Virus record (IMG/VR): IMGVR_UViG_3300034073_002120
From: a virus
Lineage: Duplodnaviria; Caudoviricetes
DNA length: 64,000 nucleotides
Reading direction: 5' to 3' (one strand)
Below the pieces are notes generated by a model. The model worked only from the letters and a program-made list of their open reading frames with translations, did no database searches and had not been told where the DNA came from. Shown here one piece after another: positions 1-64,000 of the stretch (positions are counted from its first letter, which is position 1; each line of letters starts with the position of its first letter). The translations under genes and the position numbers were made by a program.

Positions 1-284
1 TCTTTGAAGTCTTCTCTTAAATCTAAGTAAGGTGCAACTAATGATACTACAACATCACAATCTGATATATGTAGGTATTCCACCAATGCTTGAGCATTCT
101 TAATGTTGGTTCTTCTACCTTGTTCTGAATAATCTTTGTTTTGGTAAATTTCACGTAAATGGTCTCCATCGACATGGAAAACTGATTTTCTCCAATTACG
201 TTTTTCAGTTTGTAAAAACTTATGTAGTTTAGTGCCTAATACGGTCTTTCCTGCACCTGGTTGTCCTGTAAACCAATAAATCAT
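1..284 (-). CDS. cysC: Adenylylsulfate (APS) kinase-like P-loop kinase, N-terminal part (runs off the window edge)
   Basis: Not in the ORF track. Manual translation from ATG at 284 gives MIYWFTGQPGAGKTVLG...VFHVDGDHLREIYQNKDYSEQGRRTNI...VVSLVAPY, matching the APS-kinase motifs WxTGxxGxGKT, DGD and R..N. Confidence 0.75.
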   Translation of the reverse strand, partial: MIYWFTGQPGAGKTVLGTKLHKFLQTEKRNWRKSVFHVDGDHLREIYQNKDYSEQGRRTNIKNAQALVEYLHISDCDVVVSLVAPYLDLREDFK

Positions 285-304
285 AACTTATTTCCCTCTT
301 TGTT

Positions 305-1048
305 TTATAACGCTATACCAGATAAATATGTATATCTAGAAAAATTGTTTTTTATTGGAGTTACCGCATGTTCTAAATTATTTCGTATTACACCATCATT
401 CCCAGCAAAATCTAAAATAACACCAGTTCCATAATAAGGTGGTATTACTATTTGTTCTCCTTTTTTAGATGTAAAAACTATCTCACCACCATTTCCTTCT
501 GCTTCAGATTTATCGTTCAAATAAAAGGTTATTACACATAAACGTTCTGAATTTTCACCTGTATCTTTATGAGGTTCAATCATACCATGTTCCTTAAACA
601 TCGTAATAACACCATGCTGAGGTCTATTTATATCTCGTTGATAGTTATATAATTCATCTGATATTTTTAATCGAAGATTGTGAAATAATGCCAATTCTCT
701 ATATCGAGGCCCTTCAATCCATATTTGTGCTATATTAGGATTGGGTCCATTTCGAAAAACATATGAATGTATTTCTTCTAATTCAGATTGAGGACCATAC
801 CAAGCATCTATACTATTATTATCAAATATAGTATTTGTATAATTTACTTTAATGTACTCAAGTTCTTCAGCAGTTAATATATGTGGATTTAATATTAATT
901 TATCGAATTTTTTATTTTCTATAAATTCTTTTAATGTAGTTTTTGCTATTTCAGATTCTTCTGGCGATTTCTCTTCAAATGAAAATATCAAATATCCATT
1001 TTCTATTAAAAAATCTTTATCTTCTTGTGTAAATAAGTTAGTATCCAT
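305..1048 (-). CDS. 2OG-Fe(II) oxygenase (prolyl-hydroxylase-like)
   Basis: HxD (PHKD), ITFYLN..GNGGE, distal H (EHAVTP) and R (RYT), typical of the DSBH 2OG-Fe(II) fold. Confidence 0.75.
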   Translation of the reverse strand: MDTNLFTQEDKDFLIENGYLIFSFEEKSPEESEIAKTTLKEFIENKKFDKLILNPHILTAEELEYIKVNYTNTIFDNNSIDAWYGPQSELEEIHSYVFRNGPNPNIAQIWIEGPRYRELALFHNLRLKISDELYNYQRDINRPQHGVITMFKEHGMIEPHKDTGENSERLCVITFYLNDKSEAEGNGGEIVFTSKKGEQIVIPPYYGTGVILDFAGNDGVIRNNLEHAVTPIKNNFSRYTYLSGIAL

Positions 1049-1820
1049 TTCTTGATATATTGTATCCTTTTATATGATATGCTTTATCATGTGAACCACA
1101 AACAATATAATTACCTTTTAAAAATTCATGTACTGCTTTTACAACACCTAGATGTATATGTTGGTCACCAAATACATAAGTATCTTTTTCTAACATTTCA
1201 GATGTAGCATTTTTAACATCAAATTTTTCATAAGCATCAGGTCCTCCACTAAAATCATCAAATACAATTATACCACCATCCTTTAACTTATTGTATCCAT
1301 TTTCTACATCTGATTTTACAATATCATATTCATGCCCACCATCTATAAAAACAATATCATAATAATTATTTTTTACGTTATGAATTTGTTCGCGAGAATC
1401 TCCTTCGAAAATTGTAATAATATCATCTACTTTGAATTTCTTTGCTTCACTCCATAAATGCGATTTCCAACTTTCTGGATTATTCTCATTATAAGCCCAT
1501 TCTTCATCTTTATCAACAGTTAAGTTTCCTTTAAACCAATCAATAATATGGAGTTCTCCGTTAATATGTGGTAATTTTAATATTTTAGCGTTTTCTACGG
1601 CATCCCAACCTTGTGCACATCCGATTTGTAAAACACGAGGTCTATTATATATGTGATTATCATCTATACCCCAAAAATTACCAGTAAGATGCGTGTATAA
1701 GAAAGTTGAAATCCAAGGGAGTGGCATATTCCAATCCCCTGGCTCAAATGTATTTTTTTCTGAATTTCTGACAAACCACTCACTCATATCAAGTGGTGAT
1801 AGTGTTTTAAAACGTGACAT
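1038..1820 (-). CDS. Class I SAM-dependent methyltransferase (Methyltransf_24-like)
   Basis: VLQIGCAQG, IDWF, EGDS, YDIVFIDGGHEY..V..D, GGIIVFDD. Confidence 0.8.
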   Translation of the reverse strand: MSRFKTLSPLDMSEWFVRNSEKNTFEPGDWNMPLPWISTFLYTHLTGNFWGIDDNHIYNRPRVLQIGCAQGWDAVENAKILKLPHINGELHIIDWFKGNLTVDKDEEWAYNENNPESWKSHLWSEAKKFKVDDIITIFEGDSREQIHNVKNNYYDIVFIDGGHEYDIVKSDVENGYNKLKDGGIIVFDDFSGGPDAYEKFDVKNATSEMLEKDTYVFGDQHIHLGVVKAVHEFLKGNYIVCGSHDKAYHIKGYNISRNGY

Positions 1821-1837
1821 AACCTATTTTTTTTAAT

Positions 1838-2680
1838 TTACGCTAATAAATGATAATATTCTTTGAAATGTTTGATTCTATCAGCTAAACCAATAGTTCC
1901 ACCATTTACTCTTTTTGTGATTTTAGTTACTACTATATCACTTGCTCCTTCATCTGCTATTTTATGTAATCCATTTTTAGAGAAGAACCATGCTGCTGAT
2001 GCTAATGCATATGTTGATGCAACTGAATCTGGGTTTGATAAAATATCTACACCAATTGATTTACCAAATGCAGTATAGTTTTCTTTACCTGTCAATTGGA
2101 TATATCCTCTACCTCTAAATTTATATCCTTCTCCACTACTTTCAGGTCCATTACCCATTCTACCACCATATACTTTGTTTGCAATCTTTTGTGGATTTCT
2201 AGCATATGCTGCTGCTGATGCTTCAGTTGGGAAATATTTTCTAAAAATACCATTCAATCCTTTTGCTGAATAGTTTAGATTCTCTTGTGTTAAACGAAAT
2301 CCACCACTCTCATGTCCACATTGTGCTAAGAAGTGTGCAACTCTTAAAGGAGTATTGATTCCAAATTTAGAAGCAACTTCTGGTATTGAATCGATTACAA
2401 CTTGTGGAACGTGTCCTTTAAGTTTATCTAATTTCAATCCTGCAACTTGTGGGGTTGGAGTTGATACTACTGGTTGTGGAGTTGGTGTGGTTGAACCTTC
2501 GTTCATAATCTTTGCCCAAGTTCCATCTCCTACAATACCATCTGGAGTTAATCCATTTTTTAATTGAAAAGCTTTTACTGCTTCTTCGGTTTTAGGACCG
2601 AAATTACCAATTGGTTCTATTCCCAATTTAGTTTGTAATAATTTAACGTTTTCGTTATTATCACCCTTTTTCAATAACAT
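1838..2680 (-). CDS. Endolysin: N-terminal peptidoglycan-binding domain plus GH19 lysozyme/chitinase-like domain
   Basis: LKKGD..V..LQ..L..FGPKTEEAVKAFQ..GLTPDGIVG (PG_binding_1), then AHFLAQCGHESGGF, ENLNYSA, YRGRGYIQLTG-like and VNGGTIGLADR (GH19). Confidence 0.9.
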   Translation of the reverse strand: MLLKKGDNNENVKLLQTKLGIEPIGNFGPKTEEAVKAFQLKNGLTPDGIVGDGTWAKIMNEGSTTPTPQPVVSTPTPQVAGLKLDKLKGHVPQVVIDSIPEVASKFGINTPLRVAHFLAQCGHESGGFRLTQENLNYSAKGLNGIFRKYFPTEASAAAYARNPQKIANKVYGGRMGNGPESSGEGYKFRGRGYIQLTGKENYTAFGKSIGVDILSNPDSVASTYALASAAWFFSKNGLHKIADEGASDIVVTKITKRVNGGTIGLADRIKHFKEYYHLLA

Positions 2681-2696
2681 ACATATCTCCTATTCT

Positions 2697-3674
2697 TTAA
2701 TCTAAGTTTGTTTTTATTTTACTACTAATTTTAGATAATTCAGCTTTATCAACTCCTAAACTATCAATTACCATAGCAAGTAGTTTAATCTTTTGATTGT
2801 AGCTTAATTCTTTACCTTGTACTAATTCCAATGCCTTTTCAAATCTAACTTTTAACGCACCGGGAATTATTGATGAATTAATTTCTTCTGGTTCTACGTT
2901 TTCGTTTTTTACAAATGTTAATTCATTAGCATCATATGTTTTAGTAGTTCCGTTTGAAAATTTAAGATGAAACTTTCTACCATATGTTTTTATAATAATA
3001 CCAGTTTTATTTATATCTTTTACATTAGCTGCATCACCAACTTCAACATCTTGCCATTTAATATCAGTTTTTTCGTTTACTGATTCATTAAATCTTCTTC
3101 TTCTTTCCATCGAATCCCAATTTACTCCATTAATTAAACCATCTTCGGATTTAAACATAGGTGAATTGATTATTTTACCTTCTAAATAATATTCACCGGA
3201 TAAGTTTTTCTTTATCTTACCAGTTCCAATTACTTGCCAAAAGTTTCTACTTACTCCTTTGGGAACAATAAAATCAATTATATTACCAACACCTTTGATT
3301 ATTTTTAATTTTTGGTCTTTGGTTATTTTTGTTAAAGGAGTAGTTGCTGAAATTCCTTCTAAACCTTTGAATTGTTTTTCTGTAATTAAAGATTCGTTTA
3401 CACCTTCTAAATCATCTAATGATTGTGCAGGTGCTGCAGGTTTTATATTATGATTTGGCATCATTAATGCGTATTCTTTTTTTAATCTATTAAGTATTTC
3501 TTTTTTAACATGATTAGGCAATCCTTTATGTGAAGTTGATGCAAAATCTTTAGCATCAGATTTATCCATATCCTTTGCTACCTTTGCAACTTCTGGACTT
3601 GCTGGTTCTTCACCCTTTTGTGCTGCGTGAACCATACCCATAAATCTTTGTTGTGCTTTACTTTGTGCCGGCAT
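2697..3674 (-). CDS. Modular hypothetical protein with a DUF3008-like N-terminus; possible virion internal protein
   Basis: The N-terminus MPAQSKAQQRFMGMVHAAQKG...ASTSHKGLPNHV resembles DUF3008. Modules are separated by VNESLITE, FNESVNE and KNENVE linkers. Confidence 0.5.
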   Translation of the reverse strand: MPAQSKAQQRFMGMVHAAQKGEEPASPEVAKVAKDMDKSDAKDFASTSHKGLPNHVKKEILNRLKKEYALMMPNHNIKPAAPAQSLDDLEGVNESLITEKQFKGLEGISATTPLTKITKDQKLKIIKGVGNIIDFIVPKGVSRNFWQVIGTGKIKKNLSGEYYLEGKIINSPMFKSEDGLINGVNWDSMERRRRFNESVNEKTDIKWQDVEVGDAANVKDINKTGIIIKTYGRKFHLKFSNGTTKTYDANELTFVKNENVEPEEINSSIIPGALKVRFEKALELVQGKELSYNQKIKLLAMVIDSLGVDKAELSKISSKIKTNLD

Positions 3675-3679
3675 TGTTA

Positions 3680-3931
3680 TTATCTCCCAAAATATGAATG
3701 TTCGTAATGTTCCAATCCATATTTTCTAATTGTTTCATCATCTAATAAACGAGCATTGACAGTTCCTAATCTTTTACCTTTATAATAAACTGACCAATTA
3801 CCTTGTGGTGATGCATCAACAGTGATATGTTTCAAATCCTTAATACCTCTATCATGTATTTGAATTGCATCTAAAAATTTCTCCGCTTTTGGAGTTAAAC
3901 TAACTTCTAATAAAATATCTTTTAGTTTCAT
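3680..3931 (-). CDS. Hypothetical protein with the MKLKDILLE N-terminal motif
   Basis: ORF track 3680..3985. The ATG at 3931 is the more likely start because it avoids overlap with the upstream gene and gives the shared motif. Confidence 0.65.
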   Translation of the reverse strand: MKLKDILLEVSLTPKAEKFLDAIQIHDRGIKDLKHITVDASPQGNWSVYYKGKRLGTVNARLLDDETIRKYGLEHYEHSYFGR

Positions 3932-3935
3932 ATTA

Positions 3936-4154
3936 TTATTTTTTATACCAAATATTCTTTGGATTATCTGAATAGTTTCCATCAATTCTAACGGTCATTT
4001 CATTTGCAATTTCACCTGCAATATCATCATTACCACTAAAATGTAAAACTAAAAAAAATACCTGCATAGAAAGTGCAATTACACACCATCCTGCGGTAAA
4101 ATAAACTAATCCTTTGACAAAGATGTCACCGATTTTTTCTTGTAAACCTTTCAT
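3936..4154 (-). CDS. Small membrane protein
   Basis: 72-aa ORF with one hydrophobic stretch; AAGGAG 6 nt upstream of the ATG. Confidence 0.6.
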   Translation of the reverse strand: MKGLQEKIGDIFVKGLVYFTAGWCVIALSMQVFFLVLHFSGNDDIAGEIANEMTVRIDGNYSDNPKNIWYKK

Positions 4155-4210
4155 TCAAAACTCCTTTTTTCTTCATATAAATATAGAGTTTTTAAGGATT
4201 GATAAAAATA

Positions 4211-4825
4211 TTAGTGTTTGATACACCACTTCCATTTAAATCCACCTGCAGTCTTCCGATTTCCATTACAAACATCACCGACTCCTAACACTTTAAGTGT
4301 ATCATAAATTTCTTTTTGAGAATTCCATTTTTTTATAAAAATATCATCTTTGGTATATTGGTTTATAGGTTTCATTTGTGCTAAACTTTGTTTTTTTCGT
4401 TGTTCAGCAGTGTTCATCTTCCCCTTACACCCTAATGATATTTTTTGTTTATGCTCGGTTGATAATTTTTTACCTATACAATGATTGTTAGTAGTCATTT
4501 TTCTACTATTTGCAGTTCGCATTGCTGTTCTCCCCTCTTCAAACATTCTAGAACTTATTCTGATTTCTCGATTCATTTTAGTAGTTCCTGGCCAATTCAT
4601 AACCCAAAAAGCATATGATAAACCATTAGAATGGGGTTTTATTCGATATAATAACCAATGTGCAATATAATGTTCTCTTGCAGTTAAATATATTAAATTT
4701 TGAGGAGAATTTGTTCCACCTAAACAACGAGGTATTATATGATGTTTTTCATAATAAACACCATCATCTAAATTTCTATGAAATCTAGTTTCTATTAGTT
4801 TTTTGTAGTGTAATTTATAATCCAC
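4211..4825 (-). mobile_element. Free-standing HNH homing endonuclease with NUMOD3/NUMOD1-like DNA-binding modules
   Basis: YEKHHIIPRCLGG.N...NLIYLTAREHYIAHWLL (HNH), GKKLSTEHKQKIS (NUMOD3-like), KPINQY.....FIKKWNS..E......CNGNRKTAGGFKWK (NUMOD1-like). GTG start. Confidence 0.9.
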
Positions 4826-4863
4826 ATATATAAATATAATAAATGTGAATTAGAGAGTAAATT

Positions 4864-5391
4864 TTAGTGATTCACTTTTTGTACTCTCCATTTAACGTTT
4901 TTACTACGCAACATTTGTTTTGCTGCATCTACATTTTTTTGGGAGTCATCTGCGAAGTAAATATCATCGTAACCTTTATTGTCTATCATATCTTCAATCC
5001 AATCTGCTTTATCTTTTGGATTATTTGATGCTAATGCAATTACGTTGATTTTGTTGGAATTAATACCAATATCTCTTAGGTATCGTCTGATTGGGTCTGC
5101 TGCTGCTCTTGCAGTTAGGATATATACTGGTTCTTTTGAACTCTGAACCACTTTTCTTAATACACTTGTAATCTTTTTGATTTCTTCAGGTTGTTTTACT
5201 TGTTCGAAATCTGAAAAATCGAATACATCACCTGGTCTTTCATTATATATTGCATATTGTGCAGGTGTTAGTTTACTTTTCTTACCCCCTTTGTGAGTAA
5301 TGTATATAAATGATGTTGTTCTGACAAGAGTATCATCAAAATCAAATATTCTTAAATTCTTACTTTCGGTAAATAAACTTCTACTAATCAT
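4864..5391 (-). CDS. HAD-superfamily phosphatase-like protein
   Basis: FDFDDTL (DxD motif I), ILTAR (motif II), K (motif III), FADDS..N (motif IV). Confidence 0.75.
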   Translation of the reverse strand: MISRSLFTESKNLRIFDFDDTLVRTTSFIYITHKGGKKSKLTPAQYAIYNERPGDVFDFSDFEQVKQPEEIKKITSVLRKVVQSSKEPVYILTARAAADPIRRYLRDIGINSNKINVIALASNNPKDKADWIEDMIDNKGYDDIYFADDSQKNVDAAKQMLRSKNVKWRVQKVNH

Positions 5392-5402
5392 ATTTTTATT
5401 TT

Positions 5403-6224
5403 TTACACCAAAGCATCTAACTTTTTTTGTGTCTTTTGTAATTCTATTTTTGCACTTTTAATATCTTGCTCTTTCCATTCAATATTTCTCTTTTTCCACC
5501 AAGTAATAGCACGTTCGGTTTCTTCTTTATTATACTTTTCCATTTCCGATTTACTACCAAATCGTTCCTTTTGTTCATCACTCAATTCATCCCATTTGAA
5601 AGGTTGTAATTGAGCAGCAAACCAACCACCGGTAGGGGTTTTTCCATAACCATCGGCACTAACTATTTTGATGATTTCTTTATCACTCATTTTAGAGTTT
5701 GTATCAATTACTTTCTGATTATTTTCAATACGTTGTTTAAGAATTTGAATATCTTTTTGTAATTTCTCACCTTTACTCATTTTTGCCAACTCTGCTTTTA
5801 ATTTTTGAGTTTCAACTGATTGACCGGTAAATGGTAAAGTTGTTTTAGTTAAATAACGAAAGTGTAATTTTTGAATGTTGTATCCACCGGCATAGATTAC
5901 TTCGGTGTTGAATGGATATTTATTACCATCCCTTTCTATGATACATCTTATTTGAAACGCTCCTTTTGAGGAATTTTTTACTACAACATCACTCATTTTA
6001 TCAGTAGGTAGAGTGTATTTTTCTAATGCTTTGACCATATCGTATTTTAATACAATTTCGGTATAATGAGCATCATATTCACTAAACTCTTTATCGTCTT
6101 TTTTATAACGTTGTTTAGTATCTTCAATAATATCAGCAATTAGGGGTTTCAATTCCACTAATAATCGATTGATTAGTGGGTTTTTACTTAATGATTCGTT
6201 TAGTAAATCTTTTAATTTTATCAT
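5403..6224 (-). CDS. Hypothetical protein with the MIKLKDLLNE N-terminal motif and a coiled-coil C-terminus
   Basis: 273-aa ORF; no recognised catalytic motif. Confidence 0.6.
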   Translation of the reverse strand: MIKLKDLLNESLSKNPLINRLLVELKPLIADIIEDTKQRYKKDDKEFSEYDAHYTEIVLKYDMVKALEKYTLPTDKMSDVVVKNSSKGAFQIRCIIERDGNKYPFNTEVIYAGGYNIQKLHFRYLTKTTLPFTGQSVETQKLKAELAKMSKGEKLQKDIQILKQRIENNQKVIDTNSKMSDKEIIKIVSADGYGKTPTGGWFAAQLQPFKWDELSDEQKERFGSKSEMEKYNKEETERAITWWKKRNIEWKEQDIKSAKIELQKTQKKLDALV

Positions 6225-6247
6225 TTTATCTCTTAACGTTTATACAG

Positions 6248-6279
6248 CTAATATACGATAAATTATCGGATTTACCAAA
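6248..6279 (-). promoter_or_regulatory. Bacteroidota primary-sigma promoter (variant -7 box)
   Basis: Minus strand TTTG-N20-TATATTAG, upstream of 5403..6224. Confidence 0.6.
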
Positions 6280-6283
6280 TTTT

Positions 6284-6598
6284 TTACCCGTTAATTAGAG
6301 GTTTTTTTGCTCGTGTTTTCTTATTAAGTTCTTCGTTTTCTTTGGTAAGATATTCAACCTTAACAGATAGGGCTGCAACCTCTTTTGTAAGGGCTAATAC
6401 CATATTTCTAAGGTCATCCTTTTCCTTTGAAGATGCCTCTAATAAAGCCTCTAATTTAGAAATTCTATCCTTACAATCGTGGCGAATGAAATCTTCATCT
6501 CTTTCTTTATGGTCTGCTCTCTTTTCGTAATATCTCCAAGCACCTGTTCCACCTAATACTGTTACGGCTGTTATTAAAACTGAATAAATGTTTTCCAT
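6284..6598 (-). CDS. Membrane-anchored coiled-coil hypothetical protein
   Basis: N-terminal hydrophobic helix (YSVLITAVTVLGGTGAW) followed by a heptad coiled coil. Confidence 0.6.
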   Translation of the reverse strand: MENIYSVLITAVTVLGGTGAWRYYEKRADHKERDEDFIRHDCKDRISKLEALLEASSKEKDDLRNMVLALTKEVAALSVKVEYLTKENEELNKKTRAKKPLING

Positions 6599-6909
6599 TA
6601 TTTTTTACCTTCTTTATATTCGTGATAATTGTGTGATGCTTGTGAAATATAATTCTGAGCATTAGTGATATGGTCTTGTATCCATGCAGGAATATCTTTT
6701 TCAGTTTCACCGATTTTAGATTTCAATTCAGTTGCATGTTGAATGATAGTATCTAATGAAGATTGAGCCATTGATACTTCGTGGTCTTCACCTTCACCTT
6801 CATTCATAGGTTTGAAAGCATTTGCATATGGATTTGAGTAAACTTTACCAAGTTCAACTTGTTTACCATTCCAATCCAGAGTTTTCATCATTCCTTTTAA
6901 ACTTATCAT
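6598..6909 (-). CDS. Hypothetical protein (MISLKGMMK start; GEDHEVSMA...PAWIQDHIT module)
   Basis: 103-aa ORF, stop/start coupled to the downstream gene. Confidence 0.6.
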   Translation of the reverse strand: MISLKGMMKTLDWNGKQVELGKVYSNPYANAFKPMNEGEGEDHEVSMAQSSLDTIIQHATELKSKIGETEKDIPAWIQDHITNAQNYISQASHNYHEYKEGKK

Positions 6910-6932
6910 ATCTATATTCCTTTATAATATTT

Positions 6933-7133
6933 TTATTTACATCCAATTGCTTTGTAAAATTTATCATAATCAAAAACGATATTCTCATCTTTGAATTGTT
7001 GAACCATTTTATCTGCAATCTCTTTACGATTCTCCATATCTTTTACTTGAATAAGTATATCAATTATACCATCAACCATCTGATATTGGTTATTATTTAA
7101 CTTTTCGTTTAATATGGATTTTAATTTTATCAT
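6933..7133 (-). CDS. Small hypothetical protein with the MIKLKSILNE N-terminal motif
   Basis: ORF track 6933..7223. The ATG at 7133, just after the upstream stop, is the likely start. Confidence 0.6.
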   Translation of the reverse strand: MIKLKSILNEKLNNNQYQMVDGIIDILIQVKDMENRKEIADKMVQQFKDENIVFDYDKFYKAIGCK

Positions 7134-7134
7134 T

Positions 7135-7872
7135 TTAGTCTTTACAAGTTTTCCAACCACCACCTTTTCCTTTGTAGTTTTTTGCTGCCCAACCATTTGC
7201 ATATGCAGATGGATAAACATCAAACTTTTTCTTTGCTGCTGCTTTCGATGCAGACCATTTAGCAGGGTCAGTTGGACAATTTCTTTCTAAAAATAATTCC
7301 ATTTTTTGTTCTACTGTCAGTTTCATATTTTCGTTTTTCTTTTTACCAGCACAATGTGCTTTTTGGGAAAATCCTTTTGGGTTATTGCAATTTATTGAGT
7401 TCTTATACTTTTGACTCCAATCTTCTCCCAATCCTTCACTAGCACCTGTCTTTACAAATGTAGGTTTCTGTCCTTTTTTTCGTTCACCACCTTTTTTACT
7501 ATCACCTGCATCAGATTGTGCTGCTCTTTTTCTTTTTACAAATGATGCTCTACCATCGGGTCCTAACTTTGCTGCTTTCTCTTTTGATAAACATGCTGCA
7601 TATGCTGAACCTTCTTTACTATCTCCACATTTACCTACCTTCTTACCATTACTATCATATCTATCCCAACCACCACCAGTAGTAGAACCAGTTTTACCTT
7701 TTCCAAACCATTTACGAAGGTCTTCACTTATTGGTGTATTATCATTTCCACATTTGTGACAAGTATATGGGTGATTACCTCCATCAGATATATTCCACGA
7801 CCAACCACAAGAATCACAAATTACTTTATTATCCTTTATCTCTTCGTTCAATATATCTTTTAAACTTATCAT
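7135..7872 (-). CDS. Modular basic hypothetical protein (MISLKDILNEE start; CxxC zinc ribbon plus several short Cys/Lys-rich modules)
   Basis: CDSCG...CHKCG knuckle, then modules DLRKWFGKG..., DWSQKYKNSINCNNPKGFSQKAHC and NCPTDP..W...KFDVYPSAYANGW. Confidence 0.6.
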   Translation of the reverse strand: MISLKDILNEEIKDNKVICDSCGWSWNISDGGNHPYTCHKCGNDNTPISEDLRKWFGKGKTGSTTGGGWDRYDSNGKKVGKCGDSKEGSAYAACLSKEKAAKLGPDGRASFVKRKRAAQSDAGDSKKGGERKKGQKPTFVKTGASEGLGEDWSQKYKNSINCNNPKGFSQKAHCAGKKKNENMKLTVEQKMELFLERNCPTDPAKWSASKAAAKKKFDVYPSAYANGWAAKNYKGKGGGWKTCKD

Positions 7873-9491
7873 TACCCAATATATGCGTTTAATTCGTATT
7901 TACCATTACCCATACCATATACTTGGATATGTAATTGTTTTCTTTGTTCCTTACCACCTTTACTCAATTCAATTGAGAATCTATTAGTTTTACCATCGGA
8001 TGGTTTTTTTGGACCTAACCCAATTTTTTGAGCAGTTTCTTCTTTATCATAATCGAACCCACTTTTGTTAGCCCAATCTAATGCTGAATCAATTGCCGAT
8101 GTGTATGAGTTATGGTATATTGGAAACTTTGCTTCGTTGATAGTAGATTCTAACACTACTACTGCAAGTTCTTTTTTATCAGATGGATGGATACTTGCAG
8201 GAGTTTGTTTACCAAATATAGTCACATTAACTCCATCAGTTCCAATACTATGAACTTTATTTAAATATCTTTTTGCATTTTGATGTAATTCATCATTACT
8301 AATCATATCCTTCATTGAACTCTTCTTATCATATTTAAGAATTGTATCACCGATTTTTGCATGTTTTTCGTAATCTGCAAAAGTATTGTATTGTTTTTTA
8401 ATTTTGAAATTTCCGTTTGATAATGTTTTTAATTCATTAACGGATTCACCTCTTAATTTTCCTAAATGTTTAAGAGCATCCTTTTCGTTTTTCTTAAAGT
8501 AATCTTCAACTTCTTTCTTTGTATCAAATGATAATTGACCTTTACCTTTCTTCACATCATCTACCCAAAATGAATCAGCATCTCTATCGAATTCATAATA
8601 ACCGATAAGATTATTATTTGATAATACCTTACCATCTTTAGCAACTACTGATTCAGTTTTTATTCCGTGATTTTTTCTTACATTTGAAAGGGATTGTAAT
8701 GCGTTTTTAAGAGTTTGTTGTAATTCGTTTCTTTTTACTGCATCTTTTTGTGCAGAAATCTTTGCTCTTAAAACTCTGATTCTATCATTTAATTTTTGAA
8801 TTCTATCACCCTCTACCGATTCACCAATTCTCAATTCATCTTCTACTTGTAGGATTTCTTCATAATCCATATCTTTAAGATAATCAATTACTTTATTACG
8901 ACTTGCATTTGGATTTTTACAAACTGCGGTTGCTACTTTTTTTTTAGTAAATGAACCACCATGGTCATATGCTCTTAAAATGTTTTTGAAATGAACATCA
9001 TTAACACTCATTTCATTTACATTTTCTCTAAAAAATTCATCTTTACCATCTATTGCTGCTGCTTTAGCTGCAGCTGCATCTCTCCTTTTTTCGGGTGATG
9101 CATTTTGAAGATATTTTTCAATATAATGTGCTTGTTTTTTTATTAATTCTTGATATAATTTAACATATTCATCTCTGGTAAGCAATTTATTCTTTAATAA
9201 TTGTACTATCAAAGCAGGTTGTTTACTACGAGTTCTAACATCCATTTGAATAGTACCAGTTAATCTTGCAAAGTCATTTGCAACATATACTCTATGTCCT
9301 AATGAGTTACCAGCTAATTTTGTAATCGGTTCTTTAAGATATGCATTAGCTAAATCTAAGATTTCTTCTGGTGTGATATGTTTATCAGTATATGATTTTT
9401 TACCAAATGCATATGTTGCTTCACTTAATGATTGTTTGAATGATTCTCTAACAATTCCTCTTACTATTTCTTTTACTTGTACTTCGTTCAT
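7872..9491 (-). CDS. Large modular hypothetical protein; possible processed internal head protein
   Basis: 539 aa with segments delimited by RENVNE, IGESVE, KTESVV, RGESVNE and LESTINE. Confidence 0.55.
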   Translation of the reverse strand: MNEVQVKEIVRGIVRESFKQSLSEATYAFGKKSYTDKHITPEEILDLANAYLKEPITKLAGNSLGHRVYVANDFARLTGTIQMDVRTRSKQPALIVQLLKNKLLTRDEYVKLYQELIKKQAHYIEKYLQNASPEKRRDAAAAKAAAIDGKDEFFRENVNEMSVNDVHFKNILRAYDHGGSFTKKKVATAVCKNPNASRNKVIDYLKDMDYEEILQVEDELRIGESVEGDRIQKLNDRIRVLRAKISAQKDAVKRNELQQTLKNALQSLSNVRKNHGIKTESVVAKDGKVLSNNNLIGYYEFDRDADSFWVDDVKKGKGQLSFDTKKEVEDYFKKNEKDALKHLGKLRGESVNELKTLSNGNFKIKKQYNTFADYEKHAKIGDTILKYDKKSSMKDMISNDELHQNAKRYLNKVHSIGTDGVNVTIFGKQTPASIHPSDKKELAVVVLESTINEAKFPIYHNSYTSAIDSALDWANKSGFDYDKEETAQKIGLGPKKPSDGKTNRFSIELSKGGKEQRKQLHIQVYGMGNGKYELNAYIG

Positions 9492-9525
9492 GATATATGT
9501 TTTTATATTATCTATAAATATATTT

Positions 9526-10176
9526 TTATTTTTTTAATCGTATTTTCCAATACACTCCACCTCTGATATATGGTGTTAAATATCCATTTGTACCATCGGT
9601 TGTTTTGTTATTTACACCAATACCCAAATTGTATATTTTATTAGAGTTAGAATTTACCATCACACCAACTCCTATGAAATTTACATAATCAGCTTGATTG
9701 AATCCACCTTCGAATCCAGCATAAACCTTTCTTCTAAAAGGTTCTGGTATTTCAAGAGTATCTACTTTTGGAGTTATATTAGTTATATATTTTCTACCTA
9801 CTAATTTGTTTTTTGAAATCGTATCAGTTATTGTAATTGAACCTTGTTGTTTATCAAACTTATATGTGTTTGTGAATATGTTCTTAGTATTTAGATATTG
9901 ATTTATAATAAAGTTAGTATCCACCTTTGCTTCGATTGTATCATGTACTGCATATGGTATTGGTTTCTCAACTTCATAAGGAACAGGTACTTCAACGGGA
10001 ACTTCAAGTGGAATAGTATCATGAATTGGTTGTAACTCCTCACCATCAACTATAACTGGTTTTTCAACAATTGTAGTTTTATGTGGCATTACACCAAATG
10101 GGTCAAATGATACTAATGATAATGAAATCACTAATACCAAAATAATAATATTTTTTATTTCTAAATATTTTTTCAT
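9526..10176 (-). CDS. Membrane-anchored hypothetical protein with a Pro/Val/Glu repeat and a beta-rich C-terminus
   Basis: N-terminal TM helix, EVPVEVPVPYEVEKPIPY repeat, alternating aromatic C-terminal strands. Confidence 0.6.
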   Translation of the reverse strand: MKKYLEIKNIIILVLVISLSLVSFDPFGVMPHKTTIVEKPVIVDGEELQPIHDTIPLEVPVEVPVPYEVEKPIPYAVHDTIEAKVDTNFIINQYLNTKNIFTNTYKFDKQQGSITITDTISKNKLVGRKYITNITPKVDTLEIPEPFRRKVYAGFEGGFNQADYVNFIGVGVMVNSNSNKIYNLGIGVNNKTTDGTNGYLTPYIRGGVYWKIRLKK

Positions 10177-10586
10177 TATTTAACCAAAAATAATACGGTC
10201 ATTATTAAAGCAATACCAGAACCGGCTTTATAAATAGCAGTTTTTACTTTTTGAACTTTAAGTTCTTTCAATAGACTATTTGATTTTTCTCTTTCCAAAG
10301 AAAATTGTTGGTCTTTCTTATCTATAATAGTATTTAGGTTAGTGATTTTTTCATTCTTCAAACTATCCTTTTGTTTATATAGGTCAATTTGTAGATTCTT
10401 TTCATCTAACATTTTATACACTTGTTTCAACTCTGCTTTAGCACCATCACCACTAAGAATATCCTTAATGACTAATTTTGCTATCGGTACTTTTAGAGGT
10501 ACTATCGAGTCCGTTTTCATATCTGTTTGTGAAAAACCAGATAAGGTCGTGAGCAGTGTAATCATTAACAGCATTAACTTTTTCAT
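10176..10586 (-). CDS. Secreted coiled-coil protein with a C-terminal hydrophobic tail
   Basis: Signal peptide MKKLMLLMITLLTTLSGFS, coiled coil, C-terminal GIALIMTVLFLV. Confidence 0.6.
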   Translation of the reverse strand: MKKLMLLMITLLTTLSGFSQTDMKTDSIVPLKVPIAKLVIKDILSGDGAKAELKQVYKMLDEKNLQIDLYKQKDSLKNEKITNLNTIIDKKDQQFSLEREKSNSLLKELKVQKVKTAIYKAGSGIALIMTVLFLVK

Positions 10587-10854
10587 TTGTTTCGTTTTTT
10601 AGTATAGTTATATTTTTGTTTATTGTAGTTACTCTTTCATCTACTTGATGTATTTCATTATCCACTTTATCAATATGAGTATCAATTACTTTATTTGCAG
10701 TTTCAACTGAATCTATTTCGTTTTGTAAAGAATCAATTTTTCGATTATATGCTTCAACATCGGTACGAATCTTATTGTTAGTAAAAATAATATATCCAAC
10801 CAAAACAATAAGAACCGCTAATATGATGTTTTTAAAATTTAACAAATTTTTCAT
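10465..10854 (-). CDS. N-terminal TM plus coiled-coil protein (i-spanin-like architecture)
   Basis: Type II TM helix, then a long heptad repeat. Its 3' end overlaps the next gene by 122 nt. Confidence 0.55.
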   Translation of the reverse strand: MKNLLNFKNIILAVLIVLVGYIIFTNNKIRTDVEAYNRKIDSLQNEIDSVETANKVIDTHIDKVDNEIHQVDERVTTINKNITILKNETNEKVNAVNDYTAHDLIWFFTNRYENGLDSTSKSTDSKISH

Positions 10855-10886
10855 AAATAATTTTTCCGTTATATTAATATAAGTAT

Positions 10887-12431
10887 TTAGAATGAAACTT
10901 TTGAACCAATTTGAAAGTTACTTAACATCGTAAATTCAGGCTCATAACTCATATTTGCTTTATATGCAAAGTTAAATCCAAATCTTTTACTGATTTTATA
11001 ATCAAATGAAGCACCTAACATAGATGATGGAATTCTCGTTACAATCGTACCTCCCGTAACTGAATTATACCCTAAAGGTGAATTCATTATGAATACTTGT
11101 GGTGATATTGATAATTTACGAGAGTATTGGTAAGGTTTCATCCAAAATAAAACTACCGATGTTGAAAACGATGATTGTAGGGTTTGGGTTGCATCTGGCA
11201 TTAATAATGTGATAAGTCCAACGTTTGCCCCATAAGTTCCCAATTTAGGATGTGGTTTAATAAATGTATAACCTACCATACCCATATAAGTTCCTTTAAG
11301 ATATGCAGTAGTTAATGAGTAACTATGTAAAGAATGTAATTTACCATTTTCCAATCTCATTTGTGTCATACCACCTGATACAGCAAATTGGTCTAAGGTA
11401 CTCCATATCAATGCTGATGCCGAATATGATTTATCACCCATTAGAGATGATTTAGAAACCCCCAAAGACAACATTGCAGAGTAATTACCATCAGGTCCTT
11501 CCGTGCCTGCTAAATCGGATGCTAACATCATAGGATTGTTATTTACTGCTTTCTTTTTTTCTTTCTTCTCTTCCTTTTTTTCTTCTTTCTTTTCTTCCTT
11601 TTTGGATTCCTCTTTTTTCTCTTCTTTCTTTTCCTCTGATTTAGATTCTTCTTTCTTTTCTTCTTTTGATTCAGTTTTAGATTCTTCTTTCTTTTCTTCG
11701 GTCTTACTTTCAGATTTTGATTCACTCTTTGTTTCTGATTTTGATTCTGATGAAGATGATGAACTACTTTCACTCTTCGTTTCAGTTTTTGTTTCCGAAG
11801 ATGAAGATGATGAACTACTACCACTACTATTAGATGAACCACTATTAGATGATGTAGATGATGAACTACTACTTGCAGGTGGTGGAGTAGAAGATGTCGA
11901 TGATGTAGATGCAGTTGCACCACTACTTGCAGCAGATGAACTAGCAGAACTTGCAGAAGATGATGCTGCAGATGAAGCGGATGAACTTGCTGCGGTAGAT
12001 GCCGATGAAGATGCTGCGGAACTTGCAGCCGAACTTGCTGCACTACTTGCGGCGGATGATGCTGCGGAACTTGCAGCAGATGATGCTGCTTGAGTTGCTG
12101 CTGCAGTTGCTGCGGTAGATGCTGCTTGGGTTACTGCCTGTTGGACAGTTTGTTGAACTACTATATTAGTAGGACATCCCATAGTTGAATATGCCAAATA
12201 AACGGAATTCAACCACAATTGAACTGCACCACTTTGAACTTCTAATGGAGTAAATACTTTAACTTGGTCATAGAATGATACTACTGCATTACCATTTACC
12301 ATCGTAGTTGTTGCGGTTTTTATTTGACCACTACATTTATCTACAAAAGTTTGTGTATAAGTTTGTCCATTTACATTTTCAGCAAATAAACAAATAACCA
12401 ATATTGTTAAAGTTACTAACCATTTTTTCAT
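10887..12431 (-). CDS. Secreted protein with a long Ser/Ala and Glu/Lys low-complexity linker and a probable C-terminal beta-barrel
   Basis: Signal peptide, about 200-aa low-complexity linker, amphipathic beta strands ending in NFQIGSKVSF (terminal Phe). Confidence 0.6.
   Translation of the reverse strand: MKKWLVTLTILVICLFAENVNGQTYTQTFVDKCSGQIKTATTTMVNGNAVVSFYDQVKVFTPLEVQSGAVQLWLNSVYLAYSTMGCPTNIVVQQTVQQAVTQAASTAATAAATQAASSAASSAASSAASSAASSAASSAASSSASTAASSSASSAASSSASSASSSAASSGATASTSSTSSTPPPASSSSSSTSSNSGSSNSSGSSSSSSSSETKTETKSESSSSSSSESKSETKSESKSESKTEEKKEESKTESKEEKKEESKSEEKKEEKKEESKKEEKKEEKKEEKKEKKKAVNNNPMMLASDLAGTEGPDGNYSAMLSLGVSKSSLMGDKSYSASALIWSTLDQFAVSGGMTQMRLENGKLHSLHSYSLTTAYLKGTYMGMVGYTFIKPHPKLGTYGANVGLITLLMPDATQTLQSSFSTSVVLFWMKPYQYSRKLSISPQVFIMNSPLGYNSVTGGTIVTRIPSSMLGASFDYKISKRFGFNFAYKANMSYEPEFTMLSNFQIGSKVSF
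11535..12130. repeat. Coding low-complexity tandem repeats (SSAA/ASSA, S-rich, EEKK)
   Basis: Imperfect repeats such as GATGCTGCGGAACTTGCAGC and TTTTCTTCTTTCTTTTC; they explain the long shadow ORFs at 11503..12093 and 11543..12043. Confidence 0.8.
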
Positions 12432-12433
12432 TA

Positions 12434-12649
12434 TTAGTGTTTACCTCTCTTAACATATGAATGAGATTTAGGGTTTCTCACTTTATGTGTTTGTAAAACT
12501 ATACCATGACCAGGTATCCAAATCGGTGTGGTATATGTGGTTGTTCTATGTCTTTGATAATAGTTATGTTTACTTCCAACATTTACAATTTTTACAGGAA
12601 CACACCCAACTAATAATATTAGAACCAATAATGTTATTATATTTTTCAT
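12434..12649 (-). CDS. Small lipoprotein
   Basis: MKNIITLLVLILLVGC lipobox. Confidence 0.6.
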   Translation of the reverse strand: MKNIITLLVLILLVGCVPVKIVNVGSKHNYYQRHRTTTYTTPIWIPGHGIVLQTHKVRNPKSHSYVKRGKH

Positions 12650-12652
12650 ACC

Positions 12653-13372
12653 TTATCTTTGGTATAAATATATCCTTTCATTCTTATCAATACAAATTGC
12701 ACTCATATTCTCAATCCAATCACCACTATTCAAATATCGTTTACCATTTATCATTACATCTGCCGGTTGATGAATGTGTCCACACATCACCCCATCACAT
12801 CCCTTTAAAGAACCCATAGATAATGCACTGGTTTCGAAATCATTTATGTAATTAGTTGCAACCTTTACTTTATTCTTAATCTTTTGAGATATAGATATGT
12901 AAGGTAATTTTCTCCACTTACGATATGAGTTATATACTCTATTTAACCAAAGTGCGAAATCGTATCCTATCGAACCAATCTTTGACAACCATTTGTATTT
13001 GGTTATAAAAACATCAATAACATCTCCATGAAAGATATAATATTTTTCACCATTATTAAGTTTGAGGATATAATCTTCTCTCATTTCTATATTACCAAAA
13101 TGAGAACCTATAAATTCTTGTATGAATTCATCATGATTTCCTCGTATCCAAATGATTTTAGTTTTAGTAGAAAGTTTTAATATTTTTTGAACTACTTTAC
13201 TATGTTTCTTTTTCCATTTAGAACCTCTATTCAAAGCCCAACCATCGATTATATCCCCATTAAGAATTAATAATTCAGTAGGATGTGTTTCAATAAACTC
13301 TAAAAACTCATCTACTTTACTATCTTTAATACCCAAATGAATATCAGATACTATAATTGCTTCGTATTTCAT
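12653..13372 (-). CDS. Metallophosphoesterase, UDP-2,3-diacylglucosamine diphosphatase (LpxH)-like
   Basis: SDIHLG, LNGDIID, RGNHD, HGD, CGHIH, NSGDW. Likely start is the ATG at 13372 (MKYEAIIVSD). Confidence 0.8.
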   Translation of the reverse strand: MKYEAIIVSDIHLGIKDSKVDEFLEFIETHPTELLILNGDIIDGWALNRGSKWKKKHSKVVQKILKLSTKTKIIWIRGNHDEFIQEFIGSHFGNIEMREDYILKLNNGEKYYIFHGDVIDVFITKYKWLSKIGSIGYDFALWLNRVYNSYRKWRKLPYISISQKIKNKVKVATNYINDFETSALSMGSLKGCDGVMCGHIHQPADVMINGKRYLNSGDWIENMSAICIDKNERIYLYQR

Positions 13373-14064
13373 ATCCAATAGTTGTGATGTTTTTTGAAAA
13401 ATTCGGTATTGTTTCGGTTGATGTAGCATTTTATACTTAGTATGAACATATAGAAGAATCCTTTATTCTTAAATCTTCTTGCAGATGTCCATATTCCTTT
13501 TGTGGAGTGAATAATCATTTTATCAGTTTTTTGAGAAACCCAATAATCTTCTGCGAATAGATGCGTTTCATCATATCCACCGGTCTTCCAATATGATTCA
13601 GTTTTCCATAATTGAAATCCACCAACTGCAAATGGAGTTCCCAACCAATTACTCATTCTTTGTTGAATATCAAATAATCGGAATATCCAATTGAATCCTT
13701 TTTCGGTTTGGAATGGGACAGTTACTAAATCAGTATTGTATGATAAACAATCACCTAATACAAATTTATCTTCTAGCATTATATCTGCATCTAAAAAAAG
13801 AATAAAAGGAGTAGTTACTAATTTACTACCTTTCAATCTTGCTTTTGCAGGAAATCCTCCCTTTATAATTTGTATATCTAATGAATATTTAAAATCTCGT
13901 TTTACATATTCTAAAAAATCTAAACTAATAGTTTCATCTGATGTATCTGCTATAATAATTTTTGTTCCTGCTATACCATTTTGTTTTGCTATAAATGAAA
14001 CACATTCATAAATGTTATTTTTTTCATTTTTACAAGGTATGACAATAGTTATTTCGTCTTTCAT
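13369..14064 (-). CDS. Glycosyltransferase family 2
   Basis: TIVIPCKNE, IIIAD, ARLKG, LFLDAD, GGYDE..FAED, SARR. Likely start is the ATG at 14064. Confidence 0.85.
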   Translation of the reverse strand: MKDEITIVIPCKNEKNNIYECVSFIAKQNGIAGTKIIIADTSDETISLDFLEYVKRDFKYSLDIQIIKGGFPAKARLKGSKLVTTPFILFLDADIMLEDKFVLGDCLSYNTDLVTVPFQTEKGFNWIFRLFDIQQRMSNWLGTPFAVGGFQLWKTESYWKTGGYDETHLFAEDYWVSQKTDKMIIHSTKGIWTSARRFKNKGFFYMFILSIKCYINRNNTEFFKKHHNYWI

Positions 14065-14074
14065 ATGAATAAGT

Positions 14075-14103
14075 AAAAAACCCCCATTTAATGATGGGGG
14101 TTT
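14075..14103 (-). terminator. Intrinsic terminator
   Basis: Minus strand AACCCCCAT-CATTAA-ATGGGGGTT followed by a U-tract, downstream of 14128..14466. Confidence 0.75.
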
Positions 14104-14127
14104 CAATATTAAGAAATTATTAAGATA

Positions 14128-14466
14128 TTATTTTTTGTGTAATAATAATTCACCTAAAACTTCAATTTCACCAACTAATTTTTGAAATTCAATTTCAGAT
14201 AAATTCATATTATATATTTTATCACAAAATTCTTTAGATTTTGAATCTAATAAAGCTTTTGTTTCATCAACATTAAAGTTTCCTTTTGATGCATTTTCGT
14301 AATATGGTAATTTAACTACAAAGTGATAGTGAGTCAATATTGCAGGCCCGCCTTTTTCTTTTGCATCATTACTTATTTTTGTTGCACCTTCTAATCTCTT
14401 CGAAGCAAATTGTTCAAACGTAATGATATCATTATCTTCTTTTAATATATTTTTTAACTTTATCAT
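14128..14466 (-). CDS. Hypothetical protein with the MIKLKNILKE N-terminal motif
   Basis: 112-aa ORF. Confidence 0.6.
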   Translation of the reverse strand: MIKLKNILKEDNDIITFEQFASKRLEGATKISNDAKEKGGPAILTHYHFVVKLPYYENASKGNFNVDETKALLDSKSKEFCDKIYNMNLSEIEFQKLVGEIEVLGELLLHKK

Positions 14467-15182
14467 TTTTCAAATACACCTTTTTTAACCATTCTCATTA
14501 AAATTCTAGAACAAGCAATATCTAATGCTTTCTTAGTAGATGTACCAATTGTTGATTGATTAAATTTAACTTCATCCACAGTTGCATCTGAAAGGAATGA
14601 TAATTCTCTTGTAGTTTTTGCTTCACCTAAACCAGATGCTGCAATGATTTCACCCGTCTCTGCGTTTGTAAATCTTACTTGTAAACCCAAACGTGTTACT
14701 ACCATATTCTTAACACCATCTTTTAAGTTTACCGTCTCATCTTCGGAAACGGAAAAATCATATACTTCGATTTCAACAAAGTAATGAGCTAAACGGATTT
14801 TACCTCTACCATCTAACTTATCTTGTGATATACCTGCTTGAGAAGCCTGAAATTGCTTAACCATTCGGTTTTTAATTTCAGTTTTATCTTCCGTAAACGT
14901 AAATCTATTAAGATTTTCCAAATATTCCATCGTGATGTTAGCCACACCCAAACCCACTTTCTTTTCTTTGAGTTCTGGATATTGCTCATAAACTTCATCA
15001 CCAATACCACATTTGAGGATTTGAATCGGAATTTGTTTTCCCTCATAATCTAAAAATTGACTAATGTCTACTTTTGTTTCAAATGATGCTTTATAATTTT
15101 CTGTTTTTGTTGTTCCCACAGTTTGGGCAATGGCAACATTGCTTAGTAAAACACCAAGCAAGAATACTAATAATTTTTTCAT
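14463..15182 (-). CDS. CsgG/HfaB-family-like secreted protein
   Basis: Signal peptide; LGVANITMEYLENLNRFTFTE, IEVYDFSVSE..., RLGLQVRFTNAETGEIIAASGLGEA resemble CsgG-family strands. Confidence 0.65.
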   Translation of the reverse strand: MKKLLVFLLGVLLSNVAIAQTVGTTKTENYKASFETKVDISQFLDYEGKQIPIQILKCGIGDEVYEQYPELKEKKVGLGVANITMEYLENLNRFTFTEDKTEIKNRMVKQFQASQAGISQDKLDGRGKIRLAHYFVEIEVYDFSVSEDETVNLKDGVKNMVVTRLGLQVRFTNAETGEIIAASGLGEAKTTRELSFLSDATVDEVKFNQSTIGTSTKKALDIACSRILMRMVKKGVFEK

Positions 15183-15216
15183 ATACGTTTTTCATATTTT
15201 GTTCGTATATAAATAT

Positions 15217-15245
15217 AAAAAAAGGGAAACTTTCGTCTCCCTTTT
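15217..15245 (-). terminator. Intrinsic terminator with a GNRA loop
   Basis: Minus strand AAAAGGGAGAC-GAAA-GTTTCCCTTTTTTT, downstream of 15250..15504. Confidence 0.8.
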
Positions 15246-15249
15246 CAAA

Positions 15250-15504
15250 TTATCCTAATTCTTCTTCTTTTGGTTCATCTTTTTTATTAAAGATTTTACC
15301 AACTTCAGCGATACCGAATGCTCCTAATGTTATATACATAAATGAATTATAAATAAATTCATTCACTAACAATTCTTTTCCCATATATCCCGTTACCAAA
15401 TCGGTAACTGCGAATGCTGTCATTACTACAAATGATGCAAACCCTACGATTGTTTTCTCATTCAAATCATTTGAATCTTTGAAAATATCAGTAAATTTAG
15501 CCAT
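15250..15504 (-). CDS. Small 2-TM membrane protein (holin-like candidate)
   Basis: 84 aa, two hydrophobic helices, charged C-terminus. Confidence 0.5.
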   Translation of the reverse strand: MAKFTDIFKDSNDLNEKTIVGFASFVVMTAFAVTDLVTGYMGKELLVNEFIYNSFMYITLGAFGIAEVGKIFNKKDEPKEEELG

Positions 15505-15551
15505 AGTCTTTTTTCCTTTTTTTAAATTATTAAACTATGTAACCTTTATTA

Positions 15552-16172
15552 TTATCCTACTTGTTCAGAATCTTCATCTTTAATCTTTCCACATTTCAAA
15601 CATTCTTCTTCACCATCACCATCTAAATCACCCCAAACGTGCTCACATTGTCTATGTGCAAAATATACATCAATTTTACCATCACCATCAAAGTCAATAC
15701 CATCCATAGTTCCATCCCCATCTTCATCAACTTCTATTCCAGTTCTAGGTTGTGTAGTTTGATTTATTTCCGATGTTGATACTGTGGGTATAAATTCTTC
15801 CTCATTTTTAAACTCAGCATTTGGTAATACTAATGGTCTTACATCAGTTGGAACTATTGGATTGTTTGGCATATCGGCTGTATTTGATAATGATGTACCA
15901 TCTTCTTCATCCATCTTTTGAACTAGCATTTTATCCTTATCAGTATCACTAAACCAATAATCAATAATCTTACCATAAGAACCGATGAAAGCTCCTAATA
16001 ACAATAATAAAAGTTCTTTCCATTCTCCTGCTATTTCGTTTTTATTAATAATAGCAGCAAACATACCACCAATTATTAACATAAATCCTCCCAATACTAA
16101 CGCAGTAATGTACCATCTACGTTTCATCATATTACTCAATAGGTCTTTGAAACCACTTGGTTGTTCTGCCAT
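15552..16172 (-). CDS. 2-TM membrane protein with DxDxDG Ca-binding-like loops and a C-terminal Cys cluster
   Basis: Two TM helices; DEDGDGTMDGIDFDGDGKID and DLDGDGEE; CEH...CLKC. Confidence 0.6.
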   Translation of the reverse strand: MAEQPSGFKDLLSNMMKRRWYITALVLGGFMLIIGGMFAAIINKNEIAGEWKELLLLLLGAFIGSYGKIIDYWFSDTDKDKMLVQKMDEEDGTSLSNTADMPNNPIVPTDVRPLVLPNAEFKNEEEFIPTVSTSEINQTTQPRTGIEVDEDGDGTMDGIDFDGDGKIDVYFAHRQCEHVWGDLDGDGEEECLKCGKIKDEDSEQVG

Positions 16173-16195
16173 ATTATTCTCCTTTATTTTTTATA

Positions 16196-16519
16196 CTACC
16201 ACTTTGGTGCTTCTTCTTTGAACTCATCACCTTCTTTTTTCTTAGGTTTTGGTTGAGGTTGTGCCGGTTGAGTATTTCCACCTACTGTCTTTTCTTTGAT
16301 GATTACTGTTTTACCACCTGCAGATTGTTGTTGAGCTTGTTGATTAGAGTTTGTGATATTGATTACCGGTGCTGCTTGCTGAACCGGTGTTTCTTCTTTA
16401 TCACCACCTGTCAATTGTGTAGTAACCCAAGTACCCAATCCTAATGTGATTGTTGATACGAATCCGATGATTACATTTTTTAATGAACCACCTGTACTTT
16501 GTTCTTGTTCTTCTGCCAT
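16196..16519 (-). CDS. Single-TM hypothetical protein with a Gln/Pro-rich tail
   Basis: 107-aa ORF. Confidence 0.6.
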   Translation of the reverse strand: MAEEQEQSTGGSLKNVIIGFVSTITLGLGTWVTTQLTGGDKEETPVQQAAPVINITNSNQQAQQQSAGGKTVIIKEKTVGGNTQPAQPQPKPKKKEGDEFKEEAPKW

Positions 16520-16537
16520 TTTGTTTTCTCCGTTTTG

Positions 16538-16909
16538 TTATTGTATTTTGTTAAAATCTGTTATTCCTAATTGTCTACCACTTGCATCGAATAATCCAAT
16601 TCTATATGCAGATGATGGTAATGCAGTTGTATATACTTTAAGTACATTATCACCTGCTATTACATTTACATTTTCTTTTGATACTACTCTATTACCAATA
16701 TCAAATATTTTAATTGTTACTGATTGTGCAGTTTCGGTTTTCACATTCATTGCAACTTCTGATGTTACAAAATGTGATTGTACTTTAATACCTACCGAAT
16801 TGGTAATCTTCAAATCTTCCGATACGGCTTGTGGTGTTGGTAATATATCCTCTTTTGAACATCCTACTAATAAAATAGTAAAGAATACCAATCCAAATAT
16901 TTTTTTCAT
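16538..16909 (-). CDS. Lipoprotein with a T9SS C-terminal-sorting-domain-like Ig fold
   Basis: LLVGC lipobox; VTIKIFDIGNRVVSKENVNVIAGDNVLKVYTTALPSSAYRIGL resembles type A CTD / FlgD-Ig strands. Confidence 0.55.
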   Translation of the reverse strand: MKKIFGLVFFTILLVGCSKEDILPTPQAVSEDLKITNSVGIKVQSHFVTSEVAMNVKTETAQSVTIKIFDIGNRVVSKENVNVIAGDNVLKVYTTALPSSAYRIGLFDASGRQLGITDFNKIQ

Positions 16910-16918
16910 TTTGTTCTC

Positions 16919-17260
16919 CTAATTGATTATTATTGTTGTTTTACTTATTTCTTTTTTAGTAACATCTTCCAATAACAAATATAAGTATTTAACCGATATT
17001 GATTTAGTGTATATTTTCTTTACATTTTCTCCATTTTGACCAATAAATCGTTCTCTACTAATTACTTGTCCACTTTCTTTATCAATTAAAGTTAAAGTGT
17101 ATGTTCCTGCGGATGGTAAATCAAAATATATTGATTGTCCATTTACTACGCTACTTTCACCCACGTTGAATATTTTTTCAACCGGCATAGTAGGTGTTGG
17201 TAAATCTGGCTTAGTACATCCTACTAACAAAATCAACGATATTAATATTATCTTCTTCAT
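16919..17260 (-). CDS. Lipoprotein with a T9SS-CTD-like Ig fold (paralog-like of 16538..16909)
   Basis: LLVGC lipobox; FDLPSAGTYTLTLIDKESGQVISRERF..GENVKKIYTKSI. Confidence 0.5.
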   Translation of the reverse strand: MKKIILISLILLVGCTKPDLPTPTMPVEKIFNVGESSVVNGQSIYFDLPSAGTYTLTLIDKESGQVISRERFIGQNGENVKKIYTKSISVKYLYLLLEDVTKKEISKTTIIIN

Positions 17261-19560
17261 TAGTTTACCTTTACTTTTAATTGTGTTCCACTCTTATTTA
17301 CTGCATCGGTATTTGAAATTGAAGTCAATCCTAATGTACTACTCAATCCTATTAGTGGTAAGAATGTTATTTTATATTCAGTTGTTTTATCTAATATGGT
17401 TGAACCGTCCGTTATTAATGAACCCACTGTTACATAAGACCCTCTATCAGTTCCAAAATTGGTAGGTGTTCCTTTTGTAATGAATTCTACCTTTTCAAAA
17501 CTTAATGCGGTATTATCATAGTTTAAATTGAATTGAGTACCTACTAACTCTTGTTGTAATGGGTCTACCGAAATCGTTACTATCAATTTACCACCAATAT
17601 TTTCACCCATTAGGTATGCGTTGATTTGATTGGAAATTGATTGAGTTGATAAACTCATAGTTCTATATGAATTGGTTGCAACATTACTTACACTTTGTTG
17701 TGCAGAATGTGAAAGGTTTACATCTCCTAACCAAGTTACATTTACATTATATGTGTTATTCAATACTCCACTATTCAAATTAAATGGATACAAACTTCTA
17801 GTTGAGTTGAATTGCGTATTCCAATTAGATTTAGTAATAGCATCGTATTCAGTTTTACCATATAGTTTCATCAAATAGGTTAATGCCGAATATTGTGTAA
17901 GTGGTTGAACACCTGTTAAATGTTGTAATAGTTTATATGTATCTGATTCATTAAATACACCATTACCATCCACATCCGCGTTCATATATTGAATACCATT
18001 TGTAAATTCCAACCCACTTTGATTTCCTAATATACCCCCATTCGATAATTCTTTAAATGCCAAATAGACATCCGTTACACTCACAATACTATTGTATAAT
18101 GTATTTAGTTCTGTTTGGTTATTTGGAATTATATCAATACCATGTTGTTTGAATTCGGTGGAATTTATAAATGTAAATTCTGCTTTTGTTCCATACCACC
18201 CATTTTGTAATCTTAAATAACTTTGATATGTGGATGATAATATTTTTGATGATATGTTTGGAACTATTCTAAATATTTTCCAACCACCAGCATCTTGAAC
18301 ATAAGTTATATCACCTTCGTATATATCGAATAATTTTATTGAATTTACATCAGCTGGAGATACTCCCGTTCCATCAAATTCTCTTGCATCAATATACAAT
18401 CTATGGCCGCCAAAACTCGTAGAATAAACATCTATAATTGCCCATTCAACTTGTCCACCTTCGGTTAATGCTTTCTTACCATTACCACTTATTTTAGCAG
18501 TATCCAAATCATTTGTAATATCTACTTTACCCAACCCACTTAATACTCGTGTTGTATTAGTAGTTGTACTCCATGTATTATTTACAAATGTATTTGCTTT
18601 TGCTGAAAATTTAGTTTCATCTACATTACCACCAAAATCAATATTGAATCTTGCAGTTAATACTTCTCCGTTTGAGTGAGTTGTAGAGTTTGTATAGAAT
18701 TCAGTAAAAGTAGCATCATCAGGATTACTCCAAGTTCCATATTCGATTACATACGCACAATAAAACCCATTTGGTAAATCGTTCCATTGAGTCCCACCAC
18801 TCCATTTAGTTACGGGATAATCTTCATTACCACTATTGTTTGGCTCACCCCCTGCCCAGTTGTTATATTGTCCAACTATATTTCCAGTATATTGTCCGTT
18901 GGATGTTTTGATTAGAGTTCCCTTTTCAGGTCCTGCATCGATTATCCATCTACCTTCCGTTACTTCATCGGTTAATGCGAACCATATATTACCCTGTGGA
19001 ACATTTAATTGAATAAAATTATCTTCATCGGCAGAAGTGATAGTTACTAAATATCCAGTTTGACCTTTGAATGTTGTTGTTTCCGATGCTGCTCTTGCAC
19101 CTGTGTATGTATTTCCGTTTGATATGGGTTTATAGAAGTGTCCATTTACACCATTATAATAATATCCAGTAGGATTGACTGTTGCTGCTACTGATAATTT
19201 AATATTACCTTTCGTTGCACCAGTATTTATTTTTAACCCTTCCAATGCCATATTAATATTAGACATTGTTCCGGTGAATACTATACGAGTTTTATTACCA
19301 CTAAAATTAAATCCACTTGCGGCGGTTAAACCCGTTAAGGTTGTCATATAAAATGATGTCCCTATTGGATATTCTACCAAACTAATTGATGCTAATATAA
19401 TATCTGTTGATGAAAACCCACTCAATACAAATCCACCTGCATATTGCCCTGATGTGGATGGTAGAAAAGATTTAGAGTCCGGAGCAGATACACTCTGTCC
19501 GAACCCTAAAAATGATATAAGTAAAAATAATGTAACTATTAAATATTTCATATTATTCAA
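17260..19560 (-). CDS. Large secreted protein: C-type lectin domain plus dockerin-like repeat plus C-terminal cohesin-like domain
   Basis: Signal peptide; GYLVTITSADEDNFI..WFALTDEVTEGRW..YNNWAGGEPNNSGNEDY..WNDL (C-type lectin, EPN motif); ADVDGNGVFNESDTYKLLQHL (dockerin-like); LVGTQFNLNYDNTALSF (cohesin-like). Confidence 0.7.
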   Translation of the reverse strand: MNNMKYLIVTLFLLISFLGFGQSVSAPDSKSFLPSTSGQYAGGFVLSGFSSTDIILASISLVEYPIGTSFYMTTLTGLTAASGFNFSGNKTRIVFTGTMSNINMALEGLKINTGATKGNIKLSVAATVNPTGYYYNGVNGHFYKPISNGNTYTGARAASETTTFKGQTGYLVTITSADEDNFIQLNVPQGNIWFALTDEVTEGRWIIDAGPEKGTLIKTSNGQYTGNIVGQYNNWAGGEPNNSGNEDYPVTKWSGGTQWNDLPNGFYCAYVIEYGTWSNPDDATFTEFYTNSTTHSNGEVLTARFNIDFGGNVDETKFSAKANTFVNNTWSTTTNTTRVLSGLGKVDITNDLDTAKISGNGKKALTEGGQVEWAIIDVYSTSFGGHRLYIDAREFDGTGVSPADVNSIKLFDIYEGDITYVQDAGGWKIFRIVPNISSKILSSTYQSYLRLQNGWYGTKAEFTFINSTEFKQHGIDIIPNNQTELNTLYNSIVSVTDVYLAFKELSNGGILGNQSGLEFTNGIQYMNADVDGNGVFNESDTYKLLQHLTGVQPLTQYSALTYLMKLYGKTEYDAITKSNWNTQFNSTRSLYPFNLNSGVLNNTYNVNVTWLGDVNLSHSAQQSVSNVATNSYRTMSLSTQSISNQINAYLMGENIGGKLIVTISVDPLQQELVGTQFNLNYDNTALSFEKVEFITKGTPTNFGTDRGSYVTVGSLITDGSTILDKTTEYKITFLPLIGLSSTLGLTSISNTDAVNKSGTQLKVKVN

Positions 19561-21205
19561 CTATTAAATCTATTTTATTACCTTTCGCATCTACTGCATC
19601 TGATAGAATGAAATAGAATAAACCTGCAGTATTTGTTAATGATGTTTTTGGTGTAAATATTAATTTGTATGGAGTTCCAACTTTGATTCTTGCAGTTTTT
19701 AATTGGTCAATAGAACCAAATGTTAATCTACCATCTTTGTGTGTAGAAAAGTTTGTGATGGTAGAACCTGCATCAAATATTATATTATCCAAAGTTAATT
19801 TAGATTCATCATAATTCATAATAACTTGTAAACCCGCTAATTCAGTTTTGGTTAATGTAGTAGTTAAAACAACTTTACCATTTTCTAATGTAGATGTAAT
19901 ACCTAATGTTGCTTTTTCTACTGCCAAAGTTTGGTATGCCATCGGAGCAGTACTCATAGATTTGATTGTATTTACCGATTTATCATTTACTGAATTTGTG
20001 TATTGTCCCGCATTTATCTTAGCTACAATCGCAGATGGGTCTGATGAATGTGACCAGTTCAAATCACCACCCCATGCATATACTGCAAATACTTCTTGAA
20101 TAGGTTGTGTAATTACCACTTTATTCTTTACAACACCATCTAACCAACTTTGATTTAACAAACCACTTGTCCATTTTACTGATGTTGATGTATTTGTTGG
20201 AATTGATGCGTTTGAATCCATATTTTGTCCCATTACATGTGCAAATAATGCATATGAATCACCTTCACCAAATTGGTTTGCATTATTAGTTACTTTACCT
20301 ACTTTCTTTTCTAATGTAGGATATGTAAAAAAGTTTGGAGTTCCACTAATATCAGTTTGAGAATGACCTAAGAACGCCTTATATGCATCCGATACGGTTA
20401 CGATATTATTCATCCAAGCTTTTTGGAATGCGGGTCCAACGAATACACCAACTGAATCACCAACTTTAATTTGTGTTGTGAAAAGTGCTTCACCACTTGC
20501 ATCCAAAGGTAATTGTGCGATAGGCTGTTGTGACCAATCAATCAAACCACTACCATTTGTTTGTAATCTCATCAATTGAACCGAATGGTCAGTAATTGTA
20601 TATCCTTGTGGGAATAGAACTTTTACTTTGAATTGAGATGTATTACCAGTTACACTATTCAACGATGTCCAACCTCCACCATAAATCGTACCAACATTTG
20701 TACCAGTTGTATCAGTACCAGTTGCTAAATCTATTTTGAAAATGTTGTTGTAAAGGTTTTTATCCTTTAAGATATATTTTTGTGTTGCCAATAATCCACT
20801 TATTGAAGCATCTGCTCTTTGTATTGTTAATTGCCCAACATTCCAATCTGCGTTTACTGCATAATTCCACGGTGTCAATCCATATTGAACGTTCAAATCA
20901 TTATCACTCGCACCACCATTAAAAGTAAATTTGTAGTTATTCCAACCGGTGTAGAATGTTTGTGCAGATGCACCTTGATTAAATGCAGTAGACACATAAG
21001 TCAATGCCTTATTATCATACTGGTATCTAAACCAAAGATAACGTGGGTTCTTAATAACCTGTCCTTTTGTTAGATTGTAAGATACAGTAATAGTATCACC
21101 AACTCTTAAATTTGAATTAGGTGATAGTGATTGACTAATAGTCAATTGTCCAAACGATGATAGAGATATTAAGAATATCCCCAAAAACATAATTAGTTTT
21201 TTCAT
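19553..21205 (-). CDS. Large secreted protein with N- and C-terminal cohesin-like domains and a degenerate dockerin-like segment
   Basis: Signal peptide; LRVGDTITVSY..FRYQYDNKALTYVS and LAGLQVIMNYDESKLTL (cohesin-like); VTVSDAYKAF..GDSYALFAHVMG..GGDLNWSHS parallels the motif in the adjacent gene. Confidence 0.6.
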   Translation of the reverse strand: MKKLIMFLGIFLISLSSFGQLTISQSLSPNSNLRVGDTITVSYNLTKGQVIKNPRYLWFRYQYDNKALTYVSTAFNQGASAQTFYTGWNNYKFTFNGGASDNDLNVQYGLTPWNYAVNADWNVGQLTIQRADASISGLLATQKYILKDKNLYNNIFKIDLATGTDTTGTNVGTIYGGGWTSLNSVTGNTSQFKVKVLFPQGYTITDHSVQLMRLQTNGSGLIDWSQQPIAQLPLDASGEALFTTQIKVGDSVGVFVGPAFQKAWMNNIVTVSDAYKAFLGHSQTDISGTPNFFTYPTLEKKVGKVTNNANQFGEGDSYALFAHVMGQNMDSNASIPTNTSTSVKWTSGLLNQSWLDGVVKNKVVITQPIQEVFAVYAWGGDLNWSHSSDPSAIVAKINAGQYTNSVNDKSVNTIKSMSTAPMAYQTLAVEKATLGITSTLENGKVVLTTTLTKTELAGLQVIMNYDESKLTLDNIIFDAGSTITNFSTHKDGRLTFGSIDQLKTARIKVGTPYKLIFTPKTSLTNTAGLFYFILSDAVDAKGNKIDLIVE

Positions 21206-21705
21206 TTTGTTAAGTCCTTTATAATATTTTCACATACTTTTTTCATCGCATTACTTGTTGATTGTTGATTAAACTTACCATCAGTTCCTACAATTAAAGT
21301 TGAAGTTGATATTTCTTCACTTTCTCCTTTTTGTACGGTCTTTTTAATACGTTTATCACCATCCCACAATTCTGCAGATGCAATAATTTGAGTTGTTGCA
21401 ACACCTTTATGAAACACACTTATATTTGTTCCAACATTTGCTACATCAAAAAACAATAACCTAACTTTGATTTTTAATTTCGAGTCTTTTACTAATGGAT
21501 AGCCTAAATCCATCAAACTTTCTTCTATGATGTTTTTCACACCAAATGCAAGATTTTTGTTTCCTGCTAAATTTCCTAATTTAATATCATTCACAACCTC
21601 ACCTACACTAATTTGTGGTAGTTCAGTTTGTGCTTTTAATGATGTTGTTGTAAGTGCAAAAAATGCCACTAATAAAATTGTAGTGAATTTTAAACCAATT
21701 TTCAT
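21202..21705 (-). CDS. Secreted protein, distant CsgG-like paralog candidate
   Basis: Signal peptide; C-terminus GKFNQQSTSNAMKKVCENII parallels VKFNQSTIGTSTKKALDIACSRIL of 14463..15182. Confidence 0.5.
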   Translation of the reverse strand: MKIGLKFTTILLVAFFALTTTSLKAQTELPQISVGEVVNDIKLGNLAGNKNLAFGVKNIIEESLMDLGYPLVKDSKLKIKVRLLFFDVANVGTNISVFHKGVATTQIIASAELWDGDKRIKKTVQKGESEEISTSTLIVGTDGKFNQQSTSNAMKKVCENIIKDLTK

Positions 21706-21734
21706 GTTACCTCCTAAGTAAGTTTAGGCGTAAC
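21706..21734 (-). promoter_or_regulatory. Hairpin sequestering an AGGAGG Shine-Dalgarno sequence directly before the ATG at 21705
   Basis: mRNA GUUAC-G-CCUAA-ACUUAC-UUAGG-AG-GUAAC-AUG gives two 5-bp stems that cover AGGAGG. Confidence 0.6.
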
Positions 21735-21804
21735 CTTCATTAAAATAACGTGATTTACGAAACGAATTTGTGACGAGTGTCAGTAATAAGTATCAAATAG
21801 ACAT

Positions 21805-21833
21805 AAAAAAACCCCACTATTAAGTAAGGTTTT
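21805..21833 (-). terminator. Intrinsic terminator closing the glycosyltransferase cluster
   Basis: Minus strand AAACCUUACU-UAAU-AGUGGGGUUUUUUU (stem with G-U pairs plus U-tract), overlapping the stop of 21820..22713. Confidence 0.65.
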
Positions 21834-22713
21834 GTAATTCTTCGTTGAAATTATCTTCTGCTATTTTTTTAAATTCTTCTCGTCTATCGATTATACTTAA
21901 ATTATTTATATAATGTGAATTATTTCGATACTTATAGTTCTCACAAACAACTAAATTTTTAATCTTATATTGTTGAATGTTTATATCCGTAGTTTTCATT
22001 AGTTTTTCAGCTCCCCACATTACAAACGTATCCTCATAGCCATAATGACTGAATGATTCTGGAATACCAATTCTTCGCAATAAATCACCACTTATACAAG
22101 TAAACCAACCTCCTGCAAATTTGAATCTCGGTTGATTTGGAATGGAGTTACTTATACTTTCCAATTCAATATCACCTTTAATACCTGAATCATTATACGG
22201 GTCGTTTGTCTTATGATAATTTAACGATTTGTTAATATAATTTTCATTTACTAAACAATCCCATGTAGAATCCCAAATACGAACTATTTCAGGTGTTATA
22301 ATTGAATAATTTGTTTGTTGTTCTACTATCGGTAATATAGTTTCAAAATAAGTTAGGGTTCGTTCATCAAACACAATATCAGTATCTAACCAAACGTAGT
22401 AATCTGCATCATTATGTTGTGTTAAAGTTTGTTTTCGTTGTGAAACACACCCTTTAATTGAATCTTCTATCTTAAAATACTTTGCACACCAATCTACACC
22501 TTGCGATAATTTTAACATCTTATCTATAAAGAATTGTTTTGGTAAAGATGATTGATTCCAATTTACCATATCATCCGCAAGACACATCGTTATATCTAAC
22601 ACCCACTCATGTTTTTTACTAAGATAATATGAGGCTCTTCGAAGTTGAGTTAGTGTATTTTCCAACTCATCGATTTCATGTGGTAACGCAAATATTGATA
22701 TTACTATTCTCAT
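21820..22713 (-). CDS. GT-A-fold glycosyltransferase-like protein
   Basis: YVWLDTDI (DxD), FAGGWFTCIS, YGYEDTF. Confidence 0.7.
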   Translation of the reverse strand: MRIVISIFALPHEIDELENTLTQLRRASYYLSKKHEWVLDITMCLADDMVNWNQSSLPKQFFIDKMLKLSQGVDWCAKYFKIEDSIKGCVSQRKQTLTQHNDADYYVWLDTDIVFDERTLTYFETILPIVEQQTNYSIITPEIVRIWDSTWDCLVNENYINKSLNYHKTNDPYNDSGIKGDIELESISNSIPNQPRFKFAGGWFTCISGDLLRRIGIPESFSHYGYEDTFVMWGAEKLMKTTDINIQQYKIKNLVVCENYKYRNNSHYINNLSIIDRREEFKKIAEDNFNEELQNLT

Positions 22714-23507
22714 TTATATAACTCTATTATTTCTTGTTTGATTTTAGGGTCTCTATCATACTGATGAACTATTACAAATTCCTCACCATTTTGATTGTAA
22801 AATTTACCATCTTTATACATAGGAGTTGGTTCGGTTAATAACAATTCACCTTTTTTACACCAAACTGTTCCCAATTGAGTTACAAATCCTTTTTCTTGAT
22901 TAACTAATTGAGTAGTTGCCTTAAATTGTTCTAAATGAATCAATACATTAAATGCTGCCTGGTCAGATAATTGACCTGGATTTGCAGTTGTTTTACTCCA
23001 TCTATAAATTTGAATAAACAAATCTCTCATAGATTCTAAATCACCCACAATAGTTCCTGCACAATAACTAATTTTTTCACTTAATCCAAACTGCCATTCC
23101 ATAGGAAATGATGAACCAGTATTTACTACAGCCCACGGGTCATCTTTAAGTTTAACACATTCTGAAAAAGCGAATAAATTAGTGAATGAACTATTATCTT
23201 CAATCCATTTAATTGGGTCTTTCTGAAATATAACATCTTTAACATCTGTCCAAATAATCCAATCGGTTTCATATTGATTGAGAATTACATACGCATCTCT
23301 AAATCGTTGTAAGATTATATGTTCTTGTAATTCGGATTGAAATATTATCCATTTTTTATTGGTGAGGTATTCTATAACATCGGTAGATACATCATAAACC
23401 AACATTATCTTCTCACCATTAAACCCACTTTTTTCAATCGATTCAACATATGGTTTAATATCATCTACTCCGTATTGGGTTATACACCCCATTATTGTAT
23501 ATTTCAT
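22710..23507 (-). CDS. Nucleotide-diphospho-sugar transferase-like protein
   Basis: LQRF, IIWTDVKDVIFQKDP (DxxD), CAGTIVG, DQAAFN, IVHQYDR. Confidence 0.7.
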   Translation of the reverse strand: MKYTIMGCITQYGVDDIKPYVESIEKSGFNGEKIMLVYDVSTDVIEYLTNKKWIIFQSELQEHIILQRFRDAYVILNQYETDWIIWTDVKDVIFQKDPIKWIEDNSSFTNLFAFSECVKLKDDPWAVVNTGSSFPMEWQFGLSEKISYCAGTIVGDLESMRDLFIQIYRWSKTTANPGQLSDQAAFNVLIHLEQFKATTQLVNQEKGFVTQLGTVWCKKGELLLTEPTPMYKDGKFYNQNGEEFVIVHQYDRDPKIKQEIIELYK

Positions 23508-24268
23508 TATAAAGTTTTAATTATTTCTAAATCTTTTAAGTAATTTACAATTTCATAATTTCGCCAATCATCCGAAATCCATCCTTCTTTTTGCATCCAA
23601 GGTTCAACTAATTTTTTATTTACAACTACATCACCTCCACCGCATTGTATTATGACCTGTAATATACAATCAGACCAACCTATTAATTTTGTTTGAGTAA
23701 AAATAGTATCATAGTATTTCCATAATAAATCTTTACACAAGTCCCACCCTACAATAAAATCAGAAACATTAATTATACATCCACCGCAACAACCATATGT
23801 AGTATTTTGAGTATTACCATTAACCAATTTTATAAAATCTAATATAATCGGTGGAATTGGATTATTATTTTTAACTACTGCAGCACCAAAATTTGTTTTT
23901 ATTATACTAATTGGTTTAAGTATGAAAACATCTTCTTCTAAGATAATCATATAGGTTGAATTAGTTTTAATACATGCTTGATATATACCATTTAACCATT
24001 CGAATGCATTTTCTTTTGGCCAACCCAATCTTCCAATATTATGGTTTGATGCATCGAAATTTCCACAATACCCAACCTTAATTGAATTTATAGAAAAATT
24101 AGCATTCCATTTATTTGATATAGTTTTGTAAGTATCAATATCACCATCAATGTCTACTCTGCAAAATAAATCTTCGGTTTGATAAATTTTTCTAAATAAT
24201 TCGAATGTTTTATTTCCTGCTATTGTATTTTTATACCCCCACAAATATGCACTAAGATTGTTTCCCAT
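23507..24268 (-). CDS. Glycosyltransferase-like hypothetical protein
   Basis: MIILEEDVFI (ExD), GCCGGCII, WSDCIL. The ATG at 24268 is preferred over the TTG start in the track. Confidence 0.55.
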   Translation of the reverse strand: MGNNLSAYLWGYKNTIAGNKTFELFRKIYQTEDLFCRVDIDGDIDTYKTISNKWNANFSINSIKVGYCGNFDASNHNIGRLGWPKENAFEWLNGIYQACIKTNSTYMIILEEDVFILKPISIIKTNFGAAVVKNNNPIPPIILDFIKLVNGNTQNTTYGCCGGCIINVSDFIVGWDLCKDLLWKYYDTIFTQTKLIGWSDCILQVIIQCGGGDVVVNKKLVEPWMQKEGWISDDWRNYEIVNYLKDLEIIKTL

Positions 24269-24920
24269 ACTTTTCAAAAAATTCTGCAGGTGATATTAAA
24301 TTTAATATATGAGTTTTATTTTTAGAAAATGTTTCCCACTCTAAACATTCTGATAATGTGAAATCGGTAATTTTTGTATTTTTCCCCTTACTAATAACAC
24401 CAACACCATAATCAGTATCAACTACATTAATATCTAAATCAATATCACTACATCTTAATTTTACAATAGATTTCCAAACATCACCATTCCATGCTGTTGC
24501 CTGTCTTGGAACTAATTGTGATTCGTAACTAACGGGATTACAATCATGTAATAATATAAACCCACTATCATTCAAATGATTTAAACAATTTTGAATATCA
24601 ATATCAACTTGTTGTGATTCATGCAATCCATCTATAAAAGCTATATCATATTTTTTATCTTTAATTTCAGTCAATTCAAAGAAATCATTAGATGTCATTT
24701 TATAATTTATTTCAGGACATGAAACATTTTCTTCTACAACAGGGTCAACACCATCTTTATTTTTTGCTTTTACATTTCGAATACAATTACCAAAGGCAAC
24801 TCCGATTTCTAAATAATCATTAAAATTATATTGTTCTATTAAAAAATTAGTTAAATCATATCTTTTAATTAAAGATTTTTCTTGTTCAATCACAAGAGGG
24901 TCATTTGTGTTATTTACCAT
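24252..24920 (-). CDS. Class I SAM-dependent methyltransferase (Methyltransf_24-like)
   Basis: YLEIGV..G, GVDP, SNDFF, YDIAFIDGLH, GFILLHDCNP, WNGDVWK. Confidence 0.85.
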   Translation of the reverse strand: MVNNTNDPLVIEQEKSLIKRYDLTNFLIEQYNFNDYLEIGVAFGNCIRNVKAKNKDGVDPVVEENVSCPEINYKMTSNDFFELTEIKDKKYDIAFIDGLHESQQVDIDIQNCLNHLNDSGFILLHDCNPVSYESQLVPRQATAWNGDVWKSIVKLRCSDIDLDINVVDTDYGVGVISKGKNTKITDFTLSECLEWETFSKNKTHILNLISPAEFFEKYGKQS

Positions 24921-24923
24921 ATT

Positions 24924-25553
24924 TTATTTAAATTTTCCTATTCTAAATTTGTTTGAAATTTGTATTGTAGATTCTTTATCATCTATAAAATATATATCTG
25001 AAACATCTAATTTGGTTGTTAAAAACTTATAAAGACAATGAAATAAACCAGGACAAAAATGGGTACTTTTACCTAACCAAGTTTCTTTTAAGGAAACAAT
25101 TACATCATTTAACATATATTTTGGAAATGCATAGAATGTATCTGATGTTAAATTTGTCGTATCCCAACTATTTAATTCTTTAAATAGAAAATTAAACTTT
25201 TCAAAATTAATATTAATATTACAAAAAATATCTAAATCAAACCTTGTTGTTATAATAAAATCTATTTCTTCATTTCTTAATACTTCTAACGAATTTATAT
25301 AAGTATTTGCAGCAAGTTCAGCAGAATTACTAGTTGTTGCATCTAAAATTGTATATTTGGTTGGTTTATATATTTCTAATATATTATTCGTTTCGGATGT
25401 TTTATATGTATAAAGATAAATTTTAATATCATTATCTTTTTTAAGTGGATTTATTACATATTTAAATAAATTTTCATAACCATCCATATATGTATGCATA
25501 CCATTTCCTAAATTGTTATGAGATAATCCTGCTATGTTTATTGCAATATTCAT
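24924..25553 (-). CDS. Hypothetical protein of the type seen in polysaccharide-biosynthesis loci (GT-like)
   Basis: MNIAINIAG start; FIITTRFDL; context within the GT cluster. Confidence 0.5.
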   Translation of the reverse strand: MNIAINIAGLSHNNLGNGMHTYMDGYENLFKYVINPLKKDNDIKIYLYTYKTSETNNILEIYKPTKYTILDATTSNSAELAANTYINSLEVLRNEEIDFIITTRFDLDIFCNININFEKFNFLFKELNSWDTTNLTSDTFYAFPKYMLNDVIVSLKETWLGKSTHFCPGLFHCLYKFLTTKLDVSDIYFIDDKESTIQISNKFRIGKFK

Positions 25554-25984
25554 TATTTATATTTTTCTATATAATCGGAACATATTCCTATACACTTAGA
25601 AATATCATCATTATAAATTTCTGGCATTACTGCTATACTTCCAATTATAGATTGTTTACCTGGATACACCCACATATATTGTTTTGATGTTAGAGTTAGT
25701 GTATCTTCTTCATGCCAAAAGTAGTGTAGGATGGTACTGCGAATCCAATTTAATGATTCTACATTTTTACAATGCACCCAAAGTTTAGAAACCCTATCAC
25801 CCAACCACATATCATCTATTTCATATTGTGGGGTATCGTGACCTAAATACGTTCTCCCATCTATAAACCACAAATCAATTTCAACATCGTATCCTGCATG
25901 AATTGCTTCATCGATATAATCTGGATGATTTTCGTTTTGTGGTAATTTACCATTTATATTTCCTCTGTGTGATATTAGTATCAT
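25553..25984 (-). CDS. Short glycerophosphodiester-phosphodiesterase-like (PLC-like) protein
   Basis: ISHRGN, ENHP, GYDVEIDLW, YLGHD, WVHCKN, GICSDY. Confidence 0.7.
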   Translation of the reverse strand: MILISHRGNINGKLPQNENHPDYIDEAIHAGYDVEIDLWFIDGRTYLGHDTPQYEIDDMWLGDRVSKLWVHCKNVESLNWIRSTILHYFWHEEDTLTLTSKQYMWVYPGKQSIIGSIAVMPEIYNDDISKCIGICSDYIEKYK

Positions 25985-27342
25985 TTATAATTTTCCAAAT
26001 AATATTTTAAATCTTCAGGTGTTCCCAACCCCCACATCTTTTCAATATTGAATGTTTTAATTTTCTTATCATCACCAATTGCTTCATTAAATACTGGACA
26101 AGTATAAAATTCATTATTAGTTCTGATATTCTTTTCAATCATTTGTTCTGCATACTTTACATAATCAGAACCTTTAGCCCAATAGTAAACACCAACCGTT
26201 GCTATATCTGAAATCGGATTCTTTTCTGCTACTTCGGTGACATATCCATATTCATCTACTTTTGCAAATGACCATTTAGGATGTGTTGCATTGAATGTAA
26301 CAATCCCACCATCTACTTCTTGTTCAATCATTTTATACATAAACTCATTACTATCCCACTCTAAGAATTGGTCAGAGTTTGCCATAACTAATGGAGCATC
26401 ATTATCAATAAACTCCTTTGCTAATAATGTTGTACATGCAGCACCTTCGGTTAAACCATTTACTTCTACAATCTTACAATTAGGAGTAATTAAGTTTAAT
26501 AGAGTATCTAAATTATATTTCTCTCTATGTTCTTTTTGTACTACATAAATAAATGTTGCATCAATATTCAAATTATCCACTACAACTTGAATCATAGGTT
26601 TACCATCAACTTCAATTAAAGGTTTTGGAAATGTATATCCTGCTTGTTGGAATCTACTTCCTGCTCCTGCCATTGGAATAAGAACATTCATCTTTCCACC
26701 TTGCCATTTTGGAATACTCATATGTTTATTTTCTTTTAATTTTGTTTCTATTTTTTCTATTGTTAAATCTGATGGATTATCAACTCTCAACACATTTGCC
26801 CTACTTCTACTTGCGGCAAGTAATCCATGTGGAGAATCTTCCACAATTAAGGTTTCTTCTGGTAGACATTCCATCATACTCATTGCTTTCCAATACATTT
26901 CAGGATGTGGTTTAGAGTTCTTCACATCTTCATTAGAGATGATTAAATCCATAAACTCAATAATACCAATCTTTGCTAACATTACTAATACCGAACGTCT
27001 AATTGAGTTCGATGCCACTGCTAACTTATAACCTCTATCTCTCAATTCTTTAAACAATTCAATCTTTTGTAAATCAGGTTGTAATTGTGAAATTGCTTCA
27101 ATAGTTAGATGTTGTTTTCTAAACCAAATTTTTTCGTAAAACTCTGGGTGTAATCCTTTGTTCTTTGTAAGCATTTCAAGTTTTTGAGTGGTTTTTAATC
27201 CATCGTAAATTGAAAGATGTTCTGCTTCAGATATAACATACTCTTCCCCAATTTCATTTAGGGCTTCATTTAATGTATCGTAATGTATTTTCTTTGCTTC
27301 TACTAATACACCATCCAAATCAAATATAATTAGTTTTGTCAT
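25981..27342 (-). CDS. Fusion of a HAD phosphatase and a sugar-nucleotidyltransferase-like domain
   Basis: N-terminal FDLDGVL, ASNS, KPHP, VEDS..G (HAD); C-terminal LIPMAGAGSRF..GYTFPKPLI, EGAACT, NSDQ, EKNPIS, LGTPED. Likely start is the ATG at 27342. Confidence 0.85.
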   Translation of the reverse strand: MTKLIIFDLDGVLVEAKKIHYDTLNEALNEIGEEYVISEAEHLSIYDGLKTTQKLEMLTKNKGLHPEFYEKIWFRKQHLTIEAISQLQPDLQKIELFKELRDRGYKLAVASNSIRRSVLVMLAKIGIIEFMDLIISNEDVKNSKPHPEMYWKAMSMMECLPEETLIVEDSPHGLLAASRSRANVLRVDNPSDLTIEKIETKLKENKHMSIPKWQGGKMNVLIPMAGAGSRFQQAGYTFPKPLIEVDGKPMIQVVVDNLNIDATFIYVVQKEHREKYNLDTLLNLITPNCKIVEVNGLTEGAACTTLLAKEFIDNDAPLVMANSDQFLEWDSNEFMYKMIEQEVDGGIVTFNATHPKWSFAKVDEYGYVTEVAEKNPISDIATVGVYYWAKGSDYVKYAEQMIEKNIRTNNEFYTCPVFNEAIGDDKKIKTFNIEKMWGLGTPEDLKYYLENYK

Positions 27343-28094
27343 TTTCCGTATTTTGCCCAATCGTTATGTTTGAATAATCCTTCATTATGTCCAACTTTGA
27401 AATCTTGTCTTGGCCACCAATACGCAATCTTTCTTTCTAAATCAATTCCTTCACCCATAAATGGTTCAATTACATTTAAGTAGAATTCTTTTCTATATAG
27501 ACATGGATTATTTGTCCAATTACCATAACGAGATGTAGTATGGAACATATCTCCTATTTTTTGTATTTGTTCTGGAAATTCTATATCAGATTCACACCAG
27601 TGTATTGAATCTAAAAGATGTGGTGATGTAACTTCGTGCCAATCATCATAGTAAGTTAGTTCTCTACCTTTGTATTGAAATGAAAAGTGTGGATGACCGG
27701 GGTCTTTTCTATGTCTTAAACGAACTACATCCAAACCCATTTCTATTGCTGAAATGCTTTGACTTAAAGTTTTATATGTAGTTTCTTTATTTTCTATTAA
27801 ATTCCAATCATGCTCTAAAATTAAAACATAATCAGTTTGTGCATTTTCGGTTAAACGTTTGAATGCTTTACCAATACCTATATTTTGTTGTAATCCAATA
27901 CAATCAATACCAAAATGTGATGCAATCTTTACATCCTCTTCCGTTACTTCTTGAAAAAGAATAGTAATATCATTTACAATATCTAACAACCCATTTTGGT
28001 AATAAGTTGTCAAAGTATCTACCAGAACTTGACCAGAATGCCATGCAAGAATTCCTACTGAAATTGGTAGTTTAGTTGTAGTATTGTTTAACAT
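27339..28094 (-). CDS. GT-A-fold glycosyltransferase-like protein
   Basis: NIGIGKAF, YVLILEHDW, WTNNPCLYR. Confidence 0.6.
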   Translation of the reverse strand: MLNNTTTKLPISVGILAWHSGQVLVDTLTTYYQNGLLDIVNDITILFQEVTEEDVKIASHFGIDCIGLQQNIGIGKAFKRLTENAQTDYVLILEHDWNLIENKETTYKTLSQSISAIEMGLDVVRLRHRKDPGHPHFSFQYKGRELTYYDDWHEVTSPHLLDSIHWCESDIEFPEQIQKIGDMFHTTSRYGNWTNNPCLYRKEFYLNVIEPFMGEGIDLERKIAYWWPRQDFKVGHNEGLFKHNDWAKYGK

Positions 28095-28824
28095 GCTCCC
28101 AAATTTGTTTTATGATATGTTTTTTATTTGTATGACCTCCCATTCTATTACCTGTAAAATGCCATACATATGAATCGTTTATAAATTCACCATCATCGTA
28201 TTTACTCATCACCATATTGTTCCATTCCCACCCTAAAAACTTAATATCTTTTGGTAAGAATCCATCATCATCCACATATAAATCATACATAATAATATTT
28301 ACAGGTGTTTGTTCACATGCATTCGGACCAGTTGGACCTACTTTATAAAATGATGACCAATACTCATGATATTTTGGAATTTCCTTTCTGATTTGTAAAT
28401 ACTTTTCTTTTGAAAGAAATACAAAACCAGTATTACAATAATTCATTGGCGGGGTTTTTATATTTGGGTTTAATTCTATCCATTGGTCTAAATGATATTT
28501 ACCAGAACCAAAACCTCCCGCATCTCTAACCATACACATCGTATAATCCTTAGTAACTTCAAAGATATTAGGTGCATCCCAACGAATCATAGTATCGGAA
28601 TCGACTAAAATAACTTTATCATAATCTAATTCAACCAACCTTTCATCGTACCAGGGCTCATAACAACCATTACCCCATGGCTCAAAATCGTATTCTTTTT
28701 TTTCATTTGCAATGATTAGTTGAATATCCCATTTTTTACAATAGTATTTCCAACTTTCAATACCTTCCGGCCAGAAAGAATCGAAACCATTATATGCAGG
28801 TATGAATATTAAATTTTTACTCAT
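28072..28824 (-). CDS. Glycosyltransferase-like protein (GT8/nucleotide-diphospho-sugar transferase type)
   Basis: VILVDSDTMI, NTGFVF, EQTPVN, WNNM, WHFTG. Confidence 0.7.
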   Translation of the reverse strand: MSKNLIFIPAYNGFDSFWPEGIESWKYYCKKWDIQLIIANEKKEYDFEPWGNGCYEPWYDERLVELDYDKVILVDSDTMIRWDAPNIFEVTKDYTMCMVRDAGGFGSGKYHLDQWIELNPNIKTPPMNYCNTGFVFLSKEKYLQIRKEIPKYHEYWSSFYKVGPTGPNACEQTPVNIIMYDLYVDDDGFLPKDIKFLGWEWNNMVMSKYDDGEFINDSYVWHFTGNRMGGHTNKKHIIKQIWEHVKQYYN

Positions 28825-29453
28825 TTTTGTAATTCAGAATAATAATTATTTTGTTTCTCTTGTCTTACTATATCTTTATGATGGTATAGTGAGAATTGTT
28901 CCTCTGCTGGGAAATTTGAGAACGTATTATAACCTGTAATTTGTTCATGAACTTTATTCATCCAAACTACATCATCAGTATTTTTGTAAATTCTTGTTTG
29001 ATAATCTGGAAAATTTACCCATCCCTTTTCATTCACATTCCATTTCCATTTTTGAATATGTTCGTTGGTTAAACCTTTGACAGTATTAACTCTTGGAACG
29101 AATACAATATCGACTGGATTTGATTCTAATACATCACCCAAAATTTCAATTAAATATTCATGTGGAACTTCATCCGCATCAATTTGAAAAATATAATCTT
29201 TAGTGCAGAATGATTTTAAATTATTTTTGAATGATGCAAAATCATTATCAAGCGGAAATGAAATGAGTTTATGATTATCATGTATCATATCAATTACATT
29301 CAGATATTCTTTGACTTCTTGAGTTGCAGATGAAGAATCATATTGAATTACGATTTCATCTTCCTCTCTAATATGTAATTGTAAAAAGTTTAATAATGTA
29401 GTTATTTCTTCCAACTCATTACAAACTGTAATTGCGTAACTAATACTAGCCAT
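28821..29453 (-). CDS. Glycosyltransferase family 2
   Basis: ISYAITVCNE, DFASFKN, FQIDADE, PRVN, PDYQ.RI, VHE. Confidence 0.85.
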   Translation of the reverse strand: MASISYAITVCNELEEITTLLNFLQLHIREEDEIVIQYDSSSATQEVKEYLNVIDMIHDNHKLISFPLDNDFASFKNNLKSFCTKDYIFQIDADEVPHEYLIEILGDVLESNPVDIVFVPRVNTVKGLTNEHIQKWKWNVNEKGWVNFPDYQTRIYKNTDDVVWMNKVHEQITGYNTFSNFPAEEQFSLYHHKDIVRQEKQNNYYSELQK

Positions 29454-29967
29454 CGTTTTCGTTTATTTCTTGTTTAATATCATCTTTTCTTGTAGATGCA
29501 GTATTACCTTCTTTAAATATTTTTTGTAAAAATCCTTCTTCAAAGCGAATTTCCCAAACATTTTGAATCTTATCTAAAAAATATGTTCGGTAATTATCTA
29601 AAATAGATGAATATACTTTTGGATTATTTTTTATATATCCTTCAAAAAGTTGTTTACCATCTCTTGGTAATAATTTTAATAATTCTTCAAGTGGTTGATT
29701 TGCCTGAATAGGTTTACTTTTATTTCTTAATTTATTTAAAAGAGATATAAAATTATCAGGTAAAATATGTGTCAATAATAGACAGTGTATTTTACCATTT
29801 ACTTTACCAATCACAAATACATAACGAGATTCTAATCCAACTTTTGTAGGAGGTGTTCCATCTTTATATGTTGATATACGATAGATGTTTCTTGGTAAAA
29901 TTTGATTTTTACCAACTCTAACTTCAGGTGTAAGAATTTCTTTATATTGATTTGTGAAATTTCTCAT
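29446..29967 (-). CDS. Hypothetical protein
   Basis: 173-aa ORF coupled to both neighbours. Confidence 0.55.
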   Translation of the reverse strand: MRNFTNQYKEILTPEVRVGKNQILPRNIYRISTYKDGTPPTKVGLESRYVFVIGKVNGKIHCLLLTHILPDNFISLLNKLRNKSKPIQANQPLEELLKLLPRDGKQLFEGYIKNNPKVYSSILDNYRTYFLDKIQNVWEIRFEEGFLQKIFKEGNTASTRKDDIKQEINENDG

Positions 29968-31229
29968 TATAATTTCTTAATTTGTGGTAATTTTAACGGA
30001 ATGTGTTCTACTACTTTAACATATTTTGTTAATATTTTACCAAATTCTTCTGTCATCTTACTTAATGAGAATTTATTTTTAATATTACTACTTAATCCTT
30101 TAGATTGTTCTGAATATTTTGAATAATTCTTAAATAAATCTAACATCTTTTGTGCTGCAGATGAATAATTTACTGAAAACCACTGTGATTCTGCTAATAA
30201 AAATTGATTAGCTGCAGATGAGTGAACCGGTGTTAATTGTCCATCTAAATAGATTGTGTTATTTTCAGGTAAAAAATCAACATGACCACTCCATTTTGAA
30301 ACTATGATAGGTTTACCCGTCACTGCAAATTCTGCAAGTGGTCTACCATATCCCTCACCTTTTGTAAATGAAATCATAGTTTTTACTTTTGGGTGATTGT
30401 ATAAATTTGCTATTTCGGTAGGATTCATATCACCAAATAATAAATATATAGGTGGACATTGTTTACCATATTCACTAGTCAATTCTTTTATTTTAATAGT
30501 AATGGATTCTCTATCCATAACACTAAATCCAGCAGTTGATGTTTTCAGAATTAATCCTGGTTGTTTATCCTTTGGGGTATTCTTAAAGATTGTGCAGAAT
30601 GTTTTAATTAACATACCAACATCTTTTCTATCTTGGCCTAAATCACCAGATAACCAGTGTCCCACAAACAAAAAGTTAAAATCAGTTTCAATTCCTTCCA
30701 ACACATCTACTTTTTCATCTGAATTTGCGTAGATACTTAAATCAACTCCTTCAAATAAAACCTCAATCGGTTTTGTTACGGATATATCTCTAATCTTTTG
30801 ATTAGTTCTTTTATCAACTTCACTAAATGAGGTTGATTCTAATACTTTTTTTGTAAATTCAGATGGAACTAATATTAAATCCATTTTATTACATCCATCA
30901 ATAAAATCTTTTGGTGCAATAGTAGTTTCAACTCCGGCAGTTACTCCGATATTATATTTACCAAGTGGTTGAAATTCATTAGCAACTGTTACTTGAACGT
31001 AAACATCTGGTTGTTTTTCTAATGATGTGATGATATTGTTTAATATCTTTTGACCAAATTCGGTAGTTGCATCAATTTGATTTTGAGGTGTATTACCCCA
31101 TCTTGTAGGTACAATTTTTACATCGTATTTATCTAAATCAAATAAACTCTGTAATAAATCTCTAGCGTGGTCTCCATAACCAGAACGTGTTGCAACAGGT
31201 CCTTGAAATACTAATAATGGTTTACTCAT
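29967..31229 (-). CDS. GT-B (GT4-like) glycosyltransferase
   Basis: PVATRSGYG, GVTAGVET, EGVD, FLFVGHW, RKDVG, SFTKGEGYGRPLAEF, WSGHVDF. Confidence 0.85.
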   Translation of the reverse strand: MSKPLLVFQGPVATRSGYGDHARDLLQSLFDLDKYDVKIVPTRWGNTPQNQIDATTEFGQKILNNIITSLEKQPDVYVQVTVANEFQPLGKYNIGVTAGVETTIAPKDFIDGCNKMDLILVPSEFTKKVLESTSFSEVDKRTNQKIRDISVTKPIEVLFEGVDLSIYANSDEKVDVLEGIETDFNFLFVGHWLSGDLGQDRKDVGMLIKTFCTIFKNTPKDKQPGLILKTSTAGFSVMDRESITIKIKELTSEYGKQCPPIYLLFGDMNPTEIANLYNHPKVKTMISFTKGEGYGRPLAEFAVTGKPIIVSKWSGHVDFLPENNTIYLDGQLTPVHSSAANQFLLAESQWFSVNYSSAAQKMLDLFKNYSKYSEQSKGLSSNIKNKFSLSKMTEEFGKILTKYVKVVEHIPLKLPQIKKL

Positions 31230-31494
31230 TTCTTAATCGTTTTCTTTGTTCTTCTTGTTTTATACATCTATCGATTGACATTTCAACCAACTTTGTAATA
31301 TTTTGTAATGTATTTGGTTCGTGTGGTGAATTAAACATTTGAAACTTTACGTTTTCAACTTCTCTATCTGCCAAAACGAATATATAGTAATCATCTACTA
31401 TACCGGGAGTTTTATATATACTCTCACGAGTTTTTTCTACCCTTTCTTGTTCCCAATCACCGGGAAGTCTTATTATGAATATAGGTTTACTCAT
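31222..31494 (-). CDS. Hypothetical protein
   Basis: ORF track 31222..31551. The ATG at 31494 (MSKPIFII), just after the dut stop, is the likely start. Confidence 0.55.
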   Translation of the reverse strand: MSKPIFIIRLPGDWEQERVEKTRESIYKTPGIVDDYYIFVLADREVENVKFQMFNSPHEPNTLQNITKLVEMSIDRCIKQEEQRKRLRNE

Positions 31495-31495
31495 A

Positions 31496-31930
31496 TTATT
31501 TACCAGTTGAACCGAAGCCTCCTTTACCTCTATCTGATTCTGATAATTCATCTACTTCAATCAAATCAACTTGTGGATGTGGAATAATAATGATTTGACA
31601 AACTCTATCACCAACATCATATAAAAATCCACCTTCCTCAGCCATTACTCTCTTTCTATTGAAAGTTGCCTGTAATTCTCCTCTATAACCACTATCGATT
31701 ACACCAACCGAATTACTTAATTGTAAATCAGTATTTCGTATCGATGAACGTGGGAATACTAATCCTACAAATCCTTCAGGTATTTCTAATGCAATACCCA
31801 ATCCATAAGTAATTTGAGTAGGAGTATTTGATATGATTGAGGTTGCCACCAAATCCAATCCTGCATCACTTTCTTTTGCATATTTTGGAATTACAGCATT
31901 AGGATGTAACTTTTTTATTTTTACTTTCAT
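31496..31930 (-). CDS. dut: Trimeric dUTPase
   Basis: All five motifs present: AGLDL, PRSS, GVIDSGYRGE, RVCQII, RGKGGFGSTG. Confidence 0.95.
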   Translation of the reverse strand: MKVKIKKLHPNAVIPKYAKESDAGLDLVATSIISNTPTQITYGLGIALEIPEGFVGLVFPRSSIRNTDLQLSNSVGVIDSGYRGELQATFNRKRVMAEEGGFLYDVGDRVCQIIIIPHPQVDLIEVDELSESDRGKGGFGSTGK

Positions 31931-31931
31931 T

Positions 31932-33320
31932 TTATGCTATTTTATATAAATTAAATCTTTGTTTTGGTTTCCAATTTTCTAAAGCAGTATCCATACCATC
32001 AGATAAAGTTTTACACATATAAGCAGAATTCAATCCTTCTTCTTTACACATCCATTCTCTACCTTTTAAACCACGTTTTCTACGTTCTTCAACTGGAATA
32101 TCATACCAATAACGGATTGCATCTGCAACTTCATATACATCAACTTTATCATCAATAATATATGGTGTTGGGACTGAACCTACAAGGGTTTGAACTCTAC
32201 TGAATACCGGTTTAACCCATTCTCCATGTTTTACTTTATCACCCCATTCTCTCACATCATGTAATGAACCAATTTTCACATAATCATCTGCGGTAAATTC
32301 TTTACCATCTAATGTAAATCCACATTGGTCTTGTAATCCACCTGTTACGTTTACAATAGTTGGAGTTCCCGCCATTACCGATTCTGCAGTTACTAATCCA
32401 AATCCTTCATTACCTGCAATGTTGATTGTGACATCTACTAAATTATATATCCAATTTAATTGCTCTTGTGAAATTCTACTACCTGAAAATCTTACATCGT
32501 AATCTGGACAAATAGTTTCTTTAACTGCATATAAATCAGTTCCATTTTCATCAATTGGTGCAGTGTGCATTAATAAACATACTTTATCTCTATCTTCTTC
32601 TGGTAATCCATCGACAAAACGTTTGTATGCCCAAATAACATCAGATGGTTGTTTACGTCTGATATTACGATTCATCCAAAATAAAACAAATTTGTAATCT
32701 TTATCACCTAAAATTTGTTTACGGAAATCAGCAGGAACTTCAATTGGTTTGTAAATTGTAGGGTCAATACCATGTGGTACATAACTTACTTGCCAATCTT
32801 CTAATGGTTTAATCGTTGATGATTCAATTGCACCAACTCTTTTTACAATACCATATGTTTGTTTAGAAATACATCCCAACCAATCACAACTTTCGTAGTA
32901 ATCTCTATTGTATTTTGGGTCTGGTAAATCATCCCAAATATGATAGAAGAAAATAGGAACATTTTGTCTAACCTCTGCTTCCATTTCATACAACCATCTC
33001 CAATAACGAGGGTCAGTAAAGTGTAGGATTGCATCTGGTTGATGTCTCATGATTAGTTCTCTAAGTATATTTGCATCTCCATAACCACTCCACGGAATGA
33101 TTTTAACTGATGCATCTGCAATACCTGATACTTTTCTAGCATCTTCACCTAAATCAATTTCCTTACCAGCCTCAGGATGTTGTACTGCTGCACCCAATTG
33201 AACCCAGTGGTATTTATCTAAGGTGCCGAAAATGAGTTGTTTTGATACTGTTGCTATACCAGATGACATTCTAAAATCATCCGATAATAAAAGAATTTTT
33301 TTCTTTTGTTGTTCTGCCAT
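31932..33320 (-). CDS. GT-B (GT4-like) glycosyltransferase
   Basis: LLLSDD..SGIA, YVPHGID, NRNIRRKQ, NIAGNEGFGL...ES...GTP. Confidence 0.85.
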   Translation of the reverse strand: MAEQQKKKILLLSDDFRMSSGIATVSKQLIFGTLDKYHWVQLGAAVQHPEAGKEIDLGEDARKVSGIADASVKIIPWSGYGDANILRELIMRHQPDAILHFTDPRYWRWLYEMEAEVRQNVPIFFYHIWDDLPDPKYNRDYYESCDWLGCISKQTYGIVKRVGAIESSTIKPLEDWQVSYVPHGIDPTIYKPIEVPADFRKQILGDKDYKFVLFWMNRNIRRKQPSDVIWAYKRFVDGLPEEDRDKVCLLMHTAPIDENGTDLYAVKETICPDYDVRFSGSRISQEQLNWIYNLVDVTINIAGNEGFGLVTAESVMAGTPTIVNVTGGLQDQCGFTLDGKEFTADDYVKIGSLHDVREWGDKVKHGEWVKPVFSRVQTLVGSVPTPYIIDDKVDVYEVADAIRYWYDIPVEERRKRGLKGREWMCKEEGLNSAYMCKTLSDGMDTALENWKPKQRFNLYKIA

Positions 33321-33331
33321 TTAAAATAAAA

Positions 33332-33532
33332 TTAAAATTGTGAACCACTAGTATGTAGTTCGGAATATTCGTTGATTTCACTTCTAAAAGTTTCGTCCTC
33401 AATATATTTGTTTATGGAACGATTCACTAATTTTTGTAGTGTAATGTTAGAATCAAACGAAAGTTGTTTGAATTTTGAGTAAACATCTTTTACGATTTTT
33501 ACTGTTGTTAGTTTTGTGTTTGCATTTGTCAT
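33332..33532 (-). CDS. Small protein, possible ribbon-helix-helix DNA-binding protein
   Basis: LTTVKIVKDVYSKFK (beta strand plus helix), then LQKLVNRSINKYI. Confidence 0.45.
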   Translation of the reverse strand: MTNANTKLTTVKIVKDVYSKFKQLSFDSNITLQKLVNRSINKYIEDETFRSEINEYSELHTSGSQF

Positions 33533-33595
33533 AACTCTTTCTCTCTCTATTTTGTTATGTATATAAATATATACAAATATAAAAAGAGTAAAAAA

Positions 33596-34453
33596 TTACT
33601 GCCAGATTGGACATATTTTTCGAGTCTTAAACTCACACCAATCACATGATTTAGATTTATTTGTAGGGAAATCTACTTGTTTTACTTTACCCTCTTCATC
33701 GTAAACACTATCTACGAATTCCATAAAACCTTTCCAAGCATTGTTTACTGATGGTTTACCATTTGGTGGAACAAATTTGGAAATACGTGGGATTGGGAAA
33801 TCAGCTTTCTCACTAATCTTACGTTTTAGAATTTGGTATTCTACTTTGATTTTATCTAAGGGAACGTTGTATTTTTCTGAATAGAATTTCTTATACAACA
33901 ACATTTGTGAAGTTTTTACTTTATCTGATTTTTGAGAATCAGACCATCCTCTTGTGGATGTTTTAAGGTCAATAATGATAATATCACCAGATGAAACATC
34001 TTTTAATACAATATCAATAAACCCAACAAAATTAACGCCTGGTCTTACCTCTGCGTTTAATGGTAATTCGATTGATACTAATTCAAATCCACTCTTAGTA
34101 TAAAGTTTATCTAATTTAGATTTAAAATATTGTAAAATCAATCTACCGTCACCGAAGAATTCTTCTAACTCTTCTTTTTCGCATGGAGTTCCTTCTGTCA
34201 TTTTAGCCTTCTCAGCAGTAAAATGTTCTACTAACTTATCTTTTAACATAAGTTCGAGGTCTAACTCCAATGCCTGTTTCTTTGTAACTCCGTACATAAC
34301 GGAAAGAAAATGTTGAATGGTTTCGTGCATTGCCGAACCAAATATGGTATGGATATTAGCGGAGGATTCTCCTAACTTATCTATATAACTTAGTTTGAAT
34401 TGTTGTTGACAACTTGTCCACATTCCATACTGACTATAACTTACTCTTGCCAT
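33596..34453 (-). CDS. PD-(D/E)XK nuclease (RecB/Cas4-like exonuclease)
   Basis: SYSQ..W..C, FGSAMHE, GFIDIV..IIIDLKTS, QMLLY, C-terminal CDWCEFK..C. Confidence 0.85.
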   Translation of the reverse strand: MARVSYSQYGMWTSCQQQFKLSYIDKLGESSANIHTIFGSAMHETIQHFLSVMYGVTKKQALELDLELMLKDKLVEHFTAEKAKMTEGTPCEKEELEEFFGDGRLILQYFKSKLDKLYTKSGFELVSIELPLNAEVRPGVNFVGFIDIVLKDVSSGDIIIIDLKTSTRGWSDSQKSDKVKTSQMLLYKKFYSEKYNVPLDKIKVEYQILKRKISEKADFPIPRISKFVPPNGKPSVNNAWKGFMEFVDSVYDEEGKVKQVDFPTNKSKSCDWCEFKTRKICPIWQ

Positions 34454-34472
34454 TTATTGTTGTTTTATATAA

Positions 34473-34504
34473 CAAATATACGAAAAATATATGATATTTC
34501 CAAA
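34473..34504 (-). promoter_or_regulatory. Bacteroidota primary-sigma promoter
   Basis: Minus strand TTTG-N20-TATATTTG. Confidence 0.75.
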
Positions 34505-34507
34505 TTT

Positions 34508-35752
34508 TTAATTGAAAATCTCATCTCGCATTGCGTTAAAATCTACACCATTTAGGGTGGTTACATCGGTATTATGAATTTTATCCATATTATGTGTAAA
34601 TCCTACGATAGTTTCTACCGATTTTTCCATATTTGGTTCTGAATTGATAAAATTGATTAAATTAGTGATTTCATTAATGGTTTTTTCACTATCCAATTCT
34701 TTAATACCATTTTCTAAGAATTCAACAAGTCTTTTCTTTTCAGATTTACTAATATTATTTAGAGTAACATGAGATGGCACCCATGCGTAATAAAAATCTA
34801 TATGGTCTGATGAACCTATAAATTCATTTTCTTTCATAAATTTAATAAAATCAAATATATGATACACATTCCAAATTGTAGTTGTGTATTGAAAATTATA
34901 TTGCATCCCCATTCCACCTGCATATGGTGATTCTGCTCTGAAATATTTTTTTATAGTTTTTAAGTTTTCTATAAATCTTTCATGTTGAAATCCTACTCTT
35001 TGATATTCACCAACTTTATCGATTCCATCACATGAAATTGATAAAAATACTCTATCAAATCCTTTCCATAAATCAATCAAACTCTGTTCATCATATGTGA
35101 TTACTGATAAATTTGTGTTGTAGTGGATACTTAATCTTCGTTTATTTCCCCAATGCTGTTCTATAATTGGCATCGTATCATAAAGATATTTCAATACTTT
35201 ATAATGTTCTGGCATGATAAGAGGTTCACCTCCAGCGAAATAAAAACTTTTAACATTTTTAAGATGTGGAATTAAATCCTCTACAATTGTATCAGATACT
35301 TTCATCACTTTAGTTCTACCTTTTGTATAACCAGGTGCTATTTTCTCATTATCTTCAAACCAATTTGATGAAAAATCATGATTACACATTCTACATTTGA
35401 AATTACAAAGGTTAGAAAATCTAATATCAATATGCTGAAATTGGGTTTCTACTGAAAAATCTTCATTTACTTTTGGCATTTCCCACAATCGATTTGCATT
35501 AAAATCAGTACGAGGAGAAATGCCATTCAAATCTTCTTTTTTATAGCATACATCACATACTTTGTTACGTTTACCACTTAACATATCTTCACGCAATTCT
35601 TTCATTTGTGGTGAATTAAATGCATCATCGATAGACATAGTTTTCAAATCCAAAGGTGTATCAAATCCACCTGCAATACAACAAGGTTTCATTTCTCCTT
35701 TTGGTTCTGAATATAAATGTACGAATGGTAGTATGCAGATAGTATTACTCAT
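34508..35752 (-). CDS. Radical SAM protein with an N-terminal twitch/SPASM-like domain
   Basis: CILPF....PCC..CDVCYKKE (twitch-like); SNLCNFKCRMC (CX3CX2C); FAGGEP; YNTN. Confidence 0.9.
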   Translation of the reverse strand: MSNTICILPFVHLYSEPKGEMKPCCIAGGFDTPLDLKTMSIDDAFNSPQMKELREDMLSGKRNKVCDVCYKKEDLNGISPRTDFNANRLWEMPKVNEDFSVETQFQHIDIRFSNLCNFKCRMCNHDFSSNWFEDNEKIAPGYTKGRTKVMKVSDTIVEDLIPHLKNVKSFYFAGGEPLIMPEHYKVLKYLYDTMPIIEQHWGNKRRLSIHYNTNLSVITYDEQSLIDLWKGFDRVFLSISCDGIDKVGEYQRVGFQHERFIENLKTIKKYFRAESPYAGGMGMQYNFQYTTTIWNVYHIFDFIKFMKENEFIGSSDHIDFYYAWVPSHVTLNNISKSEKKRLVEFLENGIKELDSEKTINEITNLINFINSEPNMEKSVETIVGFTHNMDKIHNTDVTTLNGVDFNAMRDEIFN

Positions 35753-35754
35753 AT

Positions 35755-36450
35755 TTATTTTTTTATTGTTGGAAATGAAAGAATTGCATATCTACCAATA
35801 CCATCAACTACTTCGGATACACCATGTTTGATGTGATGGTTTGATAAATCCATAATAGCACATTTTCCAAATGTTGGAATTACTTCTTCATCATTTAATA
35901 ATAATAACCCACCATTATTTTTATCATAATTTTCATTTAGATATACCAGAATAGAACATAATTTTACAGCATATTCATCAACATGAGGTGTAAATTTACA
36001 TTTATTGTTATAGTATGTCAATTGAACTTCGCCTGTATAATCAATTTGTTGAGTTTCATCAAAATCATATAAATAACGAATTATGTTATTGAATCCTATT
36101 TCAATTTTAGTTTGTAATTCATTTGGTGATAATCCTAATTTAACACTTGCATCTTGTATATCATTTTTAAAAAACCAACATTGCGAAACATCAGAATTAC
36201 CATATTCATCAAATAATTGTTCTTTTCTGATATTGGCATCTTCATATCCAATTTCACTATTATAACGAGTTTCAATCGCATCAGAATCAAATCTAAATTG
36301 ATTAAATAAATGTTGAATATTTTTTTCTTCGTTACACTTTAAATTGGTATTAAGAAAATTATAAAAATCTAAATCTATTTCATTTACAAAGAATTCACAA
36401 TATCCCTTTTCTTTAAAATGCTGTTTAGCAGTTTGAAAATTTATATTCAT
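35755..36450 (-). CDS. 2OG-Fe(II) oxygenase
   Basis: PHVD, ILVYLNE..NGGLL, HGVSEV, RYAIL. Confidence 0.8.
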   Translation of the reverse strand: MNINFQTAKQHFKEKGYCEFFVNEIDLDFYNFLNTNLKCNEEKNIQHLFNQFRFDSDAIETRYNSEIGYEDANIRKEQLFDEYGNSDVSQCWFFKNDIQDASVKLGLSPNELQTKIEIGFNNIIRYLYDFDETQQIDYTGEVQLTYYNNKCKFTPHVDEYAVKLCSILVYLNENYDKNNGGLLLLNDEEVIPTFGKCAIMDLSNHHIKHGVSEVVDGIGRYAILSFPTIKK

Positions 36451-36452
36451 AT

Positions 36453-36902
36453 TTAAATTTTTAATTTTAGTTTTGTAATTTCTTTGGATTCTATTCCATA
36501 TTTTTCACAAATATATTTGATATGTTCTCTACCTTCTTTAGTAGAATATAAAATTTCCAAATATTCTTCTGCTTGAAATTTAGAGCATTGGTAATCTTTA
36601 ATTACTAATTCTACTAACCATTTTTCATATGCATCTTCTTTCTTACCTTTAACGTATCTTAAATAGTATTTTCCCTTTGGCAAAATACCAATTAGAGCCA
36701 AATACAATTGTTTTGGCTCTAATGATTGTGTATATGGTTGTAATTCTGAAAGAAATTGTATCCAATCTGGGTTCATAGAAAGAAATCTATGTACCATATA
36801 ATTTGACCATGTCTTTTTATCAGCTTCATCTAACTTATCCCAATATTTAGGGTCTTGTTCAGATGTAATTGCTTTGATATGGTCGAATAGGGATTTAGCC
36901 AT
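36453..36902 (-). CDS. Clamp loader small subunit (T4 gp62-like)
   Basis: SLFDHIKAI, WSNYMVHRFLSM, KGKYYLRYVK; two genes downstream of groES in the same block as the large subunit. Confidence 0.7.
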   Translation of the reverse strand: MAKSLFDHIKAITSEQDPKYWDKLDEADKKTWSNYMVHRFLSMNPDWIQFLSELQPYTQSLEPKQLYLALIGILPKGKYYLRYVKGKKEDAYEKWLVELVIKDYQCSKFQAEEYLEILYSTKEGREHIKYICEKYGIESKEITKLKLKI

Positions 36903-37170
36903 TTTGTTCTTTACTTAATTTATCTTTATGTTCTAATGCCTGTAATTCTAATGCAGACATTTCGTGGTTCACTTCACCACATTCACCACAAACTAATACT
37001 TCAAATGGAATAACCATATCTTGTTCACCTCCAAACGCTAATTTAGATAGTTTACGGAATTTAGTTCCACTAATGAATACATCATATCCGCAATGAGGAC
37101 ATGTCATAGGAACGGAATTAGAAATATCTACTTTTTGTTTTGGTGGGTGTTGACCTAATATATTTGCCAT
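36895..37170 (-). CDS. Zinc-ribbon hypothetical protein
   Basis: CPHCG...CGECG. Confidence 0.65.
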   Translation of the reverse strand: MANILGQHPPKQKVDISNSVPMTCPHCGYDVFISGTKFRKLSKLAFGGEQDMVIPFEVLVCGECGEVNHEMSALELQALEHKDKLSKEQNG

Positions 37171-37176
37171 AATTTA

Positions 37177-37482
37177 TTATTTTATAATCATTTCTAAATC
37201 CATCTCTCTACAAAGATAGTATTCCTTTTCACCTAATTTGATTTTACGCAAACTCATTCCACCTGCAGGCAACATTACCTTGTCACCCACTTCTACTTCC
37301 ATAGGAATTTTAGTTCCACTTTGGGTATAAATACCATTACCTACTGAAACTACTACACCGATTTGATTTTCACCATCTCTGACAGTGTCTGGTATGATAA
37401 TTCCACCAACGGTCTTTTCTTTTACTTCTACTTCGATTAGGACTCTATCTCCTAATGGTTTTGCTAATTGTTCGTTTGACAT
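37177..37482 (-). CDS. groS: Co-chaperonin GroES
   Basis: KPLGDRVLI, EKTVGGIIIPD, VVSVGNG, VEVGDKV. Confidence 0.95.
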   Translation of the reverse strand: MSNEQLAKPLGDRVLIEVEVKEKTVGGIIIPDTVRDGENQIGVVVSVGNGIYTQSGTKIPMEVEVGDKVMLPAGGMSLRKIKLGEKEYYLCREMDLEMIIK

Positions 37483-37497
37483 ATGTTTATTTTAATT

Positions 37498-37707
37498 TTA
37501 ATCGAACCATTGTGAACGATTCGTTTTTAATTTTGTTACACCAGTTTTTCTTAATACATCTCTACCTTTTTCTTTCCAAGCACCAACTATTTTTGAATCC
37601 TTACGTTTATAGGCTGATAATTGGTCTAAATATGAAAAAAGGTCTTCCTCTGATAATCCTTTCAAATCATCATCAGTTAAGGGGTTTTTAGGGTCATATA
37701 CTATCAT
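37498..37707 (-). CDS. Small hypothetical protein
   Basis: ORF track 37498..37728. The ATG at 37707 lies downstream of a promoter. Confidence 0.55.
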   Translation of the reverse strand: MIVYDPKNPLTDDDLKGLSEEDLFSYLDQLSAYKRKDSKIVGAWKEKGRDVLRKTGVTKLKTNRSQWFD

Positions 37708-37725
37708 ATTATTTAGTTTTATAGT

Positions 37726-37757
37726 CAAATATACGAAATATATTCCATATTACCAAA
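37726..37757 (-). promoter_or_regulatory. Bacteroidota primary-sigma promoter
   Basis: Minus strand TTTG-N20-TATATTTG. Confidence 0.75.
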
Positions 37758-37763
37758 TTTTTA

Positions 37764-38309
37764 TTAAGATATATTAAGTATTTTTAATATATCATCTACG
37801 GTCTTTTCACCAACTTCAACAATATGATATGATATATTATTTTTTACTAATACATTTTCGATTTCAGTATCTAAACGTATTGATTCTGAAAGAGTTTGGT
37901 AGCGTTCTTTTTCATTATATCCACCTTCCGTTCGTTTTAACACTATATTTACGGAATCATATTGATTATGTATATCCAATACCATTTTATCAAAAGACTC
38001 TCTATATAAGGTTGCTGGATACTCTAAACCAGTATAAGCAGAACGATAAACTAATGATAATAAAATTGGGGAATCCAAAATGATATAATCCACCTTACTA
38101 AAACTCTTTACAATCCCCCTATGTTGATTTGCTAAAACATATAATTGGTCTCTGATTGCCGAATGGTTTTCATCCCATGCTAATTGTTTTGGAAATTCAT
38201 ATGGATTATCACAAGTTATATGTTTCTTTTTAAGTTTATAGGTAAGGCCGGAGGCAATTGAGGATTTACCTATACCCGGCCCACCAAATAGATTTATGAT
38301 TTTACTCAT
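37764..38309 (-). CDS. P-loop nucleotide-kinase-like ATPase (AAA_28/NadR-like)
   Basis: INLFGGPGIGKS, YEFPK, ILDSPILL, ERYQT. Confidence 0.75.
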   Translation of the reverse strand: MSKIINLFGGPGIGKSSIASGLTYKLKKKHITCDNPYEFPKQLAWDENHSAIRDQLYVLANQHRGIVKSFSKVDYIILDSPILLSLVYRSAYTGLEYPATLYRESFDKMVLDIHNQYDSVNIVLKRTEGGYNEKERYQTLSESIRLDTEIENVLVKNNISYHIVEVGEKTVDDILKILNIS

Positions 38310-39263
38310 TTATAGAATTGCGTTTATACCGATTAAGGTTGCCATAAAACAAATTTCTTTATCTACTACCAACGCATCTTTGTGTTGTCCTTGTGCAAGT
38401 TCTAAAATAACTGCAGAAGTATTACCTTGTGCATATTCATCTACTTTTTCATAAAGATATGAATACAATTCAGTAAAATCTTGTACACGAGAATCTGCAA
38501 CTGCTTGTCTTAGATTCACATAACGATTTCGTTTATCATCTTTTGATTTTAGAATATCTAAAATCTTAACTTTAATATCAGAATTTACGATTGAACCAGT
38601 ATCAACTTTTAATACACCTTTAGATGAATTTAATTGACACGTATTGATAATTTTACGAATATCTGGGTATGATGAATCTACAATAGGAACTAAATCTTTT
38701 GGTTCAAATTCAACACCTTCAATTTTTAATATCTTACTAATTTGAACTGCAACATCTTTTTTAGTAGGTGGTACAATTTGAAACGTTTGACAACGAGATT
38801 GAATTGGCTCGATGATTTTTTCTAAATAATTACAAGTCAAAATAAAACGACAATGTTTTGAAAAAGTTTCCATTACGTTACGAAGAGCTGCTTGTCCATT
38901 TGGTGTTAGATAATCTGACTCATCTAAGATAATAACTTTCAAAGCCTTAAATCCAACTGTGGATGCAAATCCTTTGATTCTATCTCTAATCGTATCTACA
39001 CCATTTTCATCTGATGCATTGATGATGATAAAATCACAATTGATTGAATTTACAATTAGTTTGGCAAGGGTAGTTTTACCAGTACCTGCTCTACCATAGA
39101 AAAGTAAATGTGGTATATCATGATTTTTGATATAATCCCCAATTTTTTCTCTTAAATGGTCATTACCTATATAGGTTTCCAATTCATTTGGCCTATATTT
39201 TTCAACCCATAAAGTATTTGATGTTTTAACTGATTCTTTTGTTACTTCTTCAAAAAATGCCAT
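38310..39263 (-). CDS. Clamp loader large subunit (RFC / T4 gp44-like AAA+)
   Basis: LWVEKYRP, GRAGTGKTT, NASDENG, ILDESD, FILTCN, IQSRC, PDIRK. Confidence 0.95.
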   Translation of the reverse strand: MAFFEEVTKESVKTSNTLWVEKYRPNELETYIGNDHLREKIGDYIKNHDIPHLLFYGRAGTGKTTLAKLIVNSINCDFIIINASDENGVDTIRDRIKGFASTVGFKALKVIILDESDYLTPNGQAALRNVMETFSKHCRFILTCNYLEKIIEPIQSRCQTFQIVPPTKKDVAVQISKILKIEGVEFEPKDLVPIVDSSYPDIRKIINTCQLNSSKGVLKVDTGSIVNSDIKVKILDILKSKDDKRNRYVNLRQAVADSRVQDFTELYSYLYEKVDEYAQGNTSAVILELAQGQHKDALVVDKEICFMATLIGINAIL

Positions 39264-39284
39264 ATTATTTATTTTTTATTTTAA

Positions 39285-40907
<1,623 letters not shown>

Positions 40908-40924
40908 TTATTTTTTTATTTTTA

Positions 40925-40956
40925 CAAAGATACAAAATATTTTTGAAATTACCAAA
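40925..40956 (-). promoter_or_regulatory. Bacteroidota primary-sigma promoter upstream of groL
   Basis: Minus strand TTTG-N20-TATCTTTG. Confidence 0.8.
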
Positions 40957-40957
40957 C

Positions 40958-40984
40958 AAAAATGGGAGAATTTTTCTCCCATTT
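40958..40984 (-). terminator. Intrinsic terminator after the TonB-dependent transporter
   Basis: Perfect inverted repeat AAATGGGAGAA..TTCTCCCATTT with a T-tract on the minus strand. Confidence 0.8.
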
Positions 40985-41005
40985 AAGTTTAGTTTTATTT
41001 TAGTA

Positions 41006-44000
41006 TTATCTACCAAAGATATAACGAATACCTAATTGTGCAGACCATACATCAAATACTGATGAATTGTACTGATAAGTATCTCTAGCTAAGATAGTAG
41101 AACCATCTGCTAATTTTTGAGTTGCTAACTTATAAACTGGTTCACCATTTGTTGTAGTTGAATAGTTTAAGATAGTTGGAATAGTTGCTCTTTGAGAAAC
41201 ACCCCACTCATTATTTAATAAATTACCAAAGTTCAAAATATCAGCTCTGATTTGAATTGTATTCTTTTTACCTTTAACATTTACATAAATATCTTGTACA
41301 ACTGATAAATCGAATCTATGTAACATCGGTAAGAATGAACCATTTCTTTCAGCATATTGACCTCTACGAGATGATAAATATTTATCTTGTCCGATGTAAG
41401 AATCAAATGCTGCTTGTTGTTCAGCTTCAGTATATGTTCTTCCACCTGCAGTTAATGGTGCGAATTTAATATCAGAACCTTTTGATGGAACGAAAATTAA
41501 ATCATTACCTGCTATTCTATCACCATTCATATCACCACCGATTGTGTAAGAGAATGGGTTACCCTGATTTCCTACATAACCTAATGTGAATGAAGTTGCA
41601 CCACCCATACCTTTACCATATTCTAATCTATATCCTAACAAACCAACTAAACGATTTGGAGATAAAAAATTTGAATTAGATAAAGATAAATCGTTATTAC
41701 CATTTACACTTCTTGCACCTGTCCAACTACCTGAAGCGATTGAACCTGCACTCATAAAGTCTTTAGCATCTGATACCGTCCAAGCAAATGAACCGAACAC
41801 ACCTTTTTGGTAAGGATATTCTAATTTCAAAGTTAATGAACTGAATGATGCATCATTTGAATTAGTTAATACAATTGCGTTTGAAACATTACTATTTACT
41901 CTAACACTTGCATCAGTTCTACCATACATCGCTCTTGTATCAACACCTGCGAATATACCAGTTGGAACACCAAAGTTTGCGTTATAATAATGAACTGCAT
42001 TTAAGTTTTTATTTGTAATAAATTCTGCAGTACCGATGAACCCAAATGGTAATTTTTGGTCAATTGCGATATTAGATTTCCAAACTTGTGGGAACTTATA
42101 GTTCTCATCTGTAAATGCCAAATCAAATGTAGATGGTAAAGTTGGAGTTGATGGAATAAAGTATTTGTTAGGGTCAGCAGTGAAACCATATTTAGCTGCT
42201 GCAGCACCACTAGCATCAATATATCCTGTCAATACACCATTATTACCTACTTGATTTGAAATGAATACATATGGAGGTCTACCAGTGAATACACCTGTAC
42301 CACCTCTTAATTGTGTTTTTCTATCACCAAATACATCGTAGTTAAATCCGAAACGAGGTTCGAAAAGTGTTTGTGTTTTTGGTAATTTACCAGTATTAAA
42401 CTTTTGTCCACCTGCAAATGTCATCGCCGTTACTGCTGGGTTTTCTAATGCAGTTTGTTCGAATGAAATTACTGCAGCTCTTAAACCCAAAGTAAACTTT
42501 AAGTTTTCAGTTGCCTGATATTCATCTTGTCCGTAAATATCTAATCTATCAGTTTTCAAAGTTTGTAATGGTTCTGCTGCTCCTGGTAATGCCGAATAAC
42601 GGAATTGGAAACGAGCGGGTGTCAACGTAGAAGGTGCTCCACCATTTGCTAATGATTGATTAGCTGCGGTGTAGAAATCTGCTAAACTATTGAAAATATA
42701 AACACCATTAGATGCTGGGAAAAATAAGTTATTAGATTGATATTTCTCATAGTTAAAACCTAATGTCAAAGTGTGTTTATCTGCATACTTTGTTAAGTTG
42801 TTTGTAATATGGAAAGTATTGTAATCTAATTTATTTCCAGGTGTGAATGGGTCAAAACCTACTGCCGTAAGAGTTGTTGCTCCTTCTTTAATATCCACAG
42901 TTGGGAATACATTAGAAAGATAAGCTCTATTTTCAATTTGTTTATCATAACCAACAATTAAGTTATTATGTAAAGTGTTTGATAATTTAGAGTTTAATTC
43001 TAACACATAAGAACGTGTATTATCCATAATACCATAACCACTATTCTTAAAACTCATTGCTAATGCTGATTGAGTTCTATTACCAAATCCTGCTGAAGAA
43101 GAGTTTGAAATGTTAATTTCTGCTTCAGAATCGTGATGAACATAACGTGCGGTTAATTTATGTTTATCGTTGATGTTCCAATCCATACGAACTAAGAATT
43201 TCTTAGATGCGTTTGTGTTAGAATACCCTTCAAATGGACCAGTTGTGTAATTAAACTTATCTTGCATAAATTTAGATAAGTCTGATAATTGTGTATAAGT
43301 TGGTCTGCTAACTTGCGAACCTGTTAATGGAGAACCTGTTGAAATCCAATTTGTTCCTGGTTCAGTTTTCTCAATTTGTTCGTAGTTTCCAAAGATGAAT
43401 AATTTATTCTTAATGATTGGAGCACCCAAACGGAAACCTTGTACCTTCTCATCAAATTTAGATGCGGTTACTTTTGTTCCTCTTGCATTATCACCAACAT
43501 ATGTAGATGAATTGTTTCTTTGTGTTTGATATACCGAACCTTCAATTTCGTTTGTACCAGAACGAGTTACTGCATTGATACCAGCACCAGTAAATCCACT
43601 CTGACGAATATCGAAAGGTGCGATGTTTACTTGTAATTGCTCAATCGCATCTAATGAAATTGCCGATGCTCCGGTTCTACCACCAGCTTGTGCAGATGAA
43701 CCTAAACCGAATCCATTATTGAATTGAGAACCATCGATTGTAAAGTTATTCAAACGAGAATCTTGTGCTCCGAATGAGTTTCCGTTTCCGTTTGGATTGT
43801 ATTTAGTAATACCATCGATTGTTCTTGCTCCCGTAATTGGAATGTTTTGTAAATCTCTACGAGTGAATTGTTGAGATGCACCAGTTCTTTCTCTTGATAT
43901 AAGATTATTTCTACCGGCACTTACTACCACTTCTTTTAATGTAGTAGTTTCATCAACTAAAACAAAATCAACGTTTGTAGTAATACCCAATTGAGTATTC

Positions 44001-44275
44001 ACATCTTTGATTTCATCTTTTTTGTATCCTACATAAGTAGTGTGTAATACATATGGACCACCTACTCTAATTGCAGGTAAAACATATGCACCATTTTTGT
44101 TGGTTACAGCATTATACTGCGTACCGGTTGGGGTATGTACTGCGTGAATCGTAGCACCTACCAACACTTCATTTTTCTCGTTTTTCACAACACCTGAAAT
44201 TGAGGAAGTAGTAATCTGACTAAATCCAAAAAATGAGGTCATTGCGAAAAGTAACGATAAAATTAGTTTTTTCAT
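41006..44275 (-). CDS. TonB-dependent transporter, Oar-like, with an N-terminal carboxypeptidase-regulatory-like domain
   Basis: Signal peptide MKKLILSLLF (ATG at 44275); ISGVV...LVGATI..GGPY; plug motif NNFTIDG..ISLDAIEQLQV..GAGINAVTRSGTN; barrel ending in QLGIRYIF. Confidence 0.9.
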   Translation of the reverse strand: MKKLILSLLFAMTSFFGFSQITTSSISGVVKNEKNEVLVGATIHAVHTPTGTQYNAVTNKNGAYVLPAIRVGGPYVLHTTYVGYKKDEIKDVNTQLGITTNVDFVLVDETTTLKEVVVSAGRNNLISRERTGASQQFTRRDLQNIPITGARTIDGITKYNPNGNGNSFGAQDSRLNNFTIDGSQFNNGFGLGSSAQAGGRTGASAISLDAIEQLQVNIAPFDIRQSGFTGAGINAVTRSGTNEIEGSVYQTQRNNSSTYVGDNARGTKVTASKFDEKVQGFRLGAPIIKNKLFIFGNYEQIEKTEPGTNWISTGSPLTGSQVSRPTYTQLSDLSKFMQDKFNYTTGPFEGYSNTNASKKFLVRMDWNINDKHKLTARYVHHDSEAEINISNSSSAGFGNRTQSALAMSFKNSGYGIMDNTRSYVLELNSKLSNTLHNNLIVGYDKQIENRAYLSNVFPTVDIKEGATTLTAVGFDPFTPGNKLDYNTFHITNNLTKYADKHTLTLGFNYEKYQSNNLFFPASNGVYIFNSLADFYTAANQSLANGGAPSTLTPARFQFRYSALPGAAEPLQTLKTDRLDIYGQDEYQATENLKFTLGLRAAVISFEQTALENPAVTAMTFAGGQKFNTGKLPKTQTLFEPRFGFNYDVFGDRKTQLRGGTGVFTGRPPYVFISNQVGNNGVLTGYIDASGAAAAKYGFTADPNKYFIPSTPTLPSTFDLAFTDENYKFPQVWKSNIAIDQKLPFGFIGTAEFITNKNLNAVHYYNANFGVPTGIFAGVDTRAMYGRTDASVRVNSNVSNAIVLTNSNDASFSSLTLKLEYPYQKGVFGSFAWTVSDAKDFMSAGSIASGSWTGARSVNGNNDLSLSNSNFLSPNRLVGLLGYRLEYGKGMGGATSFTLGYVGNQGNPFSYTIGGDMNGDRIAGNDLIFVPSKGSDIKFAPLTAGGRTYTEAEQQAAFDSYIGQDKYLSSRRGQYAERNGSFLPMLHRFDLSVVQDIYVNVKGKKNTIQIRADILNFGNLLNNEWGVSQRATIPTILNYSTTTNGEPVYKLATQKLADGSTILARDTYQYNSSVFDVWSAQLGIRYIFGR

Positions 44276-44352
44276 AATTGTCCTTTTTTTGTTGTTAAAA
44301 ATTAAATAAACTATTTGAGACCGTCTCAAATTTTATAATAAAAAGGTTTCCC

Positions 44353-44595
44353 TTATTTATTCGAAAGTAATAATTCCTTATTAGGCACAAAGTCATCATC
44401 ACCACCAGTTGTATATGGTGGATTAAAATCATTTGTAAATGTAGGGGAATTAGTTCCATGTTCCGGTTTCCATTCACCGGTATCAACTTTGTTTAGGGTG
44501 TATTTGATAAACTCCCAATCTGATGGAGTTGGGATAGTATTTCCCAATCCTTGTGTAAAACCTCTCAACCAAAATATAAATTCGTTTGATGTCAT
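44353..44595 (-). CDS. Small hypothetical phage protein
   Basis: MTSNEFIFWLRGF N-terminus. Confidence 0.6.
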   Translation of the reverse strand: MTSNEFIFWLRGFTQGLGNTIPTPSDWEFIKYTLNKVDTGEWKPEHGTNSPTFTNDFNPPYTTGGDDDFVPNKELLLSNK

Positions 44596-44645
44596 TGTAG
44601 ATAAGTATTATATATATTTTATTTTTATATTACCAAATTGTTAAA

Positions 44646-46283
44646 TTATGGTTTATAGAAAACAAAGATTGGTTCAAACTTATATGCTTTACCATCATGT
44701 TTTACTGCGTTTTTAATACCTGTCTTAGTTGGGTCTAATCCCACCATTCTAGTCATCAACATCTTCAACTTACCTTTGTACTCACATCCCAATTCTTTAA
44801 GAATATCGATTGAATCTTGCTCTAATGCATAGTAAGTATCTTTACCGATTTTAATATCTGCAATATTCCAAAGAATGTATCTATCATTCTTCATATATTC
44901 GTAGATAGTTGTTAAAGTAGGACGTAAGAAATTATCTCTCCAATCATCATATTCACCATAAGCTTTGAAAGATTGATTCTCATCTTGTGAGTATTGTTCT
45001 CTATTAAAGTATGGAGGCGATGTGAAAGATATATCTAATTTACCTTTGTATTTTTGAAACTTAGGATTATGTTGAATTAACTCCGAACCATCTTGAAACA
45101 ACTCATATGTATTACCTTGTTTTTCTACATCAAAGAATTTGGTAAATGTTTCTGAAAAATCATCTACGCAATTATCATTATAGAATTTAGCTGCGTATTC
45201 ATAACGAGATATTCCCAACTCTTTAATAAAATTATCAGGGTTAGGGTCAGTTCCCACATAATGAGTTTTCTTTCTACTACTCATTGCACCTAAGATTCTA
45301 CCACCCCATCCACTTGATGAATCGTAAATATGAAGAGGTTCATCTTGTTCGATGTGTGATGTATAATTTTCGTAAATCCACTTAGCAGTTAATGCAGGGA
45401 AATTTACTGCAGGTTGTCCACAACTTAAACGAAATACTTGTAAGATTTTTGGGAATATACCAACTGTCTTATCATACCAACGAATTAGATAATAAAACTT
45501 TTTAGTTGTTTTACCATCTGCAAGTGTCATATGGTCTTCAATTGATTTAACGTTAGACATTTGAGTTGGGTTTAACCATCCCTTATCTACACATTCTTGT
45601 AATTGTTCTGCGTTTAAGTAAAGATTACCAAATCCAATATATTGTTCGTTAATAGTTCCGTAATTATCAATAGTATCTTCTTTTACTTTTGCAATTACAA
45701 TATCTAAATCAGAATGTTTACCTATAAAGATTTTACCTTCATATACTTTCTGAATGAACTCTACACCAGTTTCACCATCCCAAAATTCGTTCTCATCTTT
45801 TTTATTTACAATAGAACGTGACCAGGAATACATAGAATCTCTCTTAACTGCTCTACGCATGATTTTTACGAACACATCTTCTAAATTCGGGTCAGAAAAG
45901 TGGTCGTAAATAGATAATCCACCATCAGCAGATTTTCCAATTGAAATTTTAGTTTTCAACATCGTAGGGAAAAACTGATTGATTGCCGATGCATCCTTAT
46001 TAAAGTTTTGGATAATACCTAATGATTCTTCATCACCGGTTAAATCTTTTTGTAGGAAATCGCAATCATTTCCTTTTAATTTCTTAAAAGATTCGATAAT
46101 ACCATCCTTATCTTTACCGATAACAGGAGGTACACCATCTTCATCCCATTGCTTAGTTACTTCTTTACGCAATAACTTAGCCCAATTAATGAACTCATCA
46201 TCAGTCATTTGTAGTAACTGATGATAAGTTCTATTGGATTGGAATTCAGAAAATTTTGAACGTTCGTAATAGTATTTCGTCAT
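44646..46283 (-). CDS. SAM-dependent amino-methyltransferase-like protein (motif I before SPPY)
   Basis: YDSSSGWGGRILG (motif I), GTDPN, DISFTSPPYFNREQYS (motif IV), WNIADI. Confidence 0.75.
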   Translation of the reverse strand: MTKYYYERSKFSEFQSNRTYHQLLQMTDDEFINWAKLLRKEVTKQWDEDGVPPVIGKDKDGIIESFKKLKGNDCDFLQKDLTGDEESLGIIQNFNKDASAINQFFPTMLKTKISIGKSADGGLSIYDHFSDPNLEDVFVKIMRRAVKRDSMYSWSRSIVNKKDENEFWDGETGVEFIQKVYEGKIFIGKHSDLDIVIAKVKEDTIDNYGTINEQYIGFGNLYLNAEQLQECVDKGWLNPTQMSNVKSIEDHMTLADGKTTKKFYYLIRWYDKTVGIFPKILQVFRLSCGQPAVNFPALTAKWIYENYTSHIEQDEPLHIYDSSSGWGGRILGAMSSRKKTHYVGTDPNPDNFIKELGISRYEYAAKFYNDNCVDDFSETFTKFFDVEKQGNTYELFQDGSELIQHNPKFQKYKGKLDISFTSPPYFNREQYSQDENQSFKAYGEYDDWRDNFLRPTLTTIYEYMKNDRYILWNIADIKIGKDTYYALEQDSIDILKELGCEYKGKLKMLMTRMVGLDPTKTGIKNAVKHDGKAYKFEPIFVFYKP

Positions 46284-46286
46284 ATA

Positions 46287-47000
46287 TTAACTAGCAATCT
46301 CCACAAGATAATAATCCGATGTATATTCTCCTGCTTCGAAATGAATGTGAGATAATCCTTGTGATGAAATGTTTAAAGTAGCATCTTTTGCTTCTTTGTT
46401 TGCAACTAAGATTTCTTTTAAATAAGTTGCTGAGAATGAGATTGGTTCTACATCACCTGAAATTTCACCTTCAACATCGATTGAAATTCGGTTTGTATTG
46501 ATGTTAGAATGTCCCAATACGATTTGTGCTTTACCATTCTTTACAACAAATGTAAAGTTGTTTTCATCTGCTAACGCACTCTTAGCACGGATGAATTTAC
46601 TAATGAAGTTTTCATCCAATTTGATTTTGATATTAAAATCTGGTAACTTCTTCAAATCTGGTACGTTAGGAATAACCGAAAGGTCAGCCAACATATAGTT
46701 TACCGAAGTTGAACCATCTTTGAATTTCAAAGAAACTGGTTTACCATCTACATCAGAAATTTCAAAATCAACTGCTTCACCCAATACTCCTAACATTTTT
46801 GTTAGTTTAGATGTATCATATACACCAAATGTTGCATCGTTGAAATTGAACTCATTCAACGTTACTTTACCTAAAACTGATTTATCATCAGAAATAAATG
46901 AAGTTGTTAATGAGTTGTCTTTTGTTTCCCACTTAACTGATTCTACCAAACCAGCAAGATTGTACTTTTGTACGAAACGATTTAATTTACCTTTTTCCAT
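46287..47000 (-). CDS. DNA sliding clamp (T4 gp45-like)
   Basis: FGVYDTSKLTKML, YMLADLSVI, FSATYLKEIL, ISSQGLSHI; replication context. Confidence 0.75.
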   Translation of the reverse strand: MEKGKLNRFVQKYNLAGLVESVKWETKDNSLTTSFISDDKSVLGKVTLNEFNFNDATFGVYDTSKLTKMLGVLGEAVDFEISDVDGKPVSLKFKDGSTSVNYMLADLSVIPNVPDLKKLPDFNIKIKLDENFISKFIRAKSALADENNFTFVVKNGKAQIVLGHSNINTNRISIDVEGEISGDVEPISFSATYLKEILVANKEAKDATLNISSQGLSHIHFEAGEYTSDYYLVEIAS

Positions 47001-47033
47001 GTGTTTGTTTTTTATTATTTAATTTATTTGTTA

Positions 47034-47065
47034 CAAAGATACGAATAATTTTTGAATTATCCAAA
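47034..47065 (-). promoter_or_regulatory. Bacteroidota primary-sigma promoter upstream of the clamp gene
   Basis: Minus strand TTTG-N20-TATCTTTG. Confidence 0.8.
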
Positions 47066-47071
47066 TTTATT

Positions 47072-47398
47072 TTAAAAATATATTTTACGAATTGAATAAA
47101 ATTGTCCATTTTCTGATGTAAAGGTGGCCAAATAGTTTTCAGCTTCAATCATCGTTTCAAATTTCATTATTTGTTGTGAATCTATTTTATTACCACCTTC
47201 ATATAATACTGGTATAGTTTGAGTATCTATAATTTCTATTTGTGGTAGATTTGGATTGTAATTGTAACTTTGACTGATTTGAATTGCATGTTTTGTACCT
47301 ATTGACATCTGATGTAAATCTCTATCATTTGCCCACATGATTCCATCATATAACCATTTATTTTGAGAACACTCATATATACAATAATACCCTTTCAT
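47072..47398 (-). CDS. Hypothetical protein
   Basis: 108-aa ORF. Confidence 0.55.
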   Translation of the reverse strand: MKGYYCIYECSQNKWLYDGIMWANDRDLHQMSIGTKHAIQISQSYNYNPNLPQIEIIDTQTIPVLYEGGNKIDSQQIMKFETMIEAENYLATFTSENGQFYSIRKIYF

Positions 47399-47400
47399 AT

Positions 47401-49908
47401 TTAAAAGCTAAAGAATTTTTCTGCTGTTTTTTGTTCACTCATTACCTCACCCCAATCCAATGCGTTATAGAAATCTTGTAACTTACCTTTTAATTCAGCT
47501 TCAAAGATTCTATTGTGGTCTATATAAGTTGAAATGAATTTTGTAATTTCTTCGGGGTCATCATAACCTGTAAACGCCAATCCATCAATTCCTAATGGAT
47601 TATTTTTAAGATATACCCACTTTACTTTATCACCATCTTTCATAGGTGAATATTTGAATGGTGCGTTAAAATGTTTCAAACAATCATTATATAGGATTGC
47701 TGCTTTAACGTGGGCAGGAACACCTTTCTCCATTTGGAAAAGTTGTCTTTTCTTTGGAAGATATTTTGATAAGTTTTTTACTGCAGAGTTTTTAGCAATT
47801 TCAGTAATTGGTCTATCTACCATACTCTTTTTGAACGCAAGAACAAATGCTGTAATTTCTTCTTCTGGTTTACTTCGTAGAATATCAATTAAGACAGTTC
47901 CCATACACTCCTGAAATGCTTTTGGAAATGATGAACGTTTTACATCTAATCCTTTAACATCTAATTTATCTACCGCAATACCATTATTAGAAATAATCCA
48001 TTGTGCATATCGTTTCTTTGCAATCCAAATACCTGCTCTAGCAACGTATTCTTTTTTAATTTCTAGTCGATGATTTTGAACGTTAAAGAATTTATCGGAA
48101 AGTATATCGTAGAATTTATTAAGATAATCTTGCATTTCACCTGCGATACCATCTACCAATTGTGCAACTTCACTATCTGGTATTTCTTTCCAATTTGGAT
48201 GACGAAAATCTAATAGTGGAACTGCGGAAAAGAATACTGAATCGGTGTCAATATAAATGTTTGAATCTACATCTTTTGTTCCTAACTCTTTGTTGTATTT
48301 GATGTTCCCCATATTCGCCGAGTTCTTAATAACCGTCTGACCCGTAGTTGTAACTGCCTCCGCATTATCAACATCGTAAAACCGAAAGGCAGGAAGGCCA
48401 AGAACACCATAAAGAGAGTTAAGTAGAATTTTTTGAACCAACTGTCTTTTTCCGTAAAAGGCATATTTTTCTTTATCACCCTCTTGGCCGTACTTTTTTT
48501 CCAACTTTCTAAATTCAACCCTTTCATTAAACCAAATATCTAAAATTTCAGGAATACATCCCATTTTATCTTTACGATACAACACACCATTTGATGATAT
48601 TGTTAAATCTGCTTCTTTAATATATTTTTCTAAATTATCACGAGAAATTCTATCATCTCCCATTTGGTAATAATCTATTTCTTTTTTCATAAATGCTTGA
48701 ACATCCCAATCAGAAATCTTAGCAACCTTAGTTTCTGGACTGATATTCAATGTCATAATGATTGAAGGATATAGTGATGTTAAATCCAAGTCATACACCC
48801 AATCATATTTACCCACAATTGGGTCTTTTACATACGCACCGATGAATTTTTCTTCACCTGCCTCTGCCATTGCTGCTAACTTCTCTTTTCTATCTGCAGG
48901 TTTATTCGGTGCAACTAATCCTTTACGTTTAAGGAAACATAACAATGCACCCTCCAAGTATTTCGATGAATAAACGAAATCTTCATATGGAACGTGCCCT
49001 GCATGACAAATACCTCTACATAAATCTATGAATTGTAATTTCTTATCTAATTCTACAACAATCTCAACGTCCACTAAGTTATACTCAATAAACTTTTCAA
49101 TATCTTCGTTGAATAAATCATCTAATGAACCTTGATACTCAATTTTACCCTTACCTAATTCAATCGTACCAATAGTATCTAATCGATAGTTAGGTAATTC
49201 GTTGTAGTTAAATTTCTTATAAAGGGAAAGGTAATCTAAACAACTTACACCTGCTAAAAACCATCTCTGACGATATGGTGAATAGAATGCTTGACCAATA
49301 GGTGATAATCTTTTTGCTTGTGATTCACCTAAGATACGTTTCATTCGGTTGAATAGATACGGAATATCAAAATTATCAATATTCCAACCTGTTAGAATAT
49401 CTGGTTGAATTCCTTCGTATAACTCTAAGAACTTCATACACATATCTCTCTCATCTCTGAAAGGGATTACGATTGCCTTATCGGTTTTACGTTCAACCAT
49501 TTGACCTTTCTTATCCATTACCAATACCCAATATTGATTGGTTACACTATCTTGTAAACCGATAGCGGTAAGTTCGTTCTCTGCCTTTTCAGTATCAGGT
49601 AATCCACTTTCCATTTCCACCTCAATATCAAACGTCATCGTTACAATACCTTCGGATGGAATATCAGAATCGACATAAGTATCCACTAACACACGAGTTG
49701 TTTCAGGTACATCCGATTCAAACAAATCGGGGTCATCGTTTTTGAATTTATAAATTTTTGTTAGACGGTCACCATAGATGGAACGTGCTTCACCTCTCTC
49801 TGCTCTTTCATACGCATAACGTGTATATGGAAATGTTCTATAACCTAAATGGGAATCCCATAAGTGTATTAGATTGCGTTCTCTTTGGTAATATATGTTT
49901 TTATACAT
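47401..49908 (-). CDS. Family B DNA polymerase (T4 gp43-like)
   Basis: FDIEV (Exo I), GWNIDNFDIPY (Exo II), YNLVDV (Exo III), DLTSLYPSII (A), KILLNSLYG (B), YIDTDS (C), KKRY. No intein is evident. Confidence 0.97.
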   Translation of the reverse strand: MYKNIYYQRERNLIHLWDSHLGYRTFPYTRYAYERAERGEARSIYGDRLTKIYKFKNDDPDLFESDVPETTRVLVDTYVDSDIPSEGIVTMTFDIEVEMESGLPDTEKAENELTAIGLQDSVTNQYWVLVMDKKGQMVERKTDKAIVIPFRDERDMCMKFLELYEGIQPDILTGWNIDNFDIPYLFNRMKRILGESQAKRLSPIGQAFYSPYRQRWFLAGVSCLDYLSLYKKFNYNELPNYRLDTIGTIELGKGKIEYQGSLDDLFNEDIEKFIEYNLVDVEIVVELDKKLQFIDLCRGICHAGHVPYEDFVYSSKYLEGALLCFLKRKGLVAPNKPADRKEKLAAMAEAGEEKFIGAYVKDPIVGKYDWVYDLDLTSLYPSIIMTLNISPETKVAKISDWDVQAFMKKEIDYYQMGDDRISRDNLEKYIKEADLTISSNGVLYRKDKMGCIPEILDIWFNERVEFRKLEKKYGQEGDKEKYAFYGKRQLVQKILLNSLYGVLGLPAFRFYDVDNAEAVTTTGQTVIKNSANMGNIKYNKELGTKDVDSNIYIDTDSVFFSAVPLLDFRHPNWKEIPDSEVAQLVDGIAGEMQDYLNKFYDILSDKFFNVQNHRLEIKKEYVARAGIWIAKKRYAQWIISNNGIAVDKLDVKGLDVKRSSFPKAFQECMGTVLIDILRSKPEEEITAFVLAFKKSMVDRPITEIAKNSAVKNLSKYLPKKRQLFQMEKGVPAHVKAAILYNDCLKHFNAPFKYSPMKDGDKVKWVYLKNNPLGIDGLAFTGYDDPEEITKFISTYIDHNRIFEAELKGKLQDFYNALDWGEVMSEQKTAEKFFSF

Positions 49909-49927
49909 TCAGTTGTAACTTGTTATT

Positions 49928-50875
49928 TTATGTAAATTTTAATATAGTGTTTTGTTTGGATATTTCAAATATTTCTTTACCCTTTTCATTCATATCAATT
50001 AAGGTATAAAATCGATTCGTATTTAAACATGCTCTACCTAATGTACCACTACCTGCAAATATATCCAAACAATTTGAGTTTTCGTTTGAATATAAATTTA
50101 CAATTCTTTCTAATAATGCTACTGGTTTTTGAGTAGCATAATCAAGTTTTTCGTTCATTTGTATCGTACTAATATCATTCCAGACATCTTTTAGTGGAAT
50201 CCCACCACTTTCATGTAAATAGCGTTTTATTCTTGGTATTCCTGCAGAATTATATTCCAATCTATTAGAATTATGTAATTCTTGCATTTTTTCAACGGAA
50301 ACCCACCATTGTTTCATATGACCGTTCCATTCATATCTCAAATTAGGTCTTTGTATTACATTAGGTTGTGAATTTACGGCAGCAGATGTGGTATATTTAC
50401 CATTTGAATCTTCTTTTGCTTTTTTTACATAATCAAGATTATATGGTAATAAAATTCTATTAAAAATAGCTTTATTTTTATTTTTAGAATAAATTAATAA
50501 TACATCATGTTGTCTCATTAATTTATTTTTAACTGATTTTTGATTTGAGGTAATCCATATCAATTCATTTCTAAAATTTTTTATACCAAAAATGGAATCT
50601 AATAAAATTTTAACATAATGTGATGCGATAGAATCAATATGGACTATTATATTACCAGATTCAGATAATTTTAAATATATTTCTTGTAATCTAGGTTTTA
50701 AAAAATCTAAAAAATGTTGCATACTTTCAAATGAATCTCCGAAATCACCAAAATCTCTGCCAGTATTATATGGAGGGTCTATGTAACATAAATCATAAGT
50801 ATGTGGTATATTTTTAAGTATTTCTAAATTATCACCAATTAAATATTGATTAATATATTCTATATTATTTTTCAT
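49928..50875 (-). CDS. Site-specific DNA amino-methyltransferase (beta class, DPPY before FxGxG)
   Basis: GDNL, DLCYIDPPYNTG, YATQKPVALLERI, LDIFAGSGT. Likely start is the ATG at 50875. Confidence 0.9.
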   Translation of the reverse strand: MKNNIEYINQYLIGDNLEILKNIPHTYDLCYIDPPYNTGRDFGDFGDSFESMQHFLDFLKPRLQEIYLKLSESGNIIVHIDSIASHYVKILLDSIFGIKNFRNELIWITSNQKSVKNKLMRQHDVLLIYSKNKNKAIFNRILLPYNLDYVKKAKEDSNGKYTTSAAVNSQPNVIQRPNLRYEWNGHMKQWWVSVEKMQELHNSNRLEYNSAGIPRIKRYLHESGGIPLKDVWNDISTIQMNEKLDYATQKPVALLERIVNLYSNENSNCLDIFAGSGTLGRACLNTNRFYTLIDMNEKGKEIFEISKQNTILKFT

Positions 50876-51446
50876 TTTTTTGTTTGTATTCAGTTTCCAA
50901 TACCTCAATTGCTTTACCAACATATTTTTCCCATATTTTTTTAGGGACACGTGGTAATAAATATTTTGGATTTTTAGGGTCTATCAAAGCAGATTCAGGT
51001 ATAGCAATATATTGCCATTTTTGTATATTTAAATATTCATTAATATCAGGTTTTGAAAAAACATAAACATCGGCCTCACCTGCAGAATATCTTACATGTC
51101 CAGTATCTGAACTAAATTCATTTTTTTGTGATTTTCTACGAGTTTGTTCAAGATGTAATGTATTTGCTCTTAATTTTGATTGTATTTTTAATAAATTATC
51201 AGTTGTAATTAAATCATATCCAGATGCGTTTGAATCCGAACTAAAATCGTTTCGTTTAACTACATTTAAATTTGTATTCTCATTAATCCAATCACACTGT
51301 ATATGTTCATTAGGGTCAGCAAATAATTTACCTAAATCACGTAATTCAATATTTTTTGCCAAATCCTCTTGAGATAACCATAGATAATATACACTTGGTT
51401 CATTTAATTTTAAATAGTTTAGAACTTCATTTTTAGTAGGTATCAT
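50865..51446 (-). CDS. Putative restriction-endonuclease-like nuclease
   Basis: SGYDL....KIQSK resembles a PD-(D/E)xK variant (D...QxK). It overlaps the MTase start by 11 nt. Confidence 0.45.
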   Translation of the reverse strand: MIPTKNEVLNYLKLNEPSVYYLWLSQEDLAKNIELRDLGKLFADPNEHIQCDWINENTNLNVVKRNDFSSDSNASGYDLITTDNLLKIQSKLRANTLHLEQTRRKSQKNEFSSDTGHVRYSAGEADVYVFSKPDINEYLNIQKWQYIAIPESALIDPKNPKYLLPRVPKKIWEKYVGKAIEVLETEYKQKNEK

Positions 51447-51490
51447 AATTTTATTAATTTTAAAGTTTATTATCTCTTAATCTTATAAAG

Positions 51491-51522
51491 CTAATGTACG
51501 AACTTTTACTGATATATCCAAA
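51491..51522 (-). promoter_or_regulatory. Bacteroidota primary-sigma promoter (variant) for the nuclease-MTase pair
   Basis: Minus strand TTTG-N20-TACATTAG. Confidence 0.6.
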
Positions 51523-51573
51523 TAATTTACCATTTATTTTTAAGTTTTTTTGCCCCTATTGATAATCAACCGC

Positions 51574-51870
51574 TTATGAATCCAAATCTGGAAACTCTTG
51601 TTCTGCTAATTCCTTACCTTCCTCAATTAGTAGGGTGATATAACGAAATGCTGCTAGACACCCACTATTAAATCCATGTTGCCAATCACCATCTTCATAT
51701 AATTTCTCCATTTCTTCTGGGTATTTCTCCGTAATTCGTTGGATATTTTCCCTCACCCCCTTTACATCGATATTATTGGGGTTACTTCTTGCATACCAAA
51801 CTAAATCAAAGTATTTTTCTTCTTTTTCATTTAGTTCAATCATTAAGTTTTGAAAATCTTCCGTTGTCAT
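51574..51870 (-). CDS. Hypothetical protein
   Basis: 98-aa acidic ORF with DWQHGFNSGCLA. Confidence 0.6.
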   Translation of the reverse strand: MTTEDFQNLMIELNEKEEKYFDLVWYARSNPNNIDVKGVRENIQRITEKYPEEMEKLYEDGDWQHGFNSGCLAAFRYITLLIEEGKELAEQEFPDLDS

Positions 51871-51881
51871 ATTATATTTTT

Positions 51882-52721
51882 TTAAAATTTGTAAATTCCA
51901 CCCACATTCCAGAATAAAATAGTACCCTCAATTTGGTCTATATTTTCTTCTAACCATTTCCATTGTTTTATATCCCAAAATTGGTTACAAGGGAATGGGG
52001 CTGAATATCCTTCTATTCTATCCTCAAAAAGATACTCCGATTTTCGTATGTTTATGGGAATTGGAATACCACTTTTTTTAAGGGTCTTTTTGATTGAACT
52101 TTCAGATGATACACAAGTTGTCCAAACCTTCTTTTTAACATCAGGAAAAAACTCTTTAAGTTCTTCTCTATAATATCCTCTCACAAGACCGGATAGGGTT
52201 ACTCCACTACCAGATGATACTACTAAATTATCAAAATGTGCAAATGGTTGAATTCTTTCTGCAAGATAATCTTTGTAAAAATCGTGGTCAAACGCATAAG
52301 GTAGCATTTGCCAACCATTTTCTCTTGCTTGACCTCTAAGTGAATTATACATAATCTGCATCATATTAGGTCTGATTGGATTTAGATGTGTTTTTGGATA
52401 CATCTCTTTAATCAAACCCAAATACTCTTGCGATATTTTTTTAGAATCTGGATGTGATACATAAAATTCAATATCTAATTCTTCACATATTGCTGCAAGT
52501 GCCCATCCAGTCCAACTGCCATCTACCGAAAGGTGGGTTAGTGGTTTTGAAGGGTCTACATATTTTTTAACCAATTCATATAATGCTGCTATCTTACCCC
52601 ACGGCGGTAATGTTATACCATCACCCATCAAATCATCTCTTTTTACCCAAACCTCTCTTCCTTTAATGTGATAAAGTTCTAAGGGAGTATCTTCATTTAA
52701 TCCTTTTAATCTTACATCCAT
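51882..52721 (-). CDS. Fold-type-II PLP-dependent enzyme (ACC deaminase / D-cysteine desulfhydrase-like, divergent)
   Basis: TPLE...VWVKRDDL...PPWGKI (candidate Schiff-base Lys); VVSSGSGVT phosphate loop. Confidence 0.7.
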   Translation of the reverse strand: MDVRLKGLNEDTPLELYHIKGREVWVKRDDLMGDGITLPPWGKIAALYELVKKYVDPSKPLTHLSVDGSWTGWALAAICEELDIEFYVSHPDSKKISQEYLGLIKEMYPKTHLNPIRPNMMQIMYNSLRGQARENGWQMLPYAFDHDFYKDYLAERIQPFAHFDNLVVSSGSGVTLSGLVRGYYREELKEFFPDVKKKVWTTCVSSESSIKKTLKKSGIPIPINIRKSEYLFEDRIEGYSAPFPCNQFWDIKQWKWLEENIDQIEGTILFWNVGGIYKF

Positions 52722-54217
52722 TTTTGAAATCCTCCTCCATTTGATACTAATTCTCCTTTCATATTTCGGTGGGAGAACCCGTGAATTTTTTCGAAATTAT
52801 CACCGATTACATTTATCATCTTTTTTCTTTTTTTGAAATTGATGTTAGGGTCATTTAAAATAATTTCTTCAATATATTGTTTAAAATTTGTTCCTTTTTG
52901 GAATGCTCGTTTCTCTTGGTCTAATATCTCATCTGGTAACTTACCTCTAAATCCATCTGCAAGTGGTAATTTCCATTGTCCACCTTTACACAAATACTCA
53001 TCGGTAAGATTCGTAGTATAATTTAGAAAATCAGTATCAAAGAATGGACATCTTAATTCGATTGTTCCATAATTCATAAAGATTGTATTGCCTCTTAGTA
53101 AGTTTCCGTAATATTGTTTTTCAAATAATTTCTTACGAACATCACTCCAATCAGGTTTCTTACTAAACATACGGAAAGTTCCATATGAACCATAACTTTC
53201 ATCACTACCCTCACCACTAAATGCTACTTTGATTCCATCCAACGCCATTTGTTCTGCGATAAATGATTGTAGAATACCAACCTCCATTTGAACGGTCGAT
53301 GGATATTCGATTACTCTAATCGAATCTAAGAAACGTTGTTTGATGATTTCATCATTTTTGGGAACAAATACTTCAACCAATTCTACTCCCAAATACTTTG
53401 CACACACTCTTGCTTTTTGTAAATCTTTTGATGTTTCATCAAATGCAATTGTGTATGCTTTTAAGTTAGGGATTCGTTGGGATAGAAGATAAGTAATTAC
53501 AGCAGAATCAATACCACCACTAAGTGATGTTGCAATTGGTACATCGGATAATAATCTCTTATCTACTGCTCTTTCTAATAATTTGAATGTAGTTTCTGCT
53601 ACCTCTTCATGTGATGTAACCTTTGTTGGTTCTGATGAAAATTGAAAATAAAAGTTTTCGTTTATTGTAATCTTATCAGTATCCAAATCAATTTCAACCA
53701 AACTATTTTTAGGTACAAATTTAATTTCGGATGTTTTATGTTGTGTAGTGATTGATTTTAATTCACTTGCAACTATATAATTGTTTGAATTGTAAATATA
53801 AAGTGGTAATTTACCTACCCAATCTCTCGATAATAATAATTTGTTATTATCATAAATAATGAATGAAAACATACCATCTAACCTCTTCAATTCACCCTCT
53901 TTATATAAGAAAAGAATGATTTCAGAATCCGAATTTGATTTAAAGGTATAACCTCTTTCTTCGTATTCTTTACGCAATTGAGGATAATTCCATATCTCAC
54001 CATTTACTACTAATTGAATACCATCAAATTCCATCGGTTGATTACCTAATGGTGATGTATCGTTGATTGATAAACGATTGTGACCTAATATGATATGTTT
54101 ATCACCATATTGGAATTCTCTAATTCCTCTATTATCTCTTCCGCGATGTTCTATCGCTTCCAACATTTCATTTACTTCATCTCTTTTATATCCTATGGTT
54201 GCTACGATTCCACACAT
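52712..54217 (-). CDS. Asparagine-synthase-like (AsnB) glutamine amidotransferase / ATP pyrophosphatase
   Basis: MCGI (Ntn Cys), HRG, GHNRLSIND, QPM, NGEIWNY, SDSE, SLSGGIDS, SGEGSDE, ELRCPFFD. Confidence 0.9.
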   Translation of the reverse strand: MCGIVATIGYKRDEVNEMLEAIEHRGRDNRGIREFQYGDKHIILGHNRLSINDTSPLGNQPMEFDGIQLVVNGEIWNYPQLRKEYEERGYTFKSNSDSEIILFLYKEGELKRLDGMFSFIIYDNNKLLLSRDWVGKLPLYIYNSNNYIVASELKSITTQHKTSEIKFVPKNSLVEIDLDTDKITINENFYFQFSSEPTKVTSHEEVAETTFKLLERAVDKRLLSDVPIATSLSGGIDSAVITYLLSQRIPNLKAYTIAFDETSKDLQKARVCAKYLGVELVEVFVPKNDEIIKQRFLDSIRVIEYPSTVQMEVGILQSFIAEQMALDGIKVAFSGEGSDESYGSYGTFRMFSKKPDWSDVRKKLFEKQYYGNLLRGNTIFMNYGTIELRCPFFDTDFLNYTTNLTDEYLCKGGQWKLPLADGFRGKLPDEILDQEKRAFQKGTNFKQYIEEIILNDPNINFKKRKKMINVIGDNFEKIHGFSHRNMKGELVSNGGGFQKWM

Positions 54218-54218
54218 A

Positions 54219-54917
54219 TTATCTATTTAATACTTCTAATAACTTATGAGTTTTTTTAGTTTCATCATTCATTTTACCGATATGACAAGAACAAGCTAAA
54301 ACTGATACTTTTTCTAATTCCATATCACTTTCTTTTGCTAAGAACTTACCCATCTCTACTAATGCAGTATAATCTGCATAACCTGATTTAGATACTCTAT
54401 TTGAACGAATGATTGATGTTAGGTAGATTTTACCATTACGAGGTTTAATATCGATTGCTAACATACAAGGTTGTGAATACGGATTTCGTGCATCTCTACT
54501 CGGGTCAAAGATAATCAATTCACATCTTTTAACTGCTTTACCAGTCTTTAAGATTTTGATTACATTCTCTACCTGATTGAAAGTTCCTTGCCACGAAACC
54601 ATTCTACCCCAATATGAATCGTGCCATTTATCTTTGATGAATTTATATTCTAACCCTTCCTCTGCTTGAAAGAATGGAGAATCCGAAACAAATGGTTGTG
54701 GTTCTAAGAATGTTACGGTCTTTGCGTAATCAATTCTATCATCACCCATAATCTCTCTAAAATGAGGGTCAAACCAATCATCAGATTCAAACTTTGTGAT
54801 TTCGGTCATCACATTTAATTCTTCGGTTAAATCACCTACTTTTACTCCGTTTTGGATAAGATGTTTAGATACTTTTACCCATGCATCGCCAGGAGATGTT
54901 GCTTCTATTACTGTCAT
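54219..54917 (-). CDS. Divergent thymidylate-synthase-fold enzyme (dCMP hydroxymethylase-like)
   Basis: YWGR, NQVENVI..LK, catalytic QPC, RSNRVSKSGYADY, CHI. Confidence 0.8.
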   Translation of the reverse strand: MTVIEATSPGDAWVKVSKHLIQNGVKVGDLTEELNVMTEITKFESDDWFDPHFREIMGDDRIDYAKTVTFLEPQPFVSDSPFFQAEEGLEYKFIKDKWHDSYWGRMVSWQGTFNQVENVIKILKTGKAVKRCELIIFDPSRDARNPYSQPCMLAIDIKPRNGKIYLTSIIRSNRVSKSGYADYTALVEMGKFLAKESDMELEKVSVLACSCHIGKMNDETKKTHKLLEVLNR

Positions 54918-54928
54918 ATTATTTAATT

Positions 54929-56161
54929 TTATAATTTACGAAAAATCCATATCGGTTCACAAAACGTTTTATCTTTTGCTTCTTCGTTCTTTTTCAGTTC
55001 TTCTTCGGAATATCTTTCTTCATCACCCTCTATAATCATTCCTGCCCCTGCAGAACCCGGTCTTTTCGCCATTTCCATACCCAAACATCCCTCGTAATGT
55101 GCACCTTCTAGAGTGGAAATAAAATCGTTCATAGGATTAGTGATTTCTTGTTGACCTTTACCATCACCTTTTGAGGATGCATATACATCTGCAATGTTCA
55201 CTGCTAAGTAACCACCTTTCTTAATAGTTGGCCATACATTAGCAATAGTTTTATGTAAGAAATTTTTATTCCAATCATCAATTGTTTTATATCGTATCCA
55301 ACTTTGAGTATCATCATATGAATACCTTTCTACGTTGAAATATGGTGGCGAACTGAATACAATATCAAAGTATTCGTTATACTCACTCAAATCCAAATCT
55401 TCTGCTGGTGATTCATAAAATGTTGATTTCTTTTCAGTTTCAAAGAATCCATTATTCTTTTCATAGAAATCCGCTTGTTGTCTATAAATTGGATGATTTT
55501 CTTTACGAGGGTCAATACCTACATAATGTTCTCCGTATTCTGATGCATAAAATCCACATAATCTATCACCCCATCCAGCTGAAATATCTAATACATTCTT
55601 TGCTTGAACGAAATCATATAATGCCTTTGCAACGTTTGGTTTAAATTGGGAACAAATGTATTTTCGCAAAGATAAACAAGTTCGTAATGTAGTATTACTA
55701 ACTTCATCGAATTTTAGAGTGTACATACCACCCATAAGTGAGAACATAAAATCAGGATTATTCCAAGTTCTATACGGCCCAGGTGAAACTGTGCCATCTA
55801 CACTCCATCGATTTGCTTGTTGAAAATAATTTGAGGCAGGATTACCAGTGTTTAATCTTCTAACGAATTGTTGTTTACCTTGAAACTCAAATGGATATCG
55901 AGATTCAGATGCCTTTCGTGGCACCCATGCTCCTTCGGTAAATAATTCATGCCAACGAATACCTTTTAGTTTAAGATATTCATTTCTTGCTTCTTCTTCG
56001 GAAATTGGAGCATATGGGATTTCGTATGTTGCTGCAACTTTTGCAAGAGATTCTTTTACATCTTCTCTATCGAAAGTTTTCTTAATATACTCCCATTCCT
56101 CATTACCGATAAAGAGATACGGAGTCATTCCGTAAAACTTATCAAAGTATTCTAAATACAT
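54929..56161 (-). CDS. SAM-dependent amino-methyltransferase-like protein (paralog-like of 44646..46283)
   Basis: LDISAGWGDRL, GIDP, DIVFSSPPYFNVERYS, VNIADV. Confidence 0.75.
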   Translation of the reverse strand: MYLEYFDKFYGMTPYLFIGNEEWEYIKKTFDREDVKESLAKVAATYEIPYAPISEEEARNEYLKLKGIRWHELFTEGAWVPRKASESRYPFEFQGKQQFVRRLNTGNPASNYFQQANRWSVDGTVSPGPYRTWNNPDFMFSLMGGMYTLKFDEVSNTTLRTCLSLRKYICSQFKPNVAKALYDFVQAKNVLDISAGWGDRLCGFYASEYGEHYVGIDPRKENHPIYRQQADFYEKNNGFFETEKKSTFYESPAEDLDLSEYNEYFDIVFSSPPYFNVERYSYDDTQSWIRYKTIDDWNKNFLHKTIANVWPTIKKGGYLAVNIADVYASSKGDGKGQQEITNPMNDFISTLEGAHYEGCLGMEMAKRPGSAGAGMIIEGDEERYSEEELKKNEEAKDKTFCEPIWIFRKL

Positions 56162-56174
56162 AACCTTTTATATT

Positions 56175-56414
56175 TTATAATTTTTTTAATGGGACAAGTT
56201 TACCATCAACTATTTTATGAGGAACTCCATCTCTAATTATAAATTTAGGAGCTTTACTCATATCAATTCCTTCTTTACGCAATTCGTTTTTAATTTCCTT
56301 TTTACGAATTTCTTCTTCTCGTTTTGAAAACCATCTTTTAGATTTTTCACTACCTTCTTTTGGTAAAGATAAATTATGTTTCTTAAAACTTTTATTTTTT
56401 TTAATATCACCCAT
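56175..56414 (-). CDS. Small basic hypothetical protein
   Basis: 79-aa Lys-rich ORF directly downstream of a promoter. Confidence 0.55.
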   Translation of the reverse strand: MGDIKKNKSFKKHNLSLPKEGSEKSKRWFSKREEEIRKKEIKNELRKEGIDMSKAPKFIIRDGVPHKIVDGKLVPLKKL

Positions 56415-56433
56415 TTTATTCTTTTATATTTTA

Positions 56434-56465
56434 CAAAGATACGAAAAATATTTCGTATTTCCAAA
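56434..56465 (-). promoter_or_regulatory. Bacteroidota primary-sigma promoter heading the candidate modification operon
   Basis: Minus strand TTTG-N20-TATCTTTG. Confidence 0.8.
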
Positions 56466-56651
56466 TTAAATATGTGTCCATGTGTGACGTTTTACAATTT
56501 CCTCAACATTCCACTTACTAACTTTGAAATTTCTAGCAATAACGTTAGTAGAGAACCCTTGTTTAAAGAGTTCTCTTATTATCCTAACTTGTTCGTTTGT
56601 AAGTTTTGCCTTTGGATGATTTTCACCACACCTTTTATTTGATACACTCAT
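56466..56651 (-). CDS. Stand-alone HTH protein resembling the C-terminal DNA-binding domain of HNH endonucleases
   Basis: GENHPKAKLTNEQVRIIR......IARNFKVS...VEEIV...TWTHI. Confidence 0.7.
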   Translation of the reverse strand: MSVSNKRCGENHPKAKLTNEQVRIIRELFKQGFSTNVIARNFKVSKWNVEEIVKRHTWTHI

Positions 56652-56898
56652 TTAATGCGTTTACATAAGTCATTTTTGCTGCAGCTCCTGCGAACCTTTC
56701 GACTTCTTTACCATCTTTCTCAATTATAACTGTCGGTACTGAACGTATTCCGTATTGTGTTGCTTCATTAAATGCAACATCCACATCATAATCTATAAAA
56801 GTTACATTTGGGAATTGTCCCTTAATTTCATTTATTACCGGTGCCAATGCTCTACATGGACCACACCATGCTGCTGAGAATTTCTTAACTGTTACCAT
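56635..56898 (-). CDS. trxA: Thioredoxin
   Basis: AAWCGPC, YGIRSVPT. Confidence 0.9.
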   Translation of the reverse strand: MVTVKKFSAAWCGPCRALAPVINEIKGQFPNVTFIDYDVDVAFNEATQYGIRSVPTVIIEKDGKEVERFAGAAAKMTYVNALNECIK

Positions 56899-56917
56899 TT
56901 TCTTTTTCCTTTTTGTT

Positions 56918-58699
56918 TTATCCTTCGCAACTTAAACATTCAGGGTCCATTGCCTTTGTTGCAATATCACCTCTTAATACCGATTCGGTTCTCATATAAT
57001 ATAGAGTTTTTACACCTTGTTTCCAAGCCTCTAATGTTACTTGATTTATCCATTTTGGTTCTGCGATTGCAGGGAATGCTAAGTTTAACGAAACTGCTTG
57101 GTCAATATATTGTTGTCTAATACCTGCCTGTCTTACTAAATCTAATTGGTTGATTTCTTTAAATGTTTTGAATACATCTTTTACATTAAAGGTTTTATGT
57201 CTATCTTCTTCGGAAACCTCTGAACATAATACTACTTTACTATTTACAAAACACCAATTATCTAATTCAGCAATATCTTGTATTGAACCACCATCTGCAA
57301 GAATCTTATCCCACGTTTCTTTTGTGTTGATTCCGACTTTCTTCAATACTTTCTCCAATTCAGCGTTTCTACGAATGAATGTTCCTTTTGAAGTTTGTTC
57401 GGTGAATACGTTTGCTGCCCAAGGCTCGATACCAGAACTAACATCACCACTCAATTTAGAGTTAGATACTGTTGGTGCGATTGCACGTAAGTGAGTGTTA
57501 CGGAATCCACTATCTTTACACCATAATGGTTCACCTAATTCAGATGCCATATCTCTACTTGCTTGTTCTGATTCGATTTTCATTTGAGAGAAAATCTTAC
57601 GAGTTTCAAATTGAGCTGTCATACCTTCAAACGGAATACCTCTTTGTTGTAAGTAAGTGTGCCAACCTAATACACCTAATCCTAATGCCCTACCTTTTTC
57701 TGCTGCACGAACTGAATTTTCAAATCCTTTCATATTCTTAGCCTTTTGAATGAATTCTGAAAGAACTCCATCTAAGAACCAAGTTGATGTGTAAATTAAA
57801 TCCGTATCTTTCCACTCATCATATTTTGCTAAGTTTAAAGAACTTAAACAACAAACAAATGAATGTGATTCATCAGTATGTAAAACAATTTCAGAACAAA
57901 TGTTTGTCATAAACACTTTTAATCCATTTTGTTTATACATCGGTGGGTTTTGTTTGTTTACATTACCCTTAAACATAATATAAGGTTCTCCGGTTGCTTT
58001 TCTCTTTTGTAACAACTTACCCCATTTTCTTCTTGCCTCTTCATCACCATCTTGTAACTTTCTCATAAACTTATCACCAACCACTGCACATTGATGCATA
58101 TTCAAACATTGACGGTTTACATCACCTTTCGGTTCTCTAATTTCCAACCATTGTTCGAAATCTTTATGTTCGATGTTTAAGTTTACTGATGCTGCTCCTC
58201 TTCTTACTGAACCTTGATTTGTTGCAAGGATAGTAGAATCGTATATCTTAGCGAATGGTATTACACCATCAGATGTTCCATTACCTGTAATTGGTGAACC
58301 TGCTGGTCTGATTTGATTTATACCAATACCAACACCACCACCATGTTTTGCAAGTAACATCAACTCTAAGTTTTTATTACCAATATCAAAAATGGAATCC
58401 GCTACATCAATACCAAAGCAAGATATAGGTAAACCTCTATCAGTACCTGTATTTGATAATACCGGAGTTGCCAAACATAACCAACCACGCCAGATGTAAT
58501 CGAAAAATTTTGATGCTAATTGTGGTTTGTTTAATCTTTGTGCTACTTTCGTAGATACTCTCCAATATGCATCTTTGGGAGTTTCACCAGGAAGTAAGTA
58601 ACCTTTGGATATAGTTTTAACATATACCTCCGTATTACCCCACTCTGGGAAATCCACACCCAATTCCCAACCTAAGTCTTCTGCGTAATTTTTTGCCAT
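56918..58699 (-). CDS. nrdA: Ribonucleotide reductase class Ia alpha subunit
   Basis: ATPVLSN, PISCF, GGGVG, TNICSEI, GLGVLG, IAPT, DQAVSLN, KTLYY, C-terminal CLSCEG. Confidence 0.95.
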   Translation of the reverse strand: MAKNYAEDLGWELGVDFPEWGNTEVYVKTISKGYLLPGETPKDAYWRVSTKVAQRLNKPQLASKFFDYIWRGWLCLATPVLSNTGTDRGLPISCFGIDVADSIFDIGNKNLELMLLAKHGGGVGIGINQIRPAGSPITGNGTSDGVIPFAKIYDSTILATNQGSVRRGAASVNLNIEHKDFEQWLEIREPKGDVNRQCLNMHQCAVVGDKFMRKLQDGDEEARRKWGKLLQKRKATGEPYIMFKGNVNKQNPPMYKQNGLKVFMTNICSEIVLHTDESHSFVCCLSSLNLAKYDEWKDTDLIYTSTWFLDGVLSEFIQKAKNMKGFENSVRAAEKGRALGLGVLGWHTYLQQRGIPFEGMTAQFETRKIFSQMKIESEQASRDMASELGEPLWCKDSGFRNTHLRAIAPTVSNSKLSGDVSSGIEPWAANVFTEQTSKGTFIRRNAELEKVLKKVGINTKETWDKILADGGSIQDIAELDNWCFVNSKVVLCSEVSEEDRHKTFNVKDVFKTFKEINQLDLVRQAGIRQQYIDQAVSLNLAFPAIAEPKWINQVTLEAWKQGVKTLYYMRTESVLRGDIATKAMDPECLSCEG

Positions 58700-58715
58700 A
58701 ATTTTTTTCTAATTT

Positions 58716-59729
58716 TTAAAATATATCACCCCAATCTTCACCTTCTCCTGCTTTTGAATAATCAGTTGGTCTGATTGCGAAGAAGTCGGTATGTGTAACA
58801 CCGCCTGTTAGGTGATAAAACCAATCCAATTCAGATGCTTTTGTATCATCAAATTCAAAGTAGTCATCTCCACCTTGTATTGGATTGTATCCCAATTCAG
58901 CTAATTTTTCATTTACTCTTTTTGTAATGAATTCTTTTAGGTCATCTTTTTTAAGATTCTCCAAATCACCCATTTCAAAAATCTTATCGATATATTTGTG
59001 TTCTAAATCAATAATGATTTTAGCTGCTTGGTAAATATCTTCTTTTGCTTCTTGTAATAATTCAGGAAATTCATCACACATATGTCTGAATAATTGACAT
59101 CCCATTTTTGAGTGTAGAGATTCATCTCTAACACTCCATTTCATTTGTTGTCCAATACCTTTCAATAGATTTCTCATTTGAAATGAATAAAGAACTGCAA
59201 ATGATGAATATAATGCAACTCCTTCTGCGAATGCAGAGAAGATTGCTAATGAACGTGCAACTTCAACTCTTGCTTTGTGATTTGTATCCAAATCTTTCGG
59301 AGTCCAATCGGCAGTTGTGTTAGTTAGAAGTTCGAAACGTGCTTTCATCGTTTCATCATGTAAGAACCCTTCGAAATTTTCTAATCCTAACGTTTCATTT
59401 AAATAAGAGTATGCGATTGAATGTATAGTTTCCTGCGAACCAAACGCCATAGCCATTTGTCTGATTTCATGTTTTGGAAACCATTTTGTAACCATACCAG
59501 TCCAATAATCGGAAACTGCACATTCCGTTTGAGCGAAACCTAAAAGAATGTTTCCTACTAAATGTTTTTCAGATTCAGTAAGATTTTCATTCCAATCCTT
59601 AACATCACCTTGCATTGGTATTTCAGTATGCAACCAGAATGCTTGCATTTGTTTCAACCAACCTTCCGTATAATAATCTGGATATTCAAATGGTTTGAAA
59701 GGGATTCTTTCAGTAAATAATTTGCTCAT
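58716..59729 (-). CDS. nrdB: Ribonucleotide reductase class Ia beta subunit
   Basis: FAQTE, ETIHSIAY, AEGVALYSSF, RDESLH, DFF. Confidence 0.95.
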   Translation of the reverse strand: MSKLFTERIPFKPFEYPDYYTEGWLKQMQAFWLHTEIPMQGDVKDWNENLTESEKHLVGNILLGFAQTECAVSDYWTGMVTKWFPKHEIRQMAMAFGSQETIHSIAYSYLNETLGLENFEGFLHDETMKARFELLTNTTADWTPKDLDTNHKARVEVARSLAIFSAFAEGVALYSSFAVLYSFQMRNLLKGIGQQMKWSVRDESLHSKMGCQLFRHMCDEFPELLQEAKEDIYQAAKIIIDLEHKYIDKIFEMGDLENLKKDDLKEFITKRVNEKLAELGYNPIQGGDDYFEFDDTKASELDWFYHLTGGVTHTDFFAIRPTDYSKAGEGEDWGDIF

Positions 59730-59740
59730 AGTTCGTAACT

Positions 59741-59911
59741 TTATTTAGTTTCTTCTACTGATTGTTTTCTATATTCGGTAATTAATTTTTTCAATTCACC
59801 AATTGCTTTTCTTGCTCTTGATTTTGCTGCTTTTGTTGTTCCGTTGTGTTCTGCTTCAAATTGAGTAAATAAATCTTTCATTTGCTCAAATAATTCTTGT
59901 GAATTTGCCAT
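59741..59911 (-). CDS. Histone-H1-like (Hc1-type) small nucleoid protein
   Basis: Below the track cutoff. Manual translation gives MANSQELFEQMKDLFTQFEAEHNGTTKAAKSRARKAIGELKKLITEYRKQSVEETK (56 aa), with the KAA..RARKA..EL.KL..EYRK pattern. Confidence 0.7.
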   Translation of the reverse strand: MANSQELFEQMKDLFTQFEAEHNGTTKAAKSRARKAIGELKKLITEYRKQSVEETK

Positions 59912-60073
59912 AAATGTTTTTAGTTTAAAATGTTATACAATATACCAACTTTTAATGTTGTTGGTGAGTATAACTATCGTATATATTAAAAAACGAAATG
60001 GAAATTTGAAACTTTTTTTTTCTTTTTTCATTATCCCATACTAACCAAAAACCAACACTTTATTATAATATAT

Positions 60074-61432
60074 TTAGCCCATATTTTCCACATACTTTTT
60101 GTGGAGAAGTTGTTTCTGAACTAATTGTCCACTTGCTGCTTCTTTCGTTGCCATAATACCATCTGATGATTGGGCATCATAAACTTCTATGAAACCTGTG
60201 TTAGTATCCATCTTACAAGGGAATGTTAAACCATCTGGTCCAAATCGATTTTTCATAATATGAGCCCTTGCAGTGTTATTCAATTTATCTTTTGATTTTC
60301 TACTCCAACTCATAATGAAATCCGCATTCATAACTTTTGCATATGAATCTGCAATTTTATCAGCTTCAATTACATCAGAATCAATTGCCGAACGATTTGT
60401 TTGAGATGCAGTCCAGACAGGAATTCGTAATTCGCCACCCATACCTCTTAAATCAATATACACACCACCTTGTTCTGCATAAGTAGAATCGGTTTTATTT
60501 GAATGTGATAATAATAAATCGGCGTAATCAACAATAATCAAATCAGGTTTATTACCTGTTGCTATCATTTTTTCAATATGTAGTTGTAATTTTTTTACAC
60601 TTACACCTTTTGGTGGGTAGTATTTGATGAGAAGTTTTCCTTGTAAAGATTTGATTTTATGTCTAACCTCATCTCTTCTATCTTTTAAATCGGCAGAAGG
60701 AATATGTGAAAATACAGTATCATATCGAGCACCTACATAGTGTTCTGATAATTCCATAGTATAATGGACAACACTCAATCCTTGTTTTACTGCGGCTGCA
60801 CCTAATGCTGTTAAAATCCAAGTCTTACCAACGCCAGATGGTGCAACAACTACTCCCAATTCCCCTGGTCCTAATCCACCATCCATTAAATCGGTGATAG
60901 GTTTCCAATCCGTTGGGACAGTATCACGTTTAACATCCGTTGCACGGTCTTCGTAATCCAATATGTAATCGTGTCCTAAATCATTTTCAACCCCAACTTT
61001 CATTGCCTTATCAACCAAATCTTTGATTTTATCAAAGTTACCTGCCTTTAATAAATCAACTGATTGTAAGATTACTTGTTTTAAGTTTTGGTTTTTACAA
61101 AATGATGAAAATTCGTTTTTGATGTAATCGGAATCAATATTACCTACTTGAGTGTAAACGTGTCTTAATTGGTCTACAATAGTAGTTTCTAATCCCTTAT
61201 TTTCTAATTTGGATATTTTTACCTTAAACACATCTAATGATGGTGATTTTCGGTATTCACTATGGTAAGCTAAAATTTCACTTACTATCCATTTGTTTGC
61301 ATCAGATTCAAAAAATTTCGGTGTAACTATTTCCGAAATAGTATCTAAGAATTTTTCATCAGTTAATAACGCAGATACAACTTTTGATTGAAAGGATTGA
61401 CCATACTTCGCTAAGTTGTCTATCTCTTGCAT
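60074..61432 (-). CDS. dnaB: Replicative DNA helicase (DnaB / T4 gp41-like)
   Basis: GELGVVVAPSGVGKT, YTMEL, IIVDYADL, WTASQTNR, IADSY, KNRFG. Confidence 0.92.
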   Translation of the reverse strand: MQEIDNLAKYGQSFQSKVVSALLTDEKFLDTISEIVTPKFFESDANKWIVSEILAYHSEYRKSPSLDVFKVKISKLENKGLETTIVDQLRHVYTQVGNIDSDYIKNEFSSFCKNQNLKQVILQSVDLLKAGNFDKIKDLVDKAMKVGVENDLGHDYILDYEDRATDVKRDTVPTDWKPITDLMDGGLGPGELGVVVAPSGVGKTWILTALGAAAVKQGLSVVHYTMELSEHYVGARYDTVFSHIPSADLKDRRDEVRHKIKSLQGKLLIKYYPPKGVSVKKLQLHIEKMIATGNKPDLIIVDYADLLLSHSNKTDSTYAEQGGVYIDLRGMGGELRIPVWTASQTNRSAIDSDVIEADKIADSYAKVMNADFIMSWSRKSKDKLNNTARAHIMKNRFGPDGLTFPCKMDTNTGFIEVYDAQSSDGIMATKEAASGQLVQKQLLHKKYVENMG

Positions 61433-61605
61433 TATTTATCCTCTTTTACTACTTTTTGAACTCTTGTTGCTGATTTCCACTCTGATTTTGGACAGAACGC
61501 CCAAACACCTGTGCTTACTTTTGTATCCGCTTCAGTATCTGCTACTCTACGAATAGTTCCTACTTTATTGTCTTTTGTTTCTTTGATTACTTTAATACAC
61601 TTCAT
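61432..61605 (-). CDS. Small hypothetical protein
   Basis: Manual translation gives MKCIKVIKETKDNKVGTIRRVADTEADTKVSTGVWAFCPKSEWK...EDK (57 aa). TAATG coupling to the helicase start. Confidence 0.7.
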   Translation of the reverse strand: MKCIKVIKETKDNKVGTIRRVADTEADTKVSTGVWAFCPKSEWKSATRVQKVVKEDK

Positions 61606-61628
61606 AGTTTTTCTCCATGTTTAAATTG

Positions 61629-62672
61629 TTACTTAATAATAATATTACCGAACGTTCCTTTTAACCAATCATTCAAATCACCAAATGCGTTTGTTACTTT
61701 GTATTTCAAACAAACTTTCATAAAATCTAATTTGTTAAGTGGTTTTAGAGGTTCGTTAAATTTTTCTAATATTTGCATCTTAATGATTCCACTAATATCG
61801 GGGTCTTTCAACTGCATTAATTCGTGGTTCATTATGATTTGGTCTTTCGATTCTAAAATATCGTTGTATATTTTGATTTTACCCTTCTTTTCCTCACATA
61901 GTCGTAACAAATCATCAACTGATAATTCTACCTCCTCAGCGAGTTCAGGAAACCTCTTTACAAGGGTTTTTATACCACACCCATTAACTCCCGGTATATT
62001 ATCTGATTTATCACCATCTAATATACGATACATTAATAAGTTTTTAGATTCTAAACCAAATTCTTCTTTAATAGCTTTTTTATTGTAAATTTTCTTCTTA
62101 GTAGGTGACCAAACGATGGTCTTATCATTAACCAATTGTAGGAAATCCTTATCGGTTGACATTACCACCGCTTGTTCATCCTCTTTAAGAAGTTGAGTGG
62201 CGATATAAGCCATAACATCATCTGCTTCAACACCATCATAAATCATAGTGGTTACCGGTAGTTGATGTAACATTTCTGCTAACCAAACGAATTGTCTCTT
62301 CATCGATTCACGCTCATCTTCAACGTTCATCATTTCAGCATATTGACGATTCACTCTTAATTTGTTAGGGTCTCTGTCTGCCTTATATCCACTAAATCGT
62401 TTTTTACGATTAGCAGAACCACCCTTACCATCGAAAACTACAATAACACGAGTAGGTTGAGTTTGACGTATTGCGTAACCTATTGATTTTAATACACCCG
62501 TTACACCAGCAACGTGGTCGCCATCTTCATTCATAGTTGGAATAGATGACCAGCAACGGATGAATGTGTTTAATCCATCAATTATAAGAACTCGCGAGTT
62601 TTTCGTTTTGGTAGAATTACTCGTATGTTCTTGCTCTACCGATTCTAAAATGTTTTTGTATATTGCTTTCAA
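61629..62672 (-). CDS. 5'-3' exonuclease / flap endonuclease (T4 RNase H / PolI 5'-exo-like)
   Basis: LIIDGLN, VFDG, YKADR, EADD, STDKDFLQL, GDKSDNIPGV.GCG.KT. Confidence 0.92.
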   Translation of the reverse strand: MKAIYKNILESVEQEHTSNSTKTKNSRVLIIDGLNTFIRCWSSIPTMNEDGDHVAGVTGVLKSIGYAIRQTQPTRVIVVFDGKGGSANRKKRFSGYKADRDPNKLRVNRQYAEMMNVEDERESMKRQFVWLAEMLHQLPVTTMIYDGVEADDVMAYIATQLLKEDEQAVVMSTDKDFLQLVNDKTIVWSPTKKKIYNKKAIKEEFGLESKNLLMYRILDGDKSDNIPGVNGCGIKTLVKRFPELAEEVELSVDDLLRLCEEKKGKIKIYNDILESKDQIIMNHELMQLKDPDISGIIKMQILEKFNEPLKPLNKLDFMKVCLKYKVTNAFGDLNDWLKGTFGNIIIK

Positions 62673-62683
62673 TGCCTTTCTTT

Positions 62684-63808
62684 TTAATCATCCATGCCAG
62701 GACCTGAAACATCTATTTCTAAATCTTCCATATCAATACCATCGGATTTATATTGTAAAATTGTAGATTCACAAATCTTTTTATAAATTTGTTCTCTAAC
62801 CTCTTCTCTTTCCGTCATCAAAGGAATGAAATCCTTAGATTGGAATTTGATGATTTCACCAGTATCAGTATCAGTATATTCATACCATGCACCGGCTTGT
62901 TTTACGATTTTATTGTCTTTCATTACGGACAACCATGAACCATAATTATCAATACCTCTATCGAAGAAAATATCAAAATCTGCTGCTCTCAATGGTGGGC
63001 CCATTCGGTTTTTCACAACTTGTGCTCTAACCTTCATTCCAACAATTCTATCATTACCACCAATTTTAGATTTAATCTGTCCCATTCCTTTCAAACGTAA
63101 TCTTACGGATGCGTGGAATGCCAATGCCTTACCACCACTTGTTGTCCAAGGGTCACCGAACGGCATTGCGTTCATCTTTTGTCTTAATTGGTTGGTATAT
63201 ACTAATAAGATTTTTTGTCTACCAATCATATTAGTAATCTTTCTCATCGCCTTAGAAATGATGATTGCTTTATCGGTTGCATAACCATCCTTACCATAAT
63301 CTGCTGCTAACTCCGTTTTTGTTGATGCGGCTGCAACTGAATCGGTTACAATTGTTACTAATCGATTTTTGTCAGTTTGTCTAACTTTCTCAATAATGGT
63401 TTCAGTAAAATCAAAGATTTGTTCTACTGAATCTGCTGATACATAAAGTAATTTTTTCACATCCACACCGATTGCTTCTAAAAATTCTCTACTTACTGCA
63501 GTTTCAGTATCAATCAATACTGCAACACCACCTTGTTTCTGCGTTTCCGCAAGTAAGTGTGCCGAAAGTAATGATTTACCACTTTGTTCTAATCCCGTTA
63601 CTTCTACAATTCTACCCACTGGCAATCCACCATAAGGACGATTTGAAATCGCTACATCTAGCATTGCACATCCGGTTGAAACCCAACCCTCAACGTTTGT
63701 AGGGGTCGAATCATCATCCAAAAAGAATGCTACCTTTTGGTCTTTTGATTGTTTATTTAGCTCACCCGCTAGGATATCGGCTAAATCCAATTCTTCTTTT
63801 TTTGCCAT
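62684..63808 (-). CDS. recA: RecA/UvsX-like recombinase
   Basis: STGC..LD, GRIVEVTGLEQSGKS, IDTE, VTDSVAA, NQLR, TSGGKALAFHASVRL, KNRMGPP. Confidence 0.92.
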   Translation of the reverse strand: MAKKEELDLADILAGELNKQSKDQKVAFFLDDDSTPTNVEGWVSTGCAMLDVAISNRPYGGLPVGRIVEVTGLEQSGKSLLSAHLLAETQKQGGVAVLIDTETAVSREFLEAIGVDVKKLLYVSADSVEQIFDFTETIIEKVRQTDKNRLVTIVTDSVAAASTKTELAADYGKDGYATDKAIIISKAMRKITNMIGRQKILLVYTNQLRQKMNAMPFGDPWTTSGGKALAFHASVRLRLKGMGQIKSKIGGNDRIVGMKVRAQVVKNRMGPPLRAADFDIFFDRGIDNYGSWLSVMKDNKIVKQAGAWYEYTDTDTGEIIKFQSKDFIPLMTEREEVREQIYKKICESTILQYKSDGIDMEDLEIDVSGPGMDD

Positions 63809-63821
63809 AAAATGGGTTTAA

Positions 63822-64000
63822 TTAATTGTTGAATAAATCATCAAATGCTGCTGCAACATCATCGGTTTTCTTAGATACTGCTGGAGCTGATTGAGATGGA
63901 GTTTCTACTGACCCACCCATATCATGAGATACTGATGGTGTTGGTTTTGCTGATGATAAAGTTTCTGCTGCTACTGAACTTTCGGTTTCATCTTCATCAG
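63822..64000 (-). CDS. C-terminal end of a probable ssDNA-binding protein (T4 gp32-like)
   Basis: Manual translation ends ...VSKKTDDVAAAFDDLFNN*, an acidic tail typical of gp32-like SSBs, immediately upstream of recA. Confidence 0.6.
   Translation of the reverse strand, partial: DEDETESSVAAETLSSAKPTPSVSHDMGGSVETPSQSAPAVSKKTDDVAAAFDDLFNN

Follow-up and report, generated by a model that had tools for sequence, protein, structure and literature searches.

A candidate DNA base hypermodification operon in a phage genome, combining thymidylate synthase-fold, AsnB-like, PLP and SPPY-motif enzymes

In Synechococcus phage S-B43, the CmoA/CmoX/CmoY system leads through 5-carboxymethylcytosine to its glycine amide (PMC12783734). 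A second strategy, the thymidine hypermodification of phages M6 and ViI, relies on a 5-hmdU kinase, an amino-acid:DNA transferase, a radical SAM isomerase and a PLP decarboxylase, gp52/gp226 (PMC8989533). M6 gp52 is the PLP-dependent decarboxylase of C-alpha-glycinylthymidine in DNA and works on amino acid-nucleobase conjugates in DNA (PMC8989533).

In the biosynthesis of diphthamide and of microcin C, a side chain of the amino-acid type is put in place first, and neutralisation of its carboxylate follows. For diphthamide this is done by the PP-loop amidase Dph6 after amine methylation by Dph5, and for microcin C by the PLP decarboxylase MccE after MccD, an aminocarboxypropyl transferase that works with the PLP decarboxylase. 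Here, we compare these systems with a four-enzyme cassette found in a 64,000-nucleotide stretch of DNA from a large, uncultured phage of fresh water (Caudoviricetes; IMG/VR record IMGVR_UViG_3300034073_002120), hereafter the window.

Layout, promoter and conservation of the cassette

The cassette forms part of the replication and nucleotide module and is preceded by a phage promoter motif that recurs in the window (Table 1). Gaps of 13 nt (h79 to the SPPY gene), 11 nt (SPPY to TS-fold) and 1 nt (TS-fold to AsnB-like) are followed by a 10-nt overlap between the AsnB-like and PLP genes and an 11-nt gap before h98. This spacing, together with the loci of relatives, indicates that the cassette genes are translationally coupled. 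A domain search places Trx, NrdA and NrdB upstream and a family-B polymerase downstream, the latter separated from the cassette by a 193-aa ORF and an N6_N4 MTase (49928-51446).

Table 1. Features of the cassette and its flanks in the window
Feature	Position	Strand	Evidence or status
Promoter-like element TTTG-N20-TATCTTTG	56434..56465	(-)	Sequence read and pattern search
h79, 79-aa basic ORF between promoter and SPPY gene	56175..56414	(-)	Accessory; no family match
SPPY protein, 410 aa	54929..56161	(-)	ORF, AF2 model, motifs, homologues
TS-fold protein, 232 aa	54219..54917	(-)	Sub-cutoff Pfam, TIGR03283, alignments
AsnB-like protein, 501 aa	52712..54217	(-)	Pfam, TIGR01536, active-site residues
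PLP enzyme, 279 aa	51882..52721	(-)	phrog_7093, M6 gp52 homology, AF2 fold
h98, 98-aa ORF downstream of PLP gene	51574..51870	(-)	Accessory; no family match

The promoter-like element, which contains an internal inverted repeat, we take, by its resemblance to the consensus, to be a promoter of the Bacteroidota -33/-7 type. A generic sigma-70 scan did not detect it. A pattern search of the window returned 11 matches against 4.5 expected. Five near-identical copies of an extended motif are found at 34473, 37726, 40925, 47034 and 56434, all on the coding strand. Because the next copy after the cassette promoter comes only at 47034, the transcribed operon likely extends into the polymerase.

The gene set was followed through 58 distinct IMG/VR versions, down to 43-50% identity. 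The TS-fold, ligase and PLP genes are contiguous in all 50 informative loci, and the SPPY protein lies inside the locus in 28 of 29, the one exception placing it just past the locus end. Unrelated phage backbones also carry the module, next to PolA/RecA, RecA or a clamp loader. Its gene order shifts while its adjacency is kept, and its surroundings are always genes of replication and recombination (Nrd, PolB, PolA, RecA, clamp loader). In distant lineages, the TS-fold, SPPY and ligase genes are constant and the variable member is either the PLP enzyme or a B12-type radical SAM enzyme; one lineage carries a fusion of the TS-fold and radical SAM proteins. Some relatives at 90% identity have an extra P-loop and GNAT gene inserted between the SPPY and TS-fold genes, which, by analogy, resembles the combinatorial tailoring of hypermodification clusters. 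Database searches found no cultured phage with the cassette.

Neither of the flanking small ORFs gave a match in family searches. At this position h79 is missing from relatives 90-99% identical, being present only in two loci (L007 and L105) and elsewhere in the locus, while h98 had zero tblastn matches among 108 related loci, and in close relatives the polymerase directly follows the PLP gene. Absent from relatives 90-99% identical, h98 and h79 are not conserved members of the cassette.

A preliminary description, made from the sequence alone, had reported this run of minus-strand genes behind a host-type promoter, and its ORFs, gaps and overlaps held in full, with the promoter now recognized as a recurring Bacteroidota-type motif. 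Its placement of the run between nrdAB/thioredoxin and the DNA polymerase also held, but with the two intervening genes noted above. Synteny conservation, a test it had named, was passed. It had counted the small leading ORF and the trailing hypothetical gene in the run; both ORFs are real, but their membership in a conserved unit failed.

Sequence and structural relatives of the four enzymes

The TS-fold protein scores 20.5 bits against Pfam Thymidylat_synt, under the gathering cut-off of 24.3, and matches the methanogen-type TS family TIGR03283 with an E-value of 1e-18. Its best solved-structure match is the CMP hydroxymethylase MilA (5b6d), with an ungapped alignment. Family alignments, including an hhalign alignment to the phages' own canonical ThyA family, show conservation of the catalytic Cys151, Arg171-Ser172 and Asp182, the last at the position of ThyA Asn177 and a cytosine-type residue; Asp182, Cys151 and Arg171 are shared by all close family members examined. 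At the position of ThyA Asp169 the protein has Arg (Arg or Ala in the family), at that of Tyr209 it has Gly, and the C-terminal tail is absent. Four complete relatives encode a separate canonical ThyA with Asn177 and Asp169, which makes the paralogue dispensable for dTMP synthesis. Among relatives of this short TS type there are fusions to pterin, corrinoid or B12-radical-SAM modules, and the family itself includes one member joined to a B12 radical SAM domain.

The AsnB-like protein has strong Pfam matches to GATase_7 (3.5e-31) and Asn_synthase (9.5e-40), matches structure 1ct9 with an E-value of 7e-40, and, at 289.5 bits, passes the NCBIfam asparagine synthase threshold (TIGR01536, cut-off 267.1). 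It carries an N-terminal Cys nucleophile, glutaminase residues, an SGGIDS PP-loop and SGEGSDE, and the glutaminase and synthetase active-site residues are all invariant among 16 homologues. We infer from sequence, without activity data, an enzyme of the glutamine-dependent amidotransferase/ATP-pyrophosphatase type. Its nearest homologue in a cultured phage is gp124 of Streptomyces phage TurkishDelight (33% identity over 91% of the length), which lies in a ParB/MTase/amidotransferase/MTase cluster of the CmoX/CmoA 5-carboxymethylcytosine type. In some variant cassettes the place of the AsnB-like protein is taken by an SpCmoY homologue (23-30% identity), a ligase without the glutaminase domain. 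By homology and context, with no chemistry shown, the ligase groups with CmoY-type amide ligases of modified cytosine (PMC12783734).

The PLP protein matches the Pfam PALP domain weakly, and its AF2 model (pLDDT 89.7) is of fold-type II, the nearest Foldseek neighbours being D-cysteine desulfhydrase and an ACC-deaminase homologue. In sequence comparisons no metabolic enzyme comes nearly as close to it as M6 gp52: it matches phrog_7093 (E 2.5e-25) and, by tblastn, phage M6 (E 9e-13; PPM6_gp052/YP_001294560), and the pairwise alignment with gp52 runs over the full length at 26% identity (E 5e-26). The two proteins have in common a C-terminal motif, SAPFPCN.F.D.K.WKWL, and K43 aligns with gp52 K36. 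K43 and a GSGVT loop are invariant in the family alignment, and Lys43 is the predicted Schiff-base lysine.

The SPPY protein combines an N-terminal helical domain with a class I SAM-dependent transferase domain (AF2 pLDDT 88), with LDISAGWGDR as motif I and FSSPPY as motif IV. Its structural neighbours, Trm11, TrmN and O-MTases at VIA Z 15-16, single out no best family. Full-length AFDB and BFVD matches are auto-named cytosine-N4 DNA MTase, and Atlas neighbours bear PF01555. Across 19 homologues, D192, G196, G198 and SPPY, among others, are invariant, and the gene is translationally coupled to that of the TS-fold protein in two other clades. Sequence and model together suggest an amino-methyltransferase type resembling N4-cytosine MTases.

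The enzyme assignments of the preliminary description largely stand. The divergent TS-fold gene held, with its cytosine preference supported by the Asp at the Asn177 position, and the AsnB-like gene held on domains and motifs, its amidation role fitting the CmoY-type relatives; no chemistry is shown for either. The fold-II PLP assignment and the class I fold and motifs of the SPPY SAM methyltransferase held too, the substrate and transferred group of the latter being inferred only. The beta-elimination or replacement chemistry suggested for the PLP enzyme is not supported as stated: it remains one option only, the nearest characterised relative being a decarboxylase.

Proposed function and rival explanations

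We favor, with moderate confidence, the reading that the cassette is a self-contained module hypermodifying cytosine C5 in the phage's own DNA; this is inferred from homology and context, and no modified base has been observed. The end product, not identified, would probably bear a carboxamide and an amino group and may be methylated. Shielding of phage DNA from host nucleases is the likely, and likewise inferred, purpose. The preliminary description had already proposed that an amidated side chain of amino-acid origin is assembled by these four enzymes on a pyrimidine that is probably cytosine; comparative evidence alone supports this, with no chemistry.

Under this reading, the short TS-fold paralogue would bind a cytosine nucleotide (Asp at the Asn177 position), and its Cys would attack C6, activating C5 as in all TS-fold enzymes and starting a carbon substituent. 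The carbon unit may come from a partner protein, because the paralogue has neither the folate-contacting Asp169 nor a C-terminal lid, and relatives carry fused pterin, corrinoid or B12-radical-SAM modules. Second, the M6 gp52-like PLP enzyme would make or reshape an alpha-amino-acid moiety on C5, with a B12-type radical SAM enzyme in its place in other lineages. The AsnB/CmoY-type ligase would then adenylate a side-chain carboxylate and form the amide with glutamine-derived ammonia, or with another amine as donor in glutaminase-less variants. Finally, with SAM as the donor, the SPPY enzyme would transfer a group to an amino or amide nitrogen of base or side chain. Whether the enzymes act at the nucleotide or the DNA level, and on the way to what product, is inferred only.

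Several observations weigh against this model. A decarboxylase of the gp52 type and an amidating ligase would both need the same single carboxylate; this conflict, which the model leaves unresolved, would call for a second carboxylate on the side chain or for a PLP reaction other than decarboxylation. The AsnB-like protein lies above the NCBIfam asparagine synthase cut-off. TS-fold enzymes are not known to act on anything but mononucleotides; neither dCTPase nor dCMP deaminase is consistently present in complete relatives. Since several canonical phosphate, sugar and folate contacts are missing, the TS-fold protein might not be a nucleotide C5-transferase at all. For the SPPY protein, plain N4-cytosine methylation of DNA is a possible alternative role.

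One rival, which we consider unlikely, holds that a cytosine nucleotide is modified and virion DNA is not the target, the outcome being a free metabolite (mildiomycin-like, or an anti-defence or signalling nucleotide) or modified RNA, such as tRNA. In its favor, MilA, the best structure match of the TS-fold protein, is a nucleoside-antibiotic enzyme, the Tyr contacting the deoxyribose 3'-OH is absent, SPPY domain neighbours include tRNA m2G methyltransferases, and dCTPase and dCMP deaminase are inconsistent in occurrence. However, the characterised enzymes most closely related to the PLP enzyme and to the ligases modify bases within DNA (PMC8989533, PMC12783734), the module always lies beside replication and recombination genes, and full-length SPPY relatives are DNA-MTase-like.

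Also doubtful is a sub-variant of the main reading with a different division of labour, in which the SPPY enzyme, resembling CmoX or the 3-amino-3-carboxypropyl transferases MccD and TYW2, would take a carboxyalkyl group off SAM, or off a derivative of it, and attach it to a cytosine pre-functionalised by the TS-fold enzyme (5-hydroxy or 5-hydroxymethyl), the ligase then amidating and the PLP enzyme trimming. Supporting it are the constant SPPY, TS-fold and ligase trio beside interchangeable PLP and radical SAM enzymes, a giant-virus SPPY-fold homologue inside a protein that carries the annotation glutathione synthase, which is an amide ligase, the top Foldseek PDB match to MccD, with CmoB also among the matches, and TS homologues that make 5-hydroxy-dCMP (PMC13326640). 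Against it, Foldseek and VIA scores are flat over dozens of class I methyltransferases, with MccD and CmoB not singled out; five complete relatives yielded no CmoA; at the ThyA 169 position stands Arg/Ala, not the Asn that is reportedly diagnostic of 5-hydroxy-dCMP synthases (PMC13326640); and SPPY is the classical methyl-transfer motif for exocyclic amines.

Least plausible, and very unlikely, is a set of unlinked auxiliary genes (asparagine synthetase, serine/threonine/D-cysteine deaminase, spare TS, N4-cytosine DNA MTase) adjacent by shared descent, which draws on the TIGR01536 score, JGI's annotation of all AsnB-like homologues as asparagine synthase, the PLP fold nearest D-cysteine desulfhydrase and the auto-naming of the SPPY family as cytosine-N4 MTase, but is opposed by the joint movement of the four genes into unrelated backbones, reordered yet adjacent, by the swap of AsnB for glutaminase-less CmoY-like ligases hardly usable as asparagine synthetases, by the PLP protein being much nearer M6 gp52 than metabolic enzymes, by the canonical ThyA already in these phages, and by the TS-radical SAM fusion.

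Comparison with described systems

The likeness to diphthamide and microcin C is one of logic only: the cassette has analogues of all the enzyme types involved, with no specific homology established, and the targets there are protein and peptide-nucleotide, not DNA.

With the dCMP hydroxymethylase T4 gp42, the RB69 and DLP3 5-hydroxy-dCMP synthases (PMC13326640) and MilA (5b6d), the TS-fold protein has in common the fold, the catalytic Cys, the Arg-Ser phosphate contacts and the cytosine-selecting Asp at the Asn177 position. It differs in being much shorter (232 aa) and grouping with methanogen-type TS, in having Arg/Ala at position 169 where hydroxymethylases have Asp and hydroxylases Asn, in lacking Tyr209 and the C-terminal lid, with no evident Arg21 equivalent, and in the fusion of one family member to a B12 radical SAM domain.

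Like the M6 and ViI pathways, the cassette uses an upstream TS-fold enzyme, radical SAM and PLP enzymes occur in both systems as shapers of the side chain, and the PLP enzyme of the cassette is a full-length gp52 homologue with an aligned Schiff-base lysine and a family-specific C-terminal motif. In contrast, its target is probably cytosine (Asp182), not uracil/thymine; single-sequence searches, weak as negatives, found no homologue of the 5-hmU DNA kinase gp54 or the amino-acid:DNA transferase gp51 in five complete relatives; the radical SAM enzyme of the variants is of the B12-binding type and replaces the PLP enzyme, not standing alongside it; and the cassette also has an amidating ligase and an SPPY transferase.

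The S-B43 Cmo system and TurkishDelight gp123-125, a predicted glutaminase-bearing CmoY cluster, feature, as is inferred for the cassette, an AsnB-family ATP-dependent amide ligase acting on a C5-cytosine carboxylate, and in both the Cmo clusters and the cassettes ligases occur with and without a glutaminase domain. Unlike them, the cassette in the window has neither CmoA nor a C5-cytosine methyltransferase homologue, and therefore the carboxyl-bearing group would have to arise through different chemistry and is probably something other than carboxymethyl; TS-fold, PLP/radical SAM and amino-MTase-type SPPY enzymes stand in their place. The initial remark that no characterised pathway with this combination was known held, while its parts resemble known systems: three of the four enzymes are related to known phage base-decorating enzymes, in a combination not previously described.

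Genomic setting and conservation of the cassette

The cassette comprises four minus-strand genes encoding an SPPY protein, a thymidylate-synthase-fold (TS-fold) protein, an AsnB-like ligase and a PLP protein, with a 79-aa ORF on one side and a 98-aa ORF on the other. The positions assigned to these six ORFs in the preliminary description held exactly, and their junctions run, in gene order, as gaps of 13 nt (79-aa ORF to SPPY), 11 nt (SPPY to TS) and 1 nt (TS to AsnB-like), a 10-nt overlap (AsnB-like to PLP) and a further 11-nt gap (PLP to 98-aa ORF). A domain search of the window ORFs placed thioredoxin, NrdA and NrdB on the upstream side and, downstream, a 193-aa ORF belonging to no known family, an N6_N4 DNA methyltransferase and then the family-B polymerase. 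Together, the 98-aa ORF, the 193-aa ORF and the methyltransferase account for about 2 kb inserted between PLP and polymerase genes; in relatives 90-99% identical the PLP gene abuts the polymerase, and comparison of related loci found neither these three genes nor the 79-aa ORF in them. A homologue of the methyltransferase (42%) occurs only in the metagenome locus L032, at another location, and the insertion could be a mobile methyltransferase or restriction-modification-like unit.

A host-type promoter had been proposed at the head of the run, where the sequence reads TTTG-N20-TATCTTTG; a generic sigma-70 scan missed this element. The pattern has 11 matches against 4.5 expected, and five nearly identical 32-nt extended motifs, TTTGG.AAT...TTTCGTAT(A/C)TTTG, all lie on the coding strand. 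The copy at 56434 contains an inverted repeat between its -33 and -7 elements, as, judging by their sequence, the other four probably do. On sequence alone, the five copies appear to represent a single regulated promoter class of the phage. Their consensus corresponds to that of Bacteroidota housekeeping promoters, which suggests Bacteroidota as the host phylum. Next to the cassette, a small helix-turn-helix protein, possibly a regulator, is kept directly upstream in most jumbo-phage relatives (48-100% identity), and not in other clades.

Megablast against 50,697 cultured-phage records did not find the cassette in cultured phages, and the closest isolate by polymerase, Microcystis phage Mel-JY01 (PolB 51%), carries no cassette between its thioredoxin and PolB. 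IMG/VR holds 58 distinct versions of the TS gene. In all 50 versions with enough downstream sequence, the ligase gene lies immediately beside TS and the PLP gene comes next, the ligase being AsnB-type in 46 and a 308-aa PP-loop protein that lacks the glutaminase domain in 4. A SPPY homologue is present in 28 of 29 wide-flank loci, and the remaining locus has one just past its end; the gene can precede TS or follow either PLP or the polymerase, and overlaps the TS start in two other clades. Conserved synteny across related phages, whose failure the preliminary description had listed as grounds for refutation, thus held. Nine studies have metagenomes, from subsurface, soil and freshwater, that contain the window stretch, and the ligase family comprises more than 120 clusters at 90% identity, each at least 78% identical to the window protein and all annotated asparagine synthase; by these counts the cassette is abundant.

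A profile search of 1.84 billion representatives resolved the close TS-like family into about 13 clusters at 50% identity, whose members in other phage backbones keep the same gene theme with substitutions. Among these loci, L129 carries SPPY, TS, PLP and a CmoY-like ligase; L122 carries SPPY, TS, AsnB and a B12-type radical SAM gene, and no PLP gene; L126 carries PolA, an SPPY-like protein, a glutaminase-less ligase, a weak ATP-grasp-like protein, TS fused to a B12 radical SAM enzyme, and RecA; in L128, TS is followed by a radical SAM gene and in L127 by AsnB. These contents therefore define a constant set of TS-like protein, SPPY-like protein and AsnB/CmoY-type ligase, with the variable position filled either by a PLP enzyme resembling gp52 or by a radical SAM enzyme of the B12 type.

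Several loci carry additional or altered genes. A 390-aa gene with P-loop and GNAT regions is present in close relatives at about 90% identity, L003, L002 and L050 among them, and missing from the window; its arrangement is TmcA-like, and its product could acetylate an amine of the modified base. The fused TS-AsnB ORF of L032 was rejected as Rosetta-stone evidence, since the essential N-terminal Cys of the glutaminase is lost and the TS tail truncated, and it is likely a deletion or assembly artefact rather than a functional fusion. In L122, transposon-type and putative homing endonuclease genes lie between cassette genes and a nearby RecA carries inteins, and in L008 the TS and AsnB genes are separated by about 1.1 kb that contains small unknown ORFs. 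The cassette appears to act as an insertion hot spot for selfish elements.

Coordinates of the cassette, its flanks and features of related loci (L numbers, IMG/VR or metagenome loci)
Feature	Location	Strand	Details
98-aa ORF	window 51574-51870	-	
PLP protein	window 51882-52721	-	
AsnB-like ligase	window 52712-54217	-	
TS-fold protein	window 54219-54917	-	
SPPY protein	window 54929-56161	-	
79-aa ORF	window 56175-56414	-	
193-aa ORF and N6_N4 DNA methyltransferase	window 49928-51446	-	PF01555, E 1e-44; ORF overlaps methyltransferase start
Helix-turn-helix protein	window 56466-56651	-	61 aa; weak HTH_38 / YlxM-like
Promoter-like motif copies	window 34473-34504, 37726-37757, 40925-40956, 47034-47065, 56434-56465	-	pattern match
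Natural TS-like / B12-type radical SAM fusion (P0012)	L126:7088-9118	+	TS domain 47% identical to window's
Fused TS-AsnB ORF	L032:7353-9482	+	710 aa; TS-like minus last ~15 residues joined to AsnB-like minus first ~12 including catalytic Cys
Extra 390-aa gene between SPPY and TS	L003:2938-4110	+	P-loop NTPase N-terminus, weak GNAT C-terminus (Acetyltransf_1, 21.7 bits)
IS605-type TnpB gene and DUF723/PvuRts1I-N-like putative homing endonuclease	L122:6766-7944 and 8825-9361	+	

Enzymes encoded by the cassette

The TS-fold protein scores 20.5 bits against PF00303, under the gathering score of 24.3, and its homologues encoded by G005 and G003 reach 28.0 and 26.8 bits; it belongs to this thymidylate synthase/dCMP hydroxymethylase family at fold level only. 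Methanogen-type short thymidylate synthases are its best grouping (TIGR03283, 67.5 bits, cut-off 174.6). In family alignments, Pro150-Cys151, at the position of ThyA Cys146, and Arg171 are invariant in 19 of 19 diverse members, and Ser172, which together with Arg171 corresponds to the ThyA Arg166-Ser167 phosphate contacts, is kept in the close family. The protein aligns without gaps to the CMP hydroxymethylase MilA (5b6d), with Pro-Cys151 and Arg171-Ser172 matched. Eleven residues after Arg171, Asp182 is invariant in a 17-sequence alignment and present in the family proteins P0003-P0014; since dUMP enzymes carry Asn here and dCMP/CMP enzymes carry Asp (PMC13326640, PMC8670742), we read Asp182 as cytosine-selecting. 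The ThyA Asp169 position is Arg (Ala in the homologues of L108 and L109), the ThyA His207-x-Tyr209 motif reads H-I-G, and the C-terminal lid is missing, the protein ending about 20 residues past the His. An hhalign comparison of the family with canonical ThyA was set aside (probability 14%, 3-residue register shift near the RS motif), the MilA alignment being preferred because in it the conserved Arg stays matched and the spacing remains 11 residues.

Fusions to pterin-binding, MtrA-like corrinoid or B12 radical SAM modules recur among short TS-like relatives; they fit the loss of the protein's own folate contacts and suggest that a partner passes the carbon unit to the TS-fold enzyme. Among 185,579 prokaryote species genomes, a pattern scan found no relative of the TS-like protein, weak evidence of absence given the limits of the pattern.

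The AsnB-like protein joins a complete class II glutamine amidotransferase and a PP-loop synthetase in one chain, in which alignment to 1ct9 identifies the N-terminal Cys nucleophile, the glutaminase residues, the SGGIDS PP-loop and SGEGSDE; C2, R48, N72-G73-E74, D97, S233-G-G-x-D237-S238 and S334-E340 are invariant among 16 homologues. It scores 289.5 bits against TIGR01536 (asparagine synthase, NCBIfam; cut-off 267.1) and 254.8 bits against PRK09431 (AsnB; cut-off 499). Genomic context argues against conversion of free aspartate to asparagine as its physiological role, its activity being inferred without an assay. Its nearest cultured-phage relative, Streptomyces phage TurkishDelight gp124 (33% identity, 91% coverage, E 5e-57), has two methyltransferases and two ParB proteins as gene neighbours, the architecture of CmoX/CmoA clusters. 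At such loci another large CmoY cluster has been reported, which carries a glutamine-hydrolysing domain and is predicted to amidate 5-carboxymethylcytosine using ammonia (PMC12783734). The glutaminase-less ligases of variant cassettes are homologous to SpCmoY (L100 ligase, E 3e-12; L129 ligase, 30% identity, E 3e-26), whose gene lies between CmoA and CmoX in phage S-B43 and which joins glycine to 5-carboxymethylcytosine in DNA (PMC12783734).

The PLP protein is confidently modelled (pLDDT 89.7) as fold-type II, nearest to D-cysteine desulfhydrase and to the ACC-deaminase homologue 1j0a, the latter also the only match, and a marginal one, in a PDB profile search with the family. Lys43 and a GSGVT phosphate loop are invariant among homologues. 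Among cultured phages, its relatives are limited to genes labelled 'threonine dehydratase' in Pseudomonas phage M6 and allied phages and to related genes of Bordetella, Sphaerotilus and Stenotrophomonas phages. The M6 match is gp52 (YP_001294560), which aligns over its full length (278 columns, 26% identity, E 5e-26), places its Lys36 at Lys43 and shares the C-terminal motif SAPFPCN.F.D.K.WKWL; the PLP protein also matches phrog_7093 (E 2.5e-25). gp52 is a PLP-dependent decarboxylase that converts C-alpha-glycinylthymidine in DNA into 5-aminoethyl-dU, with Lys36 predicted to form the internal aldimine (PMC8989533).

The SPPY protein is modelled (pLDDT 88) as a class I SAM-dependent transferase with an N-terminal helical domain. 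It carries motif I (LDISAGWGDR) and a motif IV (FSSPPY) of the (S/D/N)PP(Y/F) type, for which the PROSITE N4 signature is TSPPY, with D192, G196, G198 and S271-P-P-Y274 invariant, in the order I then IV, unlike the beta-class PF01555 archetype. PF01555, the family of N4-cytosine and N6-adenine DNA amino-methyltransferases, does not match the window protein, and homologues from L054 (clade 2) and L108 score 29.9 and 23.6 bits against a cut-off of 26.7. Among predicted structures, the full-length relatives come from bacteria, archaea and giant viruses and bear the automatic name cytosine-N4 DNA methyltransferase. A PDB profile search with the family gave no match, and the solved-structure neighbours do not tell apart methyltransferases that act on DNA, RNA, protein amides or small molecules; because these neighbours are not separated, no specific transferase type was assigned, and methylation of DNA would be an inference from homology only. 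MccD (top in Foldseek) and the top VIA matches were likewise rejected as identities, not being separated from dozens of other class I methyltransferases. In BFVD, the 699-aa giant-virus (Satyrvirus) protein A0A3G5AD75, annotated glutathione synthase, contains a full-length structural match, hinting at a recurrent pairing of the SPPY transferase family with amide-forming ligases outside phages.

Five complete IMG/VR relatives (169-289 kb) stood in for the whole genome of the window phage in searches for missing functions. None of the five gave a TIGR00740 match for CmoA, ThyX was not found in them, and no MazG-type dCTPase or dCMP deaminase was consistently present. Homologues of M6 gp51 (amino-acid:DNA transferase) and gp54 (5-hmU DNA kinase) were not found in them either, a weak negative because the searches were single-sequence. 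Four of the five have a canonical ThyA that retains Asn177, Asp169 and His-x-Tyr, and the divergent TS-fold paralogue is therefore not needed for dTMP. From these absences we infer that the cassette itself must carry out whatever step installs the side chain.

Proposed pathway, rival explanations and known systems

The preliminary description had inferred that the four genes jointly make an amidated, amino-acid-derived side chain on a pyrimidine, probably cytosine, and the cassette is indeed probably a phage pyrimidine hypermodification cluster, with a real chance of new chemistry. In the mechanism we consider most likely, the TS-fold paralogue would activate C5 of a cytosine nucleotide via its conserved Cys; the PLP enzyme, whose place a radical SAM enzyme takes in other lineages, would help to build or shape a carbon side chain of alpha-amino-acid character; the ligase would adenylate a carboxylate of this side chain and amidate it with glutamine-derived ammonia; and the SPPY enzyme would alkylate an amino or amide nitrogen. 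Everything here beyond gene identity and synteny is inferred: no modified base has been observed and no isolate exists, only contigs. One difficulty is that a gp52-type decarboxylase and an amidating ligase would each use up the carboxylate. The side chain might have two carboxylates, or the PLP reaction might differ here, for example a beta-replacement forming the C5-CH2-CH(NH2)-COOH skeleton, the same that gp52 binds; we cannot choose between these, nor decide whether the early steps would occur on the mononucleotide or on DNA.

A bolder reading, unlikely and yet not excluded by the evidence, takes the TS-fold protein as a folate-independent C5-activating module handing a cytosine carbanion to a partner that supplies the carbon electrophile, a tryptophan-synthase-like PLP aminoacrylate here or, in other lineages, a B12 radical SAM enzyme either fused to the TS-fold domain or adjacent to it. 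The product would be a C-C-linked amino-acid side chain, such as 5-(2-amino-2-carboxyethyl)cytosine, formed in one step without the kinase/transferase route of thymidine hypermodifications, which the ligase would turn into an amino-acid amide and the SPPY enzyme would N-methylate. If true, this would be a cationic, unprecedented DNA base from an unprecedented enzyme partnership. Another division of labour, in which the SPPY enzyme installs a carboxyalkyl group, seems improbable but is a live sub-variant. A non-DNA target, free nucleotide or RNA, is also doubtful and remains possible: it is favoured by the resemblance to MilA, by the absence of the Tyr that contacts deoxyribose and by the lack of enzymes that manipulate nucleotide pools, whereas the DNA-acting relatives and the replication-gene context speak against it. 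That these are unlinked metabolic genes is very unlikely, given that the module is mobile, that its ligase is swapped in variants and that a fusion of TS with radical SAM exists.

Phage DNA hypermodifications govern resistance to restriction enzymes and CRISPR nucleases and have provided tools for epigenetic sequencing and enzymology. Those derived from amino acids are almost all on thymine, made via a kinase and transferase route, and no amidated cytosine pathway is known besides CmoA/X/Y, described in 2025. The present gene combination was not described in the literature searched, which did not cover the 2013 comparative-genomics paper of Iyer et al. If the preferred hypermodification pathway were confirmed, it would mean a new modified cytosine, a new route for attaching carbon side chains to pyrimidines, and a concrete function for thousands of genes annotated 'asparagine synthase', 'threonine dehydratase' and 'thymidylate synthase'.

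Among known systems, the cassette ligases share sequence homology with the CmoY-type ligases of 5-carboxymethylcytosine, but their association in Cmo clusters with CmoA (Cx-SAM synthase) and CmoX (C5-MTase homologue) is not seen here: CmoA had no match in the five complete relatives, and domain searches and locus comparison revealed no C5-MTase within the cassette. With M6 gp52, which with ViI gp226 represents the PLP-dependent decarboxylases of amino acid-nucleobase conjugates, the PLP protein shares full-length homology and the Schiff-base lysine, its own decarboxylase activity being at most inferred; in contrast to M6 and ViI, single-sequence searches of the complete relatives of the window phage detected no 5-hmU DNA kinase or amino-acid:DNA transferase (aGPT-Pplase). 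Without the known 'installing' enzymes of either system, the cassette recombines relatives of the enzymes of both with an unusual TS-fold protein and a protein of amino-MTase type.

What the first reader, a model, noticed from the sequence alone, without database searches (positions are those of the whole stretch)
54219..54917. TS-fold enzyme has the cytosine-specificity Asp but has lost the folate-binding Asp and the sugar-binding Tyr
Seen in sequence: the signature reads RSNRVSKSGYADY and the later motif reads SCHIG. Established: in E. coli ThyA (RSCDVFLGLPFN), Asn177 lies 11 residues after the Arg and selects dUMP. T4 dCMP hydroxymethylase (RSNDVVFGFRNDY) has Asp there and selects dCMP. The Asp of RSxD (ThyA D169) contacts the folate pterin, and the HxY motif (H207/Y209) binds the deoxyribose 3'-OH. 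In this protein position +11 is Asp followed by Tyr (T4-like), RSxD has become RSNR, and HxY has become HIG. The catalytic PC Cys is kept. Inference: this is a dCMP/CMP-activating enzyme that may not use methylene-THF and may instead add an electrophile made by the neighbouring enzymes, or act as a hydroxylase.
Basis: partly seen in the sequence, partly recalled or inferred. Interest (0 to 1): 0.8.

Follow-up and report, generated by a model that had tools for sequence, protein, structure and literature searches.

The report
Divergent phage thymidylate-synthase-like cytosine modifier
A large uncultured phage has a normal thymidylate synthase plus a second, remodelled copy that sits in a conserved four-gene operon, so it probably starts synthesis of a cytosine DNA modification that nobody has described chemically.

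Summary
ORF 54219-54917 (-) is a 232-aa thymidylate-synthase (TS) fold protein (AF2 pLDDT 95.8). It keeps the catalytic Pro-Cys, the Arg-Ser and the His. It has Asp at the N177 position, as the cytosine-specific enzymes do. It has Arg where ThyA has the folate-activating D169, and Gly where ThyA has Y209.

These changes define a monophyletic clade (100/99 support) inside the short, methanogen-type TS radiation. In the clade the D169 position is always Arg or Ala. Every short relative outside the clade that I aligned keeps Asp there.

A near-identical complete 287-kb genome carries a canonical ThyA elsewhere, so this protein is not the phage's dTMP synthase.

In almost all related loci the gene sits with three partners:
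- an SPPY-motif SAM-methyltransferase-like protein, often in several paralogs;
- an asparagine-synthetase/PP-loop amide ligase, 33% identical to the ligase in a CmoA/CmoX cluster of a cultured phage;
- a homolog of phage M6 gp52, the PLP decarboxylase that trims amino acids attached to DNA bases, or instead a B12-type radical SAM enzyme.

The nearest solved structures are the flavin-dependent dCMP 5-hydroxylase AfhB and MilA.

Best reading: a dCMP C5-modifying enzyme that does not use methylene-THF and starts an uncharacterised cytosine hypermodification. The group it adds is not known. This scan's notes record what looks like the same module in other genomes.

The parts
54219..54917 (-). TS232: short TS-fold enzyme of 232 aa, the subject of the finding
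   Evidence: ORF. Pfam TS 20.5 bits, below the gathering score. TIGR03283 67.5 bits against a cut-off of 174.55. AF2 pLDDT 95.8. Z 20.7 to AfhB.
54465..54470 (-). Pro150-Cys151, equivalent to the catalytic P145-C146 of E. coli ThyA
   Evidence: Invariant in the clade; aligned to C146.
54369..54407 (-). Motif RSNRVSKSGYADY (residues 171-183): R171/S172 = R166/S167, R174 = D169, D182 = N177
54276..54290 (-). Motif SCHIG (residues 210-214): H212 = H207, G214 = Y209
   Evidence: H212 is invariant in the clade; position 214 varies (G/A/R/K/H/S/F).
54929..56161 (-). MT410: SAM-methyltransferase-fold protein with the motifs D-x-S-x-GWGDR and F(T/S)SPPYF and a family-specific N-terminal domain of about 170 aa. 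It lies directly upstream of TS232.
   Evidence: Weak Pfam methyltransferase hits and phrog_12517. Invariant motifs. AF2 pLDDT 90.8. Foldseek best matches are Trm11 and other class I MTases. Found next to TS232 in 44 of 45 loci.
52712..54217 (-). AsnB501: glutamine amidotransferase plus asparagine-synthetase/PP-loop domain. It starts 1 nt after the TS232 stop.
   Evidence: Pfam Asn_synthase 1e-39 and GATase_7. TIGR01536 289.5 bits. 33% identity over 455 aa (E 2e-76) to gp124 of Streptomyces phage TurkishDelight, which lies between a CmoX-like and a CmoA-like gene. A PP-loop partner is present in 44 of 45 loci.
51882..52721 (-). PLP279: fold-type II PLP enzyme, homolog of M6 gp52. It overlaps the end of AsnB501 by 10 nt.
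   Evidence: phrog_7093 2.5e-25. BLASTP E 5e-26 and 26% identity over the full length to M6 gp52, with K43 aligned to gp52 K36. K43 is invariant in 57 of 57 unique homologs. Present in 44 of 45 loci.
44646..46283 (-). MT545: second paralog of the SPPY methyltransferase-like family, 8 kb downstream. In other lineages (L060-L076) its ortholog is the copy adjacent to the TS-like gene.
   Evidence: phrog_12517.

Best explanation
TS232 is a cytosine-nucleotide (most likely dCMP) C5-modifying enzyme. It keeps the TS catalytic core: the Cys that attacks C6, the Arg-Ser that holds the phosphate, and an Asp that reads the cytosine N3/N4 face. It has given up methylene-tetrahydrofolate. It makes the first, nucleotide-level intermediate of an uncharacterised phage cytosine hypermodification.

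After the modified dC enters DNA, the three conserved partners would finish the base:
- the asparagine-synthetase/PP-loop enzyme adenylates a carboxyl group on the appended side chain and converts it to an amide;
- the M6 gp52-like PLP enzyme decarboxylates an alpha-amino-acid function;
- the SPPY methyltransferase-like paralogs alkylate an amino or amide nitrogen, or the N4 of the base.

Among the non-folate options I favour direct installation of a carbon side chain that already carries a carboxylate, doing on the nucleotide what CmoX does on DNA. This preference over hydroxylation is slight.

Shown here: the fold, the residue register, the clade-specific loss of D169 and Y209, the second canonical ThyA, the gene linkage and the partner homologies. 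Inferred: the substrate, the lack of folate use, the order of steps and every chemical product.
For: The fold and register are secure.

D169 is Arg or Ala in all 83 clade loci but Asp in every short TS-like protein aligned from outside the clade and in T4 gp42, ThyA and MilA. The title of PDB 1bjg states that the D169N mutant does not promote opening of the cofactor's imidazolidine ring.

The clade is monophyletic (100/99) and separate from RB69 gp48, T4 gp42 and ThyA.

A canonical ThyA (308.5 bits) lies elsewhere in the near-identical complete 287-kb genome.

The operon is tight: an 11-nt gap, a 1-nt gap and a 10-nt overlap.

Co-occurrence in 45 loci with at least 5 kb on both sides: MT-like 44, PP-loop 44, PLP 44. 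The linkage holds across 12 TS lineages defined at 70% identity.

AsnB501's best cultured-phage homolog is the ligase between a CmoX-like gene (SPPC motif, dcm family) and a CmoA-like gene. SpCmoY was shown to adenylate and amidate 5-carboxymethylcytosine in DNA (PMC12783734).

PLP279 is a full-length homolog of M6 gp52, which was shown to decarboxylate an amino acid attached to a DNA base (PMC8989533).

Short TS-likes that keep D169 (P0147, P0150) lie in cellular contexts without these partners.
Against: No chemistry was tested. The nearest solved structure is a hydroxylase, not an alkylating enzyme. No donor of a carboxyl-bearing group was identified: neither a CmoA nor a CmoX homolog is in the window, the related loci or the complete genome. 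An amide ligase and a decarboxylase would compete for a single carboxylate, so the scheme needs a side chain with two carboxyls or two different substrates, which is unexplained. In the complete genome these Pfam models found no thymidylate-kinase-type kinase, MazG pyrophosphatase or dCMP deaminase. The window avoids GATC completely (0 observed, 251 expected). Both points argue against wholesale replacement of dC. AsnB501 scores above NCBIfam's cut-off for true asparagine synthase, so it could simply make asparagine.
Confidence: 0.35

Rival explanations
1. TS232 is a flavin- and O2-dependent dCMP 5-hydroxylase of the AfhB / RB69 gp48 kind. The 5-hydroxyl would then be alkylated on DNA by the SPPY methyltransferase-like enzymes, for example with the 3-amino-3-carboxypropyl group of SAM. 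The ligase and the decarboxylase would then trim that group.
For: AfhB (9iqc, 9iqu) is the top Foldseek and VIA match (E 1.5e-11; Z 20.7, rmsd 2.7 A over 196 residues). AfhB and gp48 are also short (217-238 aa), carry Asp at N177, have lost D169 (to Asn) and have lost Y209 (to Phe). The published work shows that a TS fold can exchange folate for a flavin. A PLP decarboxylase acting on an O-linked amino acid has a precedent in ViI gp226.
Against: The published diagnostic D169N is not met: the position is Arg or Ala and varies, so it is not a conserved cofactor contact. The L143E found in gp48 is not met (Ser, variable). MilA scores as well as AfhB (Z 20.3 against 20.7; profile E 1.7e-08 against 2.3e-08). 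In the tree the clade is separated from RB69 gp48 by a 96/84 branch and is nested among short TS-likes that keep D169. No RB69 arabinosylation protein has a homolog in the window.
Confidence: 0.25
2. TS232 still uses methylene-THF or another one-carbon pterin carrier, bound in a different way. It makes 5-hydroxymethyl- or 5-aminomethyl-dCMP, which is then elaborated.
For: The enzyme belongs to the TS superfamily. Its nearest sequence relatives are short TS-likes annotated as methanogen-type thymidylate synthases. MilA and T4 gp42, both folate-dependent, are close structural matches. An acidic residue aligns with E58, and Y94 is kept.
Against: D169 is lost in the whole clade and kept in every folate-type relative aligned. 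The enzymes known to elaborate a hydroxymethyl handle, the 5-hmdU DNA kinase and the amino acid:DNA transferase, were not found in the complete genome, although the control genomes could not validate those two searches. No DHFR was found.
Confidence: 0.15
3. TS232 uses the Cys-C6 adduct for chemistry other than C5 substitution, for example exchange of the N4 amino group (transamination at C4) to give an N4-substituted cytosine. That product would then be handled by the N4C-like TSPPY methyltransferase-like paralogs.
For: No cofactor would be needed, which fits an unconserved Arg/Ala at the D169 position. The partner methyltransferase-like family carries the F(T/S)SPPYF motif, which from my own knowledge is typical of N4-cytosine methyltransferases. 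Saturation of C5-C6 is known to activate C4 of cytosine (general knowledge of bisulfite and C5-methyltransferase side reactions).
Against: There is no precedent in the TS fold. This is inference only, with no supporting computation here.
Confidence: 0.07
4. TS232 is an ordinary (short-type) thymidylate synthase that makes dTMP.
For: JGI annotates relatives as 'thymidylate synthase'. There are weak Pfam and NCBIfam TS hits.
Against: Position N177 is Asp and D169 is lost. All scores are below the curated cut-offs. A canonical ThyA is present in the same genome. The gene is embedded in a conserved tailoring operon.
Confidence: 0.02

Closest known systems
AfhB of E. coli phage HY126 / RB69 gp48 / DLP3 gp80: flavin-dependent 5-hydroxy-dCMP synthases (PDB 9iqc, 9iqu; PMC13326640)
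   Same: TS fold and short chain (about 217-238 aa). Catalytic Cys, Arg-Ser and His kept. Asp at N177. D169 lost and Y209 lost. Best structural match (Z 20.7). Phage enzyme that starts a cytosine hypermodification at the mononucleotide level.
   Different: 17% identity. The D169 position is Arg/Ala and variable, not the diagnostic Asn. L143 is Ser/variable, not Glu. It falls in a separate, well-supported clade. The partners are an amide ligase, a PLP decarboxylase and SPPY methyltransferase-like proteins, not arabinose-nucleotide enzymes and glycosyltransferases.
MilA (CMP 5-hydroxymethylase, PDB 5b6d/5jnh) and T4 gp42 (dCMP hydroxymethylase)
   Same: TS fold, Cys nucleophile and Asp at N177 giving cytosine specificity. 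MilA is the best sequence hit in the PDB and is tied with AfhB in structure (Z 20.3).
   Different: Both keep D169 (RAND, RSND) and His-x-Tyr, and both use CH2-THF. TS232 has RSNR and His-Ile-Gly.
Methanogen-type short thymidylate synthases (NCBIfam TIGR03283) and related short TS-likes
   Same: The clade is nested within this radiation in the tree. They share the Y-x-x-R motif, the short N-terminal loop and the truncated C-terminus.
   Different: 67.5 bits against a cut-off of 174.55. The outgroup members keep D169. Those with known context sit beside dCTP deaminase or housekeeping genes, not beside tailoring enzymes.
CmoA/CmoX/CmoY of Synechococcus phage S-B43 (5-carboxymethylcytosine and its glycine amide; PMC12783734)
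   Same: An asparagine-synthetase-family ATP-dependent ligase is linked to a cytosine-C5-modifying enzyme. AsnB501 is 33% identical to the GATase-bearing ligase in the CmoA/CmoX/ParB cluster of Streptomyces phage TurkishDelight.
   Different: There is no CmoA and no C5-methyltransferase-type CmoX. A TS-fold enzyme and an SPPY amino-methyltransferase-like protein take their places. tblastn with the AsnB501 ligase domain found no Synechococcus phage record in the phage collection.
Thymidine hypermodification clusters of phages M6, ViI, PaMx11 (PMC8989533)
   Same: A TS-family enzyme makes the nucleotide precursor. A gp52-type PLP decarboxylase is present (26% identity, E 5e-26, catalytic Lys aligned). 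Radical SAM enzymes appear as alternative or additional tailoring partners.
   Different: The base is cytosine, not uracil. No 5-hmdU DNA kinase and no amino acid:DNA transferase were found. The radical SAM partners are B12-type and unrelated to M6 gp53.

Membership tests
Thymidylate synthase ThyA (dUMP to dTMP, CH2-THF) | TS fold with the catalytic Cys in a Pro-Cys motif and the Arg-Ser phosphate binder | tested here: met
Thymidylate synthase ThyA (dUMP to dTMP, CH2-THF) | Asn at position 177 (uracil specificity) | tested here: not met
   Asp182 aligns there.
Thymidylate synthase ThyA (dUMP to dTMP, CH2-THF) | Asp169 contacting and activating the folate | tested here: not met
   Arg174 here; Arg or Ala in all 83 clade loci.
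Thymidylate synthase ThyA (dUMP to dTMP, CH2-THF) | Score above the curated family cut-off | tested here: not met
   Pfam 20.5 bits against 24.3. TIGR03283 67.5 bits against 174.55.
Thymidylate synthase ThyA (dUMP to dTMP, CH2-THF) | Catalyses dTMP synthesis / complements thyA | not testable with these tools
   A canonical ThyA elsewhere in the genome makes this role unnecessary.
Folate-dependent cytosine hydroxymethylases (T4 gp42, MilA) | Asp at position 177 | tested here: met
Folate-dependent cytosine hydroxymethylases (T4 gp42, MilA) | Asp169 kept and an acidic residue at position 143 | tested here: not met
   Arg174. Ser148, which varies in the clade (S/R/G/K/L).
Flavin-dependent 5-hydroxy-dCMP synthases (AfhB, RB69 gp48) | Published signature: D169N together with N177D | tested here: not met
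   N177D is met, but position 169 is Arg/Ala, not Asn.
Flavin-dependent 5-hydroxy-dCMP synthases (AfhB, RB69 gp48) | Closest structural similarity | tested here: inconclusive
   AfhB is top (Z 20.7) but tied with MilA (Z 20.3).
Flavin-dependent 5-hydroxy-dCMP synthases (AfhB, RB69 gp48) | Groups with known members in a phylogeny | tested here: not met
   A 96/84 branch separates RB69 gp48 from the clade, which is nested among D169-keeping short TS-likes (midpoint root only).
Flavin-dependent 5-hydroxy-dCMP synthases (AfhB, RB69 gp48) | Binds FMN/FAD and uses O2 | not testable with these tools
   Needs purified protein.
CmoA/CmoX/CmoY 5-carboxymethylcytosine system | Asparagine-synthetase-family ligase linked to the cytosine modifier | tested here: met
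   AsnB501 is 33% identical (E 2e-76) to the ligase of a CmoA/CmoX cluster. A PP-loop partner is present in 44 of 45 loci.
CmoA/CmoX/CmoY 5-carboxymethylcytosine system | Cx-SAM synthase CmoA and SPPC-motif C5-methyltransferase CmoX | tested here: not met
   No TIGR00740 match in the complete genome. No BLASTP match in the window or in the 83 loci.
M6/ViI-type pyrimidine hypermodification pathway | gp52-type PLP decarboxylase with the catalytic Lys | tested here: met
M6/ViI-type pyrimidine hypermodification pathway | 5-hmdU DNA kinase (PF18748) and amino acid:DNA transferase (PF18724) | tested here: inconclusive
   No match in the complete genome, but neither model matched any control genome either, so sensitivity is unverified. 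BLASTP of M6 gp51 and gp54 against the window found nothing.

The most novel reading that the evidence does not exclude
A TS-fold enzyme that uses neither a pterin nor a flavin. Its Cys-activated C5 carbanion attacks a different electrophile, such as a SAM-type sulfonium, an aldehyde or 2-oxo acid, or an imine. This puts a carboxyl- or amino-acid-bearing carbon chain directly on dCMP. The end product in DNA would be a new base, for example an amidated and/or decarboxylated and N-methylated C5-alkyl cytosine. It would occur in a widespread group of large aquatic phages.
Probability: 0.3. Interest if true: 0.85.

Novelty: new variant of a known kind. Interest (0 to 1): 0.68.

Why it matters
The TS superfamily was long thought to perform only folate-dependent one-carbon transfer. 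The 2025-2026 discovery of flavin-dependent dCMP hydroxylases showed that the fold can change cofactor. This clade lost the folate-activating Asp independently and has a different replacement signature (Arg/Ala plus an invariant S-K-S/A-G-Y loop), so it may be a third type of chemistry in the fold.

The clade is common: 228 protein clusters matched at E <= 0.001, and phage contigs carrying it reach 376 kb.

It is always wired to the same tailoring set, so it probably marks an undescribed DNA base. Such bases matter for phage resistance to restriction and CRISPR, for errors in metagenome sequencing and for enzyme tools. The operon is small (four genes) and can be tested directly by expression in E. 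coli and nucleoside LC-MS.

Tried and rejected
- Megablast of 10 kb around the gene against cultured phages found nothing. No cultured phage in the collection carries the clade; the tblastn hits to TS232 are only distant short TS-likes.
- No whole genome is held for the window. I used the 99%-identical IMG/VR record instead.
- The He et al. paper on AfhB is not in the library, so the flavin-contacting residues could not be compared.
- The radical SAM domain fused to a clade member (P0124) is not similar to M6 gp53 or to the window's own radical SAM gene. NCBIfam places the radical SAM partners among B12-binding radical SAM enzymes.
- tblastn of the AsnB501 ligase domain (E <= 1e-3) matched no Synechococcus phage record.
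- The RB69 arabinosylation proteins, T4 beta-glucosyltransferase, and M6 gp51, gp53, gp54 and gp55 have no BLASTP match in the window.
- Whether position 174 is Arg or Ala does not track with the partner type (PLP or radical SAM, GATase present or absent).
- The apparent 484-aa TS 'fusion' in L063 is a GIY-YIG homing-endonuclease ORF read through in frame, not a fusion.
- The promoter and terminator scan was no better than shuffled sequence.
- I considered that loss of the R21 loop means a non-nucleotide (DNA) substrate and dropped the idea. The aligned short TS-likes also lack an Arg at the R21 position, and the short TS-likes as a whole carry a conserved Arg in Y-x-x-R instead.
- The Atlas search added only 'TS family'.
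Full report
**What the window is.** All genes in the 64-kb, 30% G+C window lie on the minus strand. They include family B DNA polymerase, DnaB, UvsX, an exonuclease, RNR alpha and beta, thioredoxin, clamp loader and GroEL/GroES. This is a large phage. IMG/VR holds near-identical contigs of 287-289 kb. One of them (G001, 287,455 bp, CheckV 100%) served as the whole genome, because none is held for the window itself.

**The observation.** ORF 54219-54917 (-) encodes 232 aa with RSNRVSKSGYADY at residues 171-183 and SCHIG at 210-214.
- Pfam TS matches at 20.5 bits, below its gathering score.
- NCBIfam's methanogen-type TS model gives 67.5 bits against a cut-off of 174.55.
- The best PDB sequence hit is MilA.
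- An AF2 model built on 94 sequences has pLDDT 95.8.
- Foldseek puts the flavin-dependent dCMP hydroxylase AfhB (9iqc, 9iqu) first and MilA next.
- VIA-align gives Z 20.7 (AfhB), 20.3 (MilA) and 18.5 (L. casei TS), all at rmsd about 2.8 A over about 197 residues.

A MAFFT alignment with E. coli ThyA, T4 gp42 and RB69 gp48 fixes the register: C146=C151, R166/S167=R171/S172, D169=R174, N177=D182, H207=H212, Y209=G214, Y94=Y102. HMMER alignments to MilA and AfhB agree.

**It is a clade character, not one odd sequence.**
- An exhaustive search of 1.84 billion representatives found 14 clusters at E < 1e-30 (33-84% identity), then a long tail of short TS-like proteins.
- The word-index search found 228 near relatives, mostly from aquatic metagenomes.
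- In the close clade the invariant residues include P150, C151, R171, S172, K177, G179, Y180, D182 and H212.
- All 83 fetched loci read R-S-(N/Q/M)-(R/A)-x-S-K-(S/A)-G-Y-(A/G)-D-x.
- Every more distant short TS-like protein in the alignment keeps Asp at the D169 position, and most keep His-x-Tyr.
- A maximum-likelihood tree makes the D169-less clade monophyletic (100/99). It is nested among D169-keeping short TS-likes and separated by a 96/84 branch from ThyA, T4 gp42 and RB69 gp48.

On this midpoint-rooted tree, the loss of D169 here is independent of the D169N change in the Straboviridae hydroxylases.

**It is not the phage's thymidylate synthase.** The complete genome carries a canonical ThyA (308.5 bits) about 150 kb away. 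That ThyA has the standard residues at every position examined.

**Gene context.** The gene is tightly packed between MT410 (11-nt gap upstream) and AsnB501 (1-nt gap downstream). AsnB501 overlaps PLP279 by 10 nt. I built profiles from seeds and counted partners within 7 kb of the TS-like gene in the 45 loci that have at least 5 kb on both sides:

| Partner | Loci (of 45) |
|---|---|
| MT-like | 44 |
| PP-loop ligase | 44 |
| GATase domain on the ligase | 34 |
| PLP enzyme | 44 |

- The linkage holds across 12 TS lineages defined at 70% identity.
- Lineages without the PLP gene carry a B12-type radical SAM enzyme of about 450 aa. It is fused to the TS-like domain in P0124 and fused to an N6/N4 methyltransferase in L055. 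Two loci have both the PLP gene and the radical SAM gene.
- The MT-like gene is multiplied to 3-7 paralogs in some jumbo-phage contigs.
- Short TS-likes that keep D169 (P0147, P0150) lie beside housekeeping genes or dCTP deaminase, without these partners.

**What the partners are.**
- PLP279 aligns over its full length with phage M6 gp52 (26% identity, E 5e-26), and its invariant K43 falls on gp52 K36. gp52 was shown experimentally to decarboxylate an amino acid attached to thymine in DNA (PMC8989533).
- AsnB501 has an intact Cys2 glutaminase and an SGGxDS PP-loop.
- AsnB501's best homolog in a cultured phage (33% identity over 455 aa, E 2e-76) is gp124 of Streptomyces phage TurkishDelight. 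That gene lies between a dcm-family gene with an SPPC motif and a CmoA-like gene, next to two ParB genes.
- This is the arrangement described for the CmoA/CmoX/CmoY system. There the asparagine-synthetase homolog CmoY adenylates 5-carboxymethylcytosine in DNA and ligates an amine. The authors predict that a GATase-bearing subgroup makes the plain amide (PMC12783734).
- MT410 is a class I SAM-methyltransferase fold (pLDDT 90.8). Its invariant motifs are D-x-S-x-GWGDR and F(T/S)SPPYF, and its nearest structures include the m2G tRNA methyltransferase Trm11. The motif is of the amino-methyltransferase type. From my own knowledge, TSPPY is typical of N4-cytosine enzymes.

**What is missing.** Searches of the complete genome found none of the following:
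- amino acid:DNA transferase
- 5-hmdU DNA kinase
- CmoA
- dCMP deaminase
- MazG
- thymidylate kinase
- DHFR

The transferase and kinase models (PF18724, PF18748) matched no control genome either, so those two negatives are weak. No CmoA or CmoX homolog occurs in the window or in any related locus.

**Mechanism.** Established TS chemistry is that the Cys adds to C6, and C5 then becomes a nucleophile that attacks an electrophile held where the folate sits. D169 is needed to open the imidazolidine ring of CH2-THF (title of PDB 1bjg). D169 is kept by every folate-dependent relative examined.

The only TS clade known to have lost D169 uses a flavin and O2 to hydroxylate dCMP. In TS232 the position is Arg or Ala with no pattern, so it is not a conserved cofactor contact. 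I therefore judge canonical methylene-THF use unlikely (about 0.15).

The universal presence of a carboxylate-activating ligase and an amino-acid decarboxylase homolog means the mature side chain must at some stage carry carboxyl and alpha-amino functions. Both enzymes co-occur in nearly all loci. So either the group has two carboxyls, as aspartate and glutamate do, or the two enzymes act on two different groups.

My probabilities for the rival readings:

| Reading | Probability |
|---|---|
| TS232 puts a carboxyl-bearing carbon substituent on dCMP, taking the place of CmoX | 0.35 |
| TS232 is an AfhB-like hydroxylase whose product is O-alkylated by the MT-like enzymes | 0.25 |
| It still uses a one-carbon pterin | 0.15 |
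| C4 exchange chemistry | 0.07 |
| Ordinary thymidylate synthase | 0.02 |

The general statement is much firmer, at about 0.85. TS232 is a dedicated cytosine-nucleotide-modifying TS paralog that starts an uncharacterised hypermodification, and it is not a thymidylate synthase.

**A caution on extent.** The window contains no GATC (251 expected) and no GCGC, and it lacks several 6-bp palindromes. These Pfam models found no MazG-type pyrophosphatase and no thymidylate-kinase-type kinase. Together these points argue that dC is not wholly replaced. The modification may be partial or limited to certain sequence contexts, which would fit the multiplied MT-like paralogs.

**Novelty.** I found no paper describing this clade or operon in seven full-text searches. 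Notes from this scan record what looks like the same module in other genomes (e1-3506109, e1-5362744, e1-5362762). The first of these pointed me to the CmoY paper, which I then read and tested against the TurkishDelight cluster. I rate the finding a new variant of a known kind: a TS-superfamily enzyme that starts a phage base hypermodification, with a new active-site signature and a new partner set.

Noticed in passing
window:1-64000: GATC is totally avoided (0 observed, about 251 expected from a second-order model) and so is GCGC (0 observed, 10 expected). CTAG, GTAC and CATG are depleted to 0.27-0.40 of expectation. Six 6-bp palindromes are absent (GTATAC, GTTAAC, CTTAAG, CTATAG, GGTACC, TACGTA).
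   Followed up: partly
window:49928-51870: Three genes lie between PLP279 and the DNA polymerase: a 98-aa ORF, a 193-aa ORF and an N6/N4 DNA methyltransferase (PF01555, 1e-44). In relatives L001-L004 these are absent and PLP279 abuts the polymerase. Those relatives instead carry a 390-aa ABC-ATPase/GNAT-like gene between MT410 and the TS-like gene, and that gene is missing from the window.
   Followed up: partly
L077-L083 (e.g. L080:901-13587): The SPPY methyltransferase-like gene is multiplied to 3-7 diverged paralogs (33-37% identity to MT410) around the TS-like gene in phage contigs of 109-376 kb. The GATase domain of the ligase is absent in these contigs.
   Followed up: partly
L005:7088-9118 (protein P0124): A 676-aa natural fusion of the TS-like domain (RSNA variant) with a B12-type radical SAM domain. 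Its neighbours are a PP-loop-only ligase, an ATP-grasp-like protein and a 583-aa MT-like protein.
   Followed up: partly
L094:4127-9155 (Streptomyces phage TurkishDelight, NC_073473.1): This cultured phage carries ParB, ParB, a CmoX-like gene (SPPC motif), a GATase-bearing Asn-synthetase-like ligase and a CmoA-like gene at its genome end. It could be used to test the predicted 5-carbamoylmethylcytosine.
   Followed up: partly
window:34508-36450: An N-terminal-twitch radical SAM protein (NF033640, 322 bits) lies next to a 2OG-Fe(II) oxygenase (PF13640). They are unrelated to the radical SAM partners of the TS-like gene, and their function is unknown.
   Followed up: no
window:37177-37482 and 39285-40904: The phage encodes GroES (Cpn10) and GroEL. 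GroEL matches phrog_5725 at E 4.5e-178.
   Followed up: no
window:41006-44329: A 1107-aa ORF with no PHROG match lies between the GroEL gene and the MT545 paralog. An earlier scan note calls it a TonB-dependent receptor; I did not check this.
   Followed up: no
L063:9233-10000; L056:12190-12816: GIY-YIG homing-endonuclease genes are inserted directly next to the TS-like gene in two lineages. In L063 the endonuclease is read through in frame with the TS-like gene.
   Followed up: partly
window:21820-33320: The window holds a glycosyltransferase-rich block about 21 kb from the operon; one ORF there matches phrog_2170. No similarity was found to the RB69 DNA arabinosylation proteins or to T4 beta-glucosyltransferase. 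Whether the block acts on DNA is open.
   Followed up: partly
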